From IMG/VR virus record IMGVR_UViG_3300046804_001071, positions 1 through 53,241 of that record: DNA of 53,241 bases, one strand, 5' to 3'. A program made the translations under genes and the position numbers. Below, piece after piece: positions 1-53,241 of this stretch. Position 1 is the first letter of the stretch, and each line of letters begins with the position of its first letter. The notes under the pieces are model-generated. The model did no database searches. It saw only the letters and a list, made by a program, of their open reading frames with translations, and had not been told where the DNA came from. This DNA comes from a virus (lineage: Duplodnaviria > Caudoviricetes).

Positions 1-1
1 G

Positions 2-1666
2 GTCGAGGAAGCCCCTGCTGAAGAAGCCCCTGTAGACGAGACCCCGGCTGAAGAGCCAGGTCAGGTCGAAGAGGGTACCGCTGAGGAAGAGTCCAAGGAG
101 ACTGAAAAAGAGGAATCTTCTGAGAAGAAGAAGTCTGAATTCAGCTCTGACGAGGAAGCCGTTACTCCAGCTGAAGAAGTAGTAGTAGAGGCAGCTGACC
201 TAGCTGTTGAAACTGAAACTGCCGCTGAAGCATCAACAACTCAGGTTGAAGGATCTGAACTTTCGACCGAAGAAACAACCAACCAAGAAACATCTATTGA
301 GCCTCAGGCTCAGGAAGAGCAGGCAACCGTGACCGCCGCAGCAGAACAGCCTTTTGAGGCCCCAGCTGACCGTCAGCCTGTAGTTGAAGTTGTCGAAGCC
401 GCTCCAGTAGCAATTACTGCCGGTGCTGACATCCCAGGCTACACCGCTGGTAGCACAATTAACGACATGAGCGAAGTAGCAGTAGCTATGGAGAAGCGCA
501 TCCACTCGCTTCGCCGTGTCAACGGTGGAGATGGAGAGCAGCACATCGTTGCATCTATCACCACTCAGTTCCCAGAGGAGCGCATCCTCACCTCCGACGC
601 AGAGTCGAACGCACTAAAGATTGCAGCCGTTTCCGGCCCAGAGGCACTTGTTGCTTCGGGTGGTCACTCAGCTCCATTCGAGGTTAAGTACGACATCTTC
701 AGCATTGGTTCGACAGCAGTACGTCCACTTCGTGACGCACTACCTCGCTTCCAGGCTGACCGCGGCGGTATCCGTTACATCGTTCCACCTACGTTTGCTA
801 ACGTAACTTCGAACACCACTACCTATGCTGACGCTGTTGGCATCTGGACTGCTGCAAATGACTCGGCTGAGACCCCTAGCCCTTCGGCTAAGCTCTCGAA
901 GACCATTGCTGCTGCTTCGGAGACCACTGCTCAGACTGACGCTGTAACCCTACAGCTACAGTTCGGTAACCTAATGACCCGTGCTTACCCAGAACTAATC
1001 GCTCGCCACAACGAGCTAGCTCTAGTTCAGCACGCTCGTGAGGCTGAAGAGAACCTAGTATCGAAGATTGCTTCGGCATCGACCGCTGTTACCACAACCA
1101 ACCTAATTGGTTTTGGTCGCGACTTCCTAGTACAGGTACGTCGTGCAGCTGTTGCTTACCGTGCACGTCACCGCCTCGACTCGAAGGCTCGCCTAAAGGC
1201 TGTAGTTCCTTTCTGGATCTACGACGCTATGGCTGCTGACTTGTCGCTATCGATGCCTGGCGATGGAACCCTTTCGGTTTCTGAGTCGGAGATCAACGGC
1301 TACCTAGCTAACTCGAACGTTGACATTGTTCCAGTAATGGACAACACTTCGTCGACCCTAGCTGGCTCGCTGAACATGTTCCAGGACGCTGCTGCTCTAA
1401 ACGAGTTCCCAGACAGCTTCCGCTGGTTCTTGTTCGCTGAGGGAACATTCTTGTTCCTAGACGGTGGTACTCTAGACCTAGGTATCATCCGTGACAGCAC
1501 CCTAGTTGGTACCAACGACTACAAGATGTTCGTTGAAACCTTCGAAGGTTTGGCAAAGGTTGGTATCGAGTCGCTCGCTATCACCTCGACCATCTCGATC
1601 AACGGTGCAGCTGCTGCACTCCGCGACACAACCGGTAACACTGCTGCCGCTACTATCGAGCTCTAA
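2..1666 (+). CDS. Major capsid (hexamer) protein with acidic N-terminal scaffold-like extension; 5' end lies outside the window
   Basis: The frame of ORF 329..1666 stays open back to position 2 (VEEAPAEEAPVDE..., Glu-rich). C-terminal FLFLDGGTLDLGIIRDSTLVGTNDYKMFVETFEG resembles actinophage major capsid hexamer proteins. A strong hairpin follows. Confidence 0.85.
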   Translation, partial: VEEAPAEEAPVDETPAEEPGQVEEGTAEEESKETEKEESSEKKKSEFSSDEEAVTPAEEVVVEAADLAVETETAAEASTTQVEGSELSTEETTNQETSIEPQAQEEQATVTAAAEQPFEAPADRQPVVEVVEAAPVAITAGADIPGYTAGSTINDMSEVAVAMEKRIHSLRRVNGGDGEQHIVASITTQFPEERILTSDAESNALKIAAVSGPEALVASGGHSAPFEVKYDIFSIGSTAVRPLRDALPRFQADRGGIRYIVPPTFANVTSNTTTYADAVGIWTAANDSAETPSPSAKLSKTIAAASETTAQTDAVTLQLQFGNLMTRAYPELIARHNELALVQHAREAEENLVSKIASASTAVTTTNLIGFGRDFLVQVRRAAVAYRARHRLDSKARLKAVVPFWIYDAMAADLSLSMPGDGTLSVSESEINGYLANSNVDIVPVMDNTSSTLAGSLNMFQDAAALNEFPDSFRWFLFAEGTFLFLDGGTLDLGIIRDSTLVGTNDYKMFVETFEGLAKVGIESLAITSTISINGAAAALRDTTGNTAAATIEL

Positions 1667-1694
1667 GCCCTAGTAGAAATAGCAGAATTGTTGA

Positions 1695-1718
1695 GGGGGG
1701 CCTGGAAACAGGTCCCCC
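1695..1718 (+). terminator. Hairpin terminator/stabiliser after the capsid gene
   Basis: GGGGGGCCTG-GAAA-CAGGTCCCCC. Confidence 0.75.
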
Positions 1719-1761
1719 GATACAAAACAAAATTAGACTTTTAAACTTTTAAGGATCAGAA

Positions 1762-2847
1762 GTGGCTCTTCCAAAGAATGGTGTTATTACAGCACCAAAG
1801 ATCGTGCCTTCGGCGTTCGGCCTACTTGCTGTAGTTGATGAGCAGACGGCCGACGAAGACCGTTGGATCCGTGGTTTCTCGCAAGAGTGGGAAACAGACC
1901 TATTTGGTCTTTACAACGTCGATGATACTAACGTAGCTGAAATCCACCTTGCAGGTGCTGGAAATGTAAACTACTACGACGAAATTAAGCCTTTCTTTGT
2001 AGAGGTCCAAGAAGATCGTTCAACCTTTGCATTCCTTGGCTTAGACCGCCTAGAGCGTCTAAAGCGTCAGTGTGACGCAGCTACCCAGCGGGCTGTGGAG
2101 CAAGAACTCTGGGATGGTGCTGTCCGTATTGGCCAAGGCCACTCAAACCGAGCCCTAACTTCTACTGGTGTTACCGTTGTTGATGGTACTGGGCTTTCCG
2201 CAAAGCGCGCTCTAGCCGCCCTTGAGCACGGAATTGCAACGGTATCCCACGCGGGTGAGCAGGGATTTATCCATGCTACTCGCGATGTTGTCGCTATCCT
2301 TTCAAGCAATAGCCAGATGCTTTTCCACAATAAAGTCAAGGACCACCTACAGACTATGGGCGGTACTCCTGTTGTTGTTGGTTCTGGTTACACTGGAAAT
2401 GGTCCTCGTGTAACGGCTGCTACAGCCTCAATTACTAGCACCAACACACTAACTATCAACACCTCTGCTGCCCACTACCTAGTGGCTGGAGACACTGTTA
2501 ACTACTCGGTTGTTGGTGCAAATATTAACCAGACTGGCACTGGAACCGTTGCTACTAAGGTTGATGCTGACACTATCACAATTACGATTTCAACTGCTAC
2601 TAACCGATCTCAGGAAGCGGTTACTGGCTATGTGCAGATGGTAGGAACTAACTCTGCAAAATGGATTTATGGTACCGGTGAAGTTCGAGTATTCCTCGGC
2701 GACGTCGATATCGTAAACGACAGTCTAAGCCAGGCTTATGACGTGTCGGGCAACGCGAATGACATGCGTATCAAGGCAATCCGCCCAGCCGCGGCTTTCT
2801 TCGATACATCCATCCACCTAGCTGTTCGAGTAGATCTAACAGCCTAA
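1762..2847 (+). CDS. Major capsid pentamer protein-like, with an inserted beta-sandwich domain
   Basis: Lies directly after the capsid gene. Motifs PSAFGLL, RWIRG, AVEQELW, TMGGTPVVVGSGY, WIYGTG. Insert starts TINTSAAHYLVAGDTV. Confidence 0.7.
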   Translation: MALPKNGVITAPKIVPSAFGLLAVVDEQTADEDRWIRGFSQEWETDLFGLYNVDDTNVAEIHLAGAGNVNYYDEIKPFFVEVQEDRSTFAFLGLDRLERLKRQCDAATQRAVEQELWDGAVRIGQGHSNRALTSTGVTVVDGTGLSAKRALAALEHGIATVSHAGEQGFIHATRDVVAILSSNSQMLFHNKVKDHLQTMGGTPVVVGSGYTGNGPRVTAATASITSTNTLTINTSAAHYLVAGDTVNYSVVGANINQTGTGTVATKVDADTITITISTATNRSQEAVTGYVQMVGTNSAKWIYGTGEVRVFLGDVDIVNDSLSQAYDVSGNANDMRIKAIRPAAAFFDTSIHLAVRVDLTA

Positions 2848-2868
2848 TAAAATAAGGAGAATAGCTTA

Positions 2869-4167
2869 ATGGCTACTCAAGATTATGCAGCCAGCATCCA
2901 GGGTGTGTCGATTCGTATCACTCGCCTAGACGCAGCTGGCAACCTACTAAATGGTCCTGGTGACAGCTATGTTACCTCGGCCTTCATGCGTGTATCGTTT
3001 ACCCCTGAATATGAAGAGGGCGACGAGATCACAGAGAAGAACGCTAACGGCGTTGTTTGTGTGACGTACAAGTCTCCTGACGTTCTAAAGCGTATTACCA
3101 TGGAACTCGCTATTTGTGAGCCAGACCCTGAAATTACTTCTCTAATTTCTGGTGGTCTATTGCTACGCAAGGGTAACCAGTCAATTGGTTGGGCTGCTCC
3201 TGGTGTAGGTGACGACCCTGCAGGTTACGGTGTAGCAGTCGAGGTTTGGTCTCACGCTATTGCTAACGGTAAGAAGAGCACGACTCTTCCTTACTTCCAC
3301 TGGGTATTCCCATACGCTAAGCTCCGTCAGTCTGGTGACCGTGTTATTGAAAACGGTATGCTTGCAACCACATTTGAAGGCTACGGCCTTGGAAACGTTA
3401 ACTTCAACAACGGTCCTGATGGTCGTTGGGAGTTCGATGTCGCTGCTGAGCGTCCATACTCTTATGCACGTGCTACCTGGGCTCCACAGGGTCTTAAGGG
3501 CTTCTACACCTGGAACTACGCTGGTGAGGGTTCGTCTGAGGACACGACCTACAATGCAGTTACCAACCTCAATGGTATCTCTGCACAGGTTACTGCAGCT
3601 GCTCTTACATCTAACGTTGCTACCATCACAACTGGTACGGCACATGGATTTGCAGTTGGCCAGAGTGTCACCCTAACTGGCGTCGAGTCGGCACTAGTTG
3701 TTACCAAGAAGGCTGTTGCTTCTAACGTAGCTACCCTAACTCTATCTAGCGTATCTGCTAACCAGGTTGCAATTGGTGACGAGGTTATCGTTGCTGGAGT
3801 CGACGAGACATTCAATGGAACTAAGACAGTTACTGGCGTAAACGTATCGGCTAAGACCATTACTTATGCTCTAACTACTGATGATGTAGCTGAGGCTAAT
3901 GCTACTGGTTCAATTGTTCGTACCTTCTTCAACACTACTGGTACAATTGACAGCGTTCCAAGCACAACTACCTTCACGTTCAACGACCGTGGTGGATCTG
4001 CTATGGCACGTACTGGTGGAAACATCACTACCATCACCTCACCTGCTGGTGCTGTAGCTTCTACAGACTCGCTAACAAGCTCGACAACCGGTTACAACGT
4101 TCCTGGTAACGTCAACTTCAACCCTGACGTAGCTATCGACCGTGTAATTCAGTCGAACGAGGGCTAA
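2869..4167 (+). CDS. Major tail tube protein with C-terminal FCCH-like beta domains
   Basis: N-terminal IRITRLDAAG and EEGDEITEKNANGVVC, typical of actinophage tail tube proteins; SD AAGGAG. Confidence 0.8.
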   Translation: MATQDYAASIQGVSIRITRLDAAGNLLNGPGDSYVTSAFMRVSFTPEYEEGDEITEKNANGVVCVTYKSPDVLKRITMELAICEPDPEITSLISGGLLLRKGNQSIGWAAPGVGDDPAGYGVAVEVWSHAIANGKKSTTLPYFHWVFPYAKLRQSGDRVIENGMLATTFEGYGLGNVNFNNGPDGRWEFDVAAERPYSYARATWAPQGLKGFYTWNYAGEGSSEDTTYNAVTNLNGISAQVTAAALTSNVATITTGTAHGFAVGQSVTLTGVESALVVTKKAVASNVATLTLSSVSANQVAIGDEVIVAGVDETFNGTKTVTGVNVSAKTITYALTTDDVAEANATGSIVRTFFNTTGTIDSVPSTTTFTFNDRGGSAMARTGGNITTITSPAGAVASTDSLTSSTTGYNVPGNVNFNPDVAIDRVIQSNEG

Positions 4168-4183
4168 TAAGTTAAAACTGATG

Positions 4184-4227
4184 AAGGCGGCGTGTGTCGG
4201 TATCGAAATATGCCGACCCGCCGCCTT
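4184..4227 (+). terminator. Long hairpin after the major tail gene (no U-tract)
   Basis: AAGGCGGCG...GTCGGTAT-loop-ATGCCGAC...CGCCGCCTT. Confidence 0.6.
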
Positions 4228-4251
4228 AGTCACAGCTAGGAGATAAGACAA

Positions 4252-5364
4252 ATGGCAGTTAACTACTGGGTCCAGACCACTGATCTGGGCGACTATGCCA
4301 ATACTGAGTATGCAGACGAGGCCTGCAAAACAGCGTCATATCTTCTTTGGGCTATGTCTGGCCGTAAATATACTGGTACGACTATTGTTACTGAACGCTA
4401 CACTTGTACGCTTCGCAACAACCGAATGGGTCCGTCTACTAAAACAAACTCCCCTATTCTTTTTGGTGGAGATGTTTATAATATTCCTACCGATGACTAT
4501 GACCAATACTCTGAGCTAGTTAGTGATGGTATGTCCCCCGATGCCCGTATCAAGCTTCGTGGTCGTCCAATTATTAAAATTCACTCTATCCGTAATAAGC
4601 ACGGTGTGGTGATTAACCCCTCTCAGTACTACCTAGTTGATCACTCGACTATTCACATTACTTCCGGAACTCCCTGGACTCCATGTAATACAGAAATTAC
4701 CTATGAGTATGGTGCCGCTGTTCCTATGGCCGGGAAGATGGCTGCCCGTACCCTAGCTATGGAATTTGCAAAGCTATGGGCGGGTGATGATGACTGCCAG
4801 CTTCCTCAGCGTATTACATCGGTATCTCGTCAGGGTGTTTCGTTTACCATTCTTGACAACCAGGAGTTCATCGAAGAACTTCGTACTGGTCTCTACGCAG
4901 TCGACCTATTCCTCAAGACCGCGAACCCTGACAATGCTCGTCGCAAGTCGAAGGTATTCTCGCCTGACCAGCCTCGTGCTCGTCGCTATACTCCAAAGGG
5001 AGTAGTTCTTATAGCTGATGCCGACTATGATATCGTCTCGGTTAAGGGTGCTGCTACCTCATGGTCTTCGGCTGACATTGTAGGGCTAGACCTCAGCAAC
5101 TTCTTCCCAGACTCTGGCTGGGAGCCGAAAGTTACACTACGTAACTACGGTTCAAACAAGTCAGTTGACTTAGATTCGGCAGATATCACTGTAAACCAAG
5201 GCACCGAGGTTCTTTCATTCTCCGTGTCTTATGACAAAGCCTTCCAGGCACTGGGAATGGTAGACCCTGGTACTTGGACTCTCTACGCCACCAAGACAAT
5301 TGCTGGTGTAGAAAACGTCACCGAAATTGCGTCTGGAAACCTCCAGATTCAAATGTATAGTTAG
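4252..5364 (+). CDS. Head-to-tail adaptor with an extra C-terminal beta-sandwich domain
   Basis: ASYLLWAMSGR, LAMEFAK, CQLPQRITSVSRQGVSF and TGLYAVDLFL motifs of actinophage adaptors. Confidence 0.75.
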   Translation: MAVNYWVQTTDLGDYANTEYADEACKTASYLLWAMSGRKYTGTTIVTERYTCTLRNNRMGPSTKTNSPILFGGDVYNIPTDDYDQYSELVSDGMSPDARIKLRGRPIIKIHSIRNKHGVVINPSQYYLVDHSTIHITSGTPWTPCNTEITYEYGAAVPMAGKMAARTLAMEFAKLWAGDDDCQLPQRITSVSRQGVSFTILDNQEFIEELRTGLYAVDLFLKTANPDNARRKSKVFSPDQPRARRYTPKGVVLIADADYDIVSVKGAATSWSSADIVGLDLSNFFPDSGWEPKVTLRNYGSNKSVDLDSADITVNQGTEVLSFSVSYDKAFQALGMVDPGTWTLYATKTIAGVENVTEIASGNLQIQMYS

Positions 5365-5372
5365 GAAATAAA

Positions 5373-5576
5373 ATGTCAGTTCAGACAAACTTCCGTGCAG
5401 TTGACATGCCAGGCGCTGTTAAGCCAGTTGTTGCTGCTCCAGAAGTAAAAAAGGTTGCTTCCCCTAAGACCGCTAAGCCCGCTGCCCCTAAGGTAGAAGA
5501 GATTGTAGCCGAGGTTGTAGAGGTCGTAGAGGCTCCTGCAGTTGTAGATGTTGAAGAAGAAAAGGACGCTGAATAA
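5373..5576 (+). CDS. Small Ala/Pro/Glu-rich hypothetical protein
   Basis: ORF with SD AGGA inside the structural operon; codon use like the capsid gene. Confidence 0.6.
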   Translation: MSVQTNFRAVDMPGAVKPVVAAPEVKKVASPKTAKPAAPKVEEIVAEVVEVVEAPAVVDVEEEKDAE

Positions 5577-5580
5577 GCGT

Positions 5581-5592
5581 TAGAATATACCT
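5581..5592 (+). promoter_or_regulatory. -10 element of a leaderless transcript
   Basis: TAGAAT + 6 nt + ATG(5593); no SD. Confidence 0.6.
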
Positions 5593-6099
5593 ATGGGTAT
5601 TCCAATCAACATTAATGACATCTCGTCCGATGCACTCCGTCTAAAAGAAATGATGGACGGAGTGCTCGAACGTGTCCAAAATATTTACCAATCCTACAAT
5701 GTTCCTCTACCTTCTCGCCAGTACTGGACTATGGGAACTCCAGCAATCGACTGTGAGCAGTTAGTAGTTAGCTTTACTCAGATGTATCTAGGTGCCCCTG
5801 GTGACCAGGCAAACACCCCTCAGCGTTGTTACGTTCCTCGTACCGCTACTGTAGAAATTATGGTTGCTCGTGAAGTAGCTGTTGGCGGAATGAATGGTAG
5901 AGCACCATCGGCCGAATCTATTCAAAAATCCTCATGGATGTCTGCTGTCGACTCGTGGGTTCTAATGGACTCTCTTAATTCTTTCGATATGTGGGATGAA
6001 ACCGGGTATGGCTTGGGTGTTATTGCAACCCTAGAAACTGCCGGGTTTGAGGGCGGCTATAACGCTGTAATTTTGCAGCTAACTCTATCGGTGCCATAA
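5593..6099 (+). CDS. Tail terminator / neck protein (putative)
   Basis: Sits between the adaptor and the gp10-like gene; PAIDCEQLVV and GFEGG motifs. Confidence 0.55.
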   Translation: MGIPININDISSDALRLKEMMDGVLERVQNIYQSYNVPLPSRQYWTMGTPAIDCEQLVVSFTQMYLGAPGDQANTPQRCYVPRTATVEIMVAREVAVGGMNGRAPSAESIQKSSWMSAVDSWVLMDSLNSFDMWDETGYGLGVIATLETAGFEGGYNAVILQLTLSVP

Positions 6100-6659
6100 T
6101 GTACGGACTACCGGACAGCTGGTGGGGCTGGGGCCTCAAAAAAGTAGTTAAAGGTGCCATTAGAGCTACTGGCACTAAGGTCGCTAGTCGTATAAAAGAC
6201 GGTGCTAGACCGGGAGTTAGGTATAAGTTTAAAGAGCTTATTTTCTACCCTAATTACAAAGAATTTATTAACTCTCCAAAGGGCGAAATTGGTAGATACT
6301 TAGGTGCTAGGGCTGCAGCTATGCATAAGGAATCTAGAATCAAGGCTAAGAGTAGAAATGGAAGCGGAGAGCTAAGCGCGTCAATTTATCTTAGACACCT
6401 GGGAAATGTGTCTGGACAGTACATCACGATGGGATCTAATAGGAAATACGCTCTTGCCGTACATGAAGGAACGCGTCCACACGAGATCCACTCTCAGCAA
6501 AATAAGAAGCTTAAGTTTACTGGAAGAAGCGGAGCCGTGGTCTATGCTAAGGCGGTTATGCACCCTGGAACTAGAGCAAATAGATTCTTATATACCCCTA
6601 TGAAGAATAACTTCGGTGATCTCGGACGAATCACTGGAGGCAAAGGAATTAAGAAATAA
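6099..6659 (+). CDS. HK97 gp10-like tail completion protein
   Basis: SGELSASI, YALAVHEGTRPHEI, VMHPGTRANRFL; basic. Confidence 0.7.
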   Translation: MYGLPDSWWGWGLKKVVKGAIRATGTKVASRIKDGARPGVRYKFKELIFYPNYKEFINSPKGEIGRYLGARAAAMHKESRIKAKSRNGSGELSASIYLRHLGNVSGQYITMGSNRKYALAVHEGTRPHEIHSQQNKKLKFTGRSGAVVYAKAVMHPGTRANRFLYTPMKNNFGDLGRITGGKGIKK

Positions 6660-6750
6660 GTTCAAATAGCCCTATATCTACCTAGAGTACAATAGTAGGT
6701 GACAGTATGTTTCTGTTTAACTACAAATACAAATTAGAGAAAGATAGATT

Positions 6751-7086
6751 ATGGCAAAGTTCAAGGACTTCGGTGGAAATACCGCGGAGAATGCTGAACC
6801 AATTTCATTTAAAATTTTTGATGAAGAATTCCACTGCATCCCTCAGATTCAGGGTAAGGTTCTTCTAAACATGGTTGCTGGAAGTAATTCAGATGACCCT
6901 GCTGCTTCTGCTGGAGTTATTACAGAGTTTTTTGATTCTGTACTTAAAGAAGAAAGTCTAAAGCGTTTTAACCTTTTGGTTGAAGACAAAGACCGAATCG
7001 TTTCTGTAGAAACACTTAGCGAAATTGTTGGCTGGCTAGCAGAGCAGTACACCAACCGCCCCACCGAGGGGTCATCGGCTTCCTAG
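6751..7086 (+). CDS. Tail assembly chaperone
   Basis: Acidic 111 aa just upstream of the tape measure gene; ends LAEQYTNRPT... Confidence 0.75.
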   Translation: MAKFKDFGGNTAENAEPISFKIFDEEFHCIPQIQGKVLLNMVAGSNSDDPAASAGVITEFFDSVLKEESLKRFNLLVEDKDRIVSVETLSEIVGWLAEQYTNRPTEGSSAS

Positions 7087-7112
7087 AGTGGGGGATCGAC
7101 CTTTGGCCCTAC

Positions 7113-7466
7113 GTGAACGGAAAAGCAATAGTGAATGGACTACAACTCGCGGACATGGATGCATCAGACATGCTCGACGTACTTCACTATTACTTTGAAG
7201 AAGATTCTAGATATAGCACTGCTGAAGAAGCAGAGGCTGTAAGCGATATGAGACTTTCTTTGTACAGACAAATGTACGACGTTCAATATAAATATGCAGT
7301 AAAAACTAAATCATCATCGTCCAGGAATACTTATGCCAGTGGAACTGACTTTAATGATCTTCCTTTTGATGAAACAGATATGCAAGTAAAGCCATTTGTG
7401 CCTACAACATTTGACCCGGAAAAGGGCGTAGATAGCAATGGCGTACTAGATGGCCCTTTAGGTTAA
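7113..7466 (+). CDS. Tail assembly chaperone extension (probably reached by -1 frameshift)
   Basis: This -1 frame is open back through the end of the upstream gene (...VIGFLEWGIDLWPYVNGKA). Confidence 0.65.
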   Translation: MNGKAIVNGLQLADMDASDMLDVLHYYFEEDSRYSTAEEAEAVSDMRLSLYRQMYDVQYKYAVKTKSSSSRNTYASGTDFNDLPFDETDMQVKPFVPTTFDPEKGVDSNGVLDGPLG

Positions 7467-7481
7467 GTAGGTAGGTGAACT

Positions 7482-10400
7482 ATGGCTGTCGTCGGTGAAG
7501 CCCACATCGTTGTCCGTGCCCTCACGGACCGAGTCGCGGGTGATATCAAAAATGGATTTGATGGCGTCGACGGCAATAGTGCATCTAAAGCTGGTAAAAC
7601 CATTGCTGAAAAATTTCAGCAGGGGCTTAACAAAAACATTGATGCCAATATCTTTACCCGACTCGCTGATGCCATGGGGGAGGTCAACCCTAGGGCTCTA
7701 GAAGTTAGAGACGCTATTAATGGTGTAATTATGCAGGGCTATAAAATGCAGGCAGTTATTCCGCTTGTAATTGGCTCTATTGGTACTTTAATTGGTGGTC
7801 TGGTATCTGTAGTAGGTGCAGCAGGTGCAGCGGCTGTATCATTTACAGCTGTAATTGGCGTATTTATGGCCTTTAAAATTGCCTCGTCACTTGCTGGAAT
7901 GGCACTAGGGGATGTAGGTAAAGCAGTTTCTGCTGCTATACAGCAATCACAAACCGCTGCTAAGACTATGGCTGCCCTAAGAAAAGAACTTAAGCAGTTA
8001 AAATTTGATGCCGAGGCGGCAGCCCTAGCTGTAGAGGGTGCAGCACTTAATCTAGAAAAAGCAATTCAAAATCTGAATATGACTGCAGACTTGCCACCTA
8101 ACTCGATGGCAAGACGTCAGGCAGTTCTTGCCTATAAAGAGGCTGATCTTGCCTATAGACGTGCTCAGGAGCGAGCTAAGGATCTTGCAAAACAGGCAGC
8201 TAAAGGAATTAAAGGGCTAGCAGCTCTTAGGGGCAATGACCCTTATAAAGGGCTGACTAAAAGCCAAAAAGACTTTGCTAAATACTTAGTAACTTTATTC
8301 CCTCTACTAAAGAAACTTAAAGAAGCTGTTGCTAGCGGATTCCTACCAGTTCTCCAAAAACAGATGGAAAGACTTATCAAGGTTGGGTTTACTCCGCTTG
8401 AAAATGGATTTAAAAAGATTGGTACAGCACTTGGTGTTGTTACTCAGGCAATCGGAGATGCTCTATCTGATCCAACTACTATTGCTAATATTTCTCAAAT
8501 GTTTACTGACATGGCATTTGTTATTGGCGAAGTTGGAAAAGCACTCGGTCAGCTAATACAAGCTTTTACAACTCTTATGGCAGATTCTGGCCCGATTATT
8601 CAGGCACTAGGTACGTTCATACTCGATCTAGCTACTAAATTTAATAACTGGATTCAGGGGATGTCTAAAGACAAAAAGCTGAAATACTATTTCCTTACAG
8701 CTGCCAGCATGGCTACTAATTTTGGAAAAATTTTTGGCGGAATTTTTGATGGTTTAATTGCTATCATCGAGGCAAACTTTAGCCCGGGTACTGGTGGTTG
8801 GAGGATAATCGATTGGCTGGGTCAGGCTGCTCAGGGGTTTGGAGATATCTCAAAGGACCAGGCTGGGCTAAGAAAATTCTTTAATGCCATTGCCGATAAC
8901 TTTATGGCAATGTTTAGCGGCCTAGGTGGGCTAATTGGTCAGTTAGTTCTTCTCGGTACTGACCCGAATATTGGTAAGTTTTGGACTATTATTAAGGACT
9001 CTGCTCCGGCATTTGGAGAAATGATTTCAAAGGGTATGCCGCTTCTTCCAATTCTAGGCGAGATCTTTAATAATATTATTGGCATTCTTAATGCTTTCTC
9101 TGATACCGAGTCCCCTAAAGTCTTCCTTGAAATGATTAGAGACGCTCTTGGAGTAGTTAAAGATTTAGCTAAAAGCGATCTTGTTAAATGGTTCTTATCT
9201 ATGTCGGGACCTATTCACGCTTGGGTCCTTGGGTTTACCCAGATAAAGAGTGCGGCTCAGACTGCGCTTGACTACGTCATGGGAACTATTCAAAAAGGTC
9301 TTGGTACTGTTGGAGACTTTTTTGGAAATATACAAAAAATTAGAGATGGCTTTAAAGACATTGCAGATAGTAAATTTGGTGGCTGGATTGGGAACGTAGT
9401 CGACAGGTTTAAGCAGTTCGAATTCCCTAAAGATTTTAAAGAAATACTTAGAGAAATTCCTAGGATGGTGTTCCCTGAAGACCTTTTTGGTGATTTAACT
9501 CTAATTGAAGGCCTAGACTTTTCAAAACTAAAAGAAGCCTTTGACATAGGAAAGTTTGACGGCTTTAAGACCGGTGTCTCTAAAATGCTTACCGAGCTTG
9601 ATGGTCAGTTTGCAAACATGGGGAAGAGTGTAAAGACTGCATTTGCTGAAATGGGAAAGAGTACTAACCCTCTAGTTATGGCTATTGGAAGACTTGGTAC
9701 TCTTATAATGGCTAACCCGATTATCGCAGCTATTGCAGCAATTGTCGCTATTATGGTTATCCTCTATAACACCAGCGACGAGTTTAGAAAGTTTGTAGAC
9801 GATGCTCTAAAGCGAGTTATGGGATATCTAACTCGTGCATGGGAGCAATTACAAGAAGCATTCCAGCCAGTTATTGATGCCTGGAACCGACTTATGGCTG
9901 CTTTTGGTGTAGGTCAGGGCGGGAGTAACCCGTTGGTCATGTTCTTTGAGGCCTTAGTTAAGATCTTAGAAGTCCTACTTTCAGTCTTAATTCCAATTAT
10001 TACAACAATTGTAACTATGTTTATTCCTCAGATAACATTTCTTATTGATCTAGTAGCCTCATGGGTAAAGATTTTTAGGGGATTATATGACATAGTTACT
10101 GCATTCTTTACAGCACTATTTACCTGGAACTGGGATAAGTTTGGTGAAGTTGCTGGCAAAGCATTTAAAGATATAGGTAATGCTGCACTAGGTCTATTTA
10201 ATGGAATTGCAAACTTCTTTGTAGATATGATTAATAATATCATCAAGGGTATTAATGACATAAGCACGAACATTAAGGATGCTAGCGGTGGAACAATTAA
10301 CTTTGGAAAAATACCTACGCTCCCTCACGTGAATCTACACCTAGCAAAGGGTGGAGTAGTTATGCCATCTCCTGGCGGATCACTAGTTAACGTTGCAGAA

Positions 10401-10592
10401 GCTGGAAAGCCTGAAAAGGTTGTACCTCTGGACTCAGAGGGTCTGTCTGCTGGAGATCGAAAAGTTCTAGACGCTCTCAACTCTAGAAGTGGAATCAACA
10501 TTGCAATCAATGGTGCAGACATGGACAAGAATGAACTAGCGGCTGAAGTTTCTAGACGACTTGCTTTCCAGATGCGAAAGGGTGCTATCTAA
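7482..10592 (+). CDS. Tape measure protein
   Basis: 1036 aa helical Ala/Gly/aromatic repeats; N-terminal VGEAHIVVRA; C-terminal LAKGGVV...VAEAGKPEKVVPL. Confidence 0.92.
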   Translation: MAVVGEAHIVVRALTDRVAGDIKNGFDGVDGNSASKAGKTIAEKFQQGLNKNIDANIFTRLADAMGEVNPRALEVRDAINGVIMQGYKMQAVIPLVIGSIGTLIGGLVSVVGAAGAAAVSFTAVIGVFMAFKIASSLAGMALGDVGKAVSAAIQQSQTAAKTMAALRKELKQLKFDAEAAALAVEGAALNLEKAIQNLNMTADLPPNSMARRQAVLAYKEADLAYRRAQERAKDLAKQAAKGIKGLAALRGNDPYKGLTKSQKDFAKYLVTLFPLLKKLKEAVASGFLPVLQKQMERLIKVGFTPLENGFKKIGTALGVVTQAIGDALSDPTTIANISQMFTDMAFVIGEVGKALGQLIQAFTTLMADSGPIIQALGTFILDLATKFNNWIQGMSKDKKLKYYFLTAASMATNFGKIFGGIFDGLIAIIEANFSPGTGGWRIIDWLGQAAQGFGDISKDQAGLRKFFNAIADNFMAMFSGLGGLIGQLVLLGTDPNIGKFWTIIKDSAPAFGEMISKGMPLLPILGEIFNNIIGILNAFSDTESPKVFLEMIRDALGVVKDLAKSDLVKWFLSMSGPIHAWVLGFTQIKSAAQTALDYVMGTIQKGLGTVGDFFGNIQKIRDGFKDIADSKFGGWIGNVVDRFKQFEFPKDFKEILREIPRMVFPEDLFGDLTLIEGLDFSKLKEAFDIGKFDGFKTGVSKMLTELDGQFANMGKSVKTAFAEMGKSTNPLVMAIGRLGTLIMANPIIAAIAAIVAIMVILYNTSDEFRKFVDDALKRVMGYLTRAWEQLQEAFQPVIDAWNRLMAAFGVGQGGSNPLVMFFEALVKILEVLLSVLIPIITTIVTMFIPQITFLIDLVASWVKIFRGLYDIVTAFFTALFTWNWDKFGEVAGKAFKDIGNAALGLFNGIANFFVDMINNIIKGINDISTNIKDASGGTINFGKIPTLPHVNLHLAKGGVVMPSPGGSLVNVAEAGKPEKVVPLDSEGLSAGDRKVLDALNSRSGINIAINGADMDKNELAAEVSRRLAFQMRKGAI

Positions 10593-12505
10593 TGGCTCTA
10601 AATACTAATCTTATTCCTAATCCATCTTTTAAAGACGGGACTACCTACTGGGCTGCTACTGGCGGAACCGGAACAATAGCGGCATCTGCCACGGGCGGAT
10701 ACTATGGTTCTGACTGCTTAACGGTAACAAAATCAGCAGATGCTAACGTAGGTGCAGTAAGTAATACTACCTCTATTACTGTTACAGTTGGTAACACTTA
10801 TGTTGCTTCCGCTTACATTAAAGTTCCGGCTGGAGAAGAGACTGGAAGTTTTAAAGTTGGTATTGGATACTATACTTCCGGTAACTCCCTAATCGGGTCG
10901 ATCTCATATTCAAATACAACCTCCATTACTTCGACTAGTGACTGGACTAGAGTATATAAGACTGCAGTTGCTCCAGAGACTTCCGCCTATGCAAAGGTCT
11001 ATGTAGTTCAGAGTAATACCGGAACTGCCAATAAAAAGTTCTTAATTGACGCAGTTCAGTTTGAAAACTCTTACGACCCAAATACATTTGTTGAGACTCT
11101 AACTCAGGCTCAGGAGACAGCCGCTGTCAATGACGGTCTACGTCCAGTCCCTATCCCACACCTTACTGGTATGGAACTCAATGCGGATATCATGCTGAAC
11201 GGACTGCTTCTCAACACTGTTGACCATAATAAGTGTGTCTGGGTTTGTACGGGAATCGAAGGCTGGTGGGGTGTCCCTGATCCAGAAGTTCCGGAGCTAA
11301 CTCGCGGTCTTGATGACGGTTCGTATGACGTTCGTGGCCGTTGGACTGCTCGTGATATGACACTAACTGGAACTATCCTTGTCCCTAATCGCAACTATGC
11401 TGAGGTAGCAAGGCAGCGTCTAATTGAAGCTATCAGCCTAGTCCATCAGGGGGGTTGGTTATTTGTTGGCGAAAGTCCGACTAAAGCCGCATATGTTCGA
11501 CTAAGCGGACGCCCTGAAATTACTAACGTAAATGCACGCGGGCGTATGGACTTTTCTATCGGTCTACGTGCTGCAAACCCAATTAAGTTCGACTGGAATT
11601 GGAATGACCAAAATGGCCAGGTAGTTACTACTACTAGCCCGGAAGCCAGCCCTAATGCAACGATTACAAATGCAGGAAATATCGATGTTCCTGTTAATAT
11701 AACGCTCAACGGGCCTCTAAATCATTACACGGATATCATCAATAGTACGACTGATCAGACGCTTAGGATTGTTAAAGATCTAAGAGCAAAGGTATCAATC
11801 TACGATATTACTAGATCATCTCAGACCGGCACCAGTGCTACAATAACCTCTGTCGGGCACGGGATTGAGGTTGGGAATACTATAGATGTCTTTGGTGTAA
11901 ATACATCTGGTAGGGCTAGTATAAGGGGGTATAGCTGTCCGGTGACTGCGGTAACTGCAGATACTGTAACTTATACGGTATATAGCTCTAATACCCTCGC
12001 GGATGGTGTTACTGACGGCACGGCTATTATCACTAATAGTCCGGGATACACAAGTTATACGCCTTACCAAACTGATCAAGTTGGTAACTCGGTAACGATG
12101 GTTCTATACCCTGCTAATCATTATTTTATGGTCGGCGACAAAATTTCAGTATCTGGTGCTCAGTCATCTGATGCCGATGTAACTGCTTTTAACTCTGATA
12201 GAGGGTGTACTATAACTGCGGTTACAGCTAACTCTATTACATATACCTCTACATCATCTAGGACATATTCTCACGATATGAGTGGAACCTACGCGTCTGT
12301 TACCTTAAATAATACAGATACCTTAGAAATTGATACCTATAATAAGTCTGCACTTTTCAATGGTAGTGCTGCTCTAGGTAGGTCTTATATCGATGCTGTG
12401 GTTGATTGGATCACCCTAAAGCCCGGTGCCAACGAGATATCTGTACAAACCCCTGATACTAATCAGCCTATAATCATCAAACACAGATCTGGTTGGATCG
12501 GCTAA
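10592..12505 (+). CDS. Distal tail (Dit-like) protein with an N-terminal carbohydrate-binding-like domain and inserted beta domains
   Basis: NLIPNPSF...IDAVQFE (CBM-like); GIEGWWG, ARDMTLTG, LRAANPIK, WITLKPGANEI; follows the tape measure gene. Confidence 0.75.
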   Translation: MALNTNLIPNPSFKDGTTYWAATGGTGTIAASATGGYYGSDCLTVTKSADANVGAVSNTTSITVTVGNTYVASAYIKVPAGEETGSFKVGIGYYTSGNSLIGSISYSNTTSITSTSDWTRVYKTAVAPETSAYAKVYVVQSNTGTANKKFLIDAVQFENSYDPNTFVETLTQAQETAAVNDGLRPVPIPHLTGMELNADIMLNGLLLNTVDHNKCVWVCTGIEGWWGVPDPEVPELTRGLDDGSYDVRGRWTARDMTLTGTILVPNRNYAEVARQRLIEAISLVHQGGWLFVGESPTKAAYVRLSGRPEITNVNARGRMDFSIGLRAANPIKFDWNWNDQNGQVVTTTSPEASPNATITNAGNIDVPVNITLNGPLNHYTDIINSTTDQTLRIVKDLRAKVSIYDITRSSQTGTSATITSVGHGIEVGNTIDVFGVNTSGRASIRGYSCPVTAVTADTVTYTVYSSNTLADGVTDGTAIITNSPGYTSYTPYQTDQVGNSVTMVLYPANHYFMVGDKISVSGAQSSDADVTAFNSDRGCTITAVTANSITYTSTSSRTYSHDMSGTYASVTLNNTDTLEIDTYNKSALFNGSAALGRSYIDAVVDWITLKPGANEISVQTPDTNQPIIIKHRSGWIG

Positions 12506-12537
12506 AATAGACTATAACGACGAAAATATAGGTAACG

Positions 12538-15500
12538 ATGGCCATCACTTCTAATGATTTCTCGACGAAAGTCGCTGAGTACAAGTACTTTGTCGTAGAC
12601 ATCTTAACTAATACCATCCTTGCTGAAATTCCTTTTACAGATGTATCATTTGAACGTGCTCTAAAAGGTGCTGGATCTTTTTCTGGTTCGATTTCCGTTG
12701 TTCCTGATACCAAGGATTATGACCTATACTCCAGCACTATGCCTGGAAAAACCGCGGTCTATGTAGTAAGAAACGGCGTCTGCATGTGGGGCGGAATTAT
12801 CTGGTCCCGTGAATACTCGATCACGTCTAGGCAGATTTCTGTAAGCGCATCTGAGTTTACTAGCTACCTCCACCACCGAGTTATTTGGAAAACCTATAAC
12901 TATAACCTATCTGCAAGACTTTACAAAACTACACAAGGCGGTAAAGTCAAGGTTGAACTTATCACTCGTAAGATTCTATTCCCGGCTACGGATACCGCTG
13001 GAAATAGAACATCTGTCATCCTAAATTTTGCTGAATATGGGTTTGTTAAGTACAACGGGACCTACAAAATTGTAAGCGAAGCTGGATACGAGCCAACTCA
13101 GGATTACTTCTACGTTGAGATTCCGTCTCTTCCGCCTCGTCCGGATAGCTACTACTCAAAGATTGAAGTAACAAGCCGTGTGGACACGTACCAATATGTT
13201 AAGGAACTAATTACAGAAGTTCTAAAAGATTTTACGGATGTTGATTTCTCTAACGAGGATATTAATCCTGGTGTTAGGGAGGCATTCAATGTGTCTAGAA
13301 AAGAAGTCTACAATAATACTGCTACCATCACCACCGAAGCACCTCACAATCTAATTGTCGGCCAAAGAGTGGACCTAAAAAATGTTGATTCTGCACTAGA
13401 TGGAATTCAGGTTGTAACAGATGTTCCTAGCGATACTTCGTTTAAATTCTCTGTTACCACTGGAGATATATCTAATACTACTGTCTCTTCTACTACATAT
13501 CCTATAAAGTATAGGGAAGTAACTACTGTTGCTAGACGGTCAGTTAAAAATATCAAGGCAAAAGATGGTGTAGTTACTATTACTACTGCTGTTCCTCATT
13601 TGCTCAAGGAGAATGATATTCTCACGATGCAGATTGAAAAAAAGCATAAAAGATTTAATAACAATGATATGGCTGTCTATGTCACTGCTGTTCCTTCAGC
13701 TACTACATTTACTTATAGTCTATCTACCGCTAATACAGCTGCAACTGGTATAAATGTATCGAACTCGTACTGTAAGTATGCAGTAGATGTAAAGGCACTT
13801 AGACTTACTATGTACCCCGGATATACTCATAATTTTGCAGTCGACTCTGAAATTTATGTAGATGGTGTAGATCTAGACGCTTGGGAAACTCCAATGTATA
13901 ATGGCTATCATTCAGTCACTGAAGTTGCCGGGGACAATACATGGGTTCAGTTTGAACCAAAATATGCTATGACTAAAGAACCTGGCTCGGTCATTGACAT
14001 CTCTAAGAGAAAATATAAAAAGAGCTCTAACCTAGTAACAATTACCACGACTACGGCTCATGGGTTATTTAAAGGCGATACGGTATCAATTAATACTGTA
14101 GCCTCTGGAACTGATAAACCATTTGACGGAACTGTAGAAATTAAAAATATCCCTAGCGGAGATACTACCTTCACCTATAAACCAATTAAAGCAATTGCTA
14201 GCAACGTTAATAATCAGAACTCCACCGGAACAGTTACTAGAATTAAATCCATCGTTGGTTCTATTGATAGAACTCCGTCTACTATTTCTAAAATTCAGCG
14301 TGTTGCTTCTACAGCAACCGTCACAACCGCGGCTGATCATAGCTTTGTTGAAGGTGACTATGTACTAGTTGCATGCAGTAATTCAAGTTTCAATAACAGT
14401 AACGTCCCCGTACAAGTTACAGATGTTCCTAGTGCAACTACATTTAGCTACTCGAGCCCGGGGTCTCCTGTTGCTGTTAATACGTCAGCTACAGGAATTG
14501 CCTCCGAAGTCTATACTGGTTTCGGTAAGGCTAGATATCCTTCGGCTGCCTCCGCATCAGGTACGACTAGAACTATTACGTGTACAAATCATGGACTAAA
14601 TACCGATGACTGGGTATCTATTTATATCGCCGGAAAAGACTCTATCTATAACAACGGCGGGGCTCCGGTCAAAATCACTAAGATCAATAGTGATAGCTTT
14701 AGCTACACTGTTTCTGGATCCGCTACTGATACCGCTAGTAGCCTAGACTCTTACAGCAATATAACAACGGCTGCGTACTGTACAAAGACCCCTGTTGTCT
14801 ATGCTAGAAGCTATGGAGAGTTTCCAGATAATGCTGATCTCGGCGGCCTAGACTTTGCCACTACAACGTACAGTCAGAAGGCTTTTATCAATGCAACAAT
14901 TACTGGTAGTGATCTACAAAATGTTGGAGAGCACCTAGATAAGTACTCTAATACCCCTGAAGGCTTTGACTATAGAATTGACTGCTCTGTTCAAACTGTA
15001 GATGGCTCCCAGTCGTTTAAACGTACCTTTGTTATTGTTCCTAGAAAACCGGCCGAGCTGACTGCTTATTTAGATGCTAATCCTCTTGATCCGGGTGAAT
15101 ATGCCCCTCCTAGTGCATTCGGAGCAGACCGACTCACTTTCGAATACCCTGGAAATATTTCTGATGTTACTCTTAACGAAAATGCTGAGAATGCTATTAC
15201 TCGTATGTTTATTGTTGGAGATGGCGATGGTGCAGGTAGCGGGGAGGCCAGTGCTCACTATTCTGGCTCGGCATTGACTGATTTGCTATCTAATGGTTGG
15301 CCGATTCTTGATGGTGGAGAAAAACAGTCCTGGCCTCAGTATGGATACAACCAGATTAACCGAGATAAATGGGACAACTTTGATGCTGAACTTGACTTCA
15401 AAAAGACAGCTGATCGCTATCTGAACGAGTCTAAGCCGCCAATGGGTGAGTACTCTATTAAGATCAATGGTTCGTTAGATCCTGTTGTTGGTACCTATAA

Positions 15501-15696
15501 TCCAGGCGATTGGTGTCAGCTGGTTATTAATGATGACTTCATTAGCGAGCGTCTAAATAGCTACCTAGAGCCGAGAAGCACTGCGATTGTTCGTAAAATT
15601 GAATCAATCAATGTGAGCGTCCCGAATAGTCCGGCATTTCCAGAGCAAATTACACTTAATCTAATTCCTGAATGGGAGGTTGACGTCCATGGGTAG
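12538..15696 (+). CDS. Minor tail / baseplate hub (Tal-like) protein with multiple FCCH-like inserts
   Basis: LAEIPF...LKGAGSFSG, VRNGVCMWGGIIW, FEYPGNI, YNPGDW. Confidence 0.75.
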   Translation: MAITSNDFSTKVAEYKYFVVDILTNTILAEIPFTDVSFERALKGAGSFSGSISVVPDTKDYDLYSSTMPGKTAVYVVRNGVCMWGGIIWSREYSITSRQISVSASEFTSYLHHRVIWKTYNYNLSARLYKTTQGGKVKVELITRKILFPATDTAGNRTSVILNFAEYGFVKYNGTYKIVSEAGYEPTQDYFYVEIPSLPPRPDSYYSKIEVTSRVDTYQYVKELITEVLKDFTDVDFSNEDINPGVREAFNVSRKEVYNNTATITTEAPHNLIVGQRVDLKNVDSALDGIQVVTDVPSDTSFKFSVTTGDISNTTVSSTTYPIKYREVTTVARRSVKNIKAKDGVVTITTAVPHLLKENDILTMQIEKKHKRFNNNDMAVYVTAVPSATTFTYSLSTANTAATGINVSNSYCKYAVDVKALRLTMYPGYTHNFAVDSEIYVDGVDLDAWETPMYNGYHSVTEVAGDNTWVQFEPKYAMTKEPGSVIDISKRKYKKSSNLVTITTTTAHGLFKGDTVSINTVASGTDKPFDGTVEIKNIPSGDTTFTYKPIKAIASNVNNQNSTGTVTRIKSIVGSIDRTPSTISKIQRVASTATVTTAADHSFVEGDYVLVACSNSSFNNSNVPVQVTDVPSATTFSYSSPGSPVAVNTSATGIASEVYTGFGKARYPSAASASGTTRTITCTNHGLNTDDWVSIYIAGKDSIYNNGGAPVKITKINSDSFSYTVSGSATDTASSLDSYSNITTAAYCTKTPVVYARSYGEFPDNADLGGLDFATTTYSQKAFINATITGSDLQNVGEHLDKYSNTPEGFDYRIDCSVQTVDGSQSFKRTFVIVPRKPAELTAYLDANPLDPGEYAPPSAFGADRLTFEYPGNISDVTLNENAENAITRMFIVGDGDGAGSGEASAHYSGSALTDLLSNGWPILDGGEKQSWPQYGYNQINRDKWDNFDAELDFKKTADRYLNESKPPMGEYSIKINGSLDPVVGTYNPGDWCQLVINDDFISERLNSYLEPRSTAIVRKIESINVSVPNSPAFPEQITLNLIPEWEVDVHG

Positions 15697-18600
15697 CCGT
15701 AGGATTGCCAAAACAAGAAGTCTTTCTTCATACTTAACCTCGCTAGACAACTCGGCGTTGTCTTCTGCTCTTCAAATCAATGCAAATAACTCGATTGCAA
15801 CTAACTCTATTGGCGAGAACTCGATTGCCGAAGAGATGCAAATCTTTGATAAAAGTATTCAGAGCGGTAACTATGTAGAAGGATACTCGGGCTGGAAGAT
15901 TACTGGAACAGGTAATGCCGAGTTCGGAAACGTTGTGGTCCGAGGAAATATCAATGCATCCTCTGGAAGCATCGGCTACTGGAACATTTCTAACCCTGCG
16001 GTAACGCGTGTTATCGGATCTACTACTTTGCTCGGTACATTTCTTGAGAGTGCTATTGCCGGAGATACCGATGATGGAATCACGTCTGGAACCTATGTAG
16101 GTCTATTTAAGTCTTACTCTCCAGATGCTGTTCAGATCTCTACTAAAGAACGTGTATCTAATATTGCTACTCTTACCTCCGAGGGACATGATTTCCAGGT
16201 TGGCGATAAAGTAATCGTAACTCTTGATGATGACACTACATTTAATAACTCCGGGACCTCGGTAACAATTACTGCTATTACCTTAAATACATTTAGTTAC
16301 GCTAACTCGGGCACGGATGTGTCTAGCTCGGATGCAGTTGGTATCGCGGAGCTAGATAATGATGATGTAGCTGGTCTATACCTTAGAGACTACGGTAAAA
16401 ATGAGTTTGACTATGGGTACTTCTCTAATAAGGGAATAGCGTATGTATCTGCTCGTAAGATTAATACTGTAAAAAACCCGAGCTTTGAGTTCTTTAATCA
16501 AAGCACTGGCAACACTACGGCAACACTTTCTGCGTGGACCTCTTCATCTTTAGCAAATGCAGCAGTGTCCTTGATTGGGTTTAATACTGTCTTAGCTAAT
16601 ACAGCCACGGCTACTACTGCCTACTACGACAGCCAGAGCTCTGCTGCCGCATATGTCTATGCTGCTGCAAGTGCCCCCTCTTCTTCAGAATATCTGGTTG
16701 CATCTATTGATTATGCAGAGGGCGAAAAATTTACCGCGTTCTCTGGAGGTAAGTCCCTCACCTTTGGCTTCGATATGTTTGCCAACTATACAAAAACTCC
16801 AATCACTATCTCGTCTGCTACGTATTCTGGCGGATATATTACGGTAAATACCGGCTCCGCCCACGGGTACTCCGCCGGTCAGACAGTATTTATAAACGCG
16901 TCTCTATATGACACTAATGGTGTCGACCACGCGGCTAACTCAAATACTGATGTCTGGGGGGCCATAGAGACCTCATACTCATATGATGTCTACTCCGGCA
17001 CTGAGGGGTACCTAGACTACCCGGACAACACGGAGCCTTGGCTCCCGGTCGGAAGAGCCTTTACTGTAGTAGATGCTCCGACGTCTACATCATTCAGATA
17101 CACTCCTGTATCTACCCCGACTGGAGGGCTTACAGTTAAGTACCCGGGCGATGATCCTATTTCTTATATCTCTAAGATAGAGAGTAGTTCTTTAACTAAA
17201 ACTATGACGGTATCGTTTGAGTCGGTATCTCTTAACAAGTTTGAAACTGGAGATCAAGCAGCGATTTCTGGAATTGTATCGACGGATGCTCCTACCCTGT
17301 ATAACTCTACCGTCACGGTTCTAACCTCATCTGGGAACTCATTTACAGCCCTGGATCCTACATATAAACAAGTAACTAACCGAGTAGTTTCTGCTGTAAA
17401 CGTAGCTACCCTTACCGTAGCTTCTCACGGATATTTGGTCAATCAGACTGTATTGATTGAAGGTGTAGATAAGGCGGTAACTACCGCATCCTACTCTGTC
17501 ACCGGAACAATTATGACGATTAACACGTCAGCCGCTCACTTAATTGTTGTTGGTGAATTATTTTCAATTACTCCCGACCCTGACTCTCCTTTGGCAGATC
17601 TGGAAAACTATGATTGGACTGCAACTACCGGAACAACAGGTACTGTACTAAAATTTGACCTTACTGAAAATGCAATGGAGGGGACGCACCCTGCGGTCGG
17701 GCTTACTACCCTAACTACAGACTCTGTTCTGCCTAGATGTTTTGATGGCGAAGTAGTAATCACTGCCGTAGCTACTAATACATTTAACTATGCAATCACT
17801 AGAAATGCCACTCTAGCAACTGCTGCTGTAACTGATGCCACTTCGGTAATCATAGGCGGGCCATATTACAACCTACTCGGCGGGTCACTTGGAATCGGAA
17901 GACGTCCAAATAAGAGCGTATACAGAGCATTTAGTTTGGCGTATGACCTCACAAACATTAAGATTCAGTATGGAAGCAATGTATCCGCAGTAGAAGATCT
18001 CAGTAATGTTATATCTACAAGCGACCTTTCTACCTGGGCGCAAAACAAATATAGAACTACAACTGCTGATAAGTATCTATTGGCTAGATTTAAACGAGCA
18101 CCGTCTCCAGCAAAAATTGGACAGCTAGAGCCATTTACAGCCGGTGCAAGATCTACTATTACTATTGATGGTAAAAAAATATACAGTTCTTATGCATCGC
18201 TAAACCCTACCGGTCAAGCAGCTCTAGAAGATATAAAAATCCTATTCCCGGCTAAAATCAGTTCCATAAATGTAGATGGCACGTACTCTACATCTGGCGG
18301 GCATATCTCTAATTCTGCCGCTACGTATTCTGGAGCAGCAGTCGGTTATTTATTAGATAATGTGTATCTATCAACTTCAGCCGACTATTTTGATGGTAAT
18401 TCTGGGGTCAGTGAGTTTTTATGGTCTGGCACAGGAACCTCTGCTAATGCCGCATCATTAAAGGAATCTAAACACTGGCTAGACATTAACTTAGATGATC
18501 AGACTTCTAGAATTGACGTCGATTTTATTGGCATCAACGAAACTAACTTTACCAAGAAACTGTTTAGTAGCCCTAGAATTGGGAATATTGACACAAGCGA

Positions 18601-19657
18601 TATTAGTTTGGAACTTCCTTCCTTATTCAGTGCAACTAACGGTGCTTCTAACTCAGCGGACCTATCTACAATCGGAGTGCTTAGCGGTGACTATTTAGTC
18701 TCGTCTAATGGATACCAATACACGTATGCAAAAAGCGGTCTAGTAGCCTTTACTGGAGTTGATTATGCTGGATTCGAGCTTCTAGCCAGAAAAAATATTG
18801 TCTCTCCTTCAGACCCGTCCGGTGAAGATGTAACCGTGGCTCCAGTAGGTATTGCTGGAAGAACGTACTACACTGGCGGCGGGTATGACACTAGTTCAGC
18901 CGGAGTTATTCCTAGTTCTGGAGTTCTTTCCGTTTTAGATTTATTTGGTGACCAGGTCGCATTCATTACCGAAAGTCCAAGCAAAAACTCCATAGTTTTT
19001 GACTCTACATATGCTAACTTCGGGTCTGCTAGAGTTCGTCTAGATTCAACGCACGATGTGACACTAACATCGACGATGCACCCGCTTCAATTGGGAGCTG
19101 ACGGTGCTACTCACATGAAGCTTGATGCTAATGATATTCAAGTCGTATCTGATACAAATACTGGAGCGTCATTCTATTTAAATTACAATGGTGGGTCCAT
19201 TGTTTTGGGCAATACCACAGTTGGTCTTGGAAAAATTGACGGTACATCTGACTACGTGTGGGCTAATGGTGTCTATGGGAATACCCTATCTACTTCTTAT
19301 CGCTCGGTTTACGTCTCATCCAGCGGTACTTACGATCAACTTGGATATGTTGCTTCTAGTCGTCGATTTAAGAAAAACATTGAACCGCTAAGCTATACAG
19401 CAGAGCAGATCCTATCTGTGAGAGCCGTTGAATACCACTATAATGAGGAAGAAGATACGGCACCTAAGCATGCAGGTATGATTGCGGAGGAGATGCATGA
19501 TGCAGGCCTACACGCTTTTATTTCGTATGACAAAGAGGGCCTCCCCGAGACCATTCAGTATGAGTTCTATGTGACAGCATTGCAACAAGTTGTTAGAGAT
19601 CAGGCTCAGAAGTTGGCCGATTTAACGGCACGTTTAGAGATCCTAGAAAGTAGATAA
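15689..19657 (+). CDS. Central tail fibre / receptor-binding protein with C-terminal peptidase S74 intramolecular chaperone
   Basis: IQSGNYVEGYSGWKI...GNAEFGNVVVRG near the N-terminus; SSRRFKKNIEPL...GMIAEE and a coiled coil at the C-terminus. SD GGGAGGT favours ATG 15689. Confidence 0.8.
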   Translation: MGSRRIAKTRSLSSYLTSLDNSALSSALQINANNSIATNSIGENSIAEEMQIFDKSIQSGNYVEGYSGWKITGTGNAEFGNVVVRGNINASSGSIGYWNISNPAVTRVIGSTTLLGTFLESAIAGDTDDGITSGTYVGLFKSYSPDAVQISTKERVSNIATLTSEGHDFQVGDKVIVTLDDDTTFNNSGTSVTITAITLNTFSYANSGTDVSSSDAVGIAELDNDDVAGLYLRDYGKNEFDYGYFSNKGIAYVSARKINTVKNPSFEFFNQSTGNTTATLSAWTSSSLANAAVSLIGFNTVLANTATATTAYYDSQSSAAAYVYAAASAPSSSEYLVASIDYAEGEKFTAFSGGKSLTFGFDMFANYTKTPITISSATYSGGYITVNTGSAHGYSAGQTVFINASLYDTNGVDHAANSNTDVWGAIETSYSYDVYSGTEGYLDYPDNTEPWLPVGRAFTVVDAPTSTSFRYTPVSTPTGGLTVKYPGDDPISYISKIESSSLTKTMTVSFESVSLNKFETGDQAAISGIVSTDAPTLYNSTVTVLTSSGNSFTALDPTYKQVTNRVVSAVNVATLTVASHGYLVNQTVLIEGVDKAVTTASYSVTGTIMTINTSAAHLIVVGELFSITPDPDSPLADLENYDWTATTGTTGTVLKFDLTENAMEGTHPAVGLTTLTTDSVLPRCFDGEVVITAVATNTFNYAITRNATLATAAVTDATSVIIGGPYYNLLGGSLGIGRRPNKSVYRAFSLAYDLTNIKIQYGSNVSAVEDLSNVISTSDLSTWAQNKYRTTTADKYLLARFKRAPSPAKIGQLEPFTAGARSTITIDGKKIYSSYASLNPTGQAALEDIKILFPAKISSINVDGTYSTSGGHISNSAATYSGAAVGYLLDNVYLSTSADYFDGNSGVSEFLWSGTGTSANAASLKESKHWLDINLDDQTSRIDVDFIGINETNFTKKLFSSPRIGNIDTSDISLELPSLFSATNGASNSADLSTIGVLSGDYLVSSNGYQYTYAKSGLVAFTGVDYAGFELLARKNIVSPSDPSGEDVTVAPVGIAGRTYYTGGGYDTSSAGVIPSSGVLSVLDLFGDQVAFITESPSKNSIVFDSTYANFGSARVRLDSTHDVTLTSTMHPLQLGADGATHMKLDANDIQVVSDTNTGASFYLNYNGGSIVLGNTTVGLGKIDGTSDYVWANGVYGNTLSTSYRSVYVSSSGTYDQLGYVASSRRFKKNIEPLSYTAEQILSVRAVEYHYNEEEDTAPKHAGMIAEEMHDAGLHAFISYDKEGLPETIQYEFYVTALQQVVRDQAQKLADLTARLEILESR

Positions 19658-19792
19658 ATGTACACAATTAAAGCAGTAACTATTGACGATGCAACTAAGT
19701 TTGTAGTAATCAATAAACTAACTAAAAAGGAAGTTATTTCTTTTGATAAGTATTCTGATGCTGTTGATTACGTTATAGAACGAAATAAATAA
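19658..19792 (+). CDS. 44-aa hypothetical protein (not in ORF track)
   Basis: ATG immediately after the fibre stop: MYTIKAVTIDDATKFVVINKLTKKEVISFDKYSDAVDYVIERNK. Confidence 0.55.
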   Translation: MYTIKAVTIDDATKFVVINKLTKKEVISFDKYSDAVDYVIERNK

Positions 19793-19847
19793 CCCTAGAT
19801 TTTTTGAGATAAACTTTACCTATACGAACTACAAATTAAGGAATACA

Positions 19848-20033
19848 ATGCCAAATAATAACGAAGCCGCCGTCTTTAATGAAGTACTAGCCATTACTCG
19901 TGAGCAGCTAGCTCGCTCCATGAGTCTAAATGCTGAACTTGAAGCTATGCTAAAAGTAGAGCAGGCTAAGAATGAAGACCTTCAGAAAAAGATTGCTGAA
20001 CTAGAATCTCCTGCTGACTCAGAAAAAAAGTAG
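19848..20033 (+). CDS. Small coiled-coil protein
   Basis: SD AAGGA; heptad pattern. Confidence 0.65.
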   Translation: MPNNNEAAVFNEVLAITREQLARSMSLNAELEAMLKVEQAKNEDLQKKIAELESPADSEKK

Positions 20034-20036
20034 CCC

Positions 20037-20507
20037 ATGATTGAAGTAAGAGACGGAAATAGAACGCTTTATGTTGACGGCGTTCTTCTTGGAAAGTCGA
20101 CTTCTCATAGGCGGGGATCTACACGCTGGATTGAGTTCGAACTTTACAAAACTGTAAGCGGTCAGTATGTCCTATCTCGCGTTGGTGTTTCACTTGTTTA
20201 TCATGGTGCTGCCTGTAGCCTTGTAACTACATACAACTTGCAGGAAGTTCCATTTGAGGACACTCATCGCGATAGTATTCCATGCGAACGCTGTAATCCG
20301 GATGAAAGTGCGGACTTGGTATTTCCTGAAAAGAACCGATACTGGGCGCAGGTCAGTGAGCAGGCTGGTGCAGTATTAGATGCTCTGTACAAGTATGATG
20401 ATGGCGGAGCTCGCTATCTAACTAACGTTGCCCAGCGTCTACTTGAAGATGCCGCTAAAAAGGATAAAAACATCGCCGAAGTGTATAGGTTTGAAATTAT
20501 CCAGTAG
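20037..20507 (+). CDS. Hypothetical phage protein
   Basis: RWIEFELYKTVSGQYVL motif; CERC possible metal site. Confidence 0.65.
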   Translation: MIEVRDGNRTLYVDGVLLGKSTSHRRGSTRWIEFELYKTVSGQYVLSRVGVSLVYHGAACSLVTTYNLQEVPFEDTHRDSIPCERCNPDESADLVFPEKNRYWAQVSEQAGAVLDALYKYDDGGARYLTNVAQRLLEDAAKKDKNIAEVYRFEIIQ

Positions 20508-20547
20508 ATCTGCTAACATAACTTAATACCAACGAAGAAAGACGAAA

Positions 20548-22365
20548 ATGACAAAAAGCTTAGATGGTGTTCGACTCGAACTAGTTGATAGCGTAGAAAA
20601 AGCTCAGGAGTTTATTTCCTGGCTTGGCGAGCGTCGCCCGTACAATGCTCTAGCTATTGATACTGAGACCGGAGAACTTCCTGGCAACCCGCGTGATCAC
20701 GCCCTTTCGCCTTGGCATGGACGTCTACGTCTAGTCCAGGTTGGCGATGGTATGACCGGCTGGTCTATCCCCTGGGATGACTGGAAGGGCGTCTTCTATG
20801 AAGCGATGGATAAGTTTGATGGTCCGCTAGTCTGCCACAACATTGCATTCGAAGCCCGTTGGTTTGATGTTCAATCAAGCTGGAAGATGCCTTGGCACCG
20901 TGCTCACGACACCATGATTATGGCTCACCTAATTGACCCACTTGGGTCTGGTGCTCTTAAGAATCTGACTTCTCGTTATGTAGACGCCAACGCTGCTCGC
21001 ATGCAGCAGGTCCTCGATGACGGTATGACCAAGAACGGATGGACCTGGGGAACGGTTCCTATGAACTTTCAGCCTTACTGGGCTTATGGTGCTCTTGACC
21101 CTGTCCTAACAATGCGCCTCTGGGAGATGTTCTGGGAGAAGTGCGGACCTGGTCAGCCTTACAGTAAGGCATACGAACTTGAAATGAACACCCGCCGCAT
21201 CGTTACCCGCATGGAGCTTAATGGTGCTCGTTTGGACCTTGACTACTCTAAGAAGAAGTATGACGAACTAGTCGCCTATACCGAGCAGGTTAAGGTCTGG
21301 GGCAAAGATAACTACGGAATTGCCATCACAAGTAACGCTCAGTTGGTGCGTGCGTTGGAGTCGCTAGGTGCTGAGATCACTCAGACTACTCCGTCTGGTG
21401 GGAAGTCAGCATCTGCTGACCAGCTAAAGATTCTAGTTCGCGACGGGTCTCCTGAAGTTCAGCAGCTGGCAGAGACTGTTCTAAAGCAGCGTAAAGCCGA
21501 CAAGCTGGCGTCTACCTACTTCTCAAACTTCATCAACGACAATGTGAATGGATTTGTTCACCCGTCTGTAAAGACCCTAGGTGCTCGCACTGGTCGTATG
21601 TCTATCCAGAACCCAGCACTTCAGACTCTACCTAAAGGTGACGATACTGTTCGCCGTGCGTTCCTGCCTAAGGATGACGACCACGTAATCATCACCTCTG
21701 ACCTCGACCAGGTCGAGTTCCGTATGTTCTCGTCCTTATCACAGGACCAGAACCTAATCAACCTATTCAATATGGCAGACGCCACTGGTTCAGATCCGTT
21801 CACCGAAATCGGTCGTGAAATCTACGCCGACCCTACAATGCAGAAGTCCGACAAGCGTCGTGGCCTGATCAAGGGTGTAGTTTATGGACGCCTCTATGGT
21901 GCTGGTGTTGCTAAGCAGGCTATTACTGCTGGTGTTCCAGAAGAACAGATGCGTGCAGTTTCAAATGCGTTCGACGAGCGATTCCCTGGAATGGCAATGT
22001 TCCAGAAGAAAGTTGAAGATGTTGGCATGCGCCGTCTAAAGTCCGAGGGCCAGGGTTACGTAAATACCTGGACCGGACGCCGACTACCTTGTGACGAAGA
22101 CCGCGTCTACACTCTTGTTAACTATCTAGTTCAGGGTGGTGCTGCCGAAGTGTTCAAGTCAAACCTAGTCAAGCTAGACCAGGCAGATCTGACCGAACTT
22201 TTAATCGTCCCTGTGCATGACGAAATCGTGCTCAATGCTCCGCGTAAGGATGCAGAAGAAGTTAAGCAACTTGTGCGTCAATGTATGACCACAACTGAAG
22301 GCTGGGCAGTTCCCCTAACTGCTGACGCCGATGGCCCTCTAGAAAACTGGGGAGAAAAGTACTAA
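20548..22365 (+). CDS. polA: DNA polymerase family A with 3'-5' exonuclease
   Basis: Exonuclease motifs IDTET, HNIAFE, HDTMI; polymerase motifs TGRMS, DLDQVEFR, KGVVYGRLYG, VHDEIV. Confidence 0.95.
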   Translation: MTKSLDGVRLELVDSVEKAQEFISWLGERRPYNALAIDTETGELPGNPRDHALSPWHGRLRLVQVGDGMTGWSIPWDDWKGVFYEAMDKFDGPLVCHNIAFEARWFDVQSSWKMPWHRAHDTMIMAHLIDPLGSGALKNLTSRYVDANAARMQQVLDDGMTKNGWTWGTVPMNFQPYWAYGALDPVLTMRLWEMFWEKCGPGQPYSKAYELEMNTRRIVTRMELNGARLDLDYSKKKYDELVAYTEQVKVWGKDNYGIAITSNAQLVRALESLGAEITQTTPSGGKSASADQLKILVRDGSPEVQQLAETVLKQRKADKLASTYFSNFINDNVNGFVHPSVKTLGARTGRMSIQNPALQTLPKGDDTVRRAFLPKDDDHVIITSDLDQVEFRMFSSLSQDQNLINLFNMADATGSDPFTEIGREIYADPTMQKSDKRRGLIKGVVYGRLYGAGVAKQAITAGVPEEQMRAVSNAFDERFPGMAMFQKKVEDVGMRRLKSEGQGYVNTWTGRRLPCDEDRVYTLVNYLVQGGAAEVFKSNLVKLDQADLTELLIVPVHDEIVLNAPRKDAEEVKQLVRQCMTTTEGWAVPLTADADGPLENWGEKY

Positions 22366-22835
22366 TGTCAAAACTCGTATTAGCAGTAGACCCTGGAAAA
22401 GCAAGTGGTATCGCTCTTTTCTCTTACATTGATGGCGAAGAGCCGGAACTTCTTTGGTCTGGTGAGTATCAGCAGGACGAGTATGCTCTACCTATCCGTA
22501 AAGCTATTGGCGACGCCATTATGCGTTCAATACCTATCGAGGTAGCCTGCGAGCGATTTACTATCAATGCTCAGACCGTCAAGAACTCTCAGGCTCCTTA
22601 CTCTCTCGAACAGATCGGAATTCTCAAGCAGTGCATGATGGATATCGGTATGAAGGCTGATGATATCTTCCTACAAGCACCTGCTGATGCAAAGGCCTTA
22701 TTCCCTAATCCAGCACTAAAGAAGCTCGGCTATTGGCACAAAGGTGGCGAAGGCCACGCACTCGATGCAATTCGCCACGGACTACTTCGACTTGTAAAAA
22801 GTGGATGGCGTCCTGTAGGATTGCTAGAAGATTAA
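22365..22835 (+). CDS. RuvC-like Holliday junction resolvase
   Basis: LAVDPGKASGIA, ACERF, HALDAIRH. Confidence 0.75.
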   Translation: MSKLVLAVDPGKASGIALFSYIDGEEPELLWSGEYQQDEYALPIRKAIGDAIMRSIPIEVACERFTINAQTVKNSQAPYSLEQIGILKQCMMDIGMKADDIFLQAPADAKALFPNPALKKLGYWHKGGEGHALDAIRHGLLRLVKSGWRPVGLLED

Positions 22836-22908
22836 AAAGTATTAGCAAAAATAAAACACAGCAGACTTTTTTTCTGCTAATATAAATATACAGAATGACG
22901 AAGGAGAT

Positions 22909-24708
22909 TTGATGTCGGTACATGTCGACCTAGACCCAGCAGGCGATCACATCATTATCAACGCTGAATGGCGTCTAAAAGAGCTATGCAAGAGCCTACC
23001 CGGAGCTTCATGGGATACTAAGGCTTCGCTTTGGCGTATCCCTCTATCCTGGGGTGGATGTCTCGCACTGCGTTCAACTTTCAAAGAGGACCTAGTGATT
23101 GGTCCCGGCCTTGCTGCCTGGGCTGCTAACGAAAAGGTTACCCGAATCGACCCAGCCAACGCACTTCGTGACGTAGACGTTCAAGAAGATGGCGACCAAG
23201 ACCTATTCCCGCACCAGCGTGCCGGAGTCGAGTTCCTATCTACCGCTCGTCGAGCACTGCTTGCAGACGAGCCTGGTCTAGGTAAGACTGCTCAGGCTAT
23301 TCGCTCACTTAAGAGACTGCACGACCGTGGCGAAGCAGTCTTTCCTGCTCTAATTGTCTGCCCTAACACTCTTAAGAAGAACTGGGAGCGTGAGTTTGAT
23401 AAGTGGTGGCCTGGTGTAAATGTGACTGTTATCAACGGTTCAGCTGCTCAGCGTCGTGCTCAGTTTGACCAGCAGTCTGATGTGATTGTGATCAACTGGG
23501 AGTCGCTACGCACTCACTCAAAGTTGTCGTCTTATGGTTCGATTGCCTTAGCTCGCTGCATTGAGTGTAAGGGACACGACTCTCGTATCACTCCAAGCCG
23601 CTGCGAAGTCCACCAGCGTGAGCTAAATGACATCGACTTTAAGTCTGTAATCGCTGACGAGATTCACCGTTCAAAAGACCCTAAGTCAAAGCAGAGCCGT
23701 GCACTTTGGGCAGCGACCGGAGACGCAGACATCCGCTTTGCATTGACCGGAACTCCTATTGCCAATAACGTAATTGATCTGTGGCCTATTCTTCACTGGT
23801 TGGAGCCTAAGGAGTGGCCTGGCCGTACCAAGTGGATTGACCGCATGATTGACACCATGATGAACGCTTTCGGTGGAATGATGGTTCTCGGCGTGAAGCC
23901 TCACATGGAGCAGGAGTTCTATGCTGCGATTAATCCTCGTATGCGCCGTATGCTCAAGTCCCGCGTGCTTCCTTGGCTTCCAGAGGTTATTACCGAGCGT
24001 CGCGATGTGGAGATGGGTGTCAAGCAGGCTAAGGCCTACAAGCAGATGCTCGAGCACATGATTACCATGCTTGAGACTGGCGACACCATTATGGCTGCTA
24101 ACCCTCTAACCCAGAGCCTGCGTCTTTTGCAGTTCGCTAGCTCGACCGCAGAGGTTACTGTAGACGAGGCTGGCCAGGAAAAAGTTATTTTGTCAGACCC
24201 GTCCTGTAAGGTAGATGCTCTGATGGATGATATGAAGAATGGCGACTTTGGCGATGACAGCGTGGCTGTCTGTGCTGTATCTCGTCAGCTAATTGAACTC
24301 CTAAGCGCACGACTAACAAAAGAGGGAATCGATCACGGGCTAATCACTGGTGCTCAGGACCAGGATGAGCGTCAGAAGGCTATCGATGACTTCCAATCTG
24401 GCAAGACAAAGTGGATTCTTTTCACTGCTCAGGCTGGCGGTGTCGGTGTCACCTTGACAACTGCTCGCCGTCTTGTTATGCTACAACGACCATGGTCTTT
24501 AGTCGACTACAAGCAGGCTCTAGATCGAGTACACCGAATCGGTTCTGAAATTCACGACTGCGTGATCATTACTGACTACGTTACTGAAAACACAATTGAA
24601 GAACGAGTTATCCAGGCCCTAGATACTAAGGCCGACAACTTTGAGCAGATTGTTCGCGATAAAGAGCAGCTACTCAAGATGCTAAAAGAAAGCAAGGTTT
24701 CAAAATAA
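22909..24708 (+). CDS. SNF2-family helicase
   Basis: LLADEPGLGKT, DEIH, LTGTPI, GVGVTLT, QALDRVHRIG. Confidence 0.93.
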   Translation: MMSVHVDLDPAGDHIIINAEWRLKELCKSLPGASWDTKASLWRIPLSWGGCLALRSTFKEDLVIGPGLAAWAANEKVTRIDPANALRDVDVQEDGDQDLFPHQRAGVEFLSTARRALLADEPGLGKTAQAIRSLKRLHDRGEAVFPALIVCPNTLKKNWEREFDKWWPGVNVTVINGSAAQRRAQFDQQSDVIVINWESLRTHSKLSSYGSIALARCIECKGHDSRITPSRCEVHQRELNDIDFKSVIADEIHRSKDPKSKQSRALWAATGDADIRFALTGTPIANNVIDLWPILHWLEPKEWPGRTKWIDRMIDTMMNAFGGMMVLGVKPHMEQEFYAAINPRMRRMLKSRVLPWLPEVITERRDVEMGVKQAKAYKQMLEHMITMLETGDTIMAANPLTQSLRLLQFASSTAEVTVDEAGQEKVILSDPSCKVDALMDDMKNGDFGDDSVAVCAVSRQLIELLSARLTKEGIDHGLITGAQDQDERQKAIDDFQSGKTKWILFTAQAGGVGVTLTTARRLVMLQRPWSLVDYKQALDRVHRIGSEIHDCVIITDYVTENTIEERVIQALDTKADNFEQIVRDKEQLLKMLKESKVSK

Positions 24709-25664
24709 TGACAACCGAAAACGACGAAACGACTCCAGCTCCGATTCGTATCTCTAACTCAGAGATTCAGACATTCAAGGACTGCCGTCGTCGCTGGTGG
24801 TTTACCTACTACCGTCGCCTACAGCCAAAGGTTCAGAACTACACCGGCGCATTGGCACTAGGTTCTCGTATCCACGAGGCTCTAGACCGCCACTATTCGA
24901 CCGGTCAGGACTTGCTAGAGGCTCACGCCGACCTAGTTGCAGCCGACATGAAGACTCTGACTGACGCCTACCGCGACACAACGGAGTTGGAGACCGAGGC
25001 AGAGCTTGGTCGAGTTATGCTGGAAGGCTACCTAGAATGGGTAGAGATCGAAGGCATTGACTCGGATCTCGAAATGATCTCCACTGAAGAGATTATTGAG
25101 CGTCCTATGCTAAATGGTCGTGTAACACTTCAGGGAAAGATCGATATGCGTGTTCGTCGTAAGATTGACGGCGTTCGTATGTTCCGTGACTTCAAGACTG
25201 TCGGAGGTTCATTCTCTGACTTCGGGTCTACCGCCCACATGAACGAGCAGATTCTGACCTACATGGTTCTAGAAGAAGCTCAAAACAAGGATGGTGAACG
25301 ATCCGAGGGAGGTATCTTTACGATGCTTCGCAAGGTAAAGCGTGGTGCTTATGCAAAGCCACCATTCTACGGACAGATTGAGGTCCGCCACAATGCTTTT
25401 GCACTTCGTTCGTTCTGGCAACGCCTAGAGGGGACGCTAGAGGACATGATGCGTGTGCGTGATGGTCTGGATGCAGGTGAGAGCCACTACAAGCTCGCCT
25501 ACCCAAAGCCATCTCGTGACTGCAAGTGGAAGTGCCAATTCTTCGCTATTTGCCCGCTGGTTGACGATGGTTCGGCAGCTGAAGCAGCGATTAGCGATGC
25601 GTTTGAGTCAAAAGACCCATACGGTTATTATGGAATCACCGAAGAGAAGAAAGGAAATGAGTAA
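24708..25664 (+). CDS. PD-(D/E)XK Cas4/RecB-like exonuclease
   Basis: ISNSEIQTFKDCRRRWW, GKID, DFKT, CKWKCQFFAIC. Confidence 0.85.
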   Translation: MTTENDETTPAPIRISNSEIQTFKDCRRRWWFTYYRRLQPKVQNYTGALALGSRIHEALDRHYSTGQDLLEAHADLVAADMKTLTDAYRDTTELETEAELGRVMLEGYLEWVEIEGIDSDLEMISTEEIIERPMLNGRVTLQGKIDMRVRRKIDGVRMFRDFKTVGGSFSDFGSTAHMNEQILTYMVLEEAQNKDGERSEGGIFTMLRKVKRGAYAKPPFYGQIEVRHNAFALRSFWQRLEGTLEDMMRVRDGLDAGESHYKLAYPKPSRDCKWKCQFFAICPLVDDGSAAEAAISDAFESKDPYGYYGITEEKKGNE

Positions 25665-25666
25665 GC

Positions 25667-26443
25667 ATGTCTGAAGTCGATCGCAGCTTAACCTTGATGG
25701 TTTATGGCGAATCTAAAGTCGGCAAGTCAACTTTTGCCGTTACAGCACCTTACCCACGCCTGATGCTCGATGTTGAGGGAGGCCACCGCTTCCTACCAAT
25801 CAACGTCAAGTATTGGGACCCAATTCGCGAAGAGCCGCCTGTAGCAGACGGCACCTGGGACACAGTAGTTGTTCAGGTTCGCGATTACGATGTCGTTATG
25901 AAAGCCTTCCAGTGGCTTCAGAGCGGTAAGCACCAGTTCAAGTCACTTATCATTGACTCCATTTCGGAGCTTCAGGTAAAGTGCATGGACAACATCGCTG
26001 GCACAGAGCAGATGAAGATGCAACAGTGGGGCGAGCTACTTCGCCACATGGGTGCTCTTCTTCGTGACCTCCGTGACCTAACGATGCACCCAACTCAGCC
26101 TCTGGAGGCTGTAGTCCTAACTGCTATGGCTCGTAAGGGTCAGGATGGCGTATACCGTCCTTATCTTCAGGGTCAGCTTGCAATTCAGGCTCCATACTTC
26201 TATGATGTACTTGGAGCAATTACTGTGGAGACGGTCCCAAACCCGGATCCAATGCAGGCACCATACAAGGTTCGTCGTATGTACGTCGAGCGCACGCCAG
26301 AGTATGAAGCTGGTGAGCGTGTACAAGGACGCCTTGGCAAAGTCGTCGAGCAGCAAGACCTCGGGGTCGAGCGTATGCTAGACATGGTTTTCGGAGAGAA
26401 GACCAAAAAATCAACAACAACAACAACTAAGAAAGAAGGTTAG
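25667..26443 (+). CDS. AAA_24 / Sak4-like recombination ATPase
   Basis: Walker A YGESKVGKST; LDVEGG; IIDSISE; lies between the exonuclease and SSB. Confidence 0.85.
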   Translation: MSEVDRSLTLMVYGESKVGKSTFAVTAPYPRLMLDVEGGHRFLPINVKYWDPIREEPPVADGTWDTVVVQVRDYDVVMKAFQWLQSGKHQFKSLIIDSISELQVKCMDNIAGTEQMKMQQWGELLRHMGALLRDLRDLTMHPTQPLEAVVLTAMARKGQDGVYRPYLQGQLAIQAPYFYDVLGAITVETVPNPDPMQAPYKVRRMYVERTPEYEAGERVQGRLGKVVEQQDLGVERMLDMVFGEKTKKSTTTTTKKEG

Positions 26444-26451
26444 TCACAGCC

Positions 26452-27015
26452 ATGTCATCTGTTAACTGGTCAGACCTAATCAAGGAAGCTGGCGACTCGT
26501 CGACCAACTTCGAACCACTGCCAGACGGCGATTACGAACTAAAGGTAATCGACTCGAAGGCAACCACTACCCAGACGGGTAAGACAATGTTCAAGATCAC
26601 CACTGAAGTTCAGGGTGGTCCACACGCTAAGCGTCGCGTATGGGACAACCTAGTTGTCTCGCCTGAAAACGGCAAGGCTCTTGGTATGTTCTTTATGAAG
26701 ATGACTGCCCTTGGTTTGGGTAAGACCTACTTCGACCAGAACCCAAGCAACGCTCAGATTGAGCAGGCTCTTATGGGTCGTTCGTTCCGTGCAACTCTAG
26801 GAACCAAAACCTACAACGGCAACCGCAGCAACGAGATCAAGCAGTATCACGTTATCCGCGCAGAGGCAGACGCTGCTTTTGCAGCAGCTGCTTCGGCTCC
26901 TGCTCCTGCTCCAGCCCCTGCTGCTCCTGTAGCCGCAGCTCCGGCTCCAGCTCCTGCTCCAGCTCCGGCTCCAGCACCTGCTGCCCCTGTTACCTCGGAC
27001 GACGCTCCGTTCTAA
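26452..27015 (+). CDS. Single-stranded DNA-binding protein (DUF669-like)
   Basis: FEPLPDGDYEL, RRVWDNLV, Ala-Pro linker, acidic tail DDAPF. Confidence 0.82.
   Translation: MSSVNWSDLIKEAGDSSTNFEPLPDGDYELKVIDSKATTTQTGKTMFKITTEVQGGPHAKRRVWDNLVVSPENGKALGMFFMKMTALGLGKTYFDQNPSNAQIEQALMGRSFRATLGTKTYNGNRSNEIKQYHVIRAEADAAFAAAASAPAPAPAPAAPVAAAPAPAPAPAPAPAPAAPVTSDDAPF
26893..26986 (+). repeat. GCTCCN hexamer repeats encoding the (Ala-Pro)n linker of SSB
   Basis: gctcctgctcctgctccagcccct...gctccggctccagctcct. Confidence 0.7.
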
Positions 27016-27030
27016 TAGGTATGTAATGTA

Positions 27031-27060
27031 GTAGTGGGGCATCGAAAGGTGCCCCACTAT
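27031..27060 (+). terminator. Hairpin terminator after SSB
   Basis: GTAGTGGGGCATC-GAAA-GGTGCCCCACTAT. Confidence 0.75.
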
Positions 27061-27079
27061 TCACATCGAAAGGAAAACT

Positions 27080-28111
27080 ATGAAAGTACTATTCACCGGA
27101 ATGGCCTCGTCCCATGCCAAGCCTTCTTCTGCCAGTACAACCTTTTTTAGCGTCTTATCTCAGCGGGTGGATGCTGTAGTTGATGATGTCGAATGGAAAT
27201 CTCCTAGCCTAACCTGGAGTAAGGACTACCTAGAGCAGTATGACGCTATTTTTGTTGGTATGCTGCCACCAACTAGCCTTAGTGCAAACAAACTTTACGG
27301 GGCTATGCATGTAATCAACCTAATGTTTGATTCTCCTAAACTTAATCTTGTTCTTGATCACCCTCAGCTGTGGCAATATAAGCATGGATTTAATGCCATT
27401 GACCGCTCTGTAGAGAATGTATTTGGCGGCTTCTATGCCAAGAGAAGTGAATTTTCTTTGGCTAAAGACTCGTACTCTAAGAGTATCGTCGGGGCTAATG
27501 CAAAACTTCTCACGAAGAAGTGGCCTAGAACTTTATATCCTAGCCTTCCTTGGAAGGTAACTCGACCTATAGATAAGTTTCTAGGTCTATACGCGGAGCA
27601 GAGCCTGACGGGCCTTAACTTTGATTCTTGGTTGTTGGATGGGATTGAATACAATCCTTTGGCCTCGCATGAAGCCCGATGGGTAGTTGACCACCCTAAC
27701 TCTACGTGGTCTAAGTCTATCTCTAAGCTCCTAGAGCTTCCTATTTCTCCTCTATCAACTAAGACCCGCTCGACTGACGCCGAGGCTTTGTCGGCTATTC
27801 AGGATGCGGCTGGTCTACTATTCTCGCCTCAGGACCGCGGAGTTGGGGGCTGGTGGTCGTATCGACTCGTCCAGGCTATCGCCAGCGGAACATTTGTTAT
27901 GTCTGATTGGAAGGAAACAGGGGTTCTAGGTCCAGAGTGGAATCTGCTTGGATATGACTGGGAATCTCTGCCAAAATCTGATAAGCTAGCTGTAGCTGAT
28001 GCTCAGCGGGAGTCTTACTCTAATTCAATTCCAAGTAAATCTGATTCGGAGAACTCTCTGAGTCTAATTCTAGAAAGCTCTCAGAAAGGAGAGAAGAATG
28101 CCCGAAGTTAA
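27080..28111 (+). CDS. Putative GT-B fold glycosyltransferase
   Basis: MKVLFTG start, YDAIFVG, and C-terminal GWWSYRLVQAIASGTFV resembling a GT-B nucleotide-sugar binding region. Confidence 0.45.
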   Translation: MKVLFTGMASSHAKPSSASTTFFSVLSQRVDAVVDDVEWKSPSLTWSKDYLEQYDAIFVGMLPPTSLSANKLYGAMHVINLMFDSPKLNLVLDHPQLWQYKHGFNAIDRSVENVFGGFYAKRSEFSLAKDSYSKSIVGANAKLLTKKWPRTLYPSLPWKVTRPIDKFLGLYAEQSLTGLNFDSWLLDGIEYNPLASHEARWVVDHPNSTWSKSISKLLELPISPLSTKTRSTDAEALSAIQDAAGLLFSPQDRGVGGWWSYRLVQAIASGTFVMSDWKETGVLGPEWNLLGYDWESLPKSDKLAVADAQRESYSNSIPSKSDSENSLSLILESSQKGEKNARS

Positions 28112-28526
28112 TTTTGACTGGGTCCGTCAACAACTACAAGAAGCTCAGGCTAAGGTGGGTGCTGGCAATGCTGTGATTGAACTACTTAAGGTCTGGAGCG
28201 AGCAGAGCAAGCTCTCGGATAAAGGTGCTCGTGAAGCAGTAGAAATGTTTAGCAAACTTGCACTTGGTGTAGTCCTGGTAGAGCCTGCTGAAGCTACAAA
28301 TGAAGTCTGGGTTCCGGCTCAGCCTGGTCAGATTGTAGTTGGCGATGAAGTTCGTGTACTAAAAGACGCTTTCTCGGATAAAGTTGGCGTTACCCACAAC
28401 GGGCGTCGTGGAAGAGTTATTGCTATCCGCTACGGAGATGTAATTTTCAAGTCCACTGATGGAAAAGATCCTGAACTTAGCGGCGTCCACTATTCTCCTT
28501 ACAAACTAGAAAAGCGAATTCGATAA
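28098..28526 (+). CDS. Hypothetical protein with a C-terminal SH3/KOW-like barrel
   Basis: VGDEVRV...NGRRGRVIAIRYGDVIF; SD AGGAGAG. Confidence 0.6.
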   Translation: MPEVNFDWVRQQLQEAQAKVGAGNAVIELLKVWSEQSKLSDKGAREAVEMFSKLALGVVLVEPAEATNEVWVPAQPGQIVVGDEVRVLKDAFSDKVGVTHNGRRGRVIAIRYGDVIFKSTDGKDPELSGVHYSPYKLEKRIR

Positions 28527-28750
28527 TGCGTACATCATTTGAACTAAAGTATTCTGCCTCTGACTACGAAGAAGCAAGAAAAGCAGCCAATCTTCATATC
28601 AGCCAGTTTCTAGGCATTCCTTCGGGATTGGTTGAGGACAAGGTTGATGTTGAACTTAAGGTGGAACTAGTCGAAGACAACTTCCAAGTAACTGCTTTTG
28701 GAAAAGTAAAAGCAAATTCATTTACTTTTGGTGTTGACAAGACTAGCTAA
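28526..28750 (+). CDS. Hypothetical protein
   Basis: TAATG-coupled ORF. Confidence 0.6.
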   Translation: MRTSFELKYSASDYEEARKAANLHISQFLGIPSGLVEDKVDVELKVELVEDNFQVTAFGKVKANSFTFGVDKTS

Positions 28751-28768
28751 TCATAGTACTATCAAATC
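28734..28768 (+). promoter_or_regulatory. SigA-type promoter, leaderless
   Basis: TTGACA-N17-TACTAT, then 6 nt, then ATG 28769. Confidence 0.8.
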
Positions 28769-29260
28769 ATGCAAACATTTGTACCTATGACATCTAGCTT
28801 CTCCGATATCGCTAAGGTTCTTGACCGACAGCGTCTTAACAAGCAGGCCCTTGAGGGCTGGCAGATTCTTATGACTCTGCTCGAGCTTGACCCGCAGGGT
28901 AATCACCGTGTCCCCAAAGGCTGGGCTAATCACCCTGCTGTCAAAATGTGGCGTGGTCACGAGATGGCCTTATACCTATACATCGAAGACATGGTAACTG
29001 AGTGGAAGCAGCGTGGATATAAGTCCACTATTGCTGATAAAGCCCATGCCACAATCATGCAGGCAATCAAGCTGGGTCTTGTTGAGCCTGGTGTTGTTAC
29101 TTATCCTGATTGGATTGAGGACCACCACCAGTACAGCGAGATCGCATCTAGCCACCGTACTGCTCTTCTTAATAAGGATTACGAGTGGTATTCACAGTTT
29201 GGCTGGGACGAGGACCCTGGAAAGCGTCCAGAGTCTTATGACTATGTTTGGCCTGTGTAA
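28769..29260 (+). CDS. Pyrimidine-dimer DNA glycosylase / endonuclease V-like protein (MSMEG_6728 family)
   Basis: MQTFVP...LDRQRLNKQALE...GWANHPAVKMWRG...EWKQRGY...SHRTALLNKD. Confidence 0.85.
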   Translation: MQTFVPMTSSFSDIAKVLDRQRLNKQALEGWQILMTLLELDPQGNHRVPKGWANHPAVKMWRGHEMALYLYIEDMVTEWKQRGYKSTIADKAHATIMQAIKLGLVEPGVVTYPDWIEDHHQYSEIASSHRTALLNKDYEWYSQFGWDEDPGKRPESYDYVWPV

Positions 29261-29318
29261 TTTGTAATTTACGGTAGTTCTTACACCAAAAAAGGGATTC
29301 GTCAAGTAAAATCTTTCT

Positions 29319-29660
29319 ATGAAAGATTTAAGAAAAGGCGAGTCCCTTTGGTTTATCTGGGATGGTTCTCCTAAGGAGGACGTGTCGCCTGACTCTTTAA
29401 TCTTCTACACTGAAGAACACATCAACATAGAAGAAGAAGTTGTAAAGCGTGCATTAGCCTCTTCTCTGCAAAGAGAAGGTCTGGTTCCATCGCTTGGAGC
29501 TGGTTTTTCTATTATTGATTCATCCACTAATGGTCATGGGTATATGAACGTTGGGGTTGATTTTCTGGTTTTTTGTGATGAAGATGGCCTAACTACAAAT
29601 GGAGATGTTGTGTCCGAAATAGTACCTATCACCTGGGTGGAGATTAAAGAAGTTGATTGA
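29319..29660 (+). CDS. Acidic hypothetical protein (leaderless)
   Basis: TAAAAT(29307)-N6-ATG. Confidence 0.6.
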   Translation: MKDLRKGESLWFIWDGSPKEDVSPDSLIFYTEEHINIEEEVVKRALASSLQREGLVPSLGAGFSIIDSSTNGHGYMNVGVDFLVFCDEDGLTTNGDVVSEIVPITWVEIKEVD

Positions 29661-30114
29661 ACCTGAAGACTGGCAATTTGATGCCGAATGCGCCAAACCT
29701 GAAAATGAAGAATTTGTAGAAAACTTTTTTGCAAATAAAGCATCTCAGCAGCATAAGGCTCTGAAGATATGTGCTGAATGTCCAGTTAGGGCCATGTGTT
29801 TACAATGGTCTTTAGAGACTAAACAAGTATGGGGAATCTGGGGAGGGCTAAACTATAAGCAGCTCAGACGCACGCTTTCCGTTAACTGGGAGGGTCAGGA
29901 GATGCGTCATAATCGATTCCCTCTCTGTCCTTACTGCAAAGCAAAGACTAGCTCTCTTGAGTCTAAAACTATAAGTAGGCCTAATGGTGGACGCTGGTCG
30001 ACTATGAAGGTTGTTGAGTGTAAAGATTGCTCATTTAGTTGGCAGAGTAGAACAAGTGCGAATGCTGTTGAGGCATACCACTCTCAGGAATCTCGTAAAA
30101 AGAAACCTAATTAA
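29653..30114 (+). CDS. whiB: WhiB-family transcription factor fused to a zinc ribbon
   Basis: AEC...FF...ICAECPVRAMC...GIWGG, followed by CPYC...CKDC. Confidence 0.85.
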   Translation: MIEPEDWQFDAECAKPENEEFVENFFANKASQQHKALKICAECPVRAMCLQWSLETKQVWGIWGGLNYKQLRRTLSVNWEGQEMRHNRFPLCPYCKAKTSSLESKTISRPNGGRWSTMKVVECKDCSFSWQSRTSANAVEAYHSQESRKKKPN

Positions 30115-30526
30115 GTCGTTTCTTAATGTCTGTTGTACTGATCCCCTGGGTATATGGCACATAGATTAGTCCGATACCGCGCTCGTCGAGCCAATCCTGG
30201 GTGAATCCCATCTGCTTGTAGTAGTCCTTCTTCGCCCAGTCTGATCCGATGATAATGTAGTCCGGATCGACATCTTCAATCGCAATCGTAGAGTCTGCTC
30301 CGCCCGAGTTTGGGATTACAGCATAGACCCATTTGCAGGCCATCAGAATTTCTTCGCGCTCGGCGTAGCTCAGAACGGGTGGCTTCCCTTTATATTGCTC
30401 GATGAACTCGTCTGTATTTAGGGAGACAATCAATTTTCCGAGCGAGGCTGCTCTACGAAATAGTCTGTAGTGGCCGGGGTGCGGAAGATCAAAGGTTCCG
30501 CCGGTATAAATGATTAGATCGTCCAT
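30107..30526 (-). CDS. Cytidylyltransferase (TagD / glycerol-3-phosphate cytidylyltransferase-like)
   Basis: GGTFDLPHPGH, GSDW, YTQGISTT. Confidence 0.85.
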   Translation of the reverse strand: MDDLIIYTGGTFDLPHPGHYRLFRRAASLGKLIVSLNTDEFIEQYKGKPPVLSYAEREEILMACKWVYAVIPNSGGADSTIAIEDVDPDYIIIGSDWAKKDYYKQMGFTQDWLDERGIGLIYVPYTQGISTTDIKKRLN

Positions 30527-31350
30527 CAGTAATCTAGTTCTCTCTCGTGTATTAGATTCGGATACGCTTTAACTACTGGATACTCTACTGATCTAAATTC
30601 AGTTTCTTTTTCCGAAATAGCATCATAAATTCTTTGGATTGTGTCTTCGTTATAGCCCAGCAGTCCTACGTACTTTTTAAACATACTTTTAATATGTGTA
30701 CATTCTTTAAAGGTTCGTGTAGTGTCGTAGCTAGTTCCTGGAATAGTTTTCATCCACATATCCCAGTCGCGGTAGATTTTTTTGTTGTTATAGAGAACCC
30801 ATGATGCGTAAACTACGTCTAGGCAGTGTCCGCTAGTCATTTCATAAAAATCCATGTGCTTATTTTTAAATAGCCATTGGTAGTACTCGTAGATAAATAC
30901 TGCAAGTTCTCGTCTAAGGGCCACGTAGATACCATTGATCAGAATGGATAATCCAACTGATCCGTAGTATTTTTTAGACATTTTTATTAGTGTAGACATT
31001 CCATCAGAATAGTCACCTTCCATTCGAGGAGACATTAGCCAAACGTCTTTATCTGCCTCCATTAGATGTTCTATCCTTTTTACTGCCTTAGCTTGTTTTT
31101 CGCATATGGCATCTCCGGCATTAAAAATAAAGATTTCGTGATCAGTGTTTACAAAATCAGCCAGGGAATTGTAAAAGTGTCCGTAGTAACGAACCTTCTC
31201 CGCCACTACCCAATTGGGGCGTGGCTCCGGATTAGTTGATACATCGAATACAAGATAATCAAGACCGGCTGCAGATAGCTGAGCATCGACATCTAATGCA
31301 TTGTATAGAAGTTCATCCCAGGTGACTATGTATGTCTTACTTGTTGCCAT
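30526..31350 (-). CDS. Hypothetical protein, possibly a GT-A-like glycosyltransferase
   Basis: Coupled to the cytidylyltransferase; alpha/beta pattern with IFIFNAGD; weak call. Confidence 0.4.
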   Translation of the reverse strand: MATSKTYIVTWDELLYNALDVDAQLSAAGLDYLVFDVSTNPEPRPNWVVAEKVRYYGHFYNSLADFVNTDHEIFIFNAGDAICEKQAKAVKRIEHLMEADKDVWLMSPRMEGDYSDGMSTLIKMSKKYYGSVGLSILINGIYVALRRELAVFIYEYYQWLFKNKHMDFYEMTSGHCLDVVYASWVLYNNKKIYRDWDMWMKTIPGTSYDTTRTFKECTHIKSMFKKYVGLLGYNEDTIQRIYDAISEKETEFRSVEYPVVKAYPNLIHERELDY

Positions 31351-31352
31351 GT

Positions 31353-32552
31353 CTACTTAATTGGAAGTACGCTAATGAACTCTCGTGGATCGAAGTCTCC
31401 ACCAAATACCATTGTCAAAAGACCTGGCTTCGACTCTAGACCTGCACGGTCACGGAACCACTCTGAGCCTGGGTCTGTTGTTGGGCACTGTAGCCACAAA
31501 CGGTCTCCAATATCCATTGTGCGGAAGTTATGGAAGTGGCCTGATACCCAGATGTCTGCTAGACCTAGTGCGGTCTGACCTGCAGCCTGCCCTGATAGAT
31601 ACTTTAGAACGTTATTCTGGTTTGCCTGGTGGCCGTGGAACATACCGAGATGTACACCACAGATTTCGGTTACTAGCGTCTGGTGTCCAGATGCTGGATA
31701 ACGGAACTCTACGTGCTGTAGTGCAGGATTCTCGGCACAGGCGTCCTGAACTGCCGAGGCAATCTCTACGTTCCAGCCATCTGCCGGGTCTGTAGCCACG
31801 AAGCGTCCTGCTTCGTCGTGGTTTCCATTGATTACAGGGACAATCATGTTCTCGGCTAGCGGGGCTAGTGCCTTAATCTGCGACATTAAAAGGCGTCGAG
31901 CTACTCGAACCTGCTCTGTAATTCCCAGGTCGGAGGCAGCTTGGCCCTGTAGACGACCTCCCTGAGAGGTAGTTCCTTCTACGTGGTCGCCAGGAAGTCC
32001 TAGAGTGATGGTTCCTAGGTTTAGGCCCATCTTCTGATAGCTCTTGAATCGCTGAACTGCAGAGTCGGTCAGATATAAAATTCGATCAACCGACTGCTGA
32101 GTTCCTTGGCCTCCGGCCTTCTTACCTAGCTGCTGGTCCGCAGGAAATGCTGCAAAAGATCCTGAACCCGTGGCAGCCTTAGCTCCTCGCTCTGGACGCC
32201 ACTTCTTGATTTCATCAATTAGCTTCTCTGCATCTAGTTGATCCACATAAGAACCTCCAGCAGGAAGTAGATTAACGCGAACTGACTCTAGCCACTCGCC
32301 GTCGTGTTTCTGCCACTTACCGCGACGCATGGACGAGATGTTCCATTCGCGAGGGTCTAGTCCAAACTCTTCAATCACTGTTGAAGCGTCTGGCACTTCT
32401 GCCGAAGGACGTGGCTTAGAAATAATAAAGCCACCCTTTGCGGAGTCTATATCCATTCGTGGACGCCACTCTTCTGGGGTGTTTAGTGTCTTAAAGTCTG
32501 AACCCGAGTTTCCAGGTTTAGCTAAGTCTTCTAGTCGATCCGAAATTCCCAT
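31353..32552 (-). CDS. Calcineurin-like metallophosphoesterase (Mre11-like)
   Basis: ADQQ, GDHVE, GNHD, FHGH, GHFH; start probably ATG at 32552. Confidence 0.85.
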   Translation of the reverse strand: MGISDRLEDLAKPGNSGSDFKTLNTPEEWRPRMDIDSAKGGFIISKPRPSAEVPDASTVIEEFGLDPREWNISSMRRGKWQKHDGEWLESVRVNLLPAGGSYVDQLDAEKLIDEIKKWRPERGAKAATGSGSFAAFPADQQLGKKAGGQGTQQSVDRILYLTDSAVQRFKSYQKMGLNLGTITLGLPGDHVEGTTSQGGRLQGQAASDLGITEQVRVARRLLMSQIKALAPLAENMIVPVINGNHDEAGRFVATDPADGWNVEIASAVQDACAENPALQHVEFRYPASGHQTLVTEICGVHLGMFHGHQANQNNVLKYLSGQAAGQTALGLADIWVSGHFHNFRTMDIGDRLWLQCPTTDPGSEWFRDRAGLESKPGLLTMVFGGDFDPREFISVLPIK

Positions 32553-32554
32553 GA

Positions 32555-32821
32555 CTATTTGCCTACTCGTGTACACGCGCAGTCGCGTCGACGGTGTCGG
32601 TCCACTGCGCTATTGCTGATGTCATATCCTTCTTCACGCAAGATACGACCTAATGTTGTATTTGGAACGTGCCCCGCTGTGCCTGGGGCTGCTTTGAGTA
32701 CCGACTCTAAATTACTCTTGTCGGCAGATGATAGCTCTGGGTTAATCAAGAGATTGCCAATCTTGCATAGCTTGGCACTAGAGCTATTTTTTGCCGAGCT
32801 GAGTTTGTCTGAAATAGACAT
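32555..32821 (-). CDS. Small HTH/metal-binding protein upstream of the phosphoesterase
   Basis: CKIG...LGRILREEGYDIS.SAVDRHRRRDCAC; SD AAGGAG. Confidence 0.65.
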   Translation of the reverse strand: MSISDKLSSAKNSSSAKLCKIGNLLINPELSSADKSNLESVLKAAPGTAGHVPNTTLGRILREEGYDISNSAVDRHRRRDCACTRVGK

Positions 32822-32870
32822 GATACTCCTTACGTCTTGTTGTCATTAAGTATAGTACTAATTTTAGTTT

Positions 32871-33221
32871 TTAGCTGGCTTTTTTCTTTCTAGTTCTCTT
32901 TATTGGAGAAATTACTTCTGAAGGGTCCGTAGGTGTCAAGCTGGCACCTAGCACAAACTGTTTAATTAGTTCAATCTCTGTGGTTGATTTTACCACGTGA
33001 ACTTCGATATTGTTGACTCGATCTGCTAGAGAGCTTCCGCCGTTTTCCCAGAGCTGGTGCTCTACTCTGTCTAGGCGCTCGGCCAAAGTTCGGCCTTTCG
33101 CGTCGGTGCCGAGGGCTTGTCCGATTCTAGATACGATTCTGTATGTAGAGTAGACTCCGCCAAAGATGACACCGAGGGCGGTAATTACCGCGGCGATGGT
33201 TAAAATAAGTTCAGCTGTCAT
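32871..33221 (-). CDS. Single-TM membrane protein (holin/lysis-associated-like)
   Basis: N-terminal TM helix; RLDRVEHQL.ENGGSSLADRV. Confidence 0.6.
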   Translation of the reverse strand: MTAELILTIAAVITALGVIFGGVYSTYRIVSRIGQALGTDAKGRTLAERLDRVEHQLWENGGSSLADRVNNIEVHVVKSTTEIELIKQFVLGASLTPTDPSEVISPIKRTRKKKAS

Positions 33222-33360
33222 GGCCTATAATAGAAGTTCCGGGAAGCAATTAGGTTTGCTTTCTCTATTTTACCCTACTAGGGTCGTCCTTATTTGACGG
33301 GCTGTTAGTTCGAGCCGCCAATAAGTTTTAGGCAGTTGCCAATAATTTTTTGACTTTGAC

Positions 33361-33389
33361 TTGCAGCGTACTCTGTTCAGGTGTATGCT
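33361..33389 (+). promoter_or_regulatory. SigA-type promoter for the primase gene
   Basis: TTGCAG-N17-TATGCT. Confidence 0.6.
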
Positions 33390-33414
33390 GTTTGCATTAC
33401 CTATGGAGAGAACA

Positions 33415-33444
33415 ATGATTAAAGACGATTTGGCGGTGGCATAG
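33415..33444 (+). CDS. 9-codon leader ORF (MIKDDLAVA) coupled to the primase start
   Basis: SD GGAGAG before the ATG; its TAG overlaps the primase GTG (TAGTG). Confidence 0.4.
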   Translation: MIKDDLAVA

Positions 33445-36032
33445 TGGGCACCTGGGAATCAGCAGGAAACGGTCGACTAGGCAAAGGAGCCGACTGGTAT
33501 GCGAAGAACGGATGGGTGCTCTTACCTGTCCACGGAATCACTGAAGATGGCCGTTGCACATGCGGTAAGCCTCACGGGGACGCTAAAGACATTGGTAAGC
33601 ACCCGGCTCTGCACAACTGGAACACCGAGGCATCTTCTGACCTGACTCAGGTTGGTATTTGGTGGAACCAAAACCCTGACTACAACATCGGTGTTTTCTG
33701 CAAGCCTTCTGGATTTTTTGCAATTGATATTGACCCTCGCTCTGGTGGCGACGATGCCTTTGATATCCTTGAACAGCGAGCAGAGGGAAACCTGCCTCCT
33801 ACAGTAGAGGCTATTACTGGTGAGTACAACGTAAAGGGTAAGGTAGTTCGCGGTCGACACCTCATTTACCGCTGCGACCCTAACGAAAAGTTTCTAGGTA
33901 ACCTCTCTAAAGAGGGCCTAAAGGGTATCGATATCAAACACAACGGCTACATTCTTATCGCTCCGTCGCGCCACTTCTCTGGTACTACATATGACTGGAA
34001 ACCAGGCCACGCTCCATGGGAGATTGAAATCGCCGAGGCACCAGAAGAACTGCTTGCGGTTCTACGAGCCAAGGCACTTCGCCAGAACAGCGGATCTTCT
34101 TATAAGGATGGCAGCTGGGACTGGGTCTCTGAGCTAGAGTTTGGCGGGGAACGCGTAGATGTTCAGAAAGTTCTTGAAGAGGGAATTGATGAAGGCCACC
34201 GTGCGGTCGAGATTTATCGACTAGCCTGCGCCCTTGCCAATAAGTTTGGAACTACTCCAGACTCTCGCCTAATGATCGAGTCGATGATGATTCGCTTCAA
34301 TCACGAAATGGTTCGTCCCCCGTTAGAGCTAGAGGGCCCGAACTCTCTACTTATGCACACTCACCGTGCTATCGACTTTGTTGCTTCTAGCCCTAAGACC
34401 GACCGTATGTGGCCTGGACTTTCTAACTGGGAGCAAGGTCAAAAGTGGGCCGAGCAGTCTCAGGCAGAGACTGCTGCAAATGTGAGCAGCCAGGTTGGTG
34501 CTTCTATTACCGCATTGGTTGAGAGTGGCGTTTCGATTAGCGAGGCTTCTAGCCACGGGAACCTAGATATTCCAGACGACCCTGATGCTGTAAATCCGGA
34601 AGATGGTGGACGCCCTGGTTATCGAACTCTTACTGATGTTGGTAATGGTCGTCGTCTAGTTGACTCCTACGGAAGTGCTATTCGTTACACCCCCGGTCTT
34701 GGTTGGTTCCACTGGGATGGTCAGTACTGGAAGCCAGACTCTGAAGAGATCGAGATGCGAGAGCTTTGCAAAAAGATTTCTCCAATTATTGCTAGCGAGG
34801 TTTCGAACCACGGTGCTGGAGATGACCAGAAAAAGGTTGAACTTGTAAAGTGGGCAAACCAGGCTAAGTCAAACTCTCGAATCAATTCGATGATTATGAG
34901 TGCCAACTCTGACCCTCGCATCGTTGTAGACCTATCCCTATGGGATGGTAACCCTCAGCTGCTGGGCGTGGCTAATGGTGTTATTGACTTGAAGACTGGA
35001 GAGCTAATGCGAGGTCGACCAGATCTACACATTACAAAGCGTGCTCCAGTTACATACACTCCTGGACTTCGTAATACCCGCTGGGAGGAGTTTATTAACT
35101 ACGCTACTGGTGGAGACAAGGAACTTCAGGACTGGATTCAGCGTGCAGTTGGCTATACGCTCACGGGTCTCAGCAACCAGGATGTGTTGTTCTTAGTTTA
35201 TGGTCCAGCTGGTTCTGGTAAAAACACGTTCGTTGAAACTATCTTCGAAGCACTGGGTTCGGACCAGTATGCCGGAATTCTTCCTTCTCAGGAGTTGGCT
35301 GCTAATACTGGAAGCGTTAAGTCTTCTAGCGAATACTATATGGCTGCACTTCGCGGTAAGCGTATGATCTGGGTTGACGAGCTTCCTGAATCTGAGCGTA
35401 TCAATGAAAACCAGGTTAAGGCTCTTACAGGTTCGTCAACTTTGAATGGACGTAATCCTGGTGGAGAGCCGTTCAGCTTCAAGGCTCAGGGTAAGTTGTG
35501 GATTACCACTAACCACCGCCCTATCATTAATGATGACGCTATGTGGCGTCGTCTTCGTCCAATTCCTTGGCTACACGCAGCCGAGAATCCAGACCCAGAC
35601 CTAAAAGCGTATCTTGCTGATCCCGAGGGCGGGCTTCCTGCAGTCCTTGCATGGGCTGTTGAGGGTGCAATCAAGTACTTAAGCTCCGGCGCTCGTGACC
35701 CTCTCGGTTGGTGTACTGCTGTTCGTGAATCTGCCGAAATCTATCGAAAGAACGAGGACCGTATTGGTTTGTTCTTAGATGAAGAAACTCGTGAATCAGA
35801 CGGGACTTCTGTGCTTGTTAAGCAGCTCTACACCATCTATCGAATGTGGTCGGATGAGCGTGGTGAACGTCCTATGACTCAAATTGCCTTCCAGCGTAAA
35901 CTTGCTGATCGTGGTTTAGCAATTGTTGGTCAGGGTTCTCGTGCTGAAATCAAGCACCGCACCTTGGTTCCTCGAGTTGTTCAAAACAGTGAAGTTGACT
36001 GGGGAATCGCGACACGACTCGCACAGATCTAA
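33444..36032 (+). CDS. Bifunctional primase-polymerase fused to a D5/P4-type SF3 helicase
   Basis: CTCG...GKHP, NIG, IDID, GRHLIY, APSRH; TDVGNGRR, GPAGSGKNT, DE, TNHRP, AMWRRL. Confidence 0.93.
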   Translation: MGTWESAGNGRLGKGADWYAKNGWVLLPVHGITEDGRCTCGKPHGDAKDIGKHPALHNWNTEASSDLTQVGIWWNQNPDYNIGVFCKPSGFFAIDIDPRSGGDDAFDILEQRAEGNLPPTVEAITGEYNVKGKVVRGRHLIYRCDPNEKFLGNLSKEGLKGIDIKHNGYILIAPSRHFSGTTYDWKPGHAPWEIEIAEAPEELLAVLRAKALRQNSGSSYKDGSWDWVSELEFGGERVDVQKVLEEGIDEGHRAVEIYRLACALANKFGTTPDSRLMIESMMIRFNHEMVRPPLELEGPNSLLMHTHRAIDFVASSPKTDRMWPGLSNWEQGQKWAEQSQAETAANVSSQVGASITALVESGVSISEASSHGNLDIPDDPDAVNPEDGGRPGYRTLTDVGNGRRLVDSYGSAIRYTPGLGWFHWDGQYWKPDSEEIEMRELCKKISPIIASEVSNHGAGDDQKKVELVKWANQAKSNSRINSMIMSANSDPRIVVDLSLWDGNPQLLGVANGVIDLKTGELMRGRPDLHITKRAPVTYTPGLRNTRWEEFINYATGGDKELQDWIQRAVGYTLTGLSNQDVLFLVYGPAGSGKNTFVETIFEALGSDQYAGILPSQELAANTGSVKSSSEYYMAALRGKRMIWVDELPESERINENQVKALTGSSTLNGRNPGGEPFSFKAQGKLWITTNHRPIINDDAMWRRLRPIPWLHAAENPDPDLKAYLADPEGGLPAVLAWAVEGAIKYLSSGARDPLGWCTAVRESAEIYRKNEDRIGLFLDEETRESDGTSVLVKQLYTIYRMWSDERGERPMTQIAFQRKLADRGLAIVGQGSRAEIKHRTLVPRVVQNSEVDWGIATRLAQI

Positions 36033-36052
36033 ATAATGTGTTAGTATGTAGT

Positions 36053-36110
36053 GTGTTTCCTGGGAGAGGTAAAGCACCAGGGGGTCAGTTTTCTGGCCCC
36101 CTGTATCTTT
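36053..36110 (+). ncRNA. Candidate ~60-nt small RNA or attenuated leader; the second hairpin may double as the primase terminator
   Basis: -10 TAGTAT at 36042; hairpin with TGGGAGA loop; then CAGGGGGTCAG-TTTT-CTGGCCCCCTG-TATCTTTT. Confidence 0.4.
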
Positions 36111-36125
36111 TATAAAGAGGACTAC

Positions 36126-36890
36126 ATGCACATTAGAATCGCAACCCCTATGTACGGTGGGAACTGTAAGGGAATTTACGTAGACAGCATTCTAGGTCTA
36201 ACATTTCGACTTGCTCAGGCGGGACACCAAGTATCTTTTTCTAAGATTTATAACGAAAGCCTAATCACTAGAGCTAGAAATAACCTGGTTAGCGAGTTTA
36301 TGAATAGTGATGCGGATGTATTGCTTTTCGTAGATGCTGACGAAGGCTTCGAGCCTGGTGGCGTAATTAAAATGCTTGAAATGGATAAAGACATCATTGG
36401 TGGAATCTACCCGATGAAGAACTTTAACTGGGAAAATATTCGTAAGGCTGCCATTGCCGGTAAAAAAGATCTGACTCGTTACTCTGGGTTGTTTGCTATG
36501 AATCCGGTTCCTGGAACTACGCAAATCAACATCAATGAGCCGATGCCTGTTACTGAAGTCGGCACGGGTTTGATGGCAATCAAGCGAACCGTTTTTGAGC
36601 AAATGGAGCCGCACTGTGGCAAGTACGCAGTTAATGGGCCTGATGCTCAGTTTGATTTCAACAACATGGTGACTGAATATTTTGCAACCAGCATTACCGA
36701 AGAAGGGATTCTTCTCTCGGAGGACTATCACTTCTGCCGTAAGTGGCGTTCCATGGGTGGAGAGGTTTATGCTGCTCCGTGGGTAGTTGTTGATCACGCT
36801 GGAGAGTATATCTTCAATGGTCGATACGTCTCGGAACTAGAGCTAAATGCTGACCCTGTAGTAGATAATAAAAATAAAAAGAAGAAGTAA
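36126..36890 (+). CDS. GT-A fold glycosyltransferase-like protein
   Basis: IATPMYGG, NESLITRARN, FVDAD (DxD), GTGLMAIKR, LSEDYHFC. SD GAGGA favours ATG 36126. Confidence 0.75.
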   Translation: MHIRIATPMYGGNCKGIYVDSILGLTFRLAQAGHQVSFSKIYNESLITRARNNLVSEFMNSDADVLLFVDADEGFEPGGVIKMLEMDKDIIGGIYPMKNFNWENIRKAAIAGKKDLTRYSGLFAMNPVPGTTQININEPMPVTEVGTGLMAIKRTVFEQMEPHCGKYAVNGPDAQFDFNNMVTEYFATSITEEGILLSEDYHFCRKWRSMGGEVYAAPWVVVDHAGEYIFNGRYVSELELNADPVVDNKNKKKK

Positions 36891-37900
36891 TGACTGAAAC
36901 ACTTGTGAAGCTTGCCGCTTCGCGTGGTGGGAAGTTGGCTCCTATTGTTATTTCTGAGGGCCTTACTGCGGGAACTGGCTTAATGAATCCTTCGGTCTTT
37001 GTTACCGACGAGGACGAGATTTATGTAAATCTGCGCCACGTTAACTACACTCTTTTTAGTTCTGAAAACGAGCAGAAGTTCCCTAGCCGCTGGGGGCCGC
37101 TTGCCTATTTGCATCCGGAAAAGGATCAGACGCTTAGAACAACTAACTACATCTGTAAGTTAGATTCAGATCTTTCGATCATCGGATCTGGAGTTATTGA
37201 CACTTCTGATTTAGATGTAACCCCTCTCTGGGAGTTTATTGGTGAAGAAGATTGCCGACTAGTTAAGTGGGAAGGCAAATGGTACGCGATTGGCGTTCGC
37301 CGTGACACTACTACTAATGGCCAAGGCCGCATGGAACTCAGCGAGATTGAGATTGACGAAGATACTTGGACTATCAAAGAAGTCTCTCGACTTCGTATTC
37401 CAGCCCCTGGCGCAGATGACTCCTACTGCGAGAAGAACTGGATGCCAATTCTCGACAAGCCTTTCCATTTTGTAAAGTGGGCTAGCCCCACTGAGGTCGT
37501 TAAGGCTTCGCCAGATAAAAATGAATGTGTTCAGATTTCTCTTAATGATGGGATAGTTCCACCTAAAGACCAGCGTGGCGGGTCGCATGTTGTGGAGTGG
37601 AATGGTCACTATATTGCCTTTACTCACGAGGTTGATCTTTTTAAAAACTACTTAAACCAGAAGGACGGGATATACCGTCACCGATTGGCAGTCTGGGATG
37701 AGAATTTTAAGCTAATTGGTTTATCTCCGAGGCCTAGGACTTTCTTGGGCGGTCGCATCGAGTTTGTTGCTGGTGCTGCTAAGTATAAAAACGATCTACT
37801 AGTTAGTTTTGGATTTCAGGATAACGCGGCGTTTGTTCTACAAATGCCTGAAGATCTTGTTGATGGTTTGATGGCTGAGGCACTAGCATATGGTTACTAA
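36890..37900 (+). CDS. Five-bladed beta-propeller glycosidase/phosphorylase-like protein (GH130/GH43-like)
   Basis: NPS, EDCRL, EKNWMP, RGGS, HE, YRHR, IEFVAG, SFGFQD. Confidence 0.65.
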   Translation: MTETLVKLAASRGGKLAPIVISEGLTAGTGLMNPSVFVTDEDEIYVNLRHVNYTLFSSENEQKFPSRWGPLAYLHPEKDQTLRTTNYICKLDSDLSIIGSGVIDTSDLDVTPLWEFIGEEDCRLVKWEGKWYAIGVRRDTTTNGQGRMELSEIEIDEDTWTIKEVSRLRIPAPGADDSYCEKNWMPILDKPFHFVKWASPTEVVKASPDKNECVQISLNDGIVPPKDQRGGSHVVEWNGHYIAFTHEVDLFKNYLNQKDGIYRHRLAVWDENFKLIGLSPRPRTFLGGRIEFVAGAAKYKNDLLVSFGFQDNAAFVLQMPEDLVDGLMAEALAYGY

Positions 37901-38462
37901 TGAAAAGATAGAAAAACTAATCTTCGAACTATCTGAAGATTCGTACAATCCTTCAAAAAATTTAGAAATTGCTGTTGAGTATGAAAAGCTCGGTCAAACT
38001 GCATCGGCTGTTGCTTTCTATCTTCGTGCTGCAGAATACGGATACGATTCTCATCGGGATGTTGTCTACTCGGCCTTACTTAGAATTTCTATTTGTATGG
38101 ACGGTCAGATGGGGCGTGATTTGACGGTAAGTAATTCGTTGCTTCAGGCTATTGCATATCTTCCTACTCGACCTGAAGCGTACTTCTTAATGTCGGTAAT
38201 GTATGAAAGAAGCGGTCAGTGGCAGGAAAGCTACACGTATGCCGTTCTGGCTGGAATGTATGACCGTCAATTTTTTGACTTATCTGTTGATGTTGGTTAT
38301 TCGCCTTGGTACTCTTACAATTTCCAAAAAGCAGTTGCTGCTTGGTGGATTGGTAGACGAGAAGAGAGCCTTCAGACTTTAAGAAAGCTGGCTGCGGACG
38401 AGCGTTGCCCTGAAGTCTATAGAGCAGCTGCTAAAGATAACTTAAACCGGCTCGATAGTTAG
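37890..38462 (+). CDS. TPR-repeat protein
   Basis: AVAFYLRAAE, QAIAYLPTRPEAY, AAWWIGR. Confidence 0.7.
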   Translation: MVTNEKIEKLIFELSEDSYNPSKNLEIAVEYEKLGQTASAVAFYLRAAEYGYDSHRDVVYSALLRISICMDGQMGRDLTVSNSLLQAIAYLPTRPEAYFLMSVMYERSGQWQESYTYAVLAGMYDRQFFDLSVDVGYSPWYSYNFQKAVAAWWIGRREESLQTLRKLAADERCPEVYRAAAKDNLNRLDS

Positions 38463-38615
38463 TTCTTGCTGAACTCTGCGTTCACTTCCATAAGTGGATA
38501 GAAGATTAGTGTACTCCGGAGATGAGTTTATGCTCTCGATGTATGTTAATGCCTCTTCGTGTGTGTCCACTGTTGCTATTACTCTGGCCGTTGGCATCTC
38601 TACTACGTTAAACAT
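38442..38615 (-). CDS. 57-aa hypothetical protein downstream of the collagen fibre (not in ORF track)
   Basis: SD AGGAG; MFNVVEMPTARVIATVDTHEEALTYIE...IEPV. Confidence 0.55.
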   Translation of the reverse strand: MFNVVEMPTARVIATVDTHEEALTYIESINSSPEYTNLLSTYGSERRVQQELTIEPV

Positions 38616-38623
38616 CAAAACTC

Positions 38624-41600
38624 CTAAGCGTGTATGTATTGAATAAATAGTGATGTTCCATACTGCCAGTTAGTGTCGGTACCTGCTGATAGAACGTTAA
38701 CTGTTGATGGCGACGTCTGATAGACACGTAGGTCAATAATATCGTTTGCTGCTAGATAGATATATTCTATTGTTGTTTCAGCAATGAAGTCGTAGGTCAA
38801 CCCACCGTAAGAGTTCATACGAGTAGCTGGAGACGCGTTGAGGTAGATGTAAATAACCTTGTTGTTACCAGTTGTAATGGCAGCGTCCCAGTAGGCGGTT
38901 CCCTTAATTCGGTAGTATCCTGCATTTGATACTGTTACTCGACCGGATGACATGGTAAATCCGCTTCCAGACGAGACTACGTTTGCGCTAGTACTGAAGT
39001 TGATAATGGTGTTGGTAGATGCGGCTGCGGTTTGTGTGGCAGTCTTTCTAACAATATATGTATTAGGTGCCGCTGGAAGACCTCCCTGAAGACCTTGAAC
39101 ACCTTGTAGACCTGTTGTTCCTTGTAGACCTGTTGTTCCTTGAGTTCCAGTAGCGCCTTGAAGGCCTGTCGCGCCCTGCGTTCCAGTGGCACCCTGAGCA
39201 CCAGTCGTTCCTGTAGAACCCTGAGCACCGGTAGCTCCTGTCGAGCCTTGTATTCCTGTAGTTCCGGTAGAACCCTGGATACCAGTTGCACCAGTTATAC
39301 CCTGAGCACCAGTTGCACCTTGAGCGCCAGTGGTTCCCTGAGCACCACCAGCTCCAATTGCAGAACCTACTCCAGCAGCACCAGTGGTGATATCTAGGTA
39401 GAAACCGCGAGCGGTTCCACCTTGTTCGAAGAAGCGAAGCCTATTTTGATAGACGTCAATGGTTACACCATTGGTAATGGTCGTATTGGTAACGGCATTA
39501 GCTAGGAAGATTTCTCCACCCTCGTCACCGGACCTGGAATTTACAAGTACTTTTCCGCTTCCAATTGAGAGGTCGGTTCCATCATAGGTGAGTCCGGAGC
39601 TTCCTGATGCTACGTTGCTAGCGTTTTTGTAGACAATCTGATTTGCGGAACCTGCTACAGGTCCAGTGATACCTTGCGTTCCCTGTGTACCCGTGGCTCC
39701 TTGTGCGCCCGTGGCTCCCTGACTTCCAGTACTTCCAGTAATACCCTGAGACCCTGTCGAGCCTTGTATACCCGTGGCACCCGTAGTTCCTTGTGCACCA
39801 TCAGTCCCATTAGTACCGCTAGTTCCTTGCGCGCCGGTGGCTCCGGTAGAGCCCGTGGCTCCCTGTGCGCCATCAATTCCTGCTGTGCCTTGAGCACCGG
39901 TAGTTCCCTGACTTCCAGTAGCGCCTGTTGTACCTTGAGCACCAGTTGAACCTGTAGCTCCGGTAGAACCTGTGGCACCCTGAGCCCCTGTAGCACCTGT
40001 AGTTCCTTGCGCGCCCGTTGAGCCTGTCGCGCCAGTTGCTCCTTGAGCGCCATTAGTTCCGTTTGTACCTGAAGTACCCTGAGCACCAGTAGAGCCAGTG
40101 GCACCAGTTGAGCCAGTGGTTCCCTGAATACCTGTTGCACCTGTAGTTCCTTGTGCACCAGTCGCGCCTGTCGAACCCTGAGCCCCTGTTGCACCTGTAG
40201 TTCCTTGTGCTCCGGTATCTCCCGTAGTGCCTTGAGCACCAGTAGAGCCTGTAATTCCTTGTGCTCCGGTTGTACCTGTTACTCCCTGAGTACCTGTCGC
40301 GCCTTGTGCTCCGGTGGCTCCAGTTGTTCCGGTTATTCCTTGCGAACCTGTTGCTCCTGTAGCTCCTTGAGAACCAGTCGTTCCTTGAGCACCGTCTGCT
40401 CCAGACGAACCGGTAGCTCCGGTGGCTCCTTGGGCACCAGTGCTACCTGTGGTACCGGTAGTTCCTTGTGAACCTGTGGTCCCTTGTACACCTGTCGAGC
40501 CAGTTGCACCTTGCGCTCCTGTAGAGCCGGTAGTTCCTTGTGCACCAGTCGCGCCTGTCGAACCAGTAGCGCCTGTAGTTCCCTGCGAGCCGGTCGCTCC
40601 GGTGATGCCTTGAGTACCTTCGACACCTTGTGAGCCTGTCGCACCCTGAGCGCCAGTAGCACCCTGAGCACCTGTGTCACCGATATCACCGTTACGAGCA
40701 AATGTAATTTGGATTGCTGTAGCATTGGCTAGGCTCGAGATGCTTCCAGAAACGTAGGCGACTGGAACCTCGAAGTAAGTGTCGTGGTGGTAGTGGTTAC
40801 CTACGATTGAGTAGTAGACAAAGTTAGATGCGTTTGCTGCATCTGAAATCTTGAACGTACCCTTAATAGAAGATGTAGAGTCGTCAATAGTTTGTAGGAA
40901 TGATGAGATGTCGGTCGATGTCTGGTCGTAGTAGCTAATGTAAAGCTCTGTCCCAGACGTTAGCGTGTTGTTGAAGTTTAGGTTTCCAGAGCCTGGGTTT
41001 TCATCAACTGTACTAGTTAGGTAGTGGTACGCAAATGTCGCTCCACCGAAAGTTCCGGTTAAACCTTGAACACCCTGAGTACCGGTAGTTCCTTGAGTTC
41101 CCTGAGCTCCGGTAGTTCCTTGTGCACCATCTAGCCCATTGGTTCCGGATGTTCCTTGGGCTCCAGATGTGCCCTGCGCTCCGACTGTACCTTGTGAACC
41201 TGTCGCTCCTGTCGTACCTTGGGCACCGGTCGAGCCAGTTACACCCTGTGTTCCGGTAGAGCCCGTGACACCTTGAGAACCTGTGTCACCTGTCGTACCC
41301 TGTGTTCCGGTTGCGCCAGTCGTACCTTGAGCACCCACTGCACCAGTTGTACCTTGAGCACCAGTTGAGCCTTCAATACCTTGCGAGCCAGTTATGCCTT
41401 GAGCGCCTGTTTGACCAGTTGCTCCTTGTGTTCCTGTGGCTCCCTGGGCTCCGTTGGTTCCGTTAGCCCCCTGTGCTCCAGTCTGGCCTACAGCTCCTTG
41501 AATACCCGTAGAGCCGGTGAGGCCTTGGACACCATCCTGACCAGTTGTTCCCTGAGAACCAGTTGAGCCAGTGGTTCCTTGTATACCTGTTGAGCCGGTT

Positions 41601-44600
41601 GTTCCTTGACTTCCAGTTGCTCCAACAGCACCTTGAATACCTGCCACGCCTTGCGCACCAGTTGAACCGGTGCTTCCAGTTGTACCTTGCGAGCCTGTTG
41701 TTCCTTGTATGCCTGCAGTACCTGTAGCACCTTGAGCGCCAGTCTCTCCCACTGCACCTTGAGCACCAGTTGAGCCAGTGGTGCCTTGCGCACCAGTTGT
41801 ACCCTGTGCTCCAACTTCTCCTGTTACACCCTGAGTTCCCGTAGTTCCCTGAGAGCCTGTGGCTCCCGTGGTTCCCTGAGTTCCGGAAGTACCTTGAGCT
41901 CCGTCATTTCCGGTCGCACCGGTCGCGCCTTGAGCACCATTGGTTCCCGATGTGCCTTGCGCACCAGTCAAACCCTGTAGACCTATTAGACCCTGAGCTC
42001 CGGCGGCTCCCTGAGAGCCTGTAATACCCTGCGTCCCCTGGGCACCCTCTGGTCCAACAATCTGTCCAACATTGTTCCAGACTCCGCCATCCCAAACGTA
42101 GAGGTCTCCGTTTTCTGCAACAATGTAAGCATCATTTACGTTGTTCTCATATAGAGGTAGGTCACCAGTTGTTGCAACAGTTCCGATGAAGTGAATAGAG
42201 ACACCTTGAGGACCCGTGGTGCCTGTGAATCCCTGAATTCCCTGGACACCCTGAGGCCCTTCAATACCTTGTGTACCAGTGGTGCCCTGAGCTCCAGTTA
42301 GTCCTGTCTCTCCCTGAACACCTTGAACTCCTTGAATACCTTCAGGCCCCTGAACACCTTGTGTTCCTGTAGTTCCCTGAGAGCCAGTGGTTCCCTGAAT
42401 ACCCTGGTCTCCGGTTGTTCCGGTTGTTCCCTGTACTCCATTAGCTCCTTGAGCACCGGTAGTGCCCTGCGCTCCAGTTGTTCCTTGAGTTCCGGTGGTA
42501 CCCTGTGTTCCTGTAGTTCCCTGGGAGCCTGTTGTTCCTTGTGCTCCGGCTGGGCCAGGAGTTAGTGAAATATTGTCCAGGGCGTCAGTAATGCTGTGGC
42601 CGGTGCCAGTATTGATTCGACTAGTGTCACCAATAATTAGGTCTAAGTATCCGTCGGTAACTAGTCCATTACCTGGGTTTGCTGCATTTAAGTAGACATC
42701 TCCATCAGCATTTAAGACAATGTCTCCACCCTCAGAGACAATAGAGATATTTGAAGCGTTGGTAATTGTTCCAGGGGTAAATGTGAAGTCGGCTACTGAG
42801 GCGTCAGCACCATTAGCTCCTTGAATACCCTGAATACCGTCAGTGCCTTGCATGCCTTGTAGGCCTGTTGTGCCTTGAACACCCTGTATACCTTGAGTAC
42901 CGTTTGTACCCTGAGGTCCTACCTGGGTGTACATAACCTGGGTGATGCCGAGGATTACAGATGGGGTCTCTGGGTATCCGTTAGTTGGGTTCTCTACAAG
43001 GGCAAGCTGAGTAGATGTTCCTTCCCAGAAAATCTGGACGTAGTCGTTTACTGCGGTCGACGTTCCTACAAAGGTGACGGTCACTAGCTGGTAGCTTGGC
43101 TGGTCAGAAGATTGACGTGGCTGTAGGGTGACAGACGTAGTTGAGTTTGGGTAGTTGGTTCCGTTTAGCTTCAACCAGAATCGTGCAGACTGAACAGCGT
43201 TAGTTGGGTTGGCAACCTGCATAACCGAGGTCATAGTGTATGTGCCAGGCTCAGCGATGGTTACTTTGCTGTTGTCAACAATTGAAATACCGTGACCGCT
43301 ACCATTAGGGTAGGTTGAGTTGATTGTTATAACTTGTTCAGTACTGACGTTTGCAAGAGTCTGAGTCTGTGAGCTGTAGAACGAGCCGTAGTGACCTACT
43401 GCACCACCCGAGCCTGTTGTACCTGTAGTTCCTTGAGTACCTTGGATTGCGGTTCCCTGGATACCCTGAAGACCAGTTAGACCCTGAGTTCCGTCGGTTC
43501 CTTGTAGTCCCTGAAGGCCTTGAATACCCTGATTTCCGGTGGCTCCCTGTGCCCCAGTAAGTCCGTCGGTGCCCTGCATACCTGTAGCACCTTGGACACC
43601 GTTAAGGCCGTTAGTTCCGGATGCGCCCTGAGTACCAGTGGTTCCCTGTGCACCTGTAGAGCCCTGAGCTCCTTGTGCACCGATAGCGCCCTGTGTTCCG
43701 GTAGCTCCTTGCGTTCCCGTGGCTCCCTGAGAACCTGTAGTACCTTGGACTCCCTGAATGCCCTGAGCACCGGTCTGACCTTGAATACCTGTGGACCCCT
43801 GGACTCCTTGACTTCCGGTCGTGCCTTGCGAGCCTATTGTGCCTTGTGTGCCGACAGCACCTTGAGTTCCAGTTGTGCCCTGCGGGCCTACCGTTCCTTG
43901 AGTTCCTTGAGCACCTTCAGGTCCAACAATTTGGCCCACGCTATCCCATGAGCTTCCGCTCCAAACATACAGGTCACCATCTGCGGACACGATGTAAGCG
44001 TCATTTACGGAGTTGCCGCTTCCCGGTAGGTCTACAACTTGTGCAACAGTGCCAATAAAGTGAATAGAAACACCCTGAGGCCCTGTGGCACCTGTAAATC
44101 CTTGGATTCCTTGAATGCCTTGCAACCCCTGCAAGCCTTGTAGTCCTTGTATCCCCTGCAATCCTTGAATACCCTGAAGCCCTTGAACTCCCTGAGTCCC
44201 CTGTGAGCCAGTGATACCTTGGACGCCCTGAGTGCCTTGGGTTCCTTGCGCTCCTGTTTGGCCTGTGGAGCCTTGTGCGCCTGTAGTGCCTTGCGCACCA
44301 GTTGCACCTTGGATTCCAGTGGCACCTTGGGTTCCAGTCTCGCCTGTTGCTCCTTGGGCACCTGTTGTACCCTGTGCTCCGGTGTTTCCTTGTTGTCCCT
44401 GGGCACCGTCTGTACCCTGCATGCCTGTTGCCCCTTGCATACCGGTTGCACCTTGCGTGCCTGTTATACCTTGTGGGCCCTGAGTGCCTTGGGTTCCTTG
44501 AGTACCTAATGCGCCTTGAGTTCCAGTTGTGCCCTGAGTTCCGGTGGTTCCTTGCGGACCTTGTACACCTTGAATACCTGGAGCACCCTGAGGACCACCA

Positions 44601-44704
44601 ATCCCGATTTCGACATGGTTTGGCTGCTCCTGAACAATAACTTTGTTCAGGTCGTGGGGGTTAACCGAAACTTTATTCGGGTTATCTCCAAAATCGACTG
44701 CCAT
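38624..44704 (-). CDS. Giant collagen-like fibre protein with interspersed globular domains and a C1q/BclA-like C-terminal domain
   Basis: Hundreds of G-X-Y triplets ([12 protein letters not shown]); C-terminal [10 protein letters not shown]...[14 protein letters not shown]. Confidence 0.88.
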
Positions 44705-45061
44705 TTATCGAGTTACCTCAGCTTTTACTTTGAAGTTTCCTTCAATAATTCGACTTACAACACCAGCCCCGGAGACTAGTTCTAAGTCATAGACGTATAA
44801 CCCTGGAGTTAGGGCTGCAGTATCTGCAGCAGCAATGGTTAGAGTGATAGTTCCAGCAGTTCCACCTAGGGTAATTCTTGAATTTGAGGTGGTTAATGTG
44901 ACAATAGTGCTTGAAGCATTTGCTGTCTCACGGACATGCATTCTGGCGGTATATCCAGTGATATTGTATGGGTTACGAGCGGAGTCGGTCCATGTAATTG
45001 TGCGTGAAAAAGTGGCACCTTGGTCACAGGTGATATTGTAAGTTCCGGCAATGCAAGTCAT
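44705..45061 (-). CDS. LtfC/p132-like beta-sandwich fibre-anchor protein
   Basis: YNITCDQGATF, ITGYTARMHVR, YVYDLEL, RIIEG; abuts the collagen gene. Confidence 0.7.
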   Translation of the reverse strand: MTCIAGTYNITCDQGATFSRTITWTDSARNPYNITGYTARMHVRETANASSTIVTLTTSNSRITLGGTAGTITLTIAAADTAALTPGLYVYDLELVSGAGVVSRIIEGNFKVKAEVTR

Positions 45062-45141
45062 GGGGGAGATCCTTCAGATAGTAGTATCCGCACCTTTAAT
45101 TTTACCTTATTTACTGGGATCTAAGTTGGTATACTGGAAGG

Positions 45142-46083
45142 ATGACAACGCCGCTTTTCACTGATTTAGGGGGAGAAACCTGGCGTATTTGTCGTTTTGT
45201 CGATGAATCTGATAAGCGTTGGTCGGCTTTCAACCCCTCTGTGGCTTACTCCCCGGTAGAGGGCTATGTAGTTCTCGTTCGTGCCAGCAACTACTTTTTT
45301 GATCCTAAAACTGGTGACACCGTGGCAACTATTGGAACTAGAGTAAAAAATCGAATGTTTCTTGGGAATCTGACTTCCGATTGGAAGTTAGACCATAATT
45401 CCTTGCGTGAAATAGATTTTTCAGAAGTTGGTCAGTACTTGCGCGGACCGGAAGATGGACGCCTCTATTGGAGAGATGGCGGATGGGAAGTCCTATCTGT
45501 GATGAAGGAGCCGCATATAACGAATGACATTCCTAGACTTGCTACCTATAAAATCAAAGACAATAAAGCAACACTAATAAAAATACACACCGAAGGTGAC
45601 ATTCAGCCGATAGAAAAAAACTGGATGCCAACCTATGAAAAGAATTCAAACTTTGATTTTGTCTACAGTGCTACTTCCATATATAGCGTAGCTTCTGGAA
45701 AAGTCAAGCTACGTGAGGCCACGGAGGAGGCTGGAAATAATATTAGGGGCGGTAGTTGCTTATGGAATATTGGGGATAAGTATCTAGCAATTACCCATGA
45801 AGCGGTTATAAGGATAGAAAAGGTATATACGCCTCGCATGTTCGGCTACCGAAATAAAACAATTCGTACCTATCTTCACAGATTTGCTACATATGATAAA
45901 ACTGGAAAGTTATTAGAGATATCTGACCCGTTCTCGTTTCAGGGGGCGGATATCGAGTTTGCCGCCGGTCTAGTTTTGTCAGGGGATGATGTTATTGTCT
46001 CTTATGGTTATAAAGACGTTGCCTCATATCTTGGTAAAATTAAACTAGACGCAGTTATTGGAATGCTTAAGGCGGTGAAATGA
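45142..46083 (+). CDS. Second beta-propeller glycosidase-like paralog (leaderless)
   Basis: FNPS, EDGRL, EKNWMP, RGGS, HE, YLHRF, IEFAAG, SYGYKD; TATACT-N6-ATG. Confidence 0.65.
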   Translation: MTTPLFTDLGGETWRICRFVDESDKRWSAFNPSVAYSPVEGYVVLVRASNYFFDPKTGDTVATIGTRVKNRMFLGNLTSDWKLDHNSLREIDFSEVGQYLRGPEDGRLYWRDGGWEVLSVMKEPHITNDIPRLATYKIKDNKATLIKIHTEGDIQPIEKNWMPTYEKNSNFDFVYSATSIYSVASGKVKLREATEEAGNNIRGGSCLWNIGDKYLAITHEAVIRIEKVYTPRMFGYRNKTIRTYLHRFATYDKTGKLLEISDPFSFQGADIEFAAGLVLSGDDVIVSYGYKDVASYLGKIKLDAVIGMLKAVK

Positions 46084-46307
46084 GTACTGACGTTTTAGAA
46101 AAACCTGAAGTAGATATCGAGTCTAAAGAAGATGAGCCGCTTGCTCATTACACTGATGCCGCTAGTGCTACTGAGGGCTACATCATGGGAACCCCTGTTA
46201 CCGCGCTCTGTGGTAAGAAGTTTGTTCCCACTCGAAATCCAGAGCGATTGAAAATTTGTCCGATTTGCCAAGAAATCGTTGACGCTGTATTCTTCTTTAG
46301 TGAGTAA
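46080..46307 (+). CDS. DUF3039 family protein (actinobacterial)
   Basis: AHY...GTPVTALCGKKFVPTRNPE..ICPICQEI. Confidence 0.8.
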   Translation: MSTDVLEKPEVDIESKEDEPLAHYTDAASATEGYIMGTPVTALCGKKFVPTRNPERLKICPICQEIVDAVFFFSE

Positions 46308-46416
46308 AATCGCGTTTCGTTATTTCAGCTATACTGGTATAACGTCAAGCTCCTGTGACTCGATTAAATCGATTTTTCGCAGGAGTTATCTCTATCTAGT
46401 TAGGAATCTCTCCCAA

Positions 46417-46638
46417 ATGGTTACTGTTTACACCAACCCGAGCTGCGTTCAGTGCGACATGACAAAGAAATTTTTAGACAAGAATGAGATCAACTACAAG
46501 GTTGTAGACCTTTCTCAGGATCAGGAGTCTCTAGACATGGTCCTAGGTCTTGGCTTTTCGGCTGCTCCTGTAGTTATCGCTGGTGACGACAAGTGGGCTG
46601 GGTTCAAACTAGATCGTCTACAGACTCTGGTCGTATAG
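46417..46638 (+). CDS. nrdH: Glutaredoxin-like NrdH
   Basis: MVTVYTNPSCVQC...APVV...WAGF. Confidence 0.92.
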   Translation: MVTVYTNPSCVQCDMTKKFLDKNEINYKVVDLSQDQESLDMVLGLGFSAAPVVIAGDDKWAGFKLDRLQTLVV

Positions 46639-46643
46639 CTATT

Positions 46644-47048
46644 ATGTTAGAGATTGTCTATTTCTCTAACTACTCTGGTAATACTAAAAAATTTGTTGAA
46701 AAGCTTCCGTTTAAGTCTCATCGTATTCCGATTAGAGATACTGGAGAGCCTTTAGTAGTTACTAAGAAATACGTACTTTTTGTTCCTACCTACGGAGGAG
46801 GGGCGGAAGGTAAATCGGTGCCTAGACAGGTAGTTGACTTTCTGAACGATCCAGAAAATAGATCTTTTGCAGTTGGCGTGATCGGGCTGGGCAATACTAA
46901 CTTTGGTGAACACTACTGTCGAGCTGCAAAAGTGATTTCTGAAAAATTAAAAGTACCACTGCTGGCAAAAGTTGAAATTTTTGGAACTCCCGATGATGTA
47001 CTAAATGTCACTGAAATACTTAATAAAAAAGAAAAGGAATGCGAATAA
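46644..47048 (+). CDS. nrdI: Flavodoxin-like NrdI
   Basis: YFSNYSGNTKKFV, PTYGGG, GNTNFG. Confidence 0.92.
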   Translation: MLEIVYFSNYSGNTKKFVEKLPFKSHRIPIRDTGEPLVVTKKYVLFVPTYGGGAEGKSVPRQVVDFLNDPENRSFAVGVIGLGNTNFGEHYCRAAKVISEKLKVPLLAKVEIFGTPDDVLNVTEILNKKEKECE

Positions 47049-48002
<954 letters not shown>

Positions 48003-48022
48003 TCTATGAGTAGAATATAACT

Positions 48023-48211
48023 ATGCCTACTTACGAATATAAATGCTCTAACGGACATGTCTACTCCGAAGTTCGCAGTATTTCTGCAGAAGATACAGTA
48101 TCGACTTGCAAAGAAGAAGACTGTGGACTAGAGTTGAAACGAGTGTTCAACCCACCTCCGATTAAGTTCAATGGAACTGGGTATAGCACTGGCAACAACA
48201 CCTGGAGATAG
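48023..48211 (+). CDS. FmdB-family zinc ribbon protein (leaderless)
   Basis: MPTYEYKC...C...C...F.GTGY; TAGAAT-N6-ATG. Confidence 0.8.
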   Translation: MPTYEYKCSNGHVYSEVRSISAEDTVSTCKEEDCGLELKRVFNPPPIKFNGTGYSTGNNTWR

Positions 48212-48223
48212 AAAGAACTAAAC

Positions 48224-48553
48224 ATGGAATTCCTTCCAATAGACGCAGAGTATCCAAAGTTTATTGAGGGAGAGGATCCTCCTTGTGCGGAGACAGATCC
48301 AAATATGTTCTTTCCAGAGGACGGTAGTGAAACGTTCTCCCTTAATCCGAACAATAGCGAAGAGTATATCTCTGTAGTTCGTGCAACTTACTACAATCTC
48401 GAAGGGGCAAAAGCTATTTGTAATAGCTGTCCATTCATCAAAGAGTGCCTAGAATACGCTCTAACTGACCAGTATTTAGTTGGAATCTGGGGTGGAACTA
48501 CGGACCAGCAGCGTCGAGCAATCCGCAAAAAACGAAAAATCGCTAACAAATAA
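48224..48553 (+). CDS. whiB: WhiB-family transcription factor
   Basis: CAETDPNMFFPE, AKAICNSCPFIKEC, GIWGGTT...RR. Confidence 0.9.
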   Translation: MEFLPIDAEYPKFIEGEDPPCAETDPNMFFPEDGSETFSLNPNNSEEYISVVRATYYNLEGAKAICNSCPFIKECLEYALTDQYLVGIWGGTTDQQRRAIRKKRKIANK

Positions 48554-48621
48554 GTGCGGTAAAATTGAAGTAGCTCTTGGGAGAGAGGGTCATTAAATCT
48601 ACTAGTCTCCCGGGAGAAAAA

Positions 48622-48906
48622 ATGGAAATTGTAAAAATGATCCTAAAGCGTACAGTCGCTTTGGTCATCCTTAAAGTCAGCGGTGTTCTAGCCGCAGGTT
48701 CCATCGGTGGCGTTGAGTTGTGGCAGTCTGCCCTAATCGCTGCTTTTGTTGGAATCATGGAAGTTGCTGAGTCTCTAGCACGTGCCTACGTTGTGGACGG
48801 TGTTCTAGACCAGGAAGAAATCAACATTGCCTTTGCTAGCTCGGCTGAAGCCGCACTTGCAGACAGCAAGAAGAAGGCAGCCCCTTCAGAAGATTCAAAC
48901 TTCTAA
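48622..48906 (+). CDS. Two-TM membrane protein (holin-like)
   Basis: Two hydrophobic segments; DGVLDQEEIN; SD GGGAG before ATG 48622. Confidence 0.55.
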   Translation: MEIVKMILKRTVALVILKVSGVLAAGSIGGVELWQSALIAAFVGIMEVAESLARAYVVDGVLDQEEINIAFASSAEAALADSKKKAAPSEDSNF

Positions 48907-48918
48907 TATTCACCTCTG

Positions 48919-48950
48919 ACAAATCCCTCAAAGAAATTTGGGGGATTTGT
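48919..48950 (+). terminator. Hairpin terminator
   Basis: ACAAATCCCTCAAA-GAAA-TTTGGGGGATTTGT. Confidence 0.7.
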
Positions 48951-48978
48951 TGCATTCTGAACTTATGTTTGATAGTCT
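48950..48978 (+). promoter_or_regulatory. SigA-type promoter
   Basis: TTGCAT-N17-TAGTCT with TGn extension. Confidence 0.55.
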
Positions 48979-48981
48979 TGT

Positions 48982-49096
48982 GACGTTGCAATCCCGCAGC
49001 AAATAAACATACATTACGTCGTATGGGGTTAGAAATAACCTAGTCTGGCCAAAGCTGTCTGTTCAGGAACTTCAGGCAGCTAGGCTAGACGAAACA
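48982..49096 (+). ncRNA. Unidentified multi-hairpin RNA or 5' leader
   Basis: Four adjacent hairpins, including GGTTA-GAAA-TAACC and a 16-bp interrupted stem; no ORF. Confidence 0.45.
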
Positions 49097-49108
49097 GTAG
49101 GAGACAAA

Positions 49109-49351
49109 GTGGATTTTGAAGAATGGCTTCGCGTAGGTATTGAAAATGGCTGGGCTGGTCCTGCTGTTTGTTATACGCATGATGGTCTACCAACTAGTGA
49201 GGAGGAGGACCACGCATTTGAAGAGTCTGATCCTTGCATTCACATTATTCGTCTTTATGAAGATGAAGAGCACAAAAAGGATGTAGAATCTAACCATGCC
49301 CCTAGCGTTTGGCGTGCAACCAATCGTGGTATTGAAATTGAGGAGAAGTAA
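49109..49351 (+). CDS. Hypothetical protein
   Basis: SD AGGAG; W..GIENGW...CYTHDG.P...DPCIHIIR. Confidence 0.7.
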   Translation: MDFEEWLRVGIENGWAGPAVCYTHDGLPTSEEEDHAFEESDPCIHIIRLYEDEEHKKDVESNHAPSVWRATNRGIEIEEK

Positions 49352-49482
49352 TGGCAAAAGGTAAAGGCGGAGGCGCAAAGCCAGCTGCAAAGGAAGTTTC
49401 TGACCGTAAGAACGGTAAGGCTTCAAAAAAGCGTCCAAAGGTTTTTGACGCAGTGAAGCGTCGATTGGTTACTCGCGACTAG
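49351..49482 (+). CDS. 43-aa highly basic protein (not in ORF track)
   Basis: MAKGKGGGAKPAAKEVSDRKNGKASKKRPKVFDAVKRRLVTRD; overlaps both neighbours (TAATG, TAGTG). Confidence 0.65.
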   Translation: MAKGKGGGAKPAAKEVSDRKNGKASKKRPKVFDAVKRRLVTRD

Positions 49483-50228
49483 TGGGAATCAAATTAGTAG
49501 CTTTTGATTTGGATGGGACTCTTGCACCTAGCAAGGGTCCTATTTCAAATGACATGGGAAAAGCCCTTAGAGATTTACTAGGGGTTGCTCAGGTCTGTAT
49601 TATCAGTGGTGGTACAAGAGAGCAGATTATGTCTCAGGTTGTGGACTTGCTTCCTGATAAGTCAAACCTTCGTAATCTACACATTATGCCTACCAGCGGT
49701 GCTCAGTATTTGAAGCGTCATCTTGGAGGATGGCGAGTTGTCTATTCCGAGAAGCTGTCAGAGGAAGAGATCGAACGCATTACTCAGAACATTCATGTAA
49801 CTGCTGCGTTACTAGGCGAGTGGCCGGAAAATCCTCACGGGGCAGTTATTGAAAACCGAGGGACTCAGGTAACATTCTCTGCTTTAGGTCAGAATGCTCC
49901 GATTGAAGAGAAAGAGCTCTGGGATCCTACTGGAGTTAGAAAAGATCGATTCCGTCGAACCCTGGCATCACTGCTTCTGGAGTTCGATGTTCGCTCTGGC
50001 GGGTCGACTAGTATCGACATTACAAAGGTTGGGATTGACAAGGGATTCGGAATTGATGAACTTATCAAGCGTACTGGACTTAAGCCAGATGACGTCCTGT
50101 TTGTGGGAGATCGACTAGACGAGGGTGGCAATGATCATTCGGTTATGCGAACTGGTGCAAACTGCTATCCAGTAGACGGACCGCTAGATACATTGCAACT
50201 TATAAAAGATTTGTTAAAAGCTACATAA
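49482..50228 (+). CDS. HAD-IIB hydrolase, phosphomannomutase-like
   Basis: FDLDGTL, ISGG, IENRG.QVTFSALG, GGSTSIDI, DKG, FVGD...GGND. Confidence 0.85.
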   Translation: MGIKLVAFDLDGTLAPSKGPISNDMGKALRDLLGVAQVCIISGGTREQIMSQVVDLLPDKSNLRNLHIMPTSGAQYLKRHLGGWRVVYSEKLSEEEIERITQNIHVTAALLGEWPENPHGAVIENRGTQVTFSALGQNAPIEEKELWDPTGVRKDRFRRTLASLLLEFDVRSGGSTSIDITKVGIDKGFGIDELIKRTGLKPDDVLFVGDRLDEGGNDHSVMRTGANCYPVDGPLDTLQLIKDLLKAT

Positions 50229-50240
50229 GTGTGCTATTCT
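50211..50240 (+). promoter_or_regulatory. tmRNA promoter (putative)
   Basis: TTGTTA-N18-TATTCT with TGn extension. Confidence 0.5.
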
Positions 50241-50268
50241 GTAAATAGATAACTCAATAGTGACAAAC

Positions 50269-50603
50269 GGGGATGACTGGTTTCGACAGTTATTCTGAAG
50301 TTGGTGAAGCAAGCCGAGATAGCGGAGTCTCGTAAAACCGCTAAACAAAATAAATGCTGAATCTCGTTCTGCATTCGCTCTAGCTGCCTAACAGTAGTTT
50401 AGACGCCCCTGGCAAAGCACTAGTCTTAGGTGGGCAGCCAGGTTTTAAATAAGTAGGACAACCTGCAGTACGTCTATGCTGGAGACGTAAAACTGAAGCA
50501 CCACAGGATGTGGTAGTTCGGTCCTGGAAATATAAACTGCCTAAGCTTGTAGAAGAACAATGGATCCGTAACTGGACCGGGGTTCGATTCCCCGCATCTC
50601 CAC
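50269..50603 (+). ncRNA. ssrA: tmRNA
   Basis: 5' GGGGATGACTGGTTTCGAC; 3' T-arm CGGGGTTCGATTCCCCG then CATCTCCA; G3:U alanine identity pair; tag ORF 50356-50391 AESRSAFALAA*. CCA is not fully encoded. Confidence 0.97.
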
Positions 50604-50611
50604 GGAAAAGC

Positions 50612-50641
50612 TTGACACGACGGGAGAGGTCGTGTTAGGCT
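50612..50641 (+). promoter_or_regulatory. Promoter embedded in an inverted repeat
   Basis: TTGACA-N18-TAGGCT; hairpin TTGACACGAC-GGGAGAG-GTCGTGTTAG. Confidence 0.65.
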
Positions 50642-50647
50642 AATCTA

Positions 50648-50973
50648 CTGGCCTAGACATGCAGCAGACGCATGGCCCATAGCAACCCTAGTAATACCAA
50701 TGGACAGCGAAGACCAACACCCTCTTAGAGGACGTAAGTTAGTACCTGAGACGTGAGCTAGGCTCTGCATCGGATTCGAGAGTCGCGCCTCGATCTGGGT
50801 CTTATTATGAGAAAGAAATAGTGAGCCGCTGACTCCACCAACTGATCAGGGTGAAGCCGGGCGACTTTATATATGTACCAGACCGTTAGGCGGTCGAACG
50901 GGTAATGGCTGTCCGGACGGACAGCTCGATGCCCGGGGCAAACACCCGTCACTTCGGTGGCGGGTTTTTGTTT
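50648..50973 (+). ncRNA. Unidentified ~320-nt structured RNA
   Basis: Own promoter and terminator, many complementary segments, no credible ORF. Confidence 0.65.
50944..50973 (+). terminator. Intrinsic terminator
   Basis: ACCCGTCAC-TTCG-GTGGCGGGT-TTTTGTTT. Confidence 0.9.
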
Positions 50974-51051
50974 GTACAAACTTAGGATTAAGAATGTACA
51001 AAGCGTGGTACCATATAAACAGGAAAAGCGTAACTTTATACAAGAAGAGAA

Positions 51052-51747
51052 GTGATGGACGCCCTTAACCCTGGTAAAGCCCTACTATATGCCCGAGTAT
51101 CCACTCAGCTGCAGGTAAACGACGGAGTTTCGTTGGATGTTCAGGAGCGAACCCTAATCACCGCCGCCGAGTTCCACGGGTTCAAGGATTTCGAAGTTAT
51201 CCGCGAGGAAGGCCGATCTGGTAAAAGTATCAAGGGTCGACCAGTATTAACAGACGCCCTTACTAGATTAGAGTCCGGCGAAGCAAACGCCCTTATTGTT
51301 ACCCGAATCGACCGACTTGCTAGGTCGACCACTGACTTCTTGGACATTGTGGACCGAGCAAGCAAAAAAGGCTGGCGTTTGATCATGCTGGACCTAAATC
51401 TGGACACTTCGACCTATCAAGGACGCTTTGTGGTCACAGTAATGAGTGCTTTGGCCGAAATGGAGCGCGGAATCATAGCCGCGAGACAGAAAGACGTCCA
51501 CAAGGACCGTAGAGACCGTGGCATAGTTTGGGGGGTAGATATGGGGCCGAAAAACCGCACTTTACCCGAAATCAAGGAAAGAATCGTGGCTGAGAGGGCT
51601 GCTGGAAAGAGTTTTGGCAAGATAGCCGACGGATTAAATGCAGATGGTATACCTACACAAAACAACAGAAAGTGGTATGCTTCGACTGTGAAGAACATAG
51701 TAGACGCCCTTATTGAAGGAGAAGCTGATGGCAAGACGGAAATCTAA
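51052..51747 (+). CDS. Serine recombinase (resolvase catalytic domain plus short recombinase DNA-binding domain)
   Basis: YARVST, SGKS..RP, RIDRLARS, AEMER, IADGLNADGIPT...W. Confidence 0.92.
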   Translation: MMDALNPGKALLYARVSTQLQVNDGVSLDVQERTLITAAEFHGFKDFEVIREEGRSGKSIKGRPVLTDALTRLESGEANALIVTRIDRLARSTTDFLDIVDRASKKGWRLIMLDLNLDTSTYQGRFVVTVMSALAEMERGIIAARQKDVHKDRRDRGIVWGVDMGPKNRTLPEIKERIVAERAAGKSFGKIADGLNADGIPTQNNRKWYASTVKNIVDALIEGEADGKTEI

Positions 51748-52060
51748 TGTTCCTGATGGTCCAAAGCCAAATGATGGTTGGACTGTTGTAACCGAGATGC
51801 AGATCAATGGACGACATGTTGTTAAGGGGACAGAACTTAAGATCAGCAAGGAGCGAGGACGTTTTCGCTTCGTAAAACACGTCACTACCGAGAATGGTAC
51901 CGAGTGGGTGGATGTTTGGGGTGGACCGAAAGGGATGCCTTGTCTCCGTAGCTTCCGACTCGACCGAGTGAAGCGAGTCCACTACAAGAACCAGACGGAC
52001 GAGAATTTGGCAGCTGAGTATAAACAGAAGCAGAAAGATAAGAAGGCTGAAGATGAGTAA
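51728..52060 (+). CDS. Hypothetical protein (SH3-like)
   Basis: GTELKI..ERGRFRF...EWVDVWGG...RSFR. Confidence 0.65.
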   Translation: MARRKSNVPDGPKPNDGWTVVTEMQINGRHVVKGTELKISKERGRFRFVKHVTTENGTEWVDVWGGPKGMPCLRSFRLDRVKRVHYKNQTDENLAAEYKQKQKDKKAEDE

Positions 52061-52388
52061 TGAAGAACAGGCAGAAGGCACTGACTTTAAGACAAAGTGC
52101 GAGATTTTAGCCGAGCTTTGGCTGAATGAACGAGACAATGAAGACTTTGACGACTTCATCGAGTATAACGACCTGGGGCTACCTTTGGCGTATTGCATCT
52201 CTAGTGGAATTGTAGAAGAGACGGACCGTGCTCGCGGTTTCATCGAAGAAGCCTGGGCCCTGCTGCTAGGAAGTCTAGGTATTGACGAGGGCGAAGAATT
52301 TGAGTCCTTAGATGAAGTTCTGGCTGCAGGACTTGAATTCGACTTCGAGGGTGATTTTGAAGATGAAGAAGAGGAAGATGAAGAATAA
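52053..52388 (+). CDS. Acidic hypothetical protein
   Basis: KCEILAELW...FIEYNDLGLPLAY; poly-acidic tail. Confidence 0.7.
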   Translation: MSNEEQAEGTDFKTKCEILAELWLNERDNEDFDDFIEYNDLGLPLAYCISSGIVEETDRARGFIEEAWALLLGSLGIDEGEEFESLDEVLAAGLEFDFEGDFEDEEEEDEE

Positions 52389-52491
52389 TAAACGCGGCTA
52401 TCCCTGCCGGAGACATCGAATCAGGTTCATGGGAAGTTACTGTCCAGCTTGTTACAAAGAACGTAGAAAGAAGGAAAAAAATGTCCACTAA
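52378..52491 (+). CDS. 37-aa micro zinc-finger protein (not in ORF track)
   Basis: MKNNKRGYPCRRHRIRFMGSYCPACYKERRKKEKNVH; CxxH-x8-CxxC; overlaps both neighbours. Confidence 0.5.
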   Translation: MKNNKRGYPCRRHRIRFMGSYCPACYKERRKKEKNVH

Positions 52492-52909
52492 TGAAGAGGC
52501 CATGGAATACAAGGAAGAATACGAGTCTTGGATAGAAGACTACGAGGTGGATGACTTTCTAGAGAATACTCCTGAAAACTGGGAAAAGGTCCAGAAGATG
52601 GACCCTCGTCTAGTGTGGACGGCTCATGGGACTTGCGAAGATCCTCAGGTTACTTCTGGTGCTCGTATGTATGGTGGTCGATGCTGCTGGGATACTTATG
52701 GGTGGCACATTGCAAAGAAGCAATGGGAAATCCAGGGCGATATCGATAGCACTTTCGAGTCATACAAGACTGGCATCTACAGCAACTGCCCTTCGTGCAA
52801 TGCTGACGGAGAAGATGAAATAGAAGAGTCGGACGTAGAGTGTCCTGGGGACGAGAACTTTCCTGAGTGCGAGTGCTACGACGGATACATCAACTACTAC
52901 TGGGACTAA
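52481..52909 (+). CDS. Acidic Cys-rich hypothetical protein
   Basis: SD AAGGA; CPSC...CPG...ECEC. Confidence 0.65.
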   Translation: MSTNEEAMEYKEEYESWIEDYEVDDFLENTPENWEKVQKMDPRLVWTAHGTCEDPQVTSGARMYGGRCCWDTYGWHIAKKQWEIQGDIDSTFESYKTGIYSNCPSCNADGEDEIEESDVECPGDENFPECECYDGYINYYWD

Positions 52910-52910
52910 T

Positions 52911-53241
52911 ATGAGAAAGATTGTTCTAGTTACTGGTGGGTTCGACCCTGTCCACTCAGGGCACGTGTCTTATATTAGGGCTGCCCGAAAGTTAGGCGAC
53001 GCCCTTATTGTTGGAGTCAACTCGGACTCGTGGCTGGTAAGGAAAAAGGGAGAGCCGTTCATGCCACTCGACGAGCGTGGGGCGATTATCGAGGAGTTCA
53101 AATCAGTAGACGCCGTTATTGTTTTCGACGACTCGGACGGCACTGCAATAGACGCCATTAATCAGGTATTAGAGATGTATCCAGAGGATGAAGTTATCTT
53201 TGCAAATGGTGGGGATAGAACACTTGACAATATTCCAGAGA
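52911..53241 (+). CDS. Second cytidylyl/adenylyltransferase; 3' end lies outside the window
   Basis: MRKIVLVTGGFDPVHSGH...GVNSD.WL.RKKG.PFMP..ER...FANGGDR. Confidence 0.85.
   Translation, partial: MRKIVLVTGGFDPVHSGHVSYIRAARKLGDALIVGVNSDSWLVRKKGEPFMPLDERGAIIEEFKSVDAVIVFDDSDGTAIDAINQVLEMYPEDEVIFANGGDRTLDNIPE

What the first reader, a model, noticed from the sequence alone, without database searches (positions are those of the whole stretch)
50612..50973. Unidentified ~320-nt highly structured ncRNA between tmRNA and the serine recombinase
Seen: a complete transcription unit (TTGACA-N18-TAGGCT through a cUUCGg terminator with U-tract) and no sense ORF. Pairings: GGCCTAG(50650)/CTAGGCT(50758); CATGC/GCATG; AAGACC(50710)/GGTCTT(50798); CCTC/GAGG; GATTCGAG/CTCGATC; AGAGTCGC(50779)/GCGACTTT(50861); CCGGGC(50857)/GCCCGG(50931); TACC-GACCG/CGGTC-GGTA; and GCTGTCC(50908), which can pair with GGACAGC at 50919 or its second copy at 50702. 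Several helices cross or compete, implying pseudoknots or a switch. I see no RNase P, SRP, group I/II intron or tRNA hallmarks. Inference: a new phage RNA class, for example an RNAP-binding Ms1/6S analogue, a ribozyme, an anti-defence decoy or a recombinase partner.
Basis: partly seen in the sequence, partly recalled or inferred. Interest (0 to 1): 0.85.

Follow-up and report, generated by a model that had tools for sequence, protein, structure and literature searches.

The report
Two orphan phage RNAs beside tmRNA
The stretch is not one large RNA but two small, separately conserved folded RNAs of unknown function that a freshwater actinobacterial phage carries in a cluster of RNA genes next to its tmRNA.

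Summary
The sequence features are at the stated coordinates: the hexamers, the cUUCGg terminator, no sense ORF, every listed complementary pair. The single ~320-nt RNA is not supported. Relatives show two separable modules. Module A (50650-50801) has covarying helices and lies directly after a tmRNA gene in all 13 distinct contigs that carry it (three lineages). Module B (50876-50938) is two covarying hairpins found in three sequences, each time just before an intrinsic terminator. In the close relative L114, A and B are about 355 nt apart, with a tRNA-Asn between them and a manA RNA after B. The window looks like a deletion derivative of that layout. No Rfam 15 family matches A or B. One metatranscriptome contig covers A, joined to L114-like downstream sequence. 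The two long-range pairings within A were counted and score no better than controls. The A-to-B pairings and the 'switch' were not counted; separability argues against them. Best reading: independently folding stable small RNAs made from a phage RNA operon (tmRNA, A, optional tRNA, B, terminator), probably acting in trans. Function is unknown. These are new orphan RNA motifs with a narrow distribution, so interest is moderate.

The parts
50269..50605 (+). Phage tmRNA gene, tag peptide AESRSAFALAA. It anchors the RNA island.
   Evidence: Rfam RF00023, 145.3 bits; ARAGORN.
50612..50641 (+). Promoter-like element: TTGACA (50612-17), 18-nt spacer holding the hairpin CACGAC/GTCGTG (50616-34), then TAGGCT (50636-41).
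   Evidence: Sequence. TTGACA is invariant, and a TAnnnT hexamer (TAGGCT, TAGATT or TAATGT) follows at 17-18 nt in all three lineages although the spacers differ. The simple consensus scan does not call it. An RNA-library contig already starts at 50618, upstream of the -10 hexamer.
50650..50801 (+). Module A, a ~152-nt structured RNA.
- Closing helix P1: 50650-57 with 50794-801.
- Hairpin P2: 50658-74.
- Conserved unpaired CCCAUAGCAACC (50676-87) and GCAUCGGA (50767-74).
- Hairpin P6: 50775-93, with a conserved GUCGCG-containing loop.
- The central part (50688-50766) is unresolved.
   Evidence: Model R1 scores 131.7 bits here. Across 7 distinct sequences, 91.5% of cells pair against 76.4% shuffled (0 of 500). 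P1 has 5 of 8 pairs changed on both sides, P2 2 of 5, P6 4 of 6. Helices 3-5 are weak.
50802..50875 (+). Junction. 50802-50833 continues the homology to L114 (93%) and is the 5' part of a further element that looks truncated here (by eye). 50834-50875 has no counterpart in any relative.
   Evidence: blastn segment boundaries; alignment A6; L114 sequence.
50876..50938 (+). Module B, ~63 nt. Hairpin B1 is 50881-95. The long hairpin B2 is 50899-50935: outer CGGGUA/UGCCCG, inner GCUGUCC-GGAC-GGACAGC. UACCAG, GAACGGGUAAUGG and CUCGAUGCC are invariant.
   Evidence: Model R2 scores 98 bits. In 3 sequences, 98.4% of cells pair and 5 pairs changed on both sides, reached by 2 of 500 shuffles. Homology to L114 and L162 starts at 50876.
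50944..50975 (+). Intrinsic terminator: 9-bp stem, UUCG loop, U-tract.
   Evidence: Terminator scan. The same terminator (91% identity) follows a different upstream module in L004, without B.
51005..51050 (+). Conserved block directly upstream of the recombinase start. It belongs to the recombinase gene's leader, not to the RNAs.
   Evidence: blastn: 89% to L002-L005; 93% to L114 as part of a longer segment.
51052..51747 (+). Small serine recombinase, 231 aa (Resolvase N-terminal domain plus a partial Recombinase domain). It is a neighbour, not a partner.
   Evidence: Pfam PF00239 112 bits, PF07508 35.7 bits. Only 4 of 80 loci encoding its relatives share the upstream DNA.

Best explanation
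The window comes from a large freshwater actinobacterial phage. Next to its tmRNA gene the phage keeps an 'RNA island' of interchangeable small structured RNA modules, all on the same strand. In this phage the island holds module A, a truncated remnant, module B and one intrinsic terminator.

A and B are independent folding units, each with its own helices. In a close relative, a tRNA-Asn and another element lie between them and a manA RNA follows B. The window is a deletion derivative of that layout.

Inferred:
- The island is transcribed as a multi-RNA precursor from the conserved TTGACA/TAnnnT promoter, and probably also by read-through from the tmRNA gene.
- The precursor ends at the terminator and is cut into separate stable RNAs by host tRNA-processing and other RNases.
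- A and B then act in trans, more likely by binding a protein than by pairing with an mRNA.

Their target and role are not known.
For: Shown:
1. Phage identity. The record is a viral contig. The major tail protein is 75% identical over 55% of its length to Actinomycetia phage DSL-LC01, and about 50% identical over full length to Microbacterium phages.
2. Module A is conserved. It occurs in three lineages at 78-93% (window, L114, L004) or much lower identity (L021 group), with compensatory changes in P1, P2 and P6.
3. A is tied to the tmRNA. All 13 distinct A-bearing contigs have it directly after a tmRNA.
4. In the L021 lineage A has its own promoter-like hexamers and its own terminator.
5. 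Module B is conserved in 3 sequences, with compensatory changes in both hairpins.
6. Separability. L114 reads tmRNA, A, ~150 nt, tRNA-Asn, a further element, B, terminator, manA RNA (61 bits against a cut-off of 55.2), terminator, recombinase. L162 has B without A, and the L021 and L004 lineages have A without B.
7. G-U pairs in the supported helices fit the + strand only.
8. Frame-breaking 1-, 2- and 4-nt indels between the window, L114 and L004 rule out a conserved ORF.
9. RNA-library evidence. A 329-nt contig (depth 76) in a metatranscriptome run covers 50618-50816 with one difference and continues 112 nt into L114-like sequence.
10. The non-coding gap after the tmRNA is at least 200 nt in 15 of 17 related loci.

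Inferred: processing into separate RNAs, action in trans, protein binding.
Against: - Thermodynamics does not single out A (z = 0.06). The minus strand of the whole region folds slightly better than the plus strand (z -2.85 against -1.81).
- Covariation rests on only three lineages for A and three sequences for B. Shuffle controls overstate significance for related sequences.
- The central half of A has no supported structure.
- The RNA-library contig is an assembled contig. It shows neither strand nor ends reliably, and DNA can be present in RNA libraries. It starts at 50618, upstream of the proposed -10 hexamer, so the promoter may not be the only or the real start.
- No discrete processed species, target or partner has been shown.
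- No cover of B was obtained.
- The families are rare. A is in 10 of 31 related tmRNA-bearing IMG/VR contigs and B in 1 of 31. Neither was found in 2 isolate phages. A was not found in 153 Actinomycetes-class genomes or in 29 pattern loci from genomes. B was not searched in cellular genomes.
Confidence: 0.62

Rival explanations
1. One reading: one ~320-nt RNA (50648-50970) whose long-range and competing helices form pseudoknots or a switch, as a single new RNA class.
For: In this window A and B share one promoter-like element and one terminator, with no terminator between them. All listed complementary segments exist.
Against: A and B occur apart in relatives, and about 355 nt with a tRNA separate them in L114. 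The bridging pairings use 50834-50875, which no relative has. GGCCTAG/CTAGGCT and AAGACC/GGTCTT pair no better than slid controls and compete with the covarying closing helix. The whole region's fold has z = -1.8.
Confidence: 0.06
2. Cis-regulatory leader. B with its terminator (or A with its terminator in the L021 lineage) is a riboswitch-like attenuator that controls read-through into the downstream protein genes (recombinase, DUF7246).
For: B lies 5-6 nt before an intrinsic terminator in 3 of 3 cases. In the L021 lineage the order is promoter, A, terminator, then an ORF start about 20 nt later. A manA RNA, a published riboswitch candidate (PMC2864571, passages read), sits in the same leader in L114. 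By eye, ACGGGU (50898-50903) can pair with ACCCGU (50944-50949) of the terminator's 5' arm.
Against: What follows differs. After A comes B, a tRNA-Asn, or a DUF7246 ORF. After B comes a recombinase, a manA RNA, or an unrelated ORF. The window's terminator occurs in L004 without B, and B occurs with three different terminators. The by-eye antiterminator pairing shrinks to 4-5 bp in L114 and L162.
Confidence: 0.12
3. Passive spacers. The helices are only processing or stability signals, or decaying remnants, in a tmRNA/tRNA precursor, with no function of their own.
For: Modules are gained and lost freely among close relatives. 50802-50875 of the window does look like a deletion scar. A is thermodynamically unremarkable.
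Against: Unpaired segments are the most conserved parts. CCCAUAGCAACC, GCAUCGGA and the GUCGCG-containing loop persist in A across lineages whose stems have diverged. B is 89% identical, with changes confined to compensated stem positions. Remnants or simple processing hairpins would not keep that pattern.
Confidence: 0.13
4. Protein-coding on the minus strand (ORFs 50645-50770, 41 aa, and 50758-50979, 73 aa).
For: These ORFs exist.
Against: 1-, 2- and 4-nt indels against L114 and L004 break both frames. The 73-aa ORF spans pieces that lie far apart in L114, with a tRNA-Asn between them. Substitutions are compensatory in RNA helices.
Confidence: 0.01

Closest known systems
GOLLD and ROOL RNAs (large orphan RNAs often found in prophages near tRNA genes)
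   Same: Structured non-coding RNAs of unknown function carried by phages next to tRNA-type genes. The discoverers suggest the proximity may reflect co-transcription with tRNAs (PMC5737381, passages read).
   Different: GOLLD and ROOL are far larger (ROOL averages 581 nt per the paper). A is ~152 nt and B ~63 nt. Neither family appears at E up to 10 in the Rfam scan of this region.
manA RNA motif (RF01745)
   Same: An orphan structured RNA carried by phages. A copy sits in the same island in the close relative L114, between B's terminator and the recombinase gene (61 bits against a cut-off of 55.2).
   Different: The window has no manA RNA; that segment is absent here. A and B do not match the manA model. 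manA was described in marine metagenome sequences, T4-like cyanophages and two gamma-proteobacteria as a 5'-UTR element (PMC2864571, passages read).
Phage T4 'species 1 and 2' stable RNAs in its tRNA gene cluster (recalled, not checked in any call)
   Same: Small stable RNAs of unknown function encoded inside a phage tRNA cluster and matured from the same precursors as tRNAs. This is the working model proposed here.
   Different: No sequence comparison was made. The host, the phage type and the association with a tmRNA are different.
6S RNA / Ms1
   Same: Similar size to A. The 5' and 3' ends pair in a closing helix.
   Different: No hit to any 6S or Ms1 model at E up to 10. A has an 8-bp closing helix and several short hairpins, not a long interrupted rod with a central bubble (that architecture is recalled).

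Membership tests
Any Rfam 15 family (4227 models, including 6S, Ms1, RNase P, SRP, group I/II introns, Y RNA-like, raiA, GOLLD, ROOL, manA) | Covariance-model score at or above the family's gathering threshold | tested here: not met
   The whole window at gathering thresholds gives only the tmRNA. For 50550-51080 at E up to 10, the best non-tmRNA match is FTHFS at 30.4 bits against a cut-off of 72.6, placed on the terminator and recombinase leader (50945-51047), not on A or B.
tRNA / tRNA-like | Cloverleaf recognised by ARAGORN or the Rfam tRNA model | tested here: not met
   No tRNA anywhere in the 53-kb window. Relatives carry a tRNA-Asn (61-69 bits) where the window has the junction and B.
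Intrinsic (Rho-independent) terminator | G+C-rich stem-loop followed by a U-tract | tested here: met
   50944-50965: 9 pairs, 6 of them G-C, UUCG loop, then TTTTTGTTTGT. A homologous terminator is present in L004.
Sigma-70/SigA-type promoter | -35 and -10 hexamers at 16-18 nt, conserved in relatives, with the transcript starting downstream | tested here: inconclusive
   TTGACA is invariant, and TAGGCT, TAGATT or TAATGT follows at 17-18 nt in three lineages. The consensus scan does not call it. An RNA-library contig already begins at 50618.
Transcription-terminating riboswitch | Conserved aptamer tied to one class of downstream genes, with an expression platform that depends on it | tested here: not met
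   Downstream elements differ in each lineage. The window's terminator occurs without B in L004. Ligand binding cannot be tested with these tools.
Structured RNA family in its own right (modules A and B) | Homologues in several lineages with compensatory base changes in the proposed helices | tested here: met
   A: 7 distinct sequences, 13 of 32 pairs changed on both sides, 91.5% of cells paired against 25.9-39.3% for slid controls. B: 5 of 21 pairs changed on both sides, 98.4% paired against 27.0-42.9% slid. Caveat: there are only three lineages for A and three sequences for B.

The most novel reading that the evidence does not exclude
Module A is a dedicated partner of the phage tmRNA. It is a trans-acting RNA found only directly downstream of phage tmRNA genes. 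It would modulate trans-translation or ribosome rescue during infection, for example by titrating a host factor that handles tmRNA. More broadly, the tmRNA-adjacent island of these freshwater actinophages would be a cassette array of several undescribed RNA classes (A, B, the AAAGGUC...GACCUUU element and tRNA-like pieces) exchanged by recombination.
Probability: 0.1. Interest if true: 0.8.

Novelty: new member of a known kind. Interest (0 to 1): 0.4.

Why it matters
Phage-encoded structured RNAs of unknown function, such as GOLLD, ROOL and manA, are a standing puzzle. Here a narrow clade of freshwater actinobacterial phages shows a compact hotspot next to the tmRNA gene. At least two, and probably more, undescribed folded RNAs are shuffled there as modules alongside a tRNA and a manA RNA.

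That gives a defined place to look for new RNA classes. Each lineage's module content forms a small natural set of gain and loss variants for testing what the modules do. The strict link between A and the tmRNA is a concrete, testable lead to a function in translation or ribosome rescue.

The practical value is limited for now. The families are rare, no isolate phage carrying them was found, and no function is shown.

Tried and rejected
- **DNA similarity to isolate phages:** blastn of 50606-51051 found no match.
- **Recombinase synteny:** 80 loci encoding recombinase relatives were fetched. Only 4 share the upstream DNA, so the recombinase is not a partner.
- **Pattern scans for A:** beyond the known lineages, almost all hits were chance matches. 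Model R1 confirmed 3 of the 70 metagenome and genome loci, and 0 of the 29 genome loci. The 8 new IMG/VR loci look coding and lack the 3' motifs. Their weak R1 scores (11-27 bits) were judged chance by eye.
- **Marginal R1 hits set aside:** L071 (13.1 bits, E 1.5) and L185 (17.3 bits, E 0.031, on the strand opposite its tmRNA).
- **Marginal R2 hit set aside:** L166 (13.7 bits, E 0.012).
- **Pattern scans for B:** only L162 is real. L163 and L164 are coding-looking chance hits.
- **Isolate phages:** DSL-LC01 and Pumpernickel carry neither A nor B.
- **Cellular genomes:** R1 found no A in 2 genomes or in 151 genomes of the Actinomycetes class. The tool warns that an empty answer without a positive control shows little. 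B (R2) was not searched in cellular genomes.
- **Targets by complementarity:** reverse complements of the conserved A and B motifs occur in the window no more often than in shuffles.
- **A-tmRNA duplex:** energy equals that of shuffled A (n = 20 shuffles each, 3 lineages), so it is uninformative.
- **My own central helices for A** (CCUAG/CUAGG and the CCUC/GAGG hairpin) are not supported across lineages.
- **RNA runs:** 4 of the 6 RNA rows among the 24 listed runs were laid.
  - X20, X21 and X22 gave only tmRNA-like pieces at 85-99% likeness, probably from other organisms.
  - No contig covered 50820-51100 or 50200-50261.
- **Tools and files that were closed:**
  - The search of earlier findings, so no earlier findings were used.
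  - The look-up of encoding contigs, by its description; it was not called.
  - Supplementary files of papers. The motif lists of PMC5737381 and PMC2864571 could not be checked directly. I rely on Rfam 15 holding them, which I did not verify.
- **Literature searches:** none returned a description of these RNAs. They were few and by keyword, so 'not in print' is only as strong as those four searches plus the Rfam scans.

Full report
**What is in the window**

The window is a linear viral contig, estimated 32% complete. Its major tail protein (2869-4164) is 75% identical over 55% of its length to Actinomycetia phage DSL-LC01 from lake water. It is about 50% identical over full length to large Microbacterium phages, and nearly all of the 489 matching records are actinobacteriophages.

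The neighbourhood of the finding, all on the + strand:
- an HAD/phosphomannomutase-like gene (49482-50228);
- a tmRNA gene (50269-50605; 145 bits, tag AESRSAFALAA);
- the 446-nt non-coding stretch in question;
- a 231-aa resolvase-type serine recombinase (51052-51747);
- a DUF7246 gene.

**Checking the observation**

- TTGACA (50612-17), 18 nt, TAGGCT (50636-41);
- a 9-bp UUCG-loop terminator (50944-65) with a U-tract;
- no sense ORF above 26 aa;
- each listed pair of complementary segments.

No Rfam 15 family reaches threshold, and nothing falls on these RNAs even at E up to 10.

As a single molecule, however, the region is not unusually stable:
- + strand: z = -1.81, with 3 of 100 shuffles as good;
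- minus strand: z = -2.85.

Split in two, 50650-50801 has z = 0.06 and 50873-50975 has z = -5.15. Thermodynamics alone therefore supports only the 3' end.

**Relatives split the region into modules**

Of 80 viral loci encoding relatives of the recombinase, only 4 (L002-L005) share any of this DNA. They share three segments:
- 50612-50817 at 80% identity;
- the terminator;
- a block just upstream of the recombinase start.

Between the first two segments they carry a tRNA-Asn. After the terminator come two extra ORFs.

Five other recombinase loci of one lineage (L019, L021, L023, L031, L033), plus L082 from a pattern scan, have the following directly after a related tmRNA:
- the same TTGACA hexamer;
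- a -10-like TAATGT;
- a much more divergent copy of the first segment that keeps CCCAUAGCAACC, GCAUCGGA and a hairpin whose loop contains GUCGCG;
- its own terminator.

I call this segment module A.

A metagenome contig, L114, is the closest relative. It has the same flanking genes, and A is 93% identical. Its layout is:
- tmRNA;
- A (5412-5572);
- about 150 nt;
- tRNA-Asn (5723-5795);
- a three-way-junction element;
- a homologue of window 50876-50981;
- a terminator;
- a manA RNA (RF01745, 61 bits against a cut-off of 55.2);
- another terminator;
- the recombinase.

I call the homologue of 50876-50938 module B.

The blastn boundaries show what the window lacks relative to L114:
- about 335 nt holding the tRNA-Asn;
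- about 283 nt holding the manA RNA.

In place of the first stretch the window has 42 nt (50834-50875) with no counterpart anywhere. The 320-nt unit in the window is therefore a composite made by deletion.

**Module A (50650-50801)**

A covariance model (R1) finds A in these places:
- the window (131.7 bits);
- L114 (113 bits);
- L002-L005 (103 bits);
- the L021 group including L082, L094 and L118 (165-168 bits).

It finds A nowhere else among the sets searched:
- 82 sources searched first;
- 70 pattern loci from metagenomes and genomes (3 confirmed, and 0 of the 29 genome loci);
- 21 further tmRNA loci;
- 2 isolate phages;
- 153 Actinomycetes-class genomes.

Eight further pattern loci gave only weak scores (11-27 bits) that I judged chance by eye.

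All 13 distinct A-bearing contigs have it directly after a tmRNA gene. Of 31 IMG/VR contigs with this tmRNA type, 10 carry A.

On 7 distinct sequences, 91.5% of cells pair in the model structure. Shuffles give 76.4% (0 of 500 reach the observed value) and slid controls give 25.9-39.3%. The support lies in three helices:
- the closing helix P1 (50650-57 with 50794-801), with 5 of 8 pairs changed on both sides;
- hairpin P2 (50658-74), 2 of 5;
- hairpin P6 (50775-93), 4 of 6.

The middle of A has no supported structure. The model's helices 3-5 and my own candidate helices both fail.

By eye, the middle holds two imperfect repeats of a UAGUA...GA(A/G)AC motif flanking a small variable hairpin.

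G-U pairs in the supported helices fit the + strand only.

**Module B (50876-50938)**

Model R2 finds B only in the window, in L114 and in L162 (95-100 bits). L162 is a viral contig with the same tmRNA type but no A.

B consists of a short hairpin (50881-95) and a long one (50899-50935). Five of 21 pairs changed on both sides, and 98.4% of cells pair against 27.0-42.9% for slid controls. The unpaired parts are invariant.

B always lies 5-6 nt before a UUCG-loop terminator, but the three terminator stems differ. The window's terminator recurs in L004 without B. B and the terminator are therefore separate parts.

Four are supported:
- CATGC/GCATG;
- GATTCGAG/CTCGATC;
- GACCG/CGGTC;
- GCTGTCC/GGACAGC at 50919.

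GGCCTAG/CTAGGCT and AAGACC/GGTCTT hold only within the window's own lineage. Across 7 sequences they score 55-57% paired, against 57% for a control slid by one column. They also compete with the covarying closing helix.

AGAGTCGC/GCGACTTT and CCGGGC/GCCCGG use the 42 nt that no relative has. The second GGACAGC copy lies in A, which occurs without B in most relatives. I did not count these three pairings.

An alternative partner for GCCCGG, namely CGGGUA at 50899-50904, tolerates the C-to-U change in L162 as a G-U pair.

The case for pseudoknots or a switch therefore falls away.

**Expression**

Four metatranscriptome runs were laid, all as assembled contigs. One run, X7, holds a 329-nt contig at depth 76 that covers 50618-50816 with one difference.

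The contig continues for 112 letters into sequence that matches L114's continuation rather than the window's. Its other end carries 18 loose letters that I recognise, from recall, as a sequencing adapter tail.

This shows that A, joined to the following element, is present in an RNA library. It is compatible with co-transcription. The start at 50618 lies upstream of the proposed -10 hexamer, which suggests read-through from the tmRNA gene as well as, or instead of, the local promoter.

Contigs cannot give strand or true ends, and DNA carry-over cannot be excluded.

**How it most likely works**

Shown:
- two conserved, independently folding RNA modules on the + strand;
- they lie in an island of RNA genes whose content varies between close relatives;
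- the non-coding gap after the tmRNA is at least 200 nt in 15 of 17 loci.

Inferred:
- The island is transcribed as a multi-RNA precursor and cut into stable pieces, as tRNA operons are.
- A and B act in trans.
- I favour protein binding for two reasons. The best-conserved parts are unpaired motifs and loops, and the motifs have no excess complementary sites in the window.

The strict link of A to the tmRNA points to translation or ribosome rescue, but nothing tests that. A-tmRNA duplex energies equal those of shuffles.

Rivals considered:
- a riboswitch-like attenuator, weakened by the varying downstream genes and the separable terminator;
- passive processing spacers or remnants, weakened by conserved unpaired motifs;
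- minus-strand ORFs, excluded by frame-breaking indels.

**Comparison and novelty**

The nearest known things are other orphan phage RNAs that sit beside tRNA genes:
- GOLLD and ROOL. PMC5737381 (passages read) notes their proximity to tRNAs and possible co-transcription.
- manA RNA, described in PMC2864571 (passages read) and present in the same island in L114.
- By recall only, the stable 'species 1 and 2' RNAs of the phage T4 tRNA cluster.

A and B are members of none of these families. Four keyword literature searches found no description of them. Supplements were closed.

I rate them as new members of a known kind: real, but rare, with no function shown. Interest is moderate.

Noticed in passing
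L114 6075-6255 (absent from the window between 50975 and 51005): The close relative carries a manA RNA (RF01745, 61 bits against a cut-off of 55.2) with its own terminator, between B's terminator and the recombinase gene. manA was described in marine metagenome sequences, T4-like cyanophages and two gamma-proteobacteria. Here it is on a metagenome contig syntenic with this actinophage-like window, beside a phosphomannomutase-like gene.
   Followed up: partly
whole window 1-53241; L002-4, L008, L012, L018, L114: The 53-kb window has no tRNA gene at all. Several relatives carry a tRNA-Asn (GTT) just after the tmRNA or after module A. The window appears to have lost it by deletion.
   Followed up: yes
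L004 ~1666-1735; L018 ~1615-1685; L114 5797-5853; L012 ~1452-1518: By eye, a ~60-70-nt element with closing helix AAAGGUC...GACCUUU enclosing two hairpins flanks the tRNA-Asn in four lineages. The inner sequences differ. It may be a third undescribed module and has no Rfam match at E up to 0.1.
   Followed up: no
L008 1664-1935 and L012 ~1594-1870: About 270 nt of non-coding, conserved sequence follows the tRNA-Asn. It ends in a tRNA-like acceptor/T-arm (GGTTCAAGACCTGC then an acceptor 3' strand) that neither ARAGORN nor the Rfam tRNA model calls. It may be a tRNA-like RNA or an interrupted tRNA.
   Followed up: no
L162 3950-4005 (minus strand): Between the tmRNA and module B lies a tRNA-like piece, with acceptor-like GGGTAGT...ACTACCC and a T-arm-like hairpin. 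ARAGORN does not call it.
   Followed up: no
L004 1838-2431 compared with window 51052-51747: An inserted 197-aa ORF in the L002-L005 lineage has a weak GIY-YIG N-terminus (16.7 bits, below the cut-off). Its C-terminal 72 residues are 54% identical to the recombinase's DNA-binding end. A homing-endonuclease-like gene thus shares a DNA-binding module with the neighbouring recombinase.
   Followed up: partly
window 50971-51050: An inverted repeat (TGTACA...TGTACA around AACTTAGGATTAAGAA) and a 46-nt block before the recombinase start are conserved in L004 and L114; the repeat motif also recurs in L008. It is probably the recombinase promoter or operator. Rfam gives a sub-threshold FTHFS match here (30.4 against 72.6 bits), which I take as chance.
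   Followed up: no
window 50600-50605: The tmRNA gene ends ...CUCCACGG, so the 3' CCA is not encoded and must be added after processing. The same holds in L004 and L114.
   Followed up: no
window 50767-50772 and 50927-50932: A's conserved GCAUCG is the exact reverse complement of B's conserved CGAUGC (6 bp). Because A and B mostly occur without each other, I treat this as coincidence, but it was not tested.
   Followed up: no
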